A stretch of 57,707 nucleotides of DNA, the filler included, from Sphacelaria rigidula (taxonomy: Eukaryota), in NCBI GenBank assembly GCA_964200075.2. It is 8 parts of 8 records of this genome, joined end to end, with 100 filler letters (N's around TTAATTAATTAA, not from the genome) between each part and the next. Parts side by side here need not be neighbours in the genome. Positions count along the whole stretch, not along the records: positions 50,583 to 57,707 come from CAXNAA020016366.1; 7 more parts are not named here. The stretch is one strand, 5' to 3'. Position 1 is the first letter of the stretch. Each line of letters opens with the position of its first letter. Positions 1 to 57,707 of this stretch are shown here, piece after piece. A model generated the notes under the pieces. It saw nothing but the letters and a program-made list of their open reading frames with translations. It made no database searches and had not been told where the DNA came from. Made by a program: the position numbers and the translations under genes.

Positions 1-25000: not shown

Positions 25001-28000
25001 CTTTAGATCAGTTTCACTGGCCAGATTTTTCATGGTAATACACCCAGCATTTTTCCACGTCCAGAAAGAACACTCGGTGATGAGACGGGTCTAACGTATT
25101 GCGCCCATAGCAGCACATGTCGGCTCCTTTGCTCACTATAAGGCTAAGGCTGGATGGTGACACGGGTCTTATATGTTACGCCCATAACAGCATGTGCTGG
25201 CTCCTCTGCCCCCCAACGTGGGTGTTGCTATCAGCACCCTCAGCATCCTCAGCACCCTCAGCACCCTCACCGGCCGAGACGAAACCTTCACGCGGATACA
25301 AACGCATGCTACAAGCACGGCGACTACAGGCGTGCTTCGTGACGCATCAACTGCCTGCTGATGCAACTGCAGCTCGAACCACGCAGTGTTCGACTTCAAA
25401 ACCCTTCCTCGGTTGCACACCCACCGAGCGACGTGCTCGCACAGTTATTCTCGCGGATCGATCGTGGAGCACACGGAACATTTGAAGATCGGTATGGATT
25501 GGTTTAGGCACAGCAAAGACGGGGACTCACCGCAAGGCGAATGACTCTCACTGTAATCACCTGTCAATTAAGATGATCTTTTTCAGGACAGCAAACTCTG
25601 TGCCGCTAGACACAGAGTCGGCAACGAGCTAGTCACACCTCATGTAACCCCCTCTCTACCGCCTTCTGTCGCATCGGCTTACCGGCACAGGCACCGAACG
25701 GGCGAATAATCAGAACCCAGCAAGCATTGCCAGATATTCAAGAAGTGATGTTGCATCACAATTTCAATTTTCAATATTTTCGGAACGTTATTCACTCTGG
25801 GTGTGTAGCAAGTGCCAGCTCTAAAATCTGATGCTCAAAACTTGACGTTTCATTATCCTTCAATCCCAAACTGTCTAATGTTGGTTCTCTAGGGTCTAGT
25901 CTAAGACCTCAACGGCAATCGACACTCGGAAACATTCGTCTGTAGGACAGAAACATACCACCCGCGGATCATCTATGTTGCTCATCGTGCGCAATTGTGG
26001 AAACCACAACATAGAAGGGACAAATTCCCACAAGGGTCTGTCATGGAATCACCTTTTCACAAAACGACTTGGCCATTTTTACCGTGTGTGATGACTATAC
26101 AGAAGGTTGACAAACTATAATATGCGTACCTCTCACTGCACACGTAGCAAAACCTGTAAATATCCCAAAATCCAGGATGGAACTACCAAGACTCATGTGA
26201 TGTCATCACATAAAAAGCACCGAAGCACCAAAATCCAAAAGCACCACTATTATACCCCACCTTGAAAATTGTTTGCCACAGCAGCAGCAGACAGCGATCG
26301 ACTTCGTCGGTCTCCCAAAGCCTCCAGAGCAGGAGCAGGGTTTGCCCAAAAGAAATGGAACTGTCCGTCATCGCTGCGCAAATCAGCCCGCCCGTTGACC
26401 TCTCCCACGACCGTGTACTTGCCGGGCTGGGGACCGGTAACGGTTACGGCTTCGCATGTAGCTATTTCCAGTATCAAGCAAAAAATGTAACAGCAGGATC
26501 GAGAGTCATTGCGCACATGACACAAACGTTATTGGAAAATTGCTCCGTGTATTGTTACACTAGGCGATATGAACGAGAACATATATTTCATGTTCGTTTG
26601 CACAAAGCAGTCAACGGTGTACTGTATACACACATCGACCCATACTGCAGTGCAGTGCAGTGCAGTACGGTACAGTGCTGAGTTTGATTCATTTGATTGG
26701 TTGTCGCACTTGAATTGATCCCCCAGGAGTCATGATCCAGCAGCGGTCATAATCCACATGATATACGTACCCGAGAAAAATGAAACACTCGCTGAAGAAA
26801 AAGTGAGTAGACTGATATACTTTGTAAAATACAGTACAGCAGAAGGTAACTCCTGCATCTAATGATGTTCGCATGCAGGACGATTTGGACAGAACGAGGT
26901 GAGTCGGTTTCTCAGCAGACCGGACAGACAATGCTTGCAGCGTACCTGGCAATTCTGATTCTTTGAGAATCTCAGACGTGACTTTTCTCGGGTGGTATCA
27001 TGTGTCCTAACTCGATAACAACATGCGTACATGTTGGATTCAAGATTCCCGTTAAGCGTGCGCACAAAAGCGAGCGTAGTTCGAACACGCGGCAGTCAAA
27101 ATCGTCTCGACACCAAACACCACGCCGGGAAGAAAAACACACCCAGCACGGACTCGGAAGCATTGGCACATACATATACACGGACGGTTTGATCGCCCGC
27201 AGTACCATCCCATCAGCTCCTCTCAGGAACGAACTCATCGAAATTTATCTGGTCAAGTCACCACCGCCCAGCCAGCGACAACGCTTCATATACGCCCCGC
27301 AGTGAAATTTGACAGTTCGATCATTTTTCAACGACCTCACGGAGCCAGAAAAATCTTTAACGAACGAAATTTCCCCTCCGGGACCATCTCGAACAGAAAC
27401 AAATCCTGTGCTCTTCCCCCGTTTGTTTTTTTTGCAAAACTCACTAGATCCACCGCCAGGCAGCGACGGTCCCAGCCTTGGTCCGGTCTCGATGGAAGCC
27501 ACAGGGGCAGGGGTTTCCACTATAGCGTCTGCGCCGGTAGCGCACGAGATACCTTGGGCGACAGGCGCAGGTTGGGGGTCGCAGTCAGCGCAGGTAACGA
27601 ACAGCCATTCCGATGAAGTGGAAATATCTTGGGGGTTTGCCGCGCAGTCGGAGGCCTGGTGGGACGACAGGAGGACAGGGCGGTGCGGACGTACATGAAA
27701 GCGGTTGCTATTTTCAAAGTCGGCGTCTTGGGTGCGAGACAATATCGGTCATTTGCGATCATGCCGGTGCGCAATTAAAGAGAGTAGACTTTACCATGGA
27801 TGTATATTCCTTGAGACGTATGCTCAGAGCGCAGCACTTTCATCTATCGCGTGTTATGTTGTACGCTTGAGGAGCAATTGTTTACTGAAAATCGCGTCCA
27901 CACATAGACGAGGACCAATTTCATCGCTCCAACTCCTACATAGCGACGCAGTTCCTTTTCAGTCCACTTACGCCGATCGATGAGAGCCCATGAGTCCACT

Positions 28001-28693
28001 TGATTTTGAATGTGTGAACAGTTGCGGCAGAATAACATCCCTCACGAAAAACAAACGCAGTCCAGGAGGGTTGAATATAAGCACGCCGTGTCGTTATACG
28101 CTACTCGTTATACGCTACTGTAGCTACGGAGTACCCCCACAAAGGAGGTTGGGGGAGGAGGAGGGCGGTGAACCATATATCGCACAAAGATACGACCTTA
28201 AAGCGTCGCTACGAGTAACAAATTTCACTTGAAGGTTATTGGTACCAACATGTCACACGCGGACACATCACCTGACCGGCTTCGTCCACGCACATGCGCA
28301 TACAGAGTGTGTGCGGGCATGTAAGGCACTCATGAACCCCCTTGTTTCGTGCCATCAAAAATACTGTACCCGCTCACCCTCATCGTATAGTCACTCGATG
28401 CCTCACCGCATAAAAGGGGTAGCCACCCCCCGTGGGGGTTTTGATCCAGTATCCGGTGTCGCACGCTGCTAACGTCCTCGATCGCAAGTCGTCGGTTGCC
28501 CCCTCCAGTAGCCTCCGGTTATCACCGCTACCTTCGCCTGCGTTTGTGGCGGTCGTCGAAACAGCCTCTATGCGCTCGAAGAACAGGTTGTAAGCCGTGT
28601 CCTCAGTGTAGTAGTCGCCCCTTCCATTGTACGTGCCCACCTGCTCATACAATCCTCCGTATTTGCCGCCCACATCAAGGACCTTGCAGGCTT
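22079..28693 (-). CDS. Probably secreted Cys-rich protein with tandem ~170-aa repeats, internal fragment (exons 28693-28407, 27655-27445, 26461-26261, 24199-24111, 23684-23456, 22288-22079)
   Basis: All six exons have AG/GT ends and phases 1-0-1-1-0-1-1 that join in frame; the repeats align (CKVLDVGGKYGGLYEQVGTYNGRGDYY / CEAVTVTGPQPGKYTVVGEVNGRADL / CKDVAVTGEFGGNYTANGTYRGKLDFY; CDTGYW..YPFYAASDCAANPQDIST / CEGYW..YPAYAVNDCARHPADIST). Confidence 0.88.
23012..23380 (-). mobile_element. tRNA-derived SINE, full-length copy
   Basis: Reverse complement of 16695-17083, including head (TGGCTTAGCTAG...GGTTCAAATCTC) and (CA)n tail. Confidence 0.8.
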
Positions 28694-28906
28694 CTGTGAC
28701 TGCCACGAGTTAAATGAAGGGGGGGGGGGGGGGGGGGTCATGCTCCAATCAAAGTAATCACGAGCCATAAAGTCCAACGACAGGACGGTGTCCTGCAGCC
28801 GAAGAANNNNNNNNNNNNNNNNNNNNNNNNNNNNNNNNNNNNNNNNNNNNTTAATTAATTAANNNNNNNNNNNNNNNNNNNNNNNNNNNNNNNNNNNNNN
28901 NNNNNN

Positions 28907-30613
28907 GTGCTGTCACCGGCCTGATGGTGAGGACCCAGGCGTGCCAATGTAGACAGGCGACCGTGGGAGCGCGTGTGAGGAGGGTCTATCGTAGAAAGTA
29001 TCCATAGCGAAAGAGGCGCTTGACGGAAGAACGTCGTGTCACCAGTCGAACATCTTCACGATCGTTTTCGCCCTTTCGACTCACCCATGTACTTTGCACG
29101 ACAACGAGACCGGCGCCGTAGTGAGCCATGTCTTGCTCCTCCCTGACGCACGTAAAGTTGTCCGCTGGGTTTTCATCGTGTACCACGGCTATGTCGTCGT
29201 TCCAAGGCCAATCGTCCACCGCCAAGTCGCCCTCGAGTTGCTGAGGAACAGGGGAGGGCGATACGATGATTGCATCCACAAGCGGTAGTGCGCACGTGCA
29301 CGACTGAGGAAGTGCGACTGGGGGACAACTGCGCGAGTTGTGCAAATTAGTAGGGGTTGGATTTGTGCCCGCGTCATGGCTAGGGTGGTGACGGTGGCCC
29401 AGAAGATTTCTGAAAGTGAGTGTGCCCGATGACCGTGGAGGTGGCTTTGAGAATTTCGCAGGTTTTGGCGAGATGCTGTGTATCATTTTCGAGGAACGAC
29501 GCGCACTGTATAAATCCCTGTCCAGTAACCCAGCCCGCCACGGACGTGCCCATCCGTCTTCAGCATGGGCGCAGACGACCAGCAGAGCACGGGGTGGTAA
29601 TCAATCCTACCGCAGGGACAAAAAGCAGGTGCTACACATACGACGCCGTAACTAAGTTTGACTCCGTCGTTGGTTTTCAAATGTGCTGATCTAATTACAC
29701 ATCGTTGCCGCCACGGGTTGTAGCAAGTACGTAGGTCGGTTACATGTGTGTGTGTGTGTGTTGTCGTCCCATTTATTCTGGGCACCAGTCTACATCTTTC
29801 GGTGTATGTGGGTGCATCNNNNNNNNNNGGGTGCATCAGCCGGGGTCACACAGAAGGAAGGTCAACACAGGAGCTTTTTCTTTTTTATTTGTGCGTGATA
29901 TTATTAATAATACAAGAATCTATTTGTGCGTGACATTATTAATAATACAAGAACATGTGGCTGAACCAAAGGAGAATCGTTTGCCGTCTAAAAGCCACCC
30001 TTGGAATATCTGCGTGCATGAGCAACGCGCGAGGATACAGTCGCGAGGTTGATCTGCAAGGGTGAGCTTCACACGGTCTGCTCGACTTCTTCCTGACGAC
30101 AGACTTGAACGCCGAAACATAGAGCTCGAAAACGGCACGCGACGACGTCTGGGTGACAACCAGGGGTTGCCACCAAACCCGCCTACTACTGCATTGATGG
30201 CGAATAGATCTGAGGCGGGATCAACAGGGATAAGATTTTGCCTTCTGGAAAAATCCACATATAGATCTCAAGTGTGTTATGTACAAAAACTGCTCGAGGT
30301 CTGACAATATGTTGCTCGTTTTCACTACGCGCTCGTGATTCATTCATCGATTCATCTCTCCATCGCTCACTACAACGTGTTTGAGACGGAACAAGACACG
30401 AAGAAGACTTACTTGTGTGCACCCCGCCGGTGGGTGCCCTTCCATCCTTTCGTTGCCTTCGTGGTACCACTGAGTGCACTTCGCCTTAAACACCGCGGCC
30501 CACTGGCTAGCCACGCGCTTACATATCGGCGCTGCGGACGCGGTGTTCGAAGCATACCCGACGAGTCCGAGGAGTACCAGCCCAAGCGCTCCTAGCGCGC
30601 CCGTCGATTTCAT
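28907..30613 (-). CDS. Secreted protein of unknown function, 5' part (exons 30613-30413, 29240-29085, probably 28985 to contig end)
   Basis: MKSTGALGALGLVLLGLVGYASNTASA signal peptide, donor CAA|gtaagt, next exon QLEGDLAVDDWPWNDDIAVVHDENPADNFTCVREEQDMAHYGAGLVVVQSTW|gtgagt open only in phase 0. Confidence 0.7.
29745..29885 (-). mobile_element. SINE 3' fragment
   Basis: Matches SINE body and (CA)n tail; split by an N10 gap. Confidence 0.75.
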
Positions 30614-31578
30614 TGTTCAAATCGAAGGGCCCTTGGTTATATCGTCGCAACGTGGTGCGTGGTGGCGCTCTTGTGTGCGGTGAGAGGGTTGGTGAAGTCT
30701 CAATGTATGTGTGTATGTGCTGTAATTCGTGTTTTGTAATAGCGCAAAACGGCAAAAGAAATGCGGGGGATTCTTTCCTCGATCATAATCTTATACAGTG
30801 ATCCTGAAGGCACTTGTATCCTGTAGAAGTATCCATCGCGTCGAAACTCTAAACTCGGTTACAAACGCTGATTTTGTCTAACCGGCACTTTACCTCCCGC
30901 CTATTGATTGCCCCGCATAACGTGAACAGGAACATTATTGGTATCGGATTCAGAAAAAAACGGCGAAATGACCGAGAAGCAGCACGTGACCTTGATAACT
31001 CACCTCCAATATATTCATGACATAATGTTAAATTCCCCTGCCCCATACCTCTTCCCCGCATTCCTCCACTATCTAGGCTGATGAACAAGTGTGGTCTACG
31101 CACGTCGTGTTTTTGTCAAGAAATGTGGCATTTTCATCATGACAGCTTCTTTTTCCCTCTGTTACTAGGATATCGTTCGATACGCAGGGGCGAGATTGAA
31201 TGATTGCCTCAAATAAAGGGCGTATCGCATAGTGCGATGCGGTAGGCAGTAGGAATAAGTCTAATGATAGATATCCCTTGTGATATAGGTAGGAAAAGTA
31301 AGATCGCTTGCGTATCCACTACCGTACAACAAACAGTAGTACTAGCTCGCTGGCCATGTAGTTGCTACGAACTTTCGGAGTAAATCCGGTAAATCCGATT
31401 AAAGAACTATGTTCTCCGAATTTCCCCAACACCATCTAACGTCTGAAGCACTTCCTTATCCCATCCAAAGAAACACGCGTGGTCTGCTCCAAACGCACCC
31501 CACCTACACAGTACCTGAGCCGATTCACAACACACGACACCACCGCCTTCGTGCCTGTGAACTCAGTTTCTCAGCAAC

Positions 31579-31776
31579 ATGGTCCACTCTAGTGCTTTTT
31601 CGGTTGCCCTTGTGGCGTTGGCTGCTTCATGCACCGATGCGTTTGTGACGCCGAGCGTGGTGCGTGTGCCTGCCGCCTCGGGAAGGACCTCATCCACTTC
31701 TACCGTTATGTCGATGAAGACTCCCGGGAGCAGGAGCGGTTCGCCTTTCAACAAGGCCTCTAGCGTCATCCGCAAG
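31579..31776 (+). CDS. First exon of a plastid-targeted protein (bipartite presequence)
   Basis: MVHSSAFSVALVALAASCTDA-FVTPSVVRVPAASGRTSSTSTVMSMK...; ASAFAP-like DA|FVTP; CAACATG start context; AAG|gtgtgt donor; downstream exons not identified. Confidence 0.75.
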
Positions 31777-33301
31777 GTGTGTGTCCGTATGTGTTGATGT
31801 TGTTGATGGTAATGGTGATGATGTAGTCACGTACTTCGTGTGCATCATGAAGGTTTGGTGCGTGTGTGGGGATTCAACAGGGTGTTGAAGTCAGATTGGG
31901 TGTGCTGTCGTGACGGCTGGGATGTTTTCCGTTTCTCTTTCCGTTTTGGTCCACAGACGGTAAGTAGGCAGCATCCACCACTGCGGGGACACGCTGTATT
32001 GTATGGCATGCTCTCTCTTTCTCTCTACCCCTATCTCTCTGCTTCCTCTACGAAGTATTGAGTAACTGTGTTGTCTTGGAGGTCGTACAGCATGTACATG
32101 TTGGTGTAGACTGGCACCCCGGAGAGGGTTGAGTTGCTCGCATCTTTTCGCGCCTACCCAACATCAACATGGGTTCCTTGCCTCCAAGTTCACCTTCAAT
32201 CAGAAGCGACGCCCTGACAGTCGGGTTATGCTGCTTCTGGGTGTGTGAAAAGGCGCACATGACTCCATCACGTACTCCCTAGACGAGCGAAAATGATGGC
32301 ATTGGCATAGTCAATACAATGTTTTACATGTCGTGTGCCATCGTCGAACACGGCTGTGACATGCTTCGCACTACAGTCAGTAGGAAACGGGTACCTGGCA
32401 GTTGGACGTACAGTACTGCACCTCGAAAAAAGTATCACTCCGGAGTATACGCTACTACTGACTATTGTAGATATTAGATATTCCACAGCAATGATACTCG
32501 TACCCGTTTATGGGGCATGCATGTACGTTACCCGGTCTATCGGGTTTTACCCTACCACCATTCCATCACATGGTAATGCGTCTGTGAGTGCTTCATGAAC
32601 CGGACAACTACGTAACAACAGTATGGCGTTGACATCGTGAACTCTCTCTGAGGGTGGTGAAAAAAAAATAGTACTCCGTAGTAGGCTTCCCACGATCCCG
32701 TGCCATGTAGATCCTGATGCAATATCATGGCATGAGGTTTCCTTGCGATGATCTCCGGGCAGTTCAGTACGGGGGCGGGCAACGCTCAACGTCCTTCACA
32801 TTTTTGTGTACAAAGCATGTACAACGCAATGCGATCCGATTTACACCCTCAGCACACCCCGTTTCCTCGCTAGATACCGTGCACTACAGTTGATTGAAGT
32901 CAGTGTGCTGTAGAGCATGGCGCATATAACCAGTGCCCCCCCTTCCCCCTCGAATGACACCCGCGATGATGGTTTTCGGCTGCGTTCGGCACCAATCCAG
33001 TTCCTTCACACCTACAACCTGATACGTCGAATATCACCCCCTCGCCAAAAAACCATGCCGTGGTGATGAGTCTTCGGGACCCCAAAGTTCACATCACCCG
33101 CGGGTTGTATTCGTCATTCCGTACGGCATGTACATCTATTTCATTTGAACATCCCAGTCAAAACTTTGTGTGGGCTAACAGGGGAAAAGCAACGTCCAGC
33201 CTGTCTTGTGTTCTCGCGACCAGTGCAGCGATTTTATCTTATCTTCCGGTAGAAGAAAACTGACACATGACGATAGGCTGGAGTAAGGGTTCGAAAGTGT
33301 A

Positions 33302-34160
33302 CAGGCTGGGCCAGCCAAGAATGACTCCTGAATGTATTCTGGCGATGCTGTGGGTAATTCGAAGTGTTATGCACTGAAAATTTGACACAACATTTTCATT
33401 ATCACTACGCACAACATTTCTTGAGGTGCGTTCAAAAACAAAATAGGAAGTTAGAGCGAACTTGAGTTTCTGTAAACACTGGAAAAATGCATAACACCGT
33501 GAAAATAAAAAATAAATAGATGCACCTCGAGAAATGTTGTGCACAGTGATACTAAACACGTTGTGTCAAAATGCCGGCGCCCAACTCTTCGAATTACCCA
33601 CAGCATCCACTTTTTCGTCTGGCACCCGGTGGTCAAACTGATAGAACCGCCTCTTATGACAGAGGTCACGAGTTCAAATCCCGACACGACCGTTTTGTTT
33701 TTGCGCATAATCTGGCATAGCGCCTTGCATCTGGGGGGTGTATAGCGCGGTTTGAGGTAGTAATTTTACCTCTTACGGTGGTGAACGACCGTCGGCTGGG
33801 AGGTTCTCTCCCATGATAGAGGTGTTGAAGACTTCGAAGCCGTCTTGCAGCACTACAGTATTCGTACAAGTACCAGTCTTCTGTACGCGTGGCTGTGAGG
33901 CGCAATTCCCTCCCGTAATTCCACCGCATTTTGTGAAACGAGACGTCATCAGACAAGCTATTACGTGACTACACGACACGTTACTGGTACTCAGTGCAGT
34001 ACAATAACATCATCNNNNNNNNNNATCGACCAGCGGCGGTGCCGGGCATTGCCAGTTTTGTCTGCAGTTCACAGCGATATGCTCAAGTCGAGCTGACTTG
34101 GTAAACTCGACGAGTTATGGTTGGAGATGCAAATGCGGTATTCTTGGCTGGCCCAGCCTG
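33302..34160. mobile_element. Tc1/mariner-type MITE, perfect 21-bp TIR CAGGCTGGGCCAGCCAAGAAT, TA TSD
   Basis: TA|CAGGCTGGGCCAGCCAAGAAT ... ATTCTTGGCTGGCCCAGCCTG|TA; contains an inner inverted repeat at 33343-33608 and a tRNA-like cassette at ~33622-33700. Confidence 0.85.
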
Positions 34161-35139
34161 TATGACTATAACGCCATGATATTTCTATAATTTAGCTAAG
34201 TGTTGGATTTTAGTAGATGAAATTAATTGCGCCATACTCGAACCCTACGTGGAGGGTATGAGACGTTGTCTTCTCAAGACCCGAAATATCGGTTTCGAAA
34301 ATCATCATTTGCTCGAAATGGATTCAGTCCGCAAGGACCACTTTGTCGAAGATTCTGCAAGTAGATAGCAGGAAGTACCCCCCAACTGTAATCTTTAGGA
34401 TTAGTCATGCGCTGAGGAGGAACGGGGTGGAACCGTTTGATGGCCAGCAAAAAACTGTTCGTGTGTTTGACACCACACGCTCAGTGGCCATGAGAAAACC
34501 TATTGATGTGTCTGACGCCACACGACGGCTATAGTACAGGCAACAAACAGTGCAGTTGAGGACTACAAATCGCCCTACCAAAAGGGTGGGACCGTTCGGG
34601 AGCCCCGCCACCAAGCACTCCTCTAAAGCGCGATGTCAGCTATTTTCAGGGAGGGCAAAGCAGCGGGCGGCAGGCGAAAAAAATTGCAAGCCTTTAGAGA
34701 GAACGAACAATTCATGCCCCAGGTCCAAAATGACAACACACGAGCCCGCTGTCTGATCGTTCGGTAAAAGTGCTGTATGTAGTGAAGAGCATGTTGTGTT
34801 TATATTCTTGTCTCTCAAGTGACGTGATGCGGTGTGACAGGACATGTCAGAAGTATACATTAGTGTAGCACACAGCGATGATCGGGGCGCCAGTAGTAAC
34901 CGTGGAGTGGTTTTGTCGCACATTTTTTCTCCCCTACGCGGCATCTGATGTCTCGGACACCTGCACTGATTTTGAAGAATAAAATCCTGAAAGACTTGTG
35001 AAATCGGATGCCCGCTCTAGAAAATCAGCTGAACAGCTGTTTTAATAGGAGGGGCGGACGTCACCGTCACCAAAAACAGGCGAGATTGATTTGGGTATAC
35101 TGATTTTTCGCGTCTCGATAAGTTGGCCTCAATTGATCG

Positions 35140-35300
35140 ATGCAGCTCACCCTTCATGCGACTCGCCGAACACACCACGGCGCTTCGCGCTTGGTGATTG
35201 AGTGCGAGCCTGAAAACCCGGCGTGCTCTGTCCCGGCTTTGTAGGCATGCGAGGTCAATGGTCTCATTACTATGGCATGCATGATCATGAATACACCCCC
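35140..35300 (+). repeat. Dispersed repeat ending in ATGAGTACACCCCCC; copies ~1812-1985(+), 20220-20270(-), 43358-43400(+), 43765-43865(-), 45320-45490(-)
   Basis: Near-identical ATGCAGCTCACCCTTCATGCG.CTCGCCGAACACACCACGGCGCTTCGCGCTTGGTGATTGA core. Confidence 0.8.
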
Positions 35301-36132
35301 CTTCCCCAAGAGGACTTGAAAATTTTCTGTGTGTGCAGATTTATGAAAACCCCATAGTAATTTCAACACAAGCGGGGCTGCCTTACAAGCCGAGTTTCCT
35401 TCGGCCCGTTCTAACCCGAGATATATCGCGAGTTGTGCCTACTATTGAGACATGGTGATAATCGGCGAATCAACGCGCGTCTGCCAATCCACGTGGCGCT
35501 GCGATCCGAAAGGTTCCCAGCAAGCTAGATGCCAACCAGTAGCCACCTGCGAAATGTCGAGAGTTGAGGGTGACGTGTGCGGCGGAATTGGAAAAAGAAG
35601 ACGCCTGAAATGGAATTTTTGGTTACGTTCGGTTGTGCCGCAGCCGCGAGTCGTGGTGCCGGACATGTTGTGGTCGTGCAACAATGCATGTGCTGTAAGT
35701 GCGCAGTGTCAAAGATGGCACGCAGACGGGGCCCCTGGCCCGTCAAGGTGTGTGGTAAGAGTGTGCGACCCGGTGAGAAATGGGTGAGGACGGTTTCAGG
35801 TTGTACCCCTGAAGGAAGTCAACCGGTTTTCGACAGAAGAACGCGGTTGAGCTGTTCAATTTCAAATCGTTTTCTATATTGAAACCTTGACACGATGTAT
35901 ATATGAGGTATATGGAGAGAGCCCACCTTTCCTTTTTTTTTTTTTTCTTTGTTTGTTTTTGGCGATTGTTGATTCAAAACATTATGTTTTTATTAGAAAT
36001 CTTGCATAAAAAATCCCTCTATTAAATAAATANNNNNNNNNNNNNNNNNNNNNNNNNNNNNNNNNNNNNNNNNNNNTTAATTAATTAANNNNNNNNNNNN
36101 NNNNNNNNNNNNNNNNNNNNNNNNNNNNNNNN

Positions 36133-36452
36133 CATCGTTTGCCCATGCATTCAACATAGTGTGTAAAGTGACGTCACGAAGTCACCGACGGTCAGGGGTA
36201 CTCACCATACCCAAGAGGTACTCTATACTCAAGTATGACTGAGAGTGGTTACTCAGTATTTGAGTAGAGTATTTGAGGCCGTACTCAACGTACTCAAAAT
36301 TTGAGTAGAGTATTTGAGACCGTACTCGACGTACTCAAAATTTGAGTAGAGTATTTGAGGCCGTACTCGACCAACTCAAACGTCGAGTAGAGTAAATACT
36401 CAAGTATTTTACTCGAGTACTCAAAAGTACATACTCTACTCGACCTACCCTT
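36133..36452. mobile_element. Second copy of the ~41-bp tandem-repeat element, inserted into the Gypsy integrase C-terminus
   Basis: Matches 4940-5100 and 6312-6397; ends TACTCTACTCGACCTACCCTTG against Gypsy sequence. Confidence 0.75.
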
Positions 36453-37575
36453 GCAATGTTTTGGATCTCAAACACGTGCGGATGGTAAACACCAACCACT
36501 CTCCACGGACCACTCCACGTCGCCATCAATTTAGGCGTCACTCCCGGGCAAGGCACGCGTGCATACAAAATATAATCGCCTAGCTCAAAATTTGGCAATT
36601 CCGGCCCCGACGAAGACCCCTCACGTCTACGCGCACGTTAAAGCGGCAACACGCTCTTGCCCTTAAACTTGGAAACTTTTCTGCAACTCCAAAACTTCTT
36701 GCAATGCACGCTTCAGTTGCGCATCGTCCAAAACATCAAACTTTAATTCCCCCACCGATGAGGACGCCAACACCGAGAAAGACGTCCAAGGGGCACGACC
36801 AAACATCACGTGGTACGGCGTACTATCGTAACGACGACGACACGCTGTATTTAGCGCCCATTGTACAGCGGGCAACACGTCCGCCCACGCGGTCACCTCT
36901 CGACGCTGCTCGAGAAGAATAGAGCGGAGAGCACGAACTACTTTCCTGACCATGCGTTCGCACGTGCCGTTAGACCACAGATAATACGCTACCGCAAACT
37001 GGTAATCAACGTGTAATGCCTCTCGCAAGCGGGCCAAGATCGCCTTCTTGAAATGCCTGTCCGTATCACTCACCCACACACGCGGCACCCTCAAAGATTT
37101 GCACCAATTCAGCAAAGATGCAGCGGGCGATTCGGCAGTACACACTGCTACTGGTTCCAGAGCCACAAAGTTACTCAAATCATCCATGATTACCAAAATG
37201 TATGGAAACCCAGCATCCTCCGACAAACCTTGGGAAGCTAGGGGGCCACTCTCGCCCACGCACAAGAAGTCAAAATGAACGACTTCATTCGGCGTGGTCC
37301 CATGGACCGTTTCACCGAGCGGGCGGGGAAACATCACCCGCCCTCGAGTCAGCACAGTGAAGACACTGTCGGACAAACTCGCGCACTTGGATTTCCATTC
37401 CCTGCCAAAGACAAAACTCTAGCAAGCGCACGAGCGTCGCAGCCACACCGCGATGCCTGGCATCGCGCATGTGCGCACAAATCATCAAACGTATGTGCAA
37501 TTGTTTGTCGGAGCTGGGAATCCACAACATGTTTCGGCCACGTACATGCACACGAAACAAACCTTTATTGTCCAA
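36453..37575 (-). pseudogene. pol: Gypsy integrase (disrupted)
   Basis: AHMRDARHRG..VRQCLHC; VVHFDF; VWVSDTDRHF; SNGTCERM; KLMATWSGPWRV. Confidence 0.92.
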
Positions 37576-37632
37576 AATCGCAGTACCAACATCCGACTCA
37601 AAGGATTGTACATCCGCATCAATGGCCCCAAG

Positions 37633-39553
37633 TTATTTTCGTTGAGCTTGGCGGACCACAGATTTCGACGGCATCGAATCATCCGCTTCACACGGACCAG
37701 ATACAGTCACAGCTCGCGCGGGCATAGTGGGAATATTGACCCAGCACGACAGCAAGTCACCCCATACGTTACGTTCACCCGAAACATGACAGACTGTGAA
37801 CCAATACTGGCGTAATACACCTTTCCACGCCTCCAATTGCTGTGCCAACGCCTTCGACACGGACGTCACCTATGCGTCCGGGTTGAAAATGTACGCTAGA
37901 TTGCGGTGATCCGTAAAAATGTGCACGCCATTCCACAATAGATGCTCGAGACGACGAAAAGTGCTCACGATAGCAAACCCTTTCTTGTCAATGGTTGCCC
38001 AACGCATCGGTGAAGCCTTGAGATTACCACTAAGGAAAGCCAGCGGTTCATGCGCCACGTCTTCAACCAGCAACCGTTATTGCATTTCTGCATCAGGCAC
38101 CTGCGTTACAAAACTACCCCAATGACACTTGGATGCATACGAAACCATCAGCACCTGGCAACCGGGGCGGGGATGGAACAGCGTCACGGCATGAGCCACC
38201 AGATACCTCGCTTCCGCCCATGCCTGCAGCCTGTCCTCCGCCTAGGATGCGTGCGGAATAACGCGGTTGTTGGCCACCCACTTCGTGCGCCTTGCAGCCC
38301 CCACCATGAGTTCTTTTGGAAAAACGCACAAGGGCGCCACTACTGCGGCCATACGTTGCAACGAGGTACGCAACCAGTTCATTGCGTGCAGGAATTGCAT
38401 TAGTTCCGCTGCTGTTTCAGGACGCCGCATGTCGGAAAAACCTTGCAAGCGGACCGGGTCATGCGAGACGCGGCCGTGTGAATATACTTTCCCACACCAC
38501 ACTAATGTACTAGCTAAAACGGTACACTTGCGGGCAGCTGCAAACAGAGCAACACTCTCTAAGCCAAGATTTAAGCCAAGATTGCATCAAGCGTATCCAA
38601 CAGTTCGTCTTCCGTATCCGCGAAGAAAATACATCATCCACCCAGATCTTGCATTTCAAGCCATCCAAAAGGTCTAACATGACACCTTGAAAACAGGAAG
38701 TAGCATTTAACGCGCCTTGCGGTACTCGTTGCGGGGTAAACATGCCAAACGGAGTCGTGATGGTGAACATCTCTTGCGCCTCTTCGGCCAACGGCATCTG
38801 CCAGTACCCCTGTAGGAGGTCCAACTTACCGAAGCATCGCGCGTTCAACAGGTCTATCATATCGGATTCCTGATTGGGCATGACACCCGGCGACTTCTCC
38901 ACCTGATCATCGACGGCTCCGTAATCGCTGACAAGGCGGAAAGAGTCCTCCTTCGGCACCGACATCGCTGGACTGGACCACACCGCCTGTAAATTCCTGA
39001 ACACCAACCCAAATGCCACAAGAGCTACCATGCAAGAAGCTGACCAACTGGACTTTACCGGATCATACCTCCTCAGTTTTTCTTTCACCGCGACCGCCCC
39101 TGGCTTCAGTGCAACCCCTATGGGTTCCACGCGCGCAGGGGGATCACCAATCAGCATACGACGAAACGTGTTCACGTGGCGATACAATATGCCACGCAAG
39201 CCCTCCGCGTTTGAAACGTTGAGGCCATTTGCCACAGGATCCGTCACGCTTTCCTCCAGAGCAGCCATTCGCGCGGACTCCTCTTCTGCCGGCTCCATAA
39301 CCATATCGGGGTCACGCTCCACTAAGCGTTCCACCGCCTCATCACGCTCCTCAGACACCTGCCCCCCCGCCTCCTGGAGAGCATTGACCGACACGCTCAC
39401 TCTGCGACTGGCCAAAAAAGCAGGCGTCGCGACACTCGAACCGGGCGACGGCATTTGCGCTTTTAGAAACTCTAACAGCCGATCATACGAGTCGACTCCG
39501 AGTTCCCGAAGCGCCGGTAAGCCCAACAGAACGACACCATCCGTCCCCGGCAT
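37633..39553 (-). pseudogene. pol: Gypsy reverse transcriptase and RNase H (disrupted)
   Basis: WSSPAMSVPK..FRLVSDY..FGKLDLLQGYWQMPL..RVPQG..WVDD; WCGKVYS; EPLAFLSG..FTDHRNL. Confidence 0.92.
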
Positions 39554-39587
39554 GATCGCAGACGATATCGGGGGTCATTGCTGACCC

Positions 39588-41097
39588 TCAGGTCATCCTG
39601 AACGCCAACTGTAGGGGAATCGTACGCTCCGTGACATTGGCACGTTGCTCCGATGCGGTGATGGCCTGCCGCGCCCCGAGCGAAAACGGGATGCGGATTT
39701 GCTCACCAGGAAGTAGACGCTCCAGCATCTCCACAATCAGCACCGACACGCTCGTGAAGTGGGCGCCTGAATCGAACACAGCGTTGACCGATATGACTCC
39801 CCGCGACCGTTGATTTGGGAGATGTGACTCTGCAGGAATATATGTTTCTTGATACTCGACCGGCACCTGCTCCGCCGACTGATTTGTCGTGATCCCCACT
39901 TGGCACCACGGCTGCGCATGCGGCGCAGGCATAGACGCCCCCGCTGGGGTAACCGGCAACACCGGCGGGTGCGAAGCCCCGCCCGCAGAACCAAATTGCA
40001 GCGGTACTCCGGCCGACGCAGCAGCGGATCCAAATTTCAGCTGAAATCCGGCCGGCTCAGCAGCAGGCGTCTCACCTTGCTCCGCTGCCGGCGGCGCCGG
40101 CACCGAGCCCGACACTTGAGTGGTCGGTCCCACCTGCACCGCCCGTTGCGGAGCAGCAGCCCCTGCGGCTGAGCCAGACCCAGAACCGGACCCCTGCTGA
40201 CGCCACCGCCGTTGCTGCTGCTGCTGCTGCTGCTGCTGGTAACTCGACTGCACACCTCCGCCGCTGGAGGATCCGCCTCCGCCACCACCCCGATGACCTT
40301 TTCCTTCTTTGTGATTGCGAGGGCGCGCGGCACGTGCCTGCCCAGACTCCCCCTCGGAAGGCGTTGGGCACTTGCGTGCGTAGTGGCCTACCTGGCCACA
40401 CTGAAAGCAAGTGATGTTGGTGGCGGCACTGCCTGTGAAGTTTGACCAGTGGTTACGCGAGCTCGAAGATTGCGGCGACGAAGTGGATGATTTCCCGAAT
40501 ACTTCAATACTCCGCCATGCCTGAGCCGCAGCCACCACGGTACCCATAACTAAGTACGGATCTGACTTCCAATTATTTTGGTGCTTTAATTGCACAAGCA
40601 CGGCCTGTTTGAATTCCGCCGGTGCCAGACCCTCCACCATCGCTTTCGTGATCACCGCAGCGGGCCTGGACGGAATCCCCCATCGGAGGAACGATAAACC
40701 ATCTCGACGTTGGGTTTTTCTGGGGAAATGTCTCCAACTTTCCCATGATTGGCTTCACCCTCTCATGCATGCTCTTCCCCTTGTGGTTCATGGCGACAAC
40801 CTTCGCCACGGCCGCGGACGCCTGGGTTAGCTCTACCTCAGCGCCCGCCGTATGCCCTGCATGCTTCTCGATCGCTGCAGCCAATTGCAGAGGCGTTATT
40901 GTGTTCTTCTCCTGGAATGTTCGCGCAAAAATGCGTTGGAGGGGGGTAGGCACGAGTTGCGCCATGGATACCACTTGATGCCTTACCGCACCCCCCGCAC
41001 TCGCATGCTCCACCCGCTTCTTGTATTTCACATACTTCGTATAAAACGAACGAGAAGCACACTCAGAATACAAATTTCCGTAACTGGGCGACCGCAA
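39588..41097 (-). pseudogene. gag: Gypsy gag with zinc knuckle and aspartic protease (frameshifted)
   Basis: CFQCGQVGHYARKC; NAVFDSGAHFTSVS; split over ORFs 40573-41097 and 39588-40655. Confidence 0.85.
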
Positions 41098-44000
41098 CTC
41101 TTCTCTCAGAAAAACTGGGGTTACGGTCGTCTCCGCTGGCTCTTCGATCAGTACCTCTGTAGTCGACCTTTCCGAGCGGACCTAATCGAAGGCTTCTGAA
41201 CCTTCTCGAACTCCACAATTCACGCCTGCCTTTGCCGCCGCACCACACAGCCGTGAGGTCCTATGAACTCCCGCTGCACGCAGCTCCAGCGAGTCTCCAG
41301 TCTGGATCAATCACGGGCCAGCCGCTTTTGCAGCTACCTCAGCTTAAACTCTCCTCACGCGTCCGTGAAGCAATATGTTCGAAGCTGTCCAGACTCCTCT
41401 CTACTGAAAAACTTTGAGCTGTCACTAAAGATAGCACTACTAGAACGACTAGCACTAATATCGATATTGTGACACCAGCAGGTTTCTAGTACTGCAGTGT
41501 CTAATGTCCTTGAGGGACTCCCCAGTTCCACTGGCCTCAGGTTTCAGTTGGTAGCCTTCACAACACCTTTTATTATCCTGGAGTGCCACCCAGGCACACA
41601 CGCTCCATAAACCACATCAGCGTATCACCCCTTTGTCCATGTCATCATCCATACTATCACCACAGATCCCAAGTCATCATCCATATCTTCATTATATACT
41701 CAACGTGACGGCGTGATTTCGTCACAGAATCTAGGCTGTTATTGTTCGTATACCGTCGATCGGTCTTCATTCACCATGCAGCGGCCGCTGGTACACACGG
41801 AATCACTGGTAGCCAGGCTGCTGAATCGCGATTTTGTTTTTTCGAAGATGGATTGCTCTCATGAATCTCCGTCTATAGAAGATGTCGAGAGTCCATAGAA
41901 AACGCAAAAAATAAAATAAGAGTTTGACAGCGAAGCTTGCTTTGAGGTATTTCAACATTAAACAGGACTATGTGCAAGTGAAAAACGCAGGGGGCTCATC
42001 AGAAGCACTGCGCACATATAAAATCAAAGATCTGGCCGATTTCTCTCAAGATGAGCTGGCACAGAAAGCCAGGGTCCGTTTCAGCGCTCTTGGTTTGGCG
42101 TTGTCGACCTTGGTCGCTTCTGACGCTGACGATATGGGGGTTCGCCTTTTATTGACATGGTAGTCAGTTGAAGCCATTTGTATCGAGTTATGATGCGGTA
42201 GGGGTTGCACATTTTGGGTCCAGATGTTTCTCATTCAGAGTGATGCTACGGTAAGGGTGCACGAATATTTTCTGAGGTTATAACTGTTAGAAGCCCTTTG
42301 TTTCATGCAAAACACGACTTACGAAAACATGCGAGAGTACGCCAGGATTGCCACTCCAATGTGCTGGGGATATCGCGAATGAACTCTCAAGCGGAGATGC
42401 CTTGACCATATTCTTGTGCATCTAGAACCGTTAAGAGCCCCCTGAACTAGATACGATTTCGCGCAAAACGTGCACCCCTTCCGTGGCATTGCTCTTCAGG
42501 GGCTCGCAGAGTCAGGAGGTACATAAGAAAATTGGTGGCGACATTGCCGTTTTCACCTCCATTCGCGACATCCCTAGCACATTGGAATGAACAGTGGATC
42601 CTGAAAAATGGGGTTCATCCAAAAAATGAGGTTGAAGAGCCGTTTCTCTTTTGCAGGGGAGACGCGAAACACTTACGACCGAGCGAAGCCATCTTCCCCC
42701 CCAAATATCCGCAGCAGTTGAGCAGCTGTGGCTAGGTGCATCTAACGAATGCGGTGTACACGCGTGTCGATGACGATAGCACTAGAGAGAGAAGCAACGA
42801 CAGAGAGGAAGCTCGTCGCCCGTGTCTTTTGTGTGTCTTCGCCCGGCGATTACCAATCGCTTGAGAAACTGGCATCATCGATGTTATTATACCAGTATGT
42901 GTCAAATTTTCCATGCGCCAGAACATCAAGGTGCGGAGAGATTCCGTCTCTTCGTGCCTGTCGAACTCACGAATGCGAAGATCTAATTCTCTCTGCCTCT
43001 CTCTTTGGATAGGACGCGCCTCTGGGCGCTGAAAAACATGTCGTTAGAAAATAGGGCAATGTTTCCACCATCGCTACTACCGTTCTCTGTCACACACATG
43101 CCAGCAAGAACGGTGCGTTGCGGCAAAGGTAGCAGATCCAACTTCAACTGCCCGTATTGTTTTACCGCAGGTGACGCAAGCGCGAGATGTAATGGATCCC
43201 ACACGGGGAAGGCACGGCCTCAGCAATCGCGTGCGCGGACCGCTTGTGGGCATCATGNNNNNNNNNNNNNNNNNNNNNNNNNNNNNNNNNNNNNNNNNNN
43301 NTTAATTAATTAANNNNNNNNNNNNNNNNNNNNNNNNNNNNNNNNNNNNNNNNNNNNTTGTCTTATGACTATGGCATGCATGATCATGAGTACACCCCCC
43401 CAACCCCCCCCCCCCGGGGGGGGGGGCTATCGTGGCACCACTCAATAACGCACTATTATATTTTACGTCATACATGTGTAGGCTTTGCCCCCTATGCACC
43501 AAACTCTTGGGGCACTTACGACCCTCTTGCGTCTTCTGAGACTCCCCTCTACACCTCTCCCCTGCGTGACTTTTATCCGGTAAGAGATGGGTTTTCATAT
43601 CAACTTCAGGAAATGCTCATATCATTTTGTACCAGTAGTAGTTGAGGAACACACACGGAAGAGAAGCTTAGACACGCCCTTCGCACGGCGGCAGGATAAT
43701 AGCCTGCTCCACCTGACACTGGAGTACAGTAGAAACCAAACCGGGAACAGGGCTCAGGGTAGGTGTACCTATGACCTTGCATGCCGTAGTCACAAAACCA
43801 TTGATCTCGCATGCCTACAGAAGTCGAGACGGAGCACGCCGGGTTTCCTCCGGACCAGGCTCAGCATAGGGTAGCGTAGGGGAGTGACGGGGAAAGGTGC
43901 ACATACGGCTCAGTAGTGTAGGTGTCACGGATTCCACTTAGTACTTTTTGTCAGTCGATACCCCCATACACTGGGACACTCAGTATTGCTGTCCGTTAGG

Positions 44001-44262
44001 GATACTTTAAGCAGTCGATATCTCGACTACACCCGTCGTGCATTGAATACCGTAAGTAGGGGTACAGGCACACTTCCTCCTTTCTCCTTTCTTTTTTATT
44101 TCGCAGTCTACTCTGCTGTTCTATTTTACCTTTTCTGTTTTTTTCTTTCTCGTTCAGTGAGAGTTTCAACTTTGGTTTGTCTTGGGTGCGTCTATCATGT
44201 GACCACAGCTGGACCCCTGGGGGGTTACTTCAAGTGCGCCAATCAATCGATCAATCAATCAA

Positions 44263-44362
44263 CCTGGGTACCCTCAGGAACTCTGGGTACCCCCAGGACC
44301 CCTGGGTACCCCCAGGACCCCTGGGTACCCCCAGGACCCCTGGGTATACCCTGGGTATACCC
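44263..44362. repeat. ~19-bp minisatellite (CCCTGGGTACCCCCAGGAC)n
   Basis: Direct read. Confidence 0.9.
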
Positions 44363-44469
44363 TACGTACACCCTGTACACTTGTTAGCACAACACAACGG
44401 AAATGAACCAAGTATCCTATGGTAGGGTCCCTGAGCCTCACCACATTTGAACACAGAAATTCGACTCAC

Positions 44470-47400
44470 CGTATTCCTCATGAGTGTGTCCGGATCACTG
44501 CCCGTCCCTTCCCGGAGACTCAAGCCGCGCTTGGCTGCTTCCGCTTTGATGGGCTCGGCCATTGGACCCGACAGCCCCCCCGGGATGCCCAGCAGCGATC
44601 GGTACTCCCCCCCCCGGTCCTGAAGAATGATTGCGGAAAGTAAAATCAACACATATTAATTATGGCGCATGAGACACAGTGAAAGCACACCGTGGGACGA
44701 GATTACATGGGCGCTTGTGCCGGACGAAGTACAGCCACCTCTGCCTGTTTTTGTCAACCACCGAGTGCATTAGGTATTTAGATAAGGGTAGGGGCATGAT
44801 GGACATTGCCTCGTGATCACTGCATCGAGCACAACGACCATCGTTGGAAAAAAACTTGATCGAGCTCCGGAAAAACATAACACCGGTCGTGATTGTAGGC
44901 GCTGTCGTGCGCCATTTCGAAGGAGCAGTGGACCTTGCCGCCGTAACTCCACCCCTTGACTTCTACTCATGGTTTGTGATGGATGTTCAAACAAAACGTT
45001 GAGGATCCAGTGTGGCCGATGAGAGAAGCCGGAGTTCGGGGAATCATGGGAGTAAACGACATCGTCTCCAGAACCACGGAATGAAGAACACTACACGCGC
45101 TCCCCGTTATCGAGAGCCATGGATGAGGCCAAGACTCAGTGTCTCCCCCACGAAACTACTTGACCGCTTTGCTTACTCCTACGCTACATCGGAATTAGTG
45201 TGCGGGTCTCAGTTGGGTCTCATTTCTTGACGCAACTTCATCGTCAAGTGGAAAACAGTCAAAACACAATTCTCGTCCATGTGGTGGTTTTCAATCTGCA
45301 GGCCATATATCGCAGCAGGAACGGGTACTTATGATCTTGGATGCCATGGTCATACGATCATCGACCTCGCATCCCCACAAAGCCGGGACGGAGCACGCCG
45401 GGTTTTCGCCGGACCAGGCTCGCAATTTACCACCAAGCGCGAAGCGCCATCATGTGTTCGGCGAGTCGCAGGAAAGGCGAGCGGTACACTGTTGAGGTGG
45501 TTCGGCCCGAGGTGTACTGATTGTCTCGCATTTGGATCACATTTATTGATTGGTTGATTGATTGTCGCACTTCAACTGACCCCCCAGAGGTCCAGCCCAC
45601 ACATAGCTTCACATAAATTGCTCCATTTCTGGTATCGCCACTTCCAGAGACAGTCACGGCTTGAACTCTGTCTCATGGGTGTCCCACCATTTGAGCACTG
45701 TTATACGTATTATGATCATCCCATTTGCGCGGAATTGAGGTTCTCCCATCCCGCACAATATGACTTAGCTCGACCACCATCATGGTTACCGCAAAAAAAG
45801 AAACAAGCGCCCCCAGAAACACGGCAACCCGGTTGCCCAGCTAACGAGGTGAGTGGCGTGTTTAACAGCATCATTCTGGTGCAACTCCTTCTAAGACATC
45901 AAAATATTTCGATATTTCCCCAGCTAGCATCATAGCACTTTTGGCACATTCTGGCATCTTCACCATACTCCACAACTTTTATCTTACGCTAGTTTCCCAC
46001 AACATCTTCCACGGTTCATTTCTCCATATTGCGCCATAGGCCTTTTGTACGTCTAGGAAGAAACAGTACGTTGTTAGCCCGGCGTATTTCTTACCTTGAA
46101 TAATCTTACCTCATGTGTACACAAGGTCTACGCAACTACAGTTTGGTCTAAACCGGCTTGCCCCTCCCTGATTTAATTTTTCTTCTCCAGCATCGTTCCC
46201 ACCCCATCATTCAGAATCTTACAGAATGTTTTCCCGTAGTTTAAAAATTCATCCCCTATTTTATCTTCCCCTGCTGCCTTCCTATTCTTGAGTTTGGCCA
46301 CACAATCCTCCATGTCTATCTCCGGTGAATTATCTCTGCAATTATTTCGAGCGACTGTCCTCCCGCTTCGATACCTCTACATTTGCCTCTGCCCATGCGT
46401 CGATTTCTTTCTCGAATTCCGTGTCGAACCTCTTGTTCGTGTTTGGTGTACTTAGTTTGCGATAGTACCCTACTCGTACTTTTCTCTTCCCCTTCGAATC
46501 ATTGACAATTGTACCGTTCTGTGCCCGTAGTGTGGCTATTCTTTTGTCTATCTTTCCTGCCCGGTTTCCCGTTGTCCCATTCATCACTGAAGAGGGGGCC
46601 ACTGTATCGAAATCGTTCCGCGGCGTGCAGTTGTCATTTCTGACTTTTTTCAAGCACGAGGAATACTATACATGTGTACAAGATCCCCCTTCGGGAGGTT
46701 TGTACGGGCCTCCCGGGGGTGATGCAACTCGAACATATATGGTTAAAAGAGGCTTTTGTATCTCAGTGTAGTAGTGACTGCTGCTGTGCAAAACATCGCA
46801 TGTGTTACCGGATGTCGTTCGGAAATATGGGAATTCGGACGGAGGCCGACGGCGGAACCGCCGGCGTAGGACATGTGTGGTATTTCCGAGGTGCCAGAGC
46901 GCGAAGAGTTCTCGTGCCACAAAGACGTGACAGCGTGAGACACTTACAGAAAAAATGGAATGCGTGGAACATTCTTGGCATGTTCTTTGTACATCACTGT
47001 GACTTCCGCATCACCGGGCAGATAGGGGTCTGCCAGAATGCAGTGCACCTTGGAATAACAAGAAGCTGGCCAAACAACCTCCAAGGCCACACTAGGCCCT
47101 CAACCAAGCTGCCGATTTCCAAGACTGTCGAGTAACATCGATCTCTACTGGGACGCCCTGTGGATAATGACAATCCGAACAAAACACATATCGATACCGC
47201 TTGTAGAGGTACAAAGCTCGGGAGCAACCACCATACGCGAGCTGTCGGCCCTGCAACGCACCGAAACTTCGGCCACATGCCATGTGAACCGAGGTCAACA
47301 AGCTCACGTCCCTGAATTGAGCGCTGTGCGTTGCAGCAAATGCGCAACGGGGTGAAAATAGGTCGCAAGGCTGGTGTGCCGCTCGCTGCTGGAGTACCAG

Positions 47401-48611
47401 CAGCAGGGATAAGAATCACCGCATGCGCCGAAAGGTGGAGGCGATATGCGCTCTCCACAGGGACCCCCCGGAGGGCATTCTCCGGGTGGGGGTCTCCGGA
47501 GCGAAACATATATATTCTTTTCCCGTCGGAATACGCCAAAATCGACCAAAATACGGCGTGTACTGGTCTATCTTCAGTCTATTAGTTGGGGTATTTGTAT
47601 GTATCAGTATGTAGACGATGAAACGCATGGGTTTTTTTCGTCGAGAAACGCCGGAAGATCGATCCCGATATGGGTAAAGATGGCTTATTTTTGTCGTGCA
47701 AATCTACGAATGCCTGCGTGGTGCCTTCTGGGCAGACCGCTACCTGTAACAAGACAGCCCCCATCTTATACGCCTGCCGGCGTGTTCTACATCCGCACAA
47801 TTTGTTTCGCCCGCGGCGAAAAAGATGCAGCCTATTTCGTGTTTTTGCGGCAAGCTGCAAATGGCCCTTCACCAAATCTGCTTTGCGCGCGGCTTGGGCC
47901 CAAAATCTGCGGTGGTGCACATACGCGCACGTTTTTTCTCACCCTGACCTGCAGACCCTTGGAGCAGAGGATAGGAGCAGGAGCAGGGGCACCTTGACCT
48001 GCACCCTTTCGAGAAAACATAATATCGAATCGAACGTGTTTTTCAAAATAATATTTTCAATGTTCCAGAATATGGCGTTTTGTACCTCTTCGAACAGCAA
48101 GAATTCGGACTCAAGCATTTCTGCTGAGATGGGAAGAGAAGAGAAGACGCGAGTCTCGCTCGAATAGGAGATGCTCAACATCTGTCGCATCTTGTCCTCT
48201 CGCCTTCACGATTTCAACGAGATAAATCCGCCGACAACCAGCATCTTCTGGAAAATAACCAACTGAAGCCTCATCACCACCGGGGCGCGGCAGCTTTTGC
48301 GATTAAAAAATGAAAAAAGGGAAAAAGGATGGAGGTTCGCTAGCAACCGATGTTTCCTCATAAGGCATATGGGGGGTAATACAGCTGGAACTAGTGACAC
48401 ATGAGTCGGAACTCTGGCGCTTCTTGGAAGAGGGGGGGTGGAAAAAATCGCGAGTCTTGATCCCCGGTATGTAGTATGATATTGTCGTCACCTGTGTATC
48501 CCGTCTGTCCAAGAAAACGCGGCCTGCGCCGTTATCGTACTTGACGAACATGTTAAAATACGCCTGGGCGAACTCAGGCATCTTCGATGCTGGAATGTTC
48601 ACGCTCACGAC
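44470..48611 (-). CDS. msrA: Algal-type peptide methionine sulfoxide reductase (MsrA-like), two internal exons (48611-48492, 44619-44470)
   Basis: Phase-0 join VVSVNIPASKMPEFAQAYFNMFVKYDNGAGRVFLDRRDTQ|DRGGEYRSLLGIPGGLSGPMAEPIKAEAAKRGLSLREGTGSDPDTLMRNT; the DRGGEYRS motif corresponds to MsrA DxGxQYRS; catalytic GCFW exon not found. Confidence 0.75.
46200..46653 (-). mobile_element. Non-LTR retrotransposon (LINE) ORF2 remnant in the msrA intron
   Basis: IATLRAQNG..YYRKLSTP..FDTEFEKEIDAWAEAN..CVAKLKNRKAAGEDKIGDEFLNYG (region just upstream of the RT core), with stops. Confidence 0.75.
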
Positions 48612-49565
48612 CTGCGCACGATACAGCGAGAGCAAACGCGCGTGGAGGGGACAGAGCAGGAAAAATAGACGGGAAGGGGAAATCCGTTGATTTGCGCGAT
48701 GGGGTGGGTGCATCATACCGATGCAGGATCCGGCATGCAATGCACCAACATTCAACTTCAGGGTCAAATGTTGGGTTAGGCTTCCTTCTACCGGCAATGA
48801 AAAAAAAAAAATCAACTTCGGGTTGTTTTCGACTAAATTCGTGCCGTATGCGCGAAGATCAACGTCAACTTCGAACTCCATCCAGGTGGCTGCCTCACAA
48901 CATGACAACATGACCTCAGAACCAACTTCGAAAATAGGAGTTAAATACAACCATGATGGAATTTCAATGTATGAATCATAGTCCCCGTCGAACACAGCCA
49001 TAAAACCGTGAGGTCGGCAACCCCCTCACCCATGAGCAGGCCGCATTATTCGGTACTTGCTTACTTTCTGCTATTTTTTCTCATTATTTTTCATCAGTGC
49101 GATACGTACCCGTTACCCTGTGAAAAAGGGAAACTGCAGCACCATAAGCGTCCTTGAATTGTAAAGGCGCCGTTCAGAGCAAGGGAACTCGTAGGTGCTT
49201 CTCTTGGCAACACGGTCCACAAGAACCACATTGTACCCAAAAACAGCCAGCCCGAGTGGAGGAGGGGGGGCGACGGGTTGCTACACATGTTACCGTATTT
49301 TCATCTATCAAGTTGCAGTTCGCTGTTGTAGGTTATCAAGAATAACAAAAAAAAACATTCGCCTGAGGCCTACAGATTATTCAAAGGAAGTTCCAAATTG
49401 TTATTACAACGTTAACCGTATTCGCACATGGCCGACATCTCGAAGGGTATTCTTCATTTCCGACTTTTTCTCCCCTATACGCCGTACAGGCAGTGTAGAA
49501 GCAAACGAAGAGGCACCTACCTCCCTTGACTTACTTTTGCTCGGCCGCTCTCTCACAATTGTCGA

Positions 49566-49789
49566 CCCTTTTGGGACCCATTGACGATTTTGTTTTGGTG
49601 AATCGGCACCATTTTCAGTCACTTTTGAAGTCAAAATGATGCTGATTTACAAAGTCAAAAATCATACAATGGGTTCCCAGAGGGTTAACCCTTAGACCGC
49701 GGTGCGGGTAGTCCATCTTGATCACGCATACTTTTTTTGAGGAGAAAATTGATGCCGATTCAACAGGTGATCTACCCTCGCCGTCTAAG
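49566..49789. mobile_element. Two adjacent piggyBac-like palindromic MITEs (49566-49684, 49689-49789) sharing a TTAA
   Basis: CCCTTTTGGGACCCATTG...CAATGGGTTCCCAGAGGG|TTAA|CCCTTAGAC...GTCTAAG|TTAA. Confidence 0.65.
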
Positions 49790-50598
49790 TTAAGTTAAGT
49801 ACTGACACATCAGTCACGACAACTTGTTCGTTGACCGTTGACCTTCGAGAATAGTTCAATGGCAATAGTACAGTTTGCTCTTTTGGTGTGTCATCGCGGA
49901 AGTCTCTAGCCCCCATTTCCAAAGCATGGCGTCACATTTCGAAGTCGGCGTTAGGGGAACGCCGGCATGCATTTTCATACAGCATTGGATAATACCGCCG
50001 CTCGTGGGTGGTCTAAATTATAAACGGTACATCTTGAAAGACGGTTAGGACGGGAGATTGCGGGTCGTAATTTCGGTAGATGGATGTGGATGGGTTCAGG
50101 TATTTCCTGAAAAGGTACAGTATCGCCTAAAGAGGTACAGTATCTGACTTACCGTTGTTGGAGGCGTGAGGACGCGAACAGCAAACGGAAATGTGTTTGA
50201 CACGGATCGACTCGGTACAGGAGTAGTCATCATCATCCAACCGGCGATATATCAAGGTGTAGAGCGTGTAGCCGGGAGAGATGGGGTGATTTCCTGAGAC
50301 CAAGGAATTGTCCCGAAGAATGGGGGGGGCGTACTCATGTGTTGCTTGCCTAAGCCCAAGTCGTGTGACTATTGACCACGCATCCCTTTCGAGAAGAATA
50401 TCGAAGAATAGGAGGGGGGGGGGGGGGGGGGTACTCCTTTTTTGCTTGCTTTAGCCGCCCACCCATTTACCATCGAAGAAGGNNNNNNNNNNNNNNNNNN
50501 NNNNNNNNNNNNNNNNNNNNNNNNNNTTAATTAATTAANNNNNNNNNNNNNNNNNNNNNNNNNNNNNNNNNNNNNNNNNNNNTTGTCCCCTTGGGGGG

Positions 50599-50859
50599 AT
50601 GTTGATTTCTTAACCCAGGGCCCGGCCAAAAAACCCCCACCTTTTCCCCCACCCGCCCCCCCCCCCCCCCGCACAAGACGTATGTGCGAATACCAAGCCT
50701 TTCATCCCATTTTTTTTCCGCCGTGAGTTACCGGCGACGGAGCATTTCAGAACAGATTTTCGGAACAAAATTGCCAATAACTCACGGAGAAAAATAAATG
50801 GGATTGAAGGTTTGGTATTCGTGCTTATCCAAGGTTATGCGCGAAAAACAAATCAACAT
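50599..50859. mobile_element. Palindromic MITE-like inverted repeat
   Basis: GCGAATACCAAGCCTTTCATCCCATTT..CCGTGAGTTA vs TAACTCACGG..AAATGGGATTGAAGGTTTGGTATTCGT; outer ATGTTGATTT/AAATCAACAT. Confidence 0.7.
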
Positions 50860-51814
50860 GCTCTAACTGAGCCAACTCCAAAGATTGCCATAAAATTGTC
50901 GCTCAGGATACCGGAGATGGTCGAGGGACCGTGCCAACATGACGGTGCCATGACACAGCGGAAGTGTAGTCTCCGGTGTCGGTGATGTAGGATCTATTCA
51001 ATCGGACATATCCACCACTCGGTTGGCCATAACGCTACGGTTCTCGTCAGCACATCGCGGCAAAGTCCGCAGCCATGAAAGCGCGTCATCGGACGTCTCA
51101 GGTTTTGACATGTATCAAGTTGTGATGTTTGTTTCGTCAATCGATTGCAAATCCGTCGTGAGATGGGCCGTTGGGTGCGTGTCGTTGCTGAGAGCGACAA
51201 GTATAGGCCAGGTGGTGGTCGCTGTGGTTTGTTTTTCGCCGTTGGCGTAAGCACGGATGCAGATGAAAGAGCCTCCGCTCTGTATTATTCGTTCGTTCAA
51301 GCCGCGAGCTACTCCCCGTGTAGATGTGTGAAGCGGGTCAGGACTGGGAGTCTGTGCGTGTCGCTAGATGAATTTGAAAAGGGGACTTCGGAAGGAAACA
51401 TCAGCGATCAGAGGGTTTGCACTACTCTTGACCAGCAGAAAAGGCGGACCGTAGTACTGGTCTCCTGAGCCTCGAGTAGGACGTCTAGGGAGTGGGGAGC
51501 TGTGCGTTCCGCGATGTTCGCTACGATGAACACACATATCATTAGGCAATGGTTTTCCGTGTGGGAGATCCTGTGCTGTCGAGTTTAGATATCCTCGCCG
51601 GAGTGATTACCATGCCGCGAAGCGATCCCCACGTAACTACAAAGCTGTGTGTCGTTCGCGGTGTAGGATATTCGACGATTCCATGTTGCGATGATCCCAA
51701 CGTACTGGTCGTATCATATAAAGGGGGTGACTCGTCCCATTCAAGTTGGTTTTGCTCTTTAGGTCACCTGAGATCCCGTTTTCCCTCTCTTCAACTACAC
51801 AGGTCCTTCCTGAA

Positions 51815-54697
51815 ATGGCACCGACGGATTGTGACTTCCTGCTTACTCTGTATCGATCGGCTGGTTCTAAGGCTACCTTGGGTAACTGGGGAACGCATGC
51901 CGACCTCTCGGATTGGAAAGGAGTAGGAGTCAGCGACGAAGGCCGCGTGGTCGAGCTTTTTCTTGACCACAGTAGAATCCAAGGTATTTTGAACCTTATC
52001 CTGGATCCAGGATTGAGGTGGTCGTGAGAGTGGCCCGCTTGGTAGCCGACCAGCGATGAAGTTGGACATCCGAGCGGTCACTAAAACTCGAGTACCCCCC
52101 GTGTACGCGTTGGTTGTTGATGCTGTCGTTCGTCGGTGGTCCCAGGGTGCTTCCTGTGGTGTTTCAGCGACTTAATTGTATTGTATCGTTCGCTGTATCG
52201 TTTGGCGTTTGGGCCTCCATAACTTCTGTACTTTCTCTGTTGAGTCTCTGCCGATATTAACCTGTGTTTCCGTGCGTTGTTTCCACTCACGGTATGAGAG
52301 CTCACCCTCGACATTATGCCGCCGGGATAGATAAATGGTAATGTATCCCCATGGTCTTGACTTCCTCATCTCTCGGGGAGGAATGCATGTTCTGTTCCGG
52401 AAGATCGTCTCCACCTGAAGTCACGTTGCCGGGGCAGGGTATTTGCAGTTGTCCTTTGTCGATGTTTTTTTCGCCCCTCAGACTTGACTTGTGTGTCGAC
52501 CCCACATGTTTTTTCTCCACTTTGCTTCGGCCAGGATTGCCGCGTGTTTCATCTCTCGTACGTCTATCTTGTGACCATATCGAGATGCTCGAGGAATACA
52601 TTTTCACGCCGTGTTAGTCAAGTCGACACACGGTATCGGTACGTGGTCTGTCCGTGCACCGTTAGTGTACTCGTCAAAGCTACTCGGTACCTGTTTATCC
52701 CATCTACTCACCGGCTCCTTGAACATGCGCCACCCAAACCCCACAAAACATTTGGGAATTCCACGTGCCTCTGCTACGCGGATAACGTCCGCTGTCGCTT
52801 AGTCTGGAGGACTCTGATGTGTCGGTTGTTACTCTATGCAGAGTTCTCGATCACGAATCCGTCCCGCAGGGTCCAGTAGGCTAGGTGAGTGGCTTCATTG
52901 CTATCATGCGTCCACTCTCGATTTTTGTAGCCTTGCCTGGGGAAACGTCGCGAACGCTGTATTTATTTAGCCTTCCTCTGTTTTGCGACACCAAATGAAA
53001 GTCGTGCGAGCTTGTGGTCTATTGAACACGAGTTTCGGCACACTCGATGTTCGATAACGCTACTTCAGCGTTCCCGAAAACCTCGGACTCCTGGAGGCAT
53101 CCATTACCCTCACCGAGCGCACGGACATGATACCACTGTGAAATTACACACATCCGATGTACTTCGATCCGTTTCAAACACTTTGCGGGCGAAATTCCGA
53201 ATTGTGGGTCAGCTGGGCGAGCTGGGGAAGTTTTCCCTCTACAAAACCCAGGAGAGCAACGAGTCCCCTGGACGAATAAAAGATATGGCGATGTGTCCAT
53301 TGGACGAATAAATGTGTGTAATGATGAGTCACTTGGGCATATGAACGTGTATGGTAGCAGGGGCAGTATTGGAGATTCACGCGATAGCGTCAAGTTGTGG
53401 TCGGCTGTTGTCTCGCGGATCTGTGTCTCGTCTCCGGGTAGGCTCCGGGTTGGCGGGACGCATTCCAGTGGGTGTGACTGCAATCCACGCGTGTTTTGGA
53501 CACCATGCAGGCGGAATTCCAGACTCCCTTGGTCAGCTCAGCAACCTGCGGACGCTAGACCTCCCCCACAACCAGCTAAGCGGTGAGTTCCTGGGGACAA
53601 ATGAACGTGTATGGTAGCAGGGCCGGTATTGGAGATTCACGCGATAGTGTCAAGTCGTGGTCGGCTGTTGTCTCGTGGAACTGTGTCTCGTCTCCGCATA
53701 GGCTCCGGGTTGGCGGCACGCATTGTAGTGGAGGTGGAAAACTGATGGGACTGCAATCCACGCGTGTTTTGGACACCATGCAGGCGCCATTCCGGACTCC
53801 CTTGGTCAGCTCAGCAACCTGGGGACGCTAAGCCTCGTCGGAAACCAGCTGAGCGGTGAGTTCCTCAAGACAAATAAACGTACATGATAGCAGGGGTAGT
53901 ATTGGAGGTTCACGCGACAGTGTCAAGTTGTGGTCGGCTGTTGTGTCGTGGAACTGTGTCTCGTCTCCGGGTAGGCTCCGGGTTGGCGGAGCGCATTGTA
54001 GTGGAGGTGAGAAACTGATGGGACTGCAATTCACGCGTGTCTTGGACACCCATGCAGGCGCAATTCCGGACTCCCTTGGTCAGCTCAGCAACCTGATAGC
54101 GCTACGCCTCTCCATGAACCAGCTGAGCGGTGAGTTCCTGGAGACAAATGAACGTGTATGATAGCAACGCCGGTATTGGAGGTTCACGCGACAGTGTCAA
54201 GTTGTGGTCGGCTGTTGTGTCGTGGAACTGTGTCTCGTCTCCGGGAAGGCTCCGGGTTGGCGGCATGCACTGTAGCGGATGTGAGAAACTGATGGGACTG
54301 CAATCCACGCGTGTTTCGGACATCCATGCAGGCGCAATTCCGGACTCCCTTGGTCAGCTCAGCAACCTGAAAGCGCTACGCTTCTCCATGAACCAGCTGA
54401 GCGGTGAGTTCCTTGGGACAAATAAACGTGTATGGTAGCAGGGGTAGTATTGGAGTAGCAGGGGTAGTATGGGAGGTTCACGCGATAGTGTCAAGTTGTG
54501 GTCGGCTGTTGTCTTGGAACCTGGTCTCGTCTCCGGCTAGGCTCCGGGTTGGCGGGGCGCATTTTAGTGGAGGTGAGAAACTGATGGGGGAACTGCAATC
54601 CACGCGTGTTTTGGACACCATGCAGGCGCAATTCCGGACTCCCTTGGTCAGCTCAGCAACCTGGGGACGCTAATCCTCTTGCAAAACCAGCTGAGCG
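51815..54697 (+). CDS. Brown-algal LRR protein (ROCO/LRR-GTPase-type N-terminus), 5' part: N-cap exon 51815-51983 and LRR exons 53511-53582, 53784-53855, 54058-54129, 54332-54403, 54626-54697
   Basis: N-cap MAPTDCDFLLTLYRSAG..NWGTHADLSDWKGVGVSDEGRVVELFLDHSRIQG|gt (phase 1); five 72-nt phase-1 exons GxIPDSLGQLSNLxxLxLxxNQLS with atgcag/gtgagt ends; C-terminal domains not in the contig. Confidence 0.92.
53188..53260 (+). pseudogene. Decayed LRR pseudo-exon
   Basis: GCGAAATTCCGAA..GGTCAGCTGGGCGAGCTGGGGAAGTTTTCCCTC (GEIP..GQLGELGKFSL) with a frameshift, broken splice sites, and a following intron-like GAGTCCCCTGGACGAATAAA. Confidence 0.6.
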
Positions 54698-54766
54698 GTG
54701 AGTTCGTTGGTTCAAATGAATGTGCGTGGTAGCAGGGCCGGTATTGGAGGTTTACGCGCTAGTGTC
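53325..54766 (+). repeat. Tandem array of exon+intron cassettes, periods 273/274/274/294 bp
   Basis: Introns are near-identical copies (GTGAGTTCCT..ATGAACGTGTATGGTAGCAGGG..GGCTCCGGGTTGGCGG..ACTGCAATCCACGCGTGTTTTGGACACCATGCAG). Confidence 0.97.
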
Positions 54767-55116
54767 TGTTTGTAGCTTCGTGACCCCGTGAGAGGATGGG
54801 GTACAGACTCGACTCAGATAGTCGATCAATGCACACGACTGCGATAGTCGATCAATGGACACGGCTGACTGCCGATCAAGATGAGGTAGAAATGTATATA
54901 AAGCTTTGTTGTTGAAGAGGGAAGGAAGGGGAGTGGGCCCTACGGGGGCCAACGTACCAAGATGCGATAAGCACCACTCACGTATGTCCAGTCACTAACA
55001 TCACAATATAGTCATTCCGCGTAGTAGCCGGAACTCAAACACGTATGTCACTAGACTGTTGTACCTTACCCTGACTAGGTGTATCCTACTGAACACCGCA
55101 GGCCATCCTACGAACA
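54767..55116 (-). mobile_element. 350-bp LTR (3' LTR of a minus-strand element) inserted in the intron after LRR exon 5
   Basis: TGTTTGTAG ... CTACGAACA terminal inverted repeats; adjacent C8 at 55117-55124 is a polypurine tract on the minus strand; the intron consensus stops abruptly at 54766. Confidence 0.8.
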
Positions 55117-57707
55117 CCCCCCCCATAGACTGCGCGTGTCAAAAGTATGGTTCATGGACCATACTTGGTGAACATAACTACTCATCGGAAAAAGAACTCT
55201 TCCGCTCACTGCGCATTCAACAGGTGTATCCTCTCAAGAAATGAATTTCATCAGCAACCGTAAAACGAATGCAAATCCCGGAACTGGTCACTTCTTTCAA
55301 CGACTATGGGACCAGCCAACAATGAAAGACATCGGCATATTTCTTTTCACACCAAGACAAAAACAGGGATGGATGAGCTGTGTGTTTTACCACACTGTAG
55401 CTCCTGATGGTCAACCCAAGCGAAACGCAAGTCAACTTCTTCAACTGTACTAGCCCATGCCCCTTACAAAAGCGTGGGTGGTCGTACTTAGCATTCGAGT
55501 AACCTGCACTACGCACGCGAGACCAAGCTCCTAGGTAACATATATGAATCCACACAACACAGTGCAGTTGACAACTTTCGAAACTCGGATCACATGTTGC
55601 AAAGTCCACTTCACAGTCAGTCAGCTACCTACAGTACAAGAATCAAATTTCAAAATTCAAATTCAGCAATACATACTACAGTAGTGCCTACGTCATCAAG
55701 CCAAACTAGATACTCACTACATCTACTTAAGCCCTTATTCCCCCTCGGTGACCGGCGGAGCAAAGCAGCTCAACGCTTCCAGACAAAACACACGATCAGA
55801 ATCACCCCCCCCCAATTCTTGCTTATCAAAGTCTTTTCCCCCCCGCTTCTAGGCCACGGGGAAGGAGTGCTGCATTCATCATCTTTCCCCCATAGCGGGG
55901 AGATTCGCAGCGAGGGACTGCCTTGATCCTGGTTGGTCACCGCCCTCCAAAACCAACCGTCACGTCATGCTCGTCTCAGCCTTACAGACAGCACCTGTGT
56001 CGGACAAAAAAAGATTTGGGAGGCTCAGCGTCTCACATATCGTGCAGACTCGAGGGGAATGGGCAGTGGGACAACAGACAGGAAAACTATTAATATCCAT
56101 GTTACTCAGGCGCGTCAATCACCAACCGATGAAAATACTTTTACCACGTACCGTACTGTGGTGTCGCGTTACGGTAGTCGCGAACGCACACCCACATGTT
56201 ATACCCGGATTCAGCACTATTATTTCAACTCTTCACTTCTCCATCACATACCACATATGGATCAAACGGCAGCTCGGCCGCTACCATCCTGGTTGCATGA
56301 AACATTACACTTTGCCTTTTACATGCCGTGCCAACATGTGTAGACCCGTGTGGAATTCGCCTGGCCAGCCAACCGAGCAACGACCAGCTCCCATATGGGT
56401 GATTCAATGCACTCATCTTTTATCATGCTGTGCACATGAACCGCATCTCGCTCATGAAGTCAGCTCTATCTATTAGCCGTCAAGTATGTGTCATATGCGT
56501 TTTGCTGACCTGTAGCACAGGAATTTCGTTTGTGCCCACAGTCACTCTTACGATATTATCATGATCAGGCCAAGCTACTAGTATTGCGCTATACTCAGTC
56601 CTCGCTCCTACCATAACAACGAAGTTTCGTCAACCGATCCAGTGAAGAAGCCGATGCCTCGCGAATCCTACACCTCTCGGAATAATAACAACTTTTTCAC
56701 TTAGATGTCGAGTGTCGGAACTCACCTCAAATTTTGTGGTCTCAACCATCATTCACCCGCGTACCCCTCTGCGGAACATTTTGCCGACATCACCCTCTAG
56801 TCTAGTCAGACAGCAGTGCCCCACACGCCTGTACTCACCAAGGCGACGAACAAGGTTCCACCTCAACCGATCGAGTAAGGGTGTGGTGCCCCACAGTCCT
56901 GCGCTCACCGGGGTGGCAACAACGTTACACATAAGCGTTGAGTTTCGGCAACCATGTCAAAACATGTTCTCAACACTCTTCACGCACTTCACTCTGTGCA
57001 ATTTTACCGACACCGTTCCACAGTCAAGTCAAGTCGCGGTGCCCCGCTCTCCTCACACTCACGAAAGCGGCAGACGATTTTCTTCATCAAACGAGTCAAA
57101 CAAACGCGCAAAGTAGGTCTGCACTCATCGAGACAGAAATTCGTCAAACATGAACACTGAGTTTCGTTGTCCATATCAAAAATATGATCTCAGCATTGTC
57201 CAGGAATGTACAACATCTCGATTCACCTGGGCAAGAACCTTTCCTTGGGTACATGAATCACTATCTGCATGACGGTCACGAACACTCAAAACATAAAAAC
57301 AAAGAGGTATTTGAGTCATGCATAGGTCTCATACCATCATTTTTCAAAAGGCCTCTACGTCCACTTCCGAACATACTGAAGAATCTATACTACCCGACGA
57401 CCCTACTGCCATCGCTGTATCTTCATTTTCTCCTGTATTACAATCCTGATATGAGTGTCCTTTTTTTTCCGCATCTCATACAATGTCATTCCGGACAGTC
57501 ACGCGCGAAGTGTGTTGTTTGCTTCCGACAAATCCAACACCACCTCTCCTTTATAGAACCATTTTTTTTTACGCCCATCAGGTTTTGAATCCCCCGTATC
57601 TCCCGAGGTCCCTTGTAAATTCGTAAATTCCTTTTTCGACTTCCCTTGCCACTTCACGGGGGTCCTGGCCAGTTTCCTGTGTCATACGGAAATATTTCCC
57701 GTCTTTC
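55117..57707 (-). mobile_element. Highly decayed Ty1/Copia-like internal region
   Basis: Two zinc knuckles CWICRKQTTHFARDC and CMRCGKK-GHSYQDC (~57440-57545, with a stop and a frameshift); RNase H-like GYSNAKY..KKLTCVSLG near the PPT. Confidence 0.55.

Follow-up and report, generated by a model that had tools for sequence, protein, structure and literature searches.

A tandem array of interchangeable single-LRR exon cassettes with a diversified predicted binding face in Sphacelaria rigidula

Overview of the locus

The window, i.e. the whole 57,707-nt stretch of Sphacelaria rigidula DNA that was analysed, contains towards its end an N-cap exon, an array of five LRR exons with their introns, and a high-copy repeat. 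The features are as follows.

51803..51983, + strand: N-cap exon, 181 nt (AG at 51801-2, GT at 51984-5; phase 0 at its start, phase 1 at its end)
51815..51817, + strand: candidate start codon ATG (A at -3, G at +4; fifth codon of the N-cap exon)
51984..53510, + strand: intron 1, 1527 nt (GT at 51984, AG at 53509-10), separating the N-cap exon from the array
~53189..53258, + strand: relic LRR exon, a decayed sixth cassette inside intron 1, located by cassette alignment
53325..53510, + strand: intron-type repeat copy directly before LRR exon 1, which makes up the 3' part of intron 1 and shares 84-89% identity with the internal introns
53511..53582, + strand: LRR exon 1, 72 nt, phase 1/1
53583..53783, + strand: cassette intron, 201 nt (retention gives an in-frame stop after 11 codons)
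53784..53855, + strand: LRR exon 2, 72 nt (its specific start is joined to an exon-1-type end in a contig of an RNA-guessed run; see below)
53856..54057, + strand: cassette intron, 202 nt
54058..54129, + strand: LRR exon 3, 72 nt
54130..54331, + strand: cassette intron, 202 nt
54332..54403, + strand: LRR exon 4, 72 nt
54404..54625, + strand: cassette intron, 222 nt (contains a 20-nt internal duplication)
54626..54697, + strand: LRR exon 5, 72 nt
54698..54766, + strand: first 69 nt only of a sixth cassette intron (homology to the other introns ends after 54766)
54767..57707, no strand assigned: very high-copy, apparently non-coding repeat with TG as its first letters; it adjoins or breaks into the array and reaches the end of the window

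Exon cassettes and their junctions

Tandem Repeats Finder identified an array with a period of 274 at 53476-54766 (4.6 copies, 84% matches, score 1744), and blastn self-matches span 53325-54766. As assembled, the array comprises five cassettes (53511-54697), each consisting of one 72-nt LRR exon and an intron. All five exons are bordered by CATGCAG on the upstream side and GTGAGTTC on the downstream side (AG and GTGAGT flanks) and share one register, in which 2 nt, 23 codons and 1 nt place both borders in phase 1. These results confirm the original prediction of five 72-nt phase-1/phase-1 exons with AG/GT borders, each encoding one 24-aa LRR. The first two nucleotides are GC in 5/5 LRR exons and the last nucleotide is G in all five as well as in the N-cap exon, so that any junction yields GGC (Gly) and keeps the frame. 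The expectation that cassettes can be swapped without a frameshift is borne out by this arrangement.

The 274-bp repeat structure is far above chance: a framework 21-mer occurs five times in the window and 0 times in 100 shuffles. Exon 4 matches exon 3 at 70/72 nucleotides. A six-frame motif scan of the window detected no further LRR or N-cap exons beyond these five and the single N-cap exon, there are no reverse-strand cassette copies in the window, and an exact 21-mer scan of JGI metagenome contigs returned 0 loci. A single exon gives weak matches to the Pfam models LRR_8, LRR_4, and LRR_1; these fall short of the curated cut-off, which is normal for a query of 23 residues.

N-cap exon and gene start

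The product of the N-cap exon is an LRR N-terminal cap (W-x-GV ... GRVVEL) together with the first, irregular LRR strand. It has 705 relatives at E<=1e-3 (phmmer), and all of the 29 that were scanned are LRR proteins; the top match in the protein atlas is an 'LRR N-terminal domain-containing protein' (0.94). The named relatives (2/20 relative clusters looked up) are Ectocarpus proteins only, with 45-55% identity. A word-based protein search with this exon returned 12 longer-protein candidates, none of them scored, and no candidates of similar length.

The ATG at 51815 is a candidate start codon, and Met is also found at the corresponding alignment position in relatives P0129 and P0041. The reading frame is open 5' of this ATG up to the exon start, and the alignments of contigs from the RNA-guessed runs begin at 51801 and point to a further exon upstream. 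Thus, the phase-1 N-cap exon that had been predicted upstream of the array is real and ends in phase 1, but it starts at 51803 and not at the ATG at 51815.

Introns and the relic cassette

The four internal introns (201, 202, 202, and 222 nt) show pairwise identities of ~87-92% and are therefore similar to one another, rather than near-identical as had been supposed. Because they can be aligned at ~90%, the whole unit of intron and exon appears to have been duplicated in tandem. The relic exon contains a 2-nt deletion causing a frameshift, and its acceptor has changed from AG to GG and its donor from GT to AC. It is followed by a 64-nt insertion, and its intron-like part lies at 53325-53510. 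The relic cassette and the flanking repeats suggest that the neighbourhood is decaying.

An intronic ncRNA was considered as the cause of the similarity among introns and rejected, since Rfam had no match in 51.8-54.8 kb; the only two Rfam matches were sub-threshold miRNA models at 50685-50823. RNAalifold predicted 60 pairs in the introns with only one compensatory change (covariation term, +0.8).

Read contigs and splicing

None of the sequencing runs is on record as RNA; four are RNA by the tool's guess (RNA-guessed runs), and X1 and X2 are DNA-type runs. A joint linking 51983 to an LRR exon start across GT..AG was present in one contig in each of 2/2 RNA-guessed runs and absent in 2/2 DNA-type runs, the contigs of which continue unbroken through the N-cap donor. 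Exact-match contigs of the RNA-guessed runs cover 51801-51981 (depth, 2.5-2.9) and then diverge from the intron letters, and in both RNA-guessed runs exact-match contigs leave the genome at both borders of the N-cap exon. According to the contigs of the runs guessed to be RNA, the N-cap exon is spliced.

The clearest spliced contigs differ from the window at 19 of the 181 positions and hence come from a second copy (~90% identical) or a divergent allele. Beyond the N-cap joint, the 31 nt agree equally well with exons 3, 4, and 5, so that the contigs are compatible with more than one exon order in the mRNA. Within intron 1, 52104-53273 has zero depth in the RNA-guessed runs and is covered in the DNA-type runs. 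The bins with exons 3 and 4 have a depth of 0-2.6 in the RNA-guessed runs; these gaps and the raised array depth in the DNA-type runs were rejected as measures of exon skipping or copy number, being not interpretable in that way.

The depth data also bear on whether the number and order of cassettes could be an artefact of assembly, with the tandem repeat collapsed or expanded. This is highly improbable: short contigs do not span the 1.4-kb array and the summed depth of X1 in the array bins is 1.7-13x that of the flank, but the cassettes are distinguishable, differing at ~10% of intron sites and ~40% of core sites, and all array bins are covered in both DNA-type runs.

End of the array and the missing 3' part

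The repeat that begins at 54767, where loose contig ends are located, has a summed contig depth of 6,300-94,600, compared with ~100 (X1) or 45 (X2) in the unique flank. No Pfam family was detected in its six ORFs of >=100 aa, and no second copy of 54767-57707 was found elsewhere in the window. Since this repeat (at least 2.9 kb) cuts the array at 54766, the 3' end of the gene lies beyond the window; no downstream exon or terminator was seen after the array within the window.

The copy in the window could possibly be a truncated, dying fragment whose 3' part was lost to the insertion of the repeat, the functional and more highly expressed gene being its ~90-92% identical twin. We consider this doubtful but worth weighing. 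The repeat junction at 54766/54767 interrupts a cassette intron, and the locus includes a relic cassette. In the DNA-type runs, the N-cap region occurs in two versions, one exact (depth, 26-32 in X1) and one ~92% identical (depth, 50-72), and in the RNA-guessed runs the ~90% version is 7-8x deeper than the exact version. However, all five LRR exons retain open frames and consensus splice sites, their framework has a pN/pS of ~0.1, and in both RNA-guessed runs there are exact-match contigs that depart from the genomic sequence at either border of the N-cap exon; moreover, a transposable element residing in an intron need not inactivate a gene. A spliced gene of which only the 5' part is included in the window is our preferred reading.

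The hidden 3' part is also relevant to a possible membership of the array in the ROCO genes, for which we found no support: neither Roc nor COR was matched in 107 window ORFs (9 + 98; nearly all >=100 aa, so that short exons may escape) or in any of the 29 scanned relatives of the N-cap module (E<=1e-5). Roc-COR exons may lie beyond the repeat, in which case the array would supply the N-terminal LRRs of a ROCO GTPase (LRR-Roc-COR), and according to Zambounis 2012 (PMC3341825) all but one of the Ectocarpus ROCO genes carry the 72-nt type I exon at the N-terminus. Nevertheless, the same text counts type I exons in 5 LRR-kinase loci and 46 of 164 other LRR loci of Ectocarpus in addition to ROCO, so that non-ROCO loci outnumber ROCO loci, and taken with the domain searches this makes ROCO membership unlikely.

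Divergence and selection

The mean pairwise difference among the introns is 0.103, close to the synonymous divergence of the exon framework (pS 0.095), for which pN is only 0.010. Codons 14-20 have a pN of 0.50 and a pS of 0.20; all these estimates are drawn from five 72-nt sequences only. Varying columns account for 13 of the 21 in the core and 36 of the 199 in the introns (Fisher p=4e-5). The variable codons are 14, 15, 17, 19, and 20, and once 18, whereas L16 and N21 are invariant; the variable codons correspond to the x positions of LxxLxLxxN and have diverged at ~5x the intron rate. The constant scaffold reads G-x-IP-x-x-LG-x-L-x-x-L ... L-x-L ... N-x-L-S. In known LRR structures, the x positions of LxxLxLxxN face the concave beta-sheet side. 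The agreement of intron divergence with framework pS, the low framework pN, and the high values in codons 14-20 together indicate that the scaffold has been under purifying selection and the predicted binding face under diversifying selection. The variable x positions fit a recognition surface of this kind.

The four-gamete test was failed by 29 of 55 site pairs (11 informative sites). This modest mosaic signal hints that cassettes may have exchanged sequence, and identities calculated segment by segment along the introns revealed no clear block structure. The array had been regarded as young and actively recombining, but its ~10% intron divergence equals the exon synonymous divergence, for which an ordinary series of duplications, none of them necessarily very recent, is enough.

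Proposed origin and significance of the array

Taken together, the locus very probably represents the 5' part of an LRR gene that is spliced, has an apparently cytosolic product, and carries germline-duplicated 274-bp cassettes and a diversified predicted binding face. By the mechanism that we infer, the LRR domain would have grown through germline tandem duplication of a 274-bp unit composed of one intron and one 72-nt exon, each exon encoding one 24-residue plant-type LRR. Owing to the symmetric exons and the constant Gly junction, unequal crossing-over, gene conversion, and exon skipping can alter the number or order of repeats in frame. After duplication, the scaffold residues stayed constant and the five x positions of LxxLxLxxN were replaced repeatedly. 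Judged from sequence, the array most likely encodes a short LRR solenoid whose binding face is diversified; ligand binding and a receptor role are putative, and an immune function might be proposed by analogy.

The same interchangeability in frame admits a more far-reaching scheme, in which programmed or somatic rearrangement, or else regulated combinatorial splicing, acts on the cassettes and generates many receptor variants per individual. Alternative splicing of LRR exons is reported for Ectocarpus ROCO genes in Teng 2024 (PMC11378527), but that paper also states that somatic recombinants and dedicated recombinases are not known in brown algae. In the DNA-type runs, no joint equals a homologous deletion or duplication of a cassette (short contigs of bulk runs miss rare variants), and the sole joint within the array (53975 to 54392) connects non-homologous positions with 25 nt on the shorter side. 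This scheme is accordingly very improbable, and the earlier suggestion that recombination in the array is possibly somatic found no support. The broader proposition that the array forms part of a system for receptor diversification, with combinatorial splicing of cassettes or their exchange between paralogous arrays, possibly somatically, is very unlikely; if true, it would provide many intracellular LRR recognition surfaces per individual.

The locus offers an unusually clean snapshot of the evolution of single-repeat exon cassettes. The introns still align and can thus serve as an internal neutral clock, against which the LRR scaffold appears frozen and the five predicted ligand-contact positions faster by the factor given above. 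This combination supports the notion that such arrays may be recognition modules under diversifying selection. Because the design, the proposed immune role, and alternative splicing have already been published for brown algae, the locus adds an example and an internal control but no new principle. Its weight would rise if the number of cassettes varied among individuals or tissues, or if an unexpected effector domain followed the array.

Comparison with known systems

The closest counterpart is the type I LRR exon of brown algae, described by Zambounis 2012 (PMC3341825) as a 72-nt exon encoding 24 aa with the motif GxxPxxLxxxxxLxxLxLxxNxLx, inactivated copies of which are reported in introns. 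Teng 2024 (PMC11378527) gives its register as 2+69+1, with nucleotides 3-71 encoding 23 residues, and lists sites 14, 16, 18, and 19 as positively selected. The predicted likeness to the single-LRR-exon arrays of Ectocarpus holds in length, register, and motif: 5/5 exons are 72 nt with AG/GT borders, 5/5 have the 2+69+1 register with a GGC junction, and G1, P4, L7, L13, L16, N21, and L23 are found in 5/5 exons, with L18 in 4/5 (F in exon 4). The concave positions (~14-19) are likewise diversified, as far as five exons can tell from the pN of codons 14-20, and one inactivated intronic exon is present in the form of the relic. In-frame shuffling and exon skipping, for which the array is equally suited, are proposed in these papers for type I arrays of Ectocarpus, Saccharina, and other brown algae, which occur in ROCO, some LRR-kinase, and LRR-only loci; that such loci encode receptors for pathogens or ligands is a proposal, not a demonstrated role. 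Unlike the brown-algal ROCO and LRR-kinase loci, no Roc-COR or kinase domain was seen in the window. The relic exon differs from those of brown-algal type I arrays in lying on the coding strand, without reverse-strand copies, and the cassette introns still align at ~90%, whereas the brown-algal papers, in the parts available, stress fragments that have been rearranged and not a regular array of 274-bp units.

Tandem intron/exon units with an exact exon length and a uniform phase are also known from the 90-bp-exon LRR arrays of Tetrahymena (Xiong et al. 2019, PMC6564038); in that paper, these genes are fast-evolving, the growth of arrays is ascribed to unequal crossing-over, and an association with retroelements, common to both systems, is described. 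The same paper indicates that these ciliate arrays differ in having 90-bp exons, phase 2 introns, and a 30-residue repeat that does not correspond one-to-one with exons. With its 72-nt exons and introns inserted after the first codon base, the present array is distinct from the Tetrahymena type.

The plant-specific (PS) class of 24-residue LRRs has the consensus LxxLxxLxLxxNxLSGxIPxxLG, and the exon peptides of the array fit this consensus with a 24-residue period. In plant NLRs and receptor-like proteins, hypervariability of the LRRs is limited to the solvent-exposed xxLxLxx strand. The array shares both this type of repeat and this type of hypervariability with them, but neither an NB-ARC nor a kinase domain was seen in the window. 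In plants, moreover, most LRR domains are encoded by large exons, not by one exon per repeat.

The variable lymphocyte receptors (VLRs) of lampreys and hagfish are given as an analogy in PMC3341825. The likeness extends to a short LRR solenoid with an N-cap, diversity on the concave face, and LRR cassettes in the genome. VLR genes are assembled somatically, in a gene-conversion-like manner, from flanking cassettes that are not spliced, whereas the cassettes found here are ordinary exons with splice sites.

Structure of the array

The array homology spans 53325 to 54766 and is absent elsewhere in the window according to a repeat search and self-BLAST; Tandem Repeats Finder reported a repeat of period 274 at 53476-54766 (4.6 copies, 84% matches, score 1744). 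A scan for AG, 72 nt, and GT with an open LRR-like frame returned exactly five units. The features of the locus are as follows.

51803-51983, plus strand, N-cap exon encoding the LRR N-terminal cap (AG at 51801-2, GT at 51984-5)
~53189-53258, plus strand, relic exon-like stretch (2-nt deletion, GG for AG, AC for GT)
53511-53582, plus strand, LRR exon 1 (AG/GT pattern scan)
53784-53855, plus strand, LRR exon 2 (AG/GT pattern scan)
54058-54129, plus strand, LRR exon 3 (AG/GT pattern scan)
54332-54403, plus strand, LRR exon 4 (AG/GT pattern scan)
54626-54697, plus strand, LRR exon 5 (AG/GT pattern scan)
54767-57707 (window end), very high-copy, apparently non-coding repeat (from depth; starts with TG where the array homology ends)

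All five LRR exons share the same acceptor (...CATGCAG) and donor (GTGAGTTC) and the same layout of 2 nt, 23 codons, and 1 nt, and a 21-nt word of the framework (codons 1-13 and 21-24) occurs five times, compared with none in 100 shuffles. Because every LRR exon begins with GC, and all five as well as the N-cap exon end with G, a GGC (Gly) codon is rebuilt at any exon-exon junction; the original prediction that cassettes can be interchanged in frame is therefore correct. Retention of an intron would lead to a stop after 10-11 codons in all five cases. The four internal introns (201, 202, 202, and 222 nt) are 87-91.5% identical, and their earlier description as near-identical was overstated.

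Four codons of the N-cap exon precede the ATG at 51815, whose context is good (A at -3, G at +4). Within the 1527-nt intron 1 lies the decayed cassette, in which the relic exon is followed on its 3' side by a 64-nt insertion and then by an intron copy (53325-53510) sharing 84-89% identity with the other cassette introns. The relic exon has diverged far more than this adjoining intron copy and may be older, having always lain outside the amplified intron-plus-exon unit.

Substitution pattern and selection

The mean pairwise difference among the four internal introns is 0.103 (199 ungapped columns), and the framework shows a pS of 0.095 and a pN of only 0.010, whereas the core (codons 14-20) shows a pN of 0.50 and a pS of 0.20. 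Variable columns are enriched in the core (13 of 21) relative to the introns (36 of 199; Fisher p = 4e-5). Codons 14, 15, 17, 19, and 20 are variable and codon 18 varies once, while L13, L16, N21, and L23 are constant, so that the variable codons coincide exactly with the x positions of LxxLxLxxN. In solved LRR proteins, these positions face the concave sheet. The same orientation is stated for brown-algal LRR proteins in the available text of two studies (PMC3341825; PMC11378527). Although the estimates derive from five short sequences and from pairwise pN/pS rather than a likelihood model, the pattern points to purifying selection on the scaffold and diversifying selection on the putative binding face, and is a clear internal demonstration of this combination. 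It also indicates that the array has coded for protein and probably continues to do so.

Both neutral measures, intron and synonymous divergence, assign a single age to the cassettes. Since these two are equal, the similarity of the introns needs no ongoing homogenization, and the proposal of a young, actively recombining array finds no support in the measurements. Among the five cassettes, 186 ungapped intron columns contain 11 parsimony-informative sites, and of the 55 pairs of these sites, 29 do not pass the four-gamete test; segment-wise intron identities revealed no clean block structure. These data hint modestly that cassettes have exchanged sequence, with recurrent mutation as the alternative. 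Nothing measured supports the somatic variation that had also been suggested.

Transcription and a second version of the locus

Eight sequencing runs come from one organism; none is RNA on record and four were guessed to be RNA. Contigs from four of the eight were examined: X1 and X2 (DNA-type) and X5 and X6 (guessed RNA). X5 and X6 each have one contig in which 51983 is followed directly by the start of an LRR exon, the skipped sequence being bounded by GT..AG (depths 20.4 and 23.6, shorter side 31 nt), and this joint is absent in X1 and X2, whose contigs continue across the N-cap donor into the intron. The 31 nt beyond the joint match exons 3, 4, and 5 equally, and the contigs carry 19 differences from the window over 181 positions. 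An additional X5 contig joins an exon-1-type end to an exon-2-specific start. Spliced transcripts of this gene type therefore exist, the RNA nature of the runs being a guess. Contigs matching the window exactly (depths 2.9 and 2.5; guessed-RNA runs) cover 51801-51981 or 51856-51981 alone and then run into unplaced letters; the window copy itself appears to be spliced at both borders of the N-cap exon.

In the DNA-type runs, the flank and N-cap exon (50700-52100) are present in two versions, one identical to the window and one ~92% identical. The divergent version is 2-2.5 times deeper (50-72 vs 26-32 in X1) and predominates among the spliced contigs. Paralogy, haplotype divergence, or a mixed sample could account for it.

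Locus ends and surroundings

Only the first 69 nt of a sixth cassette intron are present before the array homology ends at 54766. Across 54767-57707, summed contig depth in the DNA-type runs rises to 6,300-94,600, compared with ~100 (X1) and ~45 (X2) in unique flank, and is very high in the guessed-RNA runs also; loose contig ends accumulate at 54767. A high-copy repeat thus adjoins or interrupts the array, and the 3' part of the gene lies outside the view. Neither a Pfam domain (six ORFs of at least 100 aa) nor an LRR motif was found in this segment, and it has no second copy in the window. It holds a 26-nt tandem repeat (x2.3, 54810-54868) and repeats spaced ~220-230 nt (56693-57181).

Upstream of the N-cap exon, 50700-50933 is repetitive and high-copy and lies beside an N block. 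G18 and C-rich homopolymer runs (50414-50670) flank this last N block, and two sub-threshold matches to Rfam plant-miRNA models at 50685-50823 (34 and 33 bits vs gathering thresholds of 230 and 83) are probably spurious, arising from a hairpin or repeat. Among 98 ORFs of at least 100 aa in 1-51000, Pfam families were matched only by the following element.

36663-41181, minus strand, degraded Ty3/gypsy-type LTR retrotransposon (zf-CCHC gag, RVT_1, Integrase_H2C2, and rve in broken frames)

Its closest polyproteins (73-75% identity) are ENA assembly proteins. This region may be either gene-poor and repeat-rich or occupied by genes with short exons. A long trinucleotide (GTA/GTG-type) microsatellite at 20983-21504 contains a 173-codon poly-Thr open frame on the minus strand. 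At intervals of ~7,226 nt (7128, 14355, 21581, 28807, 36033, 43258, and 50483), the window contains paired runs of 44 Ns separated by 12 nt, and three 10-N runs occur at 24295, 29819, and 34015; such even intervals resemble masking or scaffolding rather than biology.

Relatives of the N-cap exon and comparison with known systems

Searched with phmmer against 1.84 billion representatives, the N-cap exon (60 residues) yielded 705 matches at E <= 1e-3, with up to 17 copies of the module per protein. The exon shares 45-55% identity with P0041 and 54% with P0129, a 70-residue ORF starting at the same Met, and its first protein atlas match (0.94) is an LRR N-terminal-domain cluster. All 29 scanned relatives are LRR proteins and none contains Roc or COR; other partner domains include Big_2, Hsp70 and FGE-sulfatase, Ank, and peptidase M66. 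Among the 20 relative clusters looked up, the two that carry names are both from Ectocarpus species. Scanning 107 ORFs of the window for domains gave matches only in the retrotransposon described above, and none to Roc, COR, or a kinase.

The Ectocarpus type I LRR exon, as described in the available text of Zambounis et al. 2012 (PMC3341825), is 72 nt long and encodes 24 residues with the motif GxxPxxLxxxxxLxxLxLxxNxLx. Nearly all ROCO genes carry it, as do five LRR-kinases and 46 of the 164 other loci with LRRs; introns harbour inactivated copies, and concave-face sites are positively selected. According to the accessible part of Teng et al. 2024 (PMC11378527), the exon is confirmed in four brown algae, nt 3-71 encode 23 residues, and sites 14, 16, 18, and 19 are selected; alternative splicing of LRR exons is reported, somatic recombinants were not found, and LRR-only loci are considered a possible reservoir. 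The available text of the Phaeoexplorer preprint mentions ROCO expansion and does not mention exon structure. The array in the window shows every sequence-level feature that defines the type I LRR exon. It is real and well formed and fits this published class, and by analogy its gene may act as a receptor. The 90-bp-exon LRR arrays of Tetrahymena, as far as they are described in the accessible text (PMC6564038), are analogous to the array but represent a distinct design.

Follow-up and report, generated by a model that had tools for sequence, protein, structure and literature searches.

A tandem array of type I leucine-rich-repeat exon cassettes in Sphacelaria rigidula with an amino-acid-changing excess at five codons

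Introduction

Ectocarpus ROCO and LRR-only genes contain arrays of type I leucine-rich-repeat (LRR) exons, which follow the register GxxPxxLxxxxxLxxLxLxxNxLx and, according to the accessible text of Zambounis et al. 2012 (PMC3341825), vary in array length, have inactivated exons in their introns and show positive selection at concave-face sites 15, 17, 19 and (20). For four brown algae, the accessible part of Teng et al. 2024 (PMC11378527) describes shuffling LRR exons of ROCO genes together with LRR-only 'reservoir' loci. There, the exon is 72 bp long with nucleotides 3-71 forming the repeat, exons are alternatively spliced, LRR-only sequences with such exons occur, and the selected sites are 14, 16, 18 and 19 in a 23-residue numbering, equivalent to 15, 17, 19 and 20 in the numbering used here. 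In the accessible text of PMC3341825, introns do not serve as a neutral yardstick and the term 'gene conversion' occurs 0 times; in that of PMC11378527, both 'gene conversion' and 'synonymous' have 0 occurrences.

Here we describe a locus of Sphacelaria rigidula (GCA_964200075.2) that lies in a stretch of 57,707 nucleotides assembled from parts of 8 records, hereafter the window; the part concerned is CAXNAA020016366.1. We consider that the locus is probably a tandem array of brown-algal type I LRR exon cassettes that has been diversified by selection on five concave-face codons.

Results

Anatomy of the array

The array occupies 53511-54697 on the plus strand and comprises five tandem units of about 274 nt, each with a 72-nt exon and an intron of about 200 nt (Table 1). 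All five exons are exactly 72 nt long and have the borders atgcag|G...G|gtgagt. They also share one splice phase, each starting at the second base of a Gly codon and stopping after the first base of the next codon, so that duplication, loss or skipping of any exon keeps the reading frame. Their consensus translation, G[GA]IPDSLGQLSNLxxLx[LF]xxNQLS, has 24 residues and makes one LRR per exon, of the plant-type 24-residue kind (G.IP..LG.L..L..L.L..N.LS). The initial annotation had described the DSLGQLSNL codons as identical in all five exons, and the 27-nt stretch is indeed present in 5 copies with 0 mismatches (starts at 53522, 53795, 54069, 54343 and 54637; 0 copies expected from 100 shuffles). 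The five variants that it listed for the xxLxLxx strand, with their codon examples, proved exact when the exons were translated. By itself, the identity of the DSLGQLSNL codons is within chance, because it concerns only about 9 third positions and 23% of intron columns vary.

An assembly artefact was rejected as the source of the array: the units differ consistently, and exact-match contigs in 2 runs were found for the flanking locus, the matches listed falling mostly outside the array. A search of 50600-57707 against Rfam returned no match in the array and only two far sub-threshold miRNA-like matches, at about 50685-50823.

Table 1 Features of the LRR locus, in positions of the window
Feature	Positions	Strand	Remarks
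Putative first coding exon	51815..51983	+	ATG; LRR N-terminal cap module (W.GV...GRVVEL), read from sequence
Long first intron, inferred	51984..53510	+	GT at 51984, AG at 53509-53510; holds decayed unit
Decayed cassette 'unit 0'	53162..53266	+	Inactivated LRR exon and tail of its upstream intron
LRR exon 1	53511..53582	+	GGIPDSLGQLSNL-RT-L-D-L-PH-NQLS
Intron, LRR exons 1/2	53583..53783	+	201 nt; belongs to repeated intron family
LRR exon 2	53784..53855	+	Patch GT-L-S-L-VG
Intron, LRR exons 2/3	53856..54057	+	
LRR exon 3	54058..54129	+	Patch IA-L-R-L-SM
Intron, LRR exons 3/4	54130..54331	+	
LRR exon 4	54332..54403	+	Patch KA-L-R-F-SM; 2 nt from exon 3, both amino-acid-changing
Intron, LRR exons 4/5	54404..54625	+	222 nt; 20-nt tandem duplication at 54435-54475
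LRR exon 5	54626..54697	+	Patch GT-L-I-L-LQ
Sixth intron copy, first ~74 nt	54698..54771	+	nhmmer E 2.1e-12, profile positions 2-74; homology then ends
Very high-copy repeat, start	54767..55000	.	Interrupts array after LRR exon 5

Surroundings of the array

The putative first coding exon stops at a GT donor after the first base of a codon, the same phase as in the LRR exons. When it was compared by phmmer with 1.84 billion representatives, 637 matches at E<=1e-3 were obtained, including short peptides with the same MAS.DRD...GRVVEL..LQG start; the best named relative is a partial Ectocarpus sp. 12 protein with 51% identity. In this exon, another residue takes the place of the first repeat's conserved Asn (DHSRIQ). 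Searched alone, the exon had no match in Pfam, and a word-index comparison with longer proteins gave nothing significant among 5 candidates. In metagenome contigs, a protein-based locus search with the exon matched 595 pattern stretches, of which 0 were confirmed, and there were 0 matches to the LRR exon pattern when its patch codons were left free.

One contig of run X5 connects 51981 with 54624 across GT..AG ends, and moving the cut two places to the right gives 51983|54626, a joint that leaves out the other LRR exons in frame. With 19 other letters in 181, this contig comes from a paralogue. Run X5 is RNA by guess only, no listed run being recorded as such and one carrying the label algae metagenome; its contig depth of 0 to 4 over most first-intron bins, with the exon bins covered, is a weak hint that the stretch is an intron.

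Unit 0 was detected by nhmmer with both the unit profile (E 3.4e-7; 53162-53257) and the exon profile (E 2.2e-6; 53184-53264). In the alignment it has lost its acceptor AG (tgcGG) and its donor GT (AACGAGT) and carries a 2-nt deletion. This decayed unit was the only further cassette that nhmmer detected in the whole window; the opposite strand had none, and foreign fragments were absent.

At the other end of the array, summed contig depth in run X1 is 58,000-150,000 from 54767 onwards, compared with roughly 100-200 in the non-repeat bins of 51700-53253, and many loose contig ends with unlike flanks occur at 54767 in X1, X2, X5 and X9; no second copy of this repeat was found in the window. Pfam searches for Ras/Roc or COR domains gave 0 matches among 84 open frames of at least 110 aa in the whole window, a search that short exons could escape, and likewise none among 48 frames of 35-109 aa between 54700 and the end of the window, 3 kb past 54767. 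Nor did the open-frame search find a terminal exon in the window. Given the high-copy repeat after exon 5 and the lack of a signalling domain in the window, we judge the locus to be probably truncated or LRR-only. It may even be dead, because the first coding exon is without the conserved Asn, the array is cut by the repeat and no terminal exon was found.

Divergence of the patch, introns and framework

By eye, the roughly 21-nt strand had seemed more divergent than the neighbouring introns, and measurement bore this out. The mean pairwise difference is 0.414 (87/210) in the 21-nt xxLxLxx patch, 0.112 (199/1770) in the introns (177 ungapped columns, all pairs of the units) and 0.031 (16/510) in the other 51 exon nucleotides, which puts the patch at 3.7 times the intron divergence. 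Sliding 21-column windows along the introns (n = 195) reached a maximum of 0.243 around a mean of 0.100. Variable columns make up 13/21 of the patch compared with 40/177 of the introns (Fisher p = 3.6e-4). Moreover, for the 15 nt that make up the five variable codons, parsimony needs at least 20 steps, compared with 45 for 177 intron nt (binomial p = 6e-8); that is, 1.33 steps per site in the variable codons, 0.254 in the introns and 0.088 in the rest of the exon.

The variable codons are numbers 14, 15, 17, 19 and 20 of the 24-codon repeat, and between them Leu16 is CTA in all five exons, whereas Leu18 reads CTC in four exons and TTC in the remaining one. The proposal that hypervariability is confined to exposed LRR codons was therefore correct in that a replacement excess lies there, and has to be narrowed in two respects: the variation concerns five codons and not a continuous 21 nt, and LRR exons 3 and 4 are without the excess. 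These two differ at 2/21 patch nucleotides and at 18/179 in their introns, and because the former is no greater than the latter, the patch excess is not universal. Going by the models in the accessible text of PMC3341825 and PMC11378527 and by textbook LRR structure, the five codons would lie on the concave face. All of the published selected sites (15, 17, 19 and 20; 4/4) are among these 5 of 24 codons, for which we calculate a chance probability of about 5e-4.

An excess of replacement changes

Counted over five cassettes and 15 variable nucleotides, pN is 0.634 in the variable codons, compared with a pN of 0.019 and a pS of 0.081 in the framework and 0.112 in the introns; uncorrected, the patch pN is 6 to 8 times the neutral value. 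Four-fold-degenerate sites show 0/36 pairwise differences in the patch and 12/90 in the framework, and since the framework rate equals that of the introns, the introns are a fair neutral yardstick. By codon position 1, 2 and 3, the differences in the variable codons number 37/50, 28/50 and 18/50. The patch excess is thus purely amino-acid-changing.

The invariance of the patch four-fold sites speaks against neutral decay, a local hotspot of mutation and the retention of an ancient patch, and favours diversifying selection, with the excess falling only at replacement positions of the five exposed x sites. Selection, and not a targeted mutational process, would then be the source of the excess. 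Because some codons differ by 2 or 3 bases when the introns are about 10% apart, a very high replacement rate would be needed; block replacement would yield the same pattern. The four-fold invariance could also be a nucleotide-level constraint instead of a signature of selection. A miRNA family targeting LRR exons is reported in the accessible text of PMC3341825.

Alternative origins of the patch variation

Exon shuffling with concerted evolution is the strongest alternative, and we regard it as unlikely but worth serious consideration. The patches would then be old variants of a family pool, introduced with whole cassettes or long tracts from paralogous loci, with recurrent unequal crossing-over or gene conversion keeping introns and framework alike and selection only blocking homogenisation of the patch. 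In its support, 47/91 pairs of informative intron sites are incompatible, with a minimum of 6 recombination events (Rm), and the units alternate in a three-base haplotype, which is CCG in the remnant after exon 5 and in the introns that precede exons 2 and 4, and GTA in the introns that precede exons 3 and 5. Summed contig depth in the intron bins is 8 to 16 times that of the non-repeat part of the locus, although depth is not a copy number, and the array varies in length, with contigs of X2 and X9 omitting 1137 and 266 nt of it; array stretches that some runs leave uncovered, such as the exon 3-4 bins in X9 and X5, were left out as evidence. The accessible text of PMC3341825 also reports that type I LRR loci undergo intergenic recombination with one another. 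The units exchange sequence, as the reticulate introns indicate, so that intron divergence may understate their age. Conflicts between sites are, however, as common in the introns as in the patch, which places the reticulation in whole units and not in the patch. Conversion tracts cannot skip single bases, yet the four-fold sites interleaved with the variable ones are invariant, as is the CTA of Leu16; an old patch should have diverged at four-fold sites too, which argues against old imported patches. Framework four-fold sites and introns, both at about 0.11-0.13, are as a simple common age predicts, and neither an opposite-strand cassette nor a foreign fragment is present in the window.

We think it improbable, and clearly more so than shuffling, that the beta-strand codons receive short variable tracts from a dedicated process, whether by templated micro-conversion from reservoir cassettes or by codon-directed mutagenesis. 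Templated micro-conversion has precedents in lamprey VLR and chicken immunoglobulin genes. Here the patches would have been written, somatically or in the germ line, from reservoir LRR cassettes across the genome, and not built by stepwise substitution. Such tract-writing would be compatible with the multi-base codon differences on a background about 90% identical, the reticulate units and the multi-copy intron family. Among the difference rows listed (40 of 505), moreover, paralogous or allelic contigs differ in the exons at the patch places 53548/53550, 53837-53842, 54674 and 54681/54684. Somatic recombination is hypothesised in the accessible text of PMC3341825, and that of PMC11378527 states that no somatic recombinant loci have been reported; rare somatic variants would escape contigs.

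The initial annotation had offered targeted micro-conversion from donor cassettes beside diversifying selection, and within the window only the latter stood. On both strands of the window, no copy of a patch was found at <=3 mismatches except for exons 3 and 4 matching each other, and no further cassette beyond the one decayed unit. The GGGACG shared by exons 2 and 5, which had been taken as a mosaic sign, fits common descent (LRR exon 1 has CGGACG), and the introns conflict equally. As a germ-line gene segment, the array is complete and spliceable and not an incomplete scaffold. Its differences spare synonymous sites, as expected of selection but not of known mutators, and the invariant A of Leu16 CTA argues against adenine-directed mutagenesis. 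Finally, the only reverse transcriptase of the window is of retrotransposon type, about 14 kb away on the other strand (an RVT_1 match beside a gag zinc knuckle, 38513-40754, minus strand).

A dead gene fragment decaying neutrally, or a local hotspot of mutation, is highly improbable: the locus does look truncated, with the conserved Asn gone from its first coding exon and one neighbouring cassette already decayed, yet unconstrained sequence cannot outpace introns as the patch does, a hotspot would strike the patch four-fold sites too, and each of the five exons retains an open frame, its two splice sites and the framework.

Discussion

In the explanation that we favour, diversifying selection on an array of type I cassettes, the array would have grown by unequal recombination between the homologous introns; such dynamics are in keeping with the contigs of X2 and X9 that omit part of the array and with versions of the flanking locus, about 87-92% alike, among the contigs. 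Introns and synonymous framework sites would then have drifted to about 10% difference, with purifying selection holding the framework residues, and replacements would have been fixed many times faster at the exposed beta-strand positions, under diversifying selection for new binding surfaces. The variable surface would be expected to bind ligands, and the gene may act in pathogen recognition.

Hypervariability of this pattern is already published for brown-algal candidate immune receptor genes, as the accessible text of PMC3341825 and PMC11378527 makes clear; the array is an ordinary example of the phenomenon and alone adds little. What it offers is a clean, small case in which introns and framework four-fold sites provide an internal neutral clock of about 0.11, against which the excess at the five presumed concave-face codons is large and purely amino-acid-changing. 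This intron-calibrated comparison is made in the accessible text of neither paper. Extended to all cassettes of a brown-algal genome, the calibration could separate point-change selection from cassette import, and could sharpen the test of the long-standing hypothesis of 'adaptive immunity in brown algae'. Tract-writing, if true, would be a working example of VLR-like adaptive diversification, which was hypothesised in 2012 and has never been demonstrated.

Comparison with known systems

Two diversifying systems were rejected as models. A diversity-generating retroelement does not fit, with no second patch copy in the window and the adenine of Leu16 CTA invariant in 5/5 exons. The germ-line VLR genes of lampreys are unfinished, and flanking cassettes complete them somatically. 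Somatic cassette assembly of this kind does not fit an array that is complete and spliceable, with no donor cassettes or patch copies in the window. The likeness to VLR genes, an analogy drawn in the accessible text of PMC3341825, consists of a variable binding surface made of LRR modules and a possible reservoir of cassettes.

The repeat consensus equals that of the plant-specific 24-residue LRR class, and a word-index protein search with one repeat gave 2 matches among 19 candidates, both plant LRR proteins with LRRNT_2 and LRR Pfam domains. In the LRRs of plant resistance genes, replacement changes are in excess at the solvent-exposed xxLxLxx positions of the beta-strand, and gene conversion has reportedly been combined with diversifying selection at such sites. 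Unlike the array described here, plant LRR domains do not have one repeat per exon, and therefore do not allow in-frame shuffling or skipping of whole repeats.

The present array differs from the Ectocarpus type I arrays in having no cassette on the non-coding strand and in being hypervariable at position 14 too. Unlike in Ectocarpus ROCO genes, a ROC-COR domain was not found in the window. What PMC11378527, in its accessible part, names intron phase 2 is geometrically identical to the arrangement here, in which the introns, as phase is usually defined, follow the first codon base. In common with the Ectocarpus type I arrays, the S. rigidula array has one 24-residue LRR per 72-nt exon in the type I and not the offset type II register, an inactivated exon in an intron (53184-53264, coding strand) and a replacement excess at sites 15, 17, 19 and 20.

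The LRR exon array

Tandem Repeats Finder returned 4.6 copies of a 274-nt period over 53476–54766, in which five LRR exons alternate with introns of 201, 202, 202 and 222 nt. The sole notable difference in intron length is a 20-nt tandem duplication (54435–54475) within the 222-nt intron before LRR exon 5. All five exons are bordered by atgcag at the 5′ side and gtgagt at the 3′ side, and each opens on bases 2 and 3 of a Gly codon and stops after base 1 of the next codon; with the same phase on both sides, any exon can therefore be exchanged or skipped without loss of frame. Their translation is G[GA]IPDSLGQLSNL-xx-L-x-[LF]-xx-NQLS. As the initial annotation had stated, the 27 nt coding for DSLGQLSNL are identical in all five exons (five occurrences, 0 mismatches), and the five variants it gave for the adjoining xxLxLxx stretch, with their codon examples, are exact on translation.

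Features of the LRR locus (positions in the window)
Feature	Position	Strand	Description
First coding exon	51815–51983	+	ATG at 51815, 56 codons, GT donor; ~1.5 kb upstream of the array
Decayed cassette	53162–53266	+	In the first intron; acceptor AG and donor GT lost, 2-nt deletion
LRR exon 1	53511–53582	+	72 nt, anchored on DSLGQLSNL codons
LRR exon 2	53784–53855	+	72 nt, anchored on DSLGQLSNL codons
LRR exon 3	54058–54129	+	72 nt, anchored on DSLGQLSNL codons
LRR exon 4	54332–54403	+	72 nt, anchored on DSLGQLSNL codons
LRR exon 5	54626–54697	+	72 nt, anchored on DSLGQLSNL codons
Very high-copy repeat	54767–55000 and beyond		Starts exactly where the sixth intron copy stops

Divergence of the patch relative to introns

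The 21-nt patch coding for xxLxLxx had been judged by eye to differ more than the flanking introns. The five-unit alignment bears this out, with pairwise differences of 87/210 (0.414) in the patch, 199/1770 (0.112) over 177 ungapped intron columns and 16/510 (0.031) in the 51 nt of exon outside the patch. None of the 195 intron windows of 21 columns lies above 0.243, and 13 of the 21 patch columns are variable compared with 40 of 177 in the introns (Fisher p = 3.6e-4). The variation is discontinuous and is located in codons 14, 15, 17, 19 and 20; every exon has CTA for Leu16, and the Leu18 codon reads CTC in four exons and TTC in the remaining one. By parsimony, the five variable codons take 20 steps on 15 nt (1.33 per site), compared with 45 on 177 sites in the introns (0.254 per site; binomial p = 6e-8) and 5 on the 57 nt of exon outside these codons (0.088 per site). 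LRR exons 3 and 4 are the exception, as their patches differ at 2/21 positions, not above their introns (18/179). The observation of hypervariability is correct and, for its small size, statistically solid.

Amino-acid-changing nature of the excess

Nei–Gojobori counting gave a pN of 0.634 for the five variable codons, compared with a pN of 0.019 and a pS of 0.081 for the 19 framework codons. Framework four-fold sites differ in 12/90 comparisons, the same as introns, which makes the introns a fair neutral yardstick. By contrast, four-fold-degenerate third positions inside the patch differ in 0/36 comparisons, and differences in the variable codons number 37/50, 28/50 and 18/50 at codon positions 1, 2 and 3, respectively. 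The patch excess is entirely amino-acid-changing. These counts support diversifying selection, one of two explanations initially offered, of which the pattern is the signature. Alternatively, the 0/36 could reflect nucleotide-level constraint on the exon that holds the synonymous sites of the patch; a passage of the Ectocarpus study discussed below mentions a miRNA family targeting LRR exons (PMC3341825). For the excess itself, diversifying selection is the supported reading, because a purely amino-acid-changing excess rules out a patch much older than its flanks (interleaved synonymous sites would be expected to have diverged), a local mutation hotspot (the four-fold patch sites would change too) and neutral decay (which cannot exceed the intron rate).

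Exchange between units

The other explanation offered, targeted micro-conversion from donor cassettes, is the less likely one and has no support in the window: no second copy of any patch occurs there at ≤3 mismatches, except that exons 3 and 4 match one another. The mosaic cue behind it, GGGACG common to LRR exons 2 and 5, needs only common descent, because LRR exon 1 has CGGACG. Conflicts between site patterns occur equally in introns and are no peculiarity of the patch. The unit has 14 informative sites with two states, and 47/91 pairs of them fail the four-gamete test, implying at least 6 recombination events, and a three-base haplotype alternates from unit to unit. The units therefore exchange sequence as whole stretches including introns, by unequal crossing-over or conversion.

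Copies of the locus in public sequencing runs

Among the public runs examined as contigs, X1 and X2 contain exact matches to the flanking locus. X1, X2 and X9 also hold versions, about 87–92% alike, of its non-repeat part (51700–53320, including the first coding exon and first intron); these versions represent either paralogues or divergent haplotypes. In X2 a contig omits 1137 nt of the array, and in X9 another omits 266 nt, so array length varies; as one of the 87–92% alike versions is without 1137 nt of array, the whole locus seems duplicated with differing cassette numbers. Summed depth in the intron bins is 8–16x that of the non-repeat part; such depth is not a copy number but suggests a multi-copy cassette family.

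X5, only guessed to be RNA, has contigs over the first coding exon and the bins of LRR exons 1, 2 and 5, and over hardly any intron bins. One X5 contig connects 51983 directly with 54626, has GT..AG ends and, with 19 other letters in 181, is from a paralogue; loose contig ends at 53583 and 53783 resemble neighbouring LRR exon ends. The joint and loose ends support the splice sites predicted for this family but do not show that the present copy is expressed. Of 505 differences, 40 were listed, and the exonic ones among these 40 are all in patches (53548/50, 53837–42, 54674 and 54681/84).

The rest of the locus and window

The first coding exon ends in the same phase as the LRR exons and encodes an LRR N-terminal cap (W.GV...GRVVEL). 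A phmmer search of 1.84 billion representatives gave 637 matches at E ≤ 1e-3, among them short peptides sharing its MAS.DRD...GRVVEL..LQG start and an Ectocarpus sp. 12 partial protein with 51% identity. Ten among the best 150 matches were scanned with Pfam; all ten are LRR proteins, some additionally with bacterial Ig-like, HSP70 or peptidase domains. The 56-residue module of cap and first LRR is repeated up to 12 times inside single proteins of 2000–2750 residues (P0003, P0004, P0008 and P0034), which have bacterial Ig-like, HSP70-like or sulfatase-modifying-factor domains as well.

Downstream of LRR exon 5, only the initial ~74 nt of a further intron copy are left. At the repeat that follows, summed contig depth is 58,000–150,000, compared with roughly 100–200 in non-repeat bins of the locus, and four runs have many loose contig ends with unlike flanks at 54767; neither a second copy in the window nor a Pfam domain was found for it. 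Across the window, 84 open frames of ≥110 aa contain neither a Roc, COR or kinase domain nor any other signalling domain, and 48 frames of 35–109 aa downstream of 54700 contain none either; neither strand of the window holds cassettes beyond the array and the decayed unit. The array is probably a cassette locus that is truncated or consists of LRRs only, from a brown alga or close relative; nothing in the window places it in the ROCO family.

Two N runs (50483–50526 and 50539–50582, with ttaattaattaa between), located 1.2 kb before the start of the gene and bordered by long homopolymers of G and C, are read as assembly gaps. A hairpin-like stretch at 50685–50823 (−), probably just an inverted repeat, matches two plant miRNA precursor families, with scores far below their gathering thresholds (33.9 bits for a threshold of 230, and 33.4 for one of 83). 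Elsewhere, 38513–40754 (−) holds retrotransposon remnants, an open frame with an RVT_1 match (E 3.6e-8) adjoining one with a zf-CCHC gag-type zinc knuckle (E 1.5e-6). Short tandem arrays at 4384–4621, 5059–5414 and 36250–36394 have a common, partly self-complementary 41-nt unit, its consensus beginning TACTCAAAA.TTGAGTAGAGTA, that resembles a mini-satellite or MITE-like family in dispersed copies. At 21062–21402 lies a long microsatellite, (GTA)n with ~115 copies, followed at 21681–21793 by a 7-nt AGGTACA array (16 copies).

Comparison with brown-algal LRR exons

In Ectocarpus, Zambounis et al. (2012) described 72-nt 'type I LRR exons' with the register GxxPxxLxxxxxLxxLxLxxNxLx, LRR-only loci carrying them, inactivated exons within introns, intense exon shuffling and positive selection at concave-face sites 15, 17, 19 and (20), and proposed somatic recombination as a hypothesis (PMC3341825). 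Teng et al. (2024) confirmed this picture for four brown algae, where the selected sites, numbered on a 23-residue repeat, are the same; they also showed alternative splicing, regarded LRR-only loci as a possible reservoir and state that somatic recombinants have not been reported (PMC11378527). A literature search on somatic recombination in brown-algal ROCO genes retrieved just these two papers. The term 'gene conversion' is absent from both papers, and neither takes introns as a neutral yardstick, a comparison made here. The five variable codons of the present array include all four published selected sites, and the array belongs to an already described kind, the brown-algal LRR exon cassettes.
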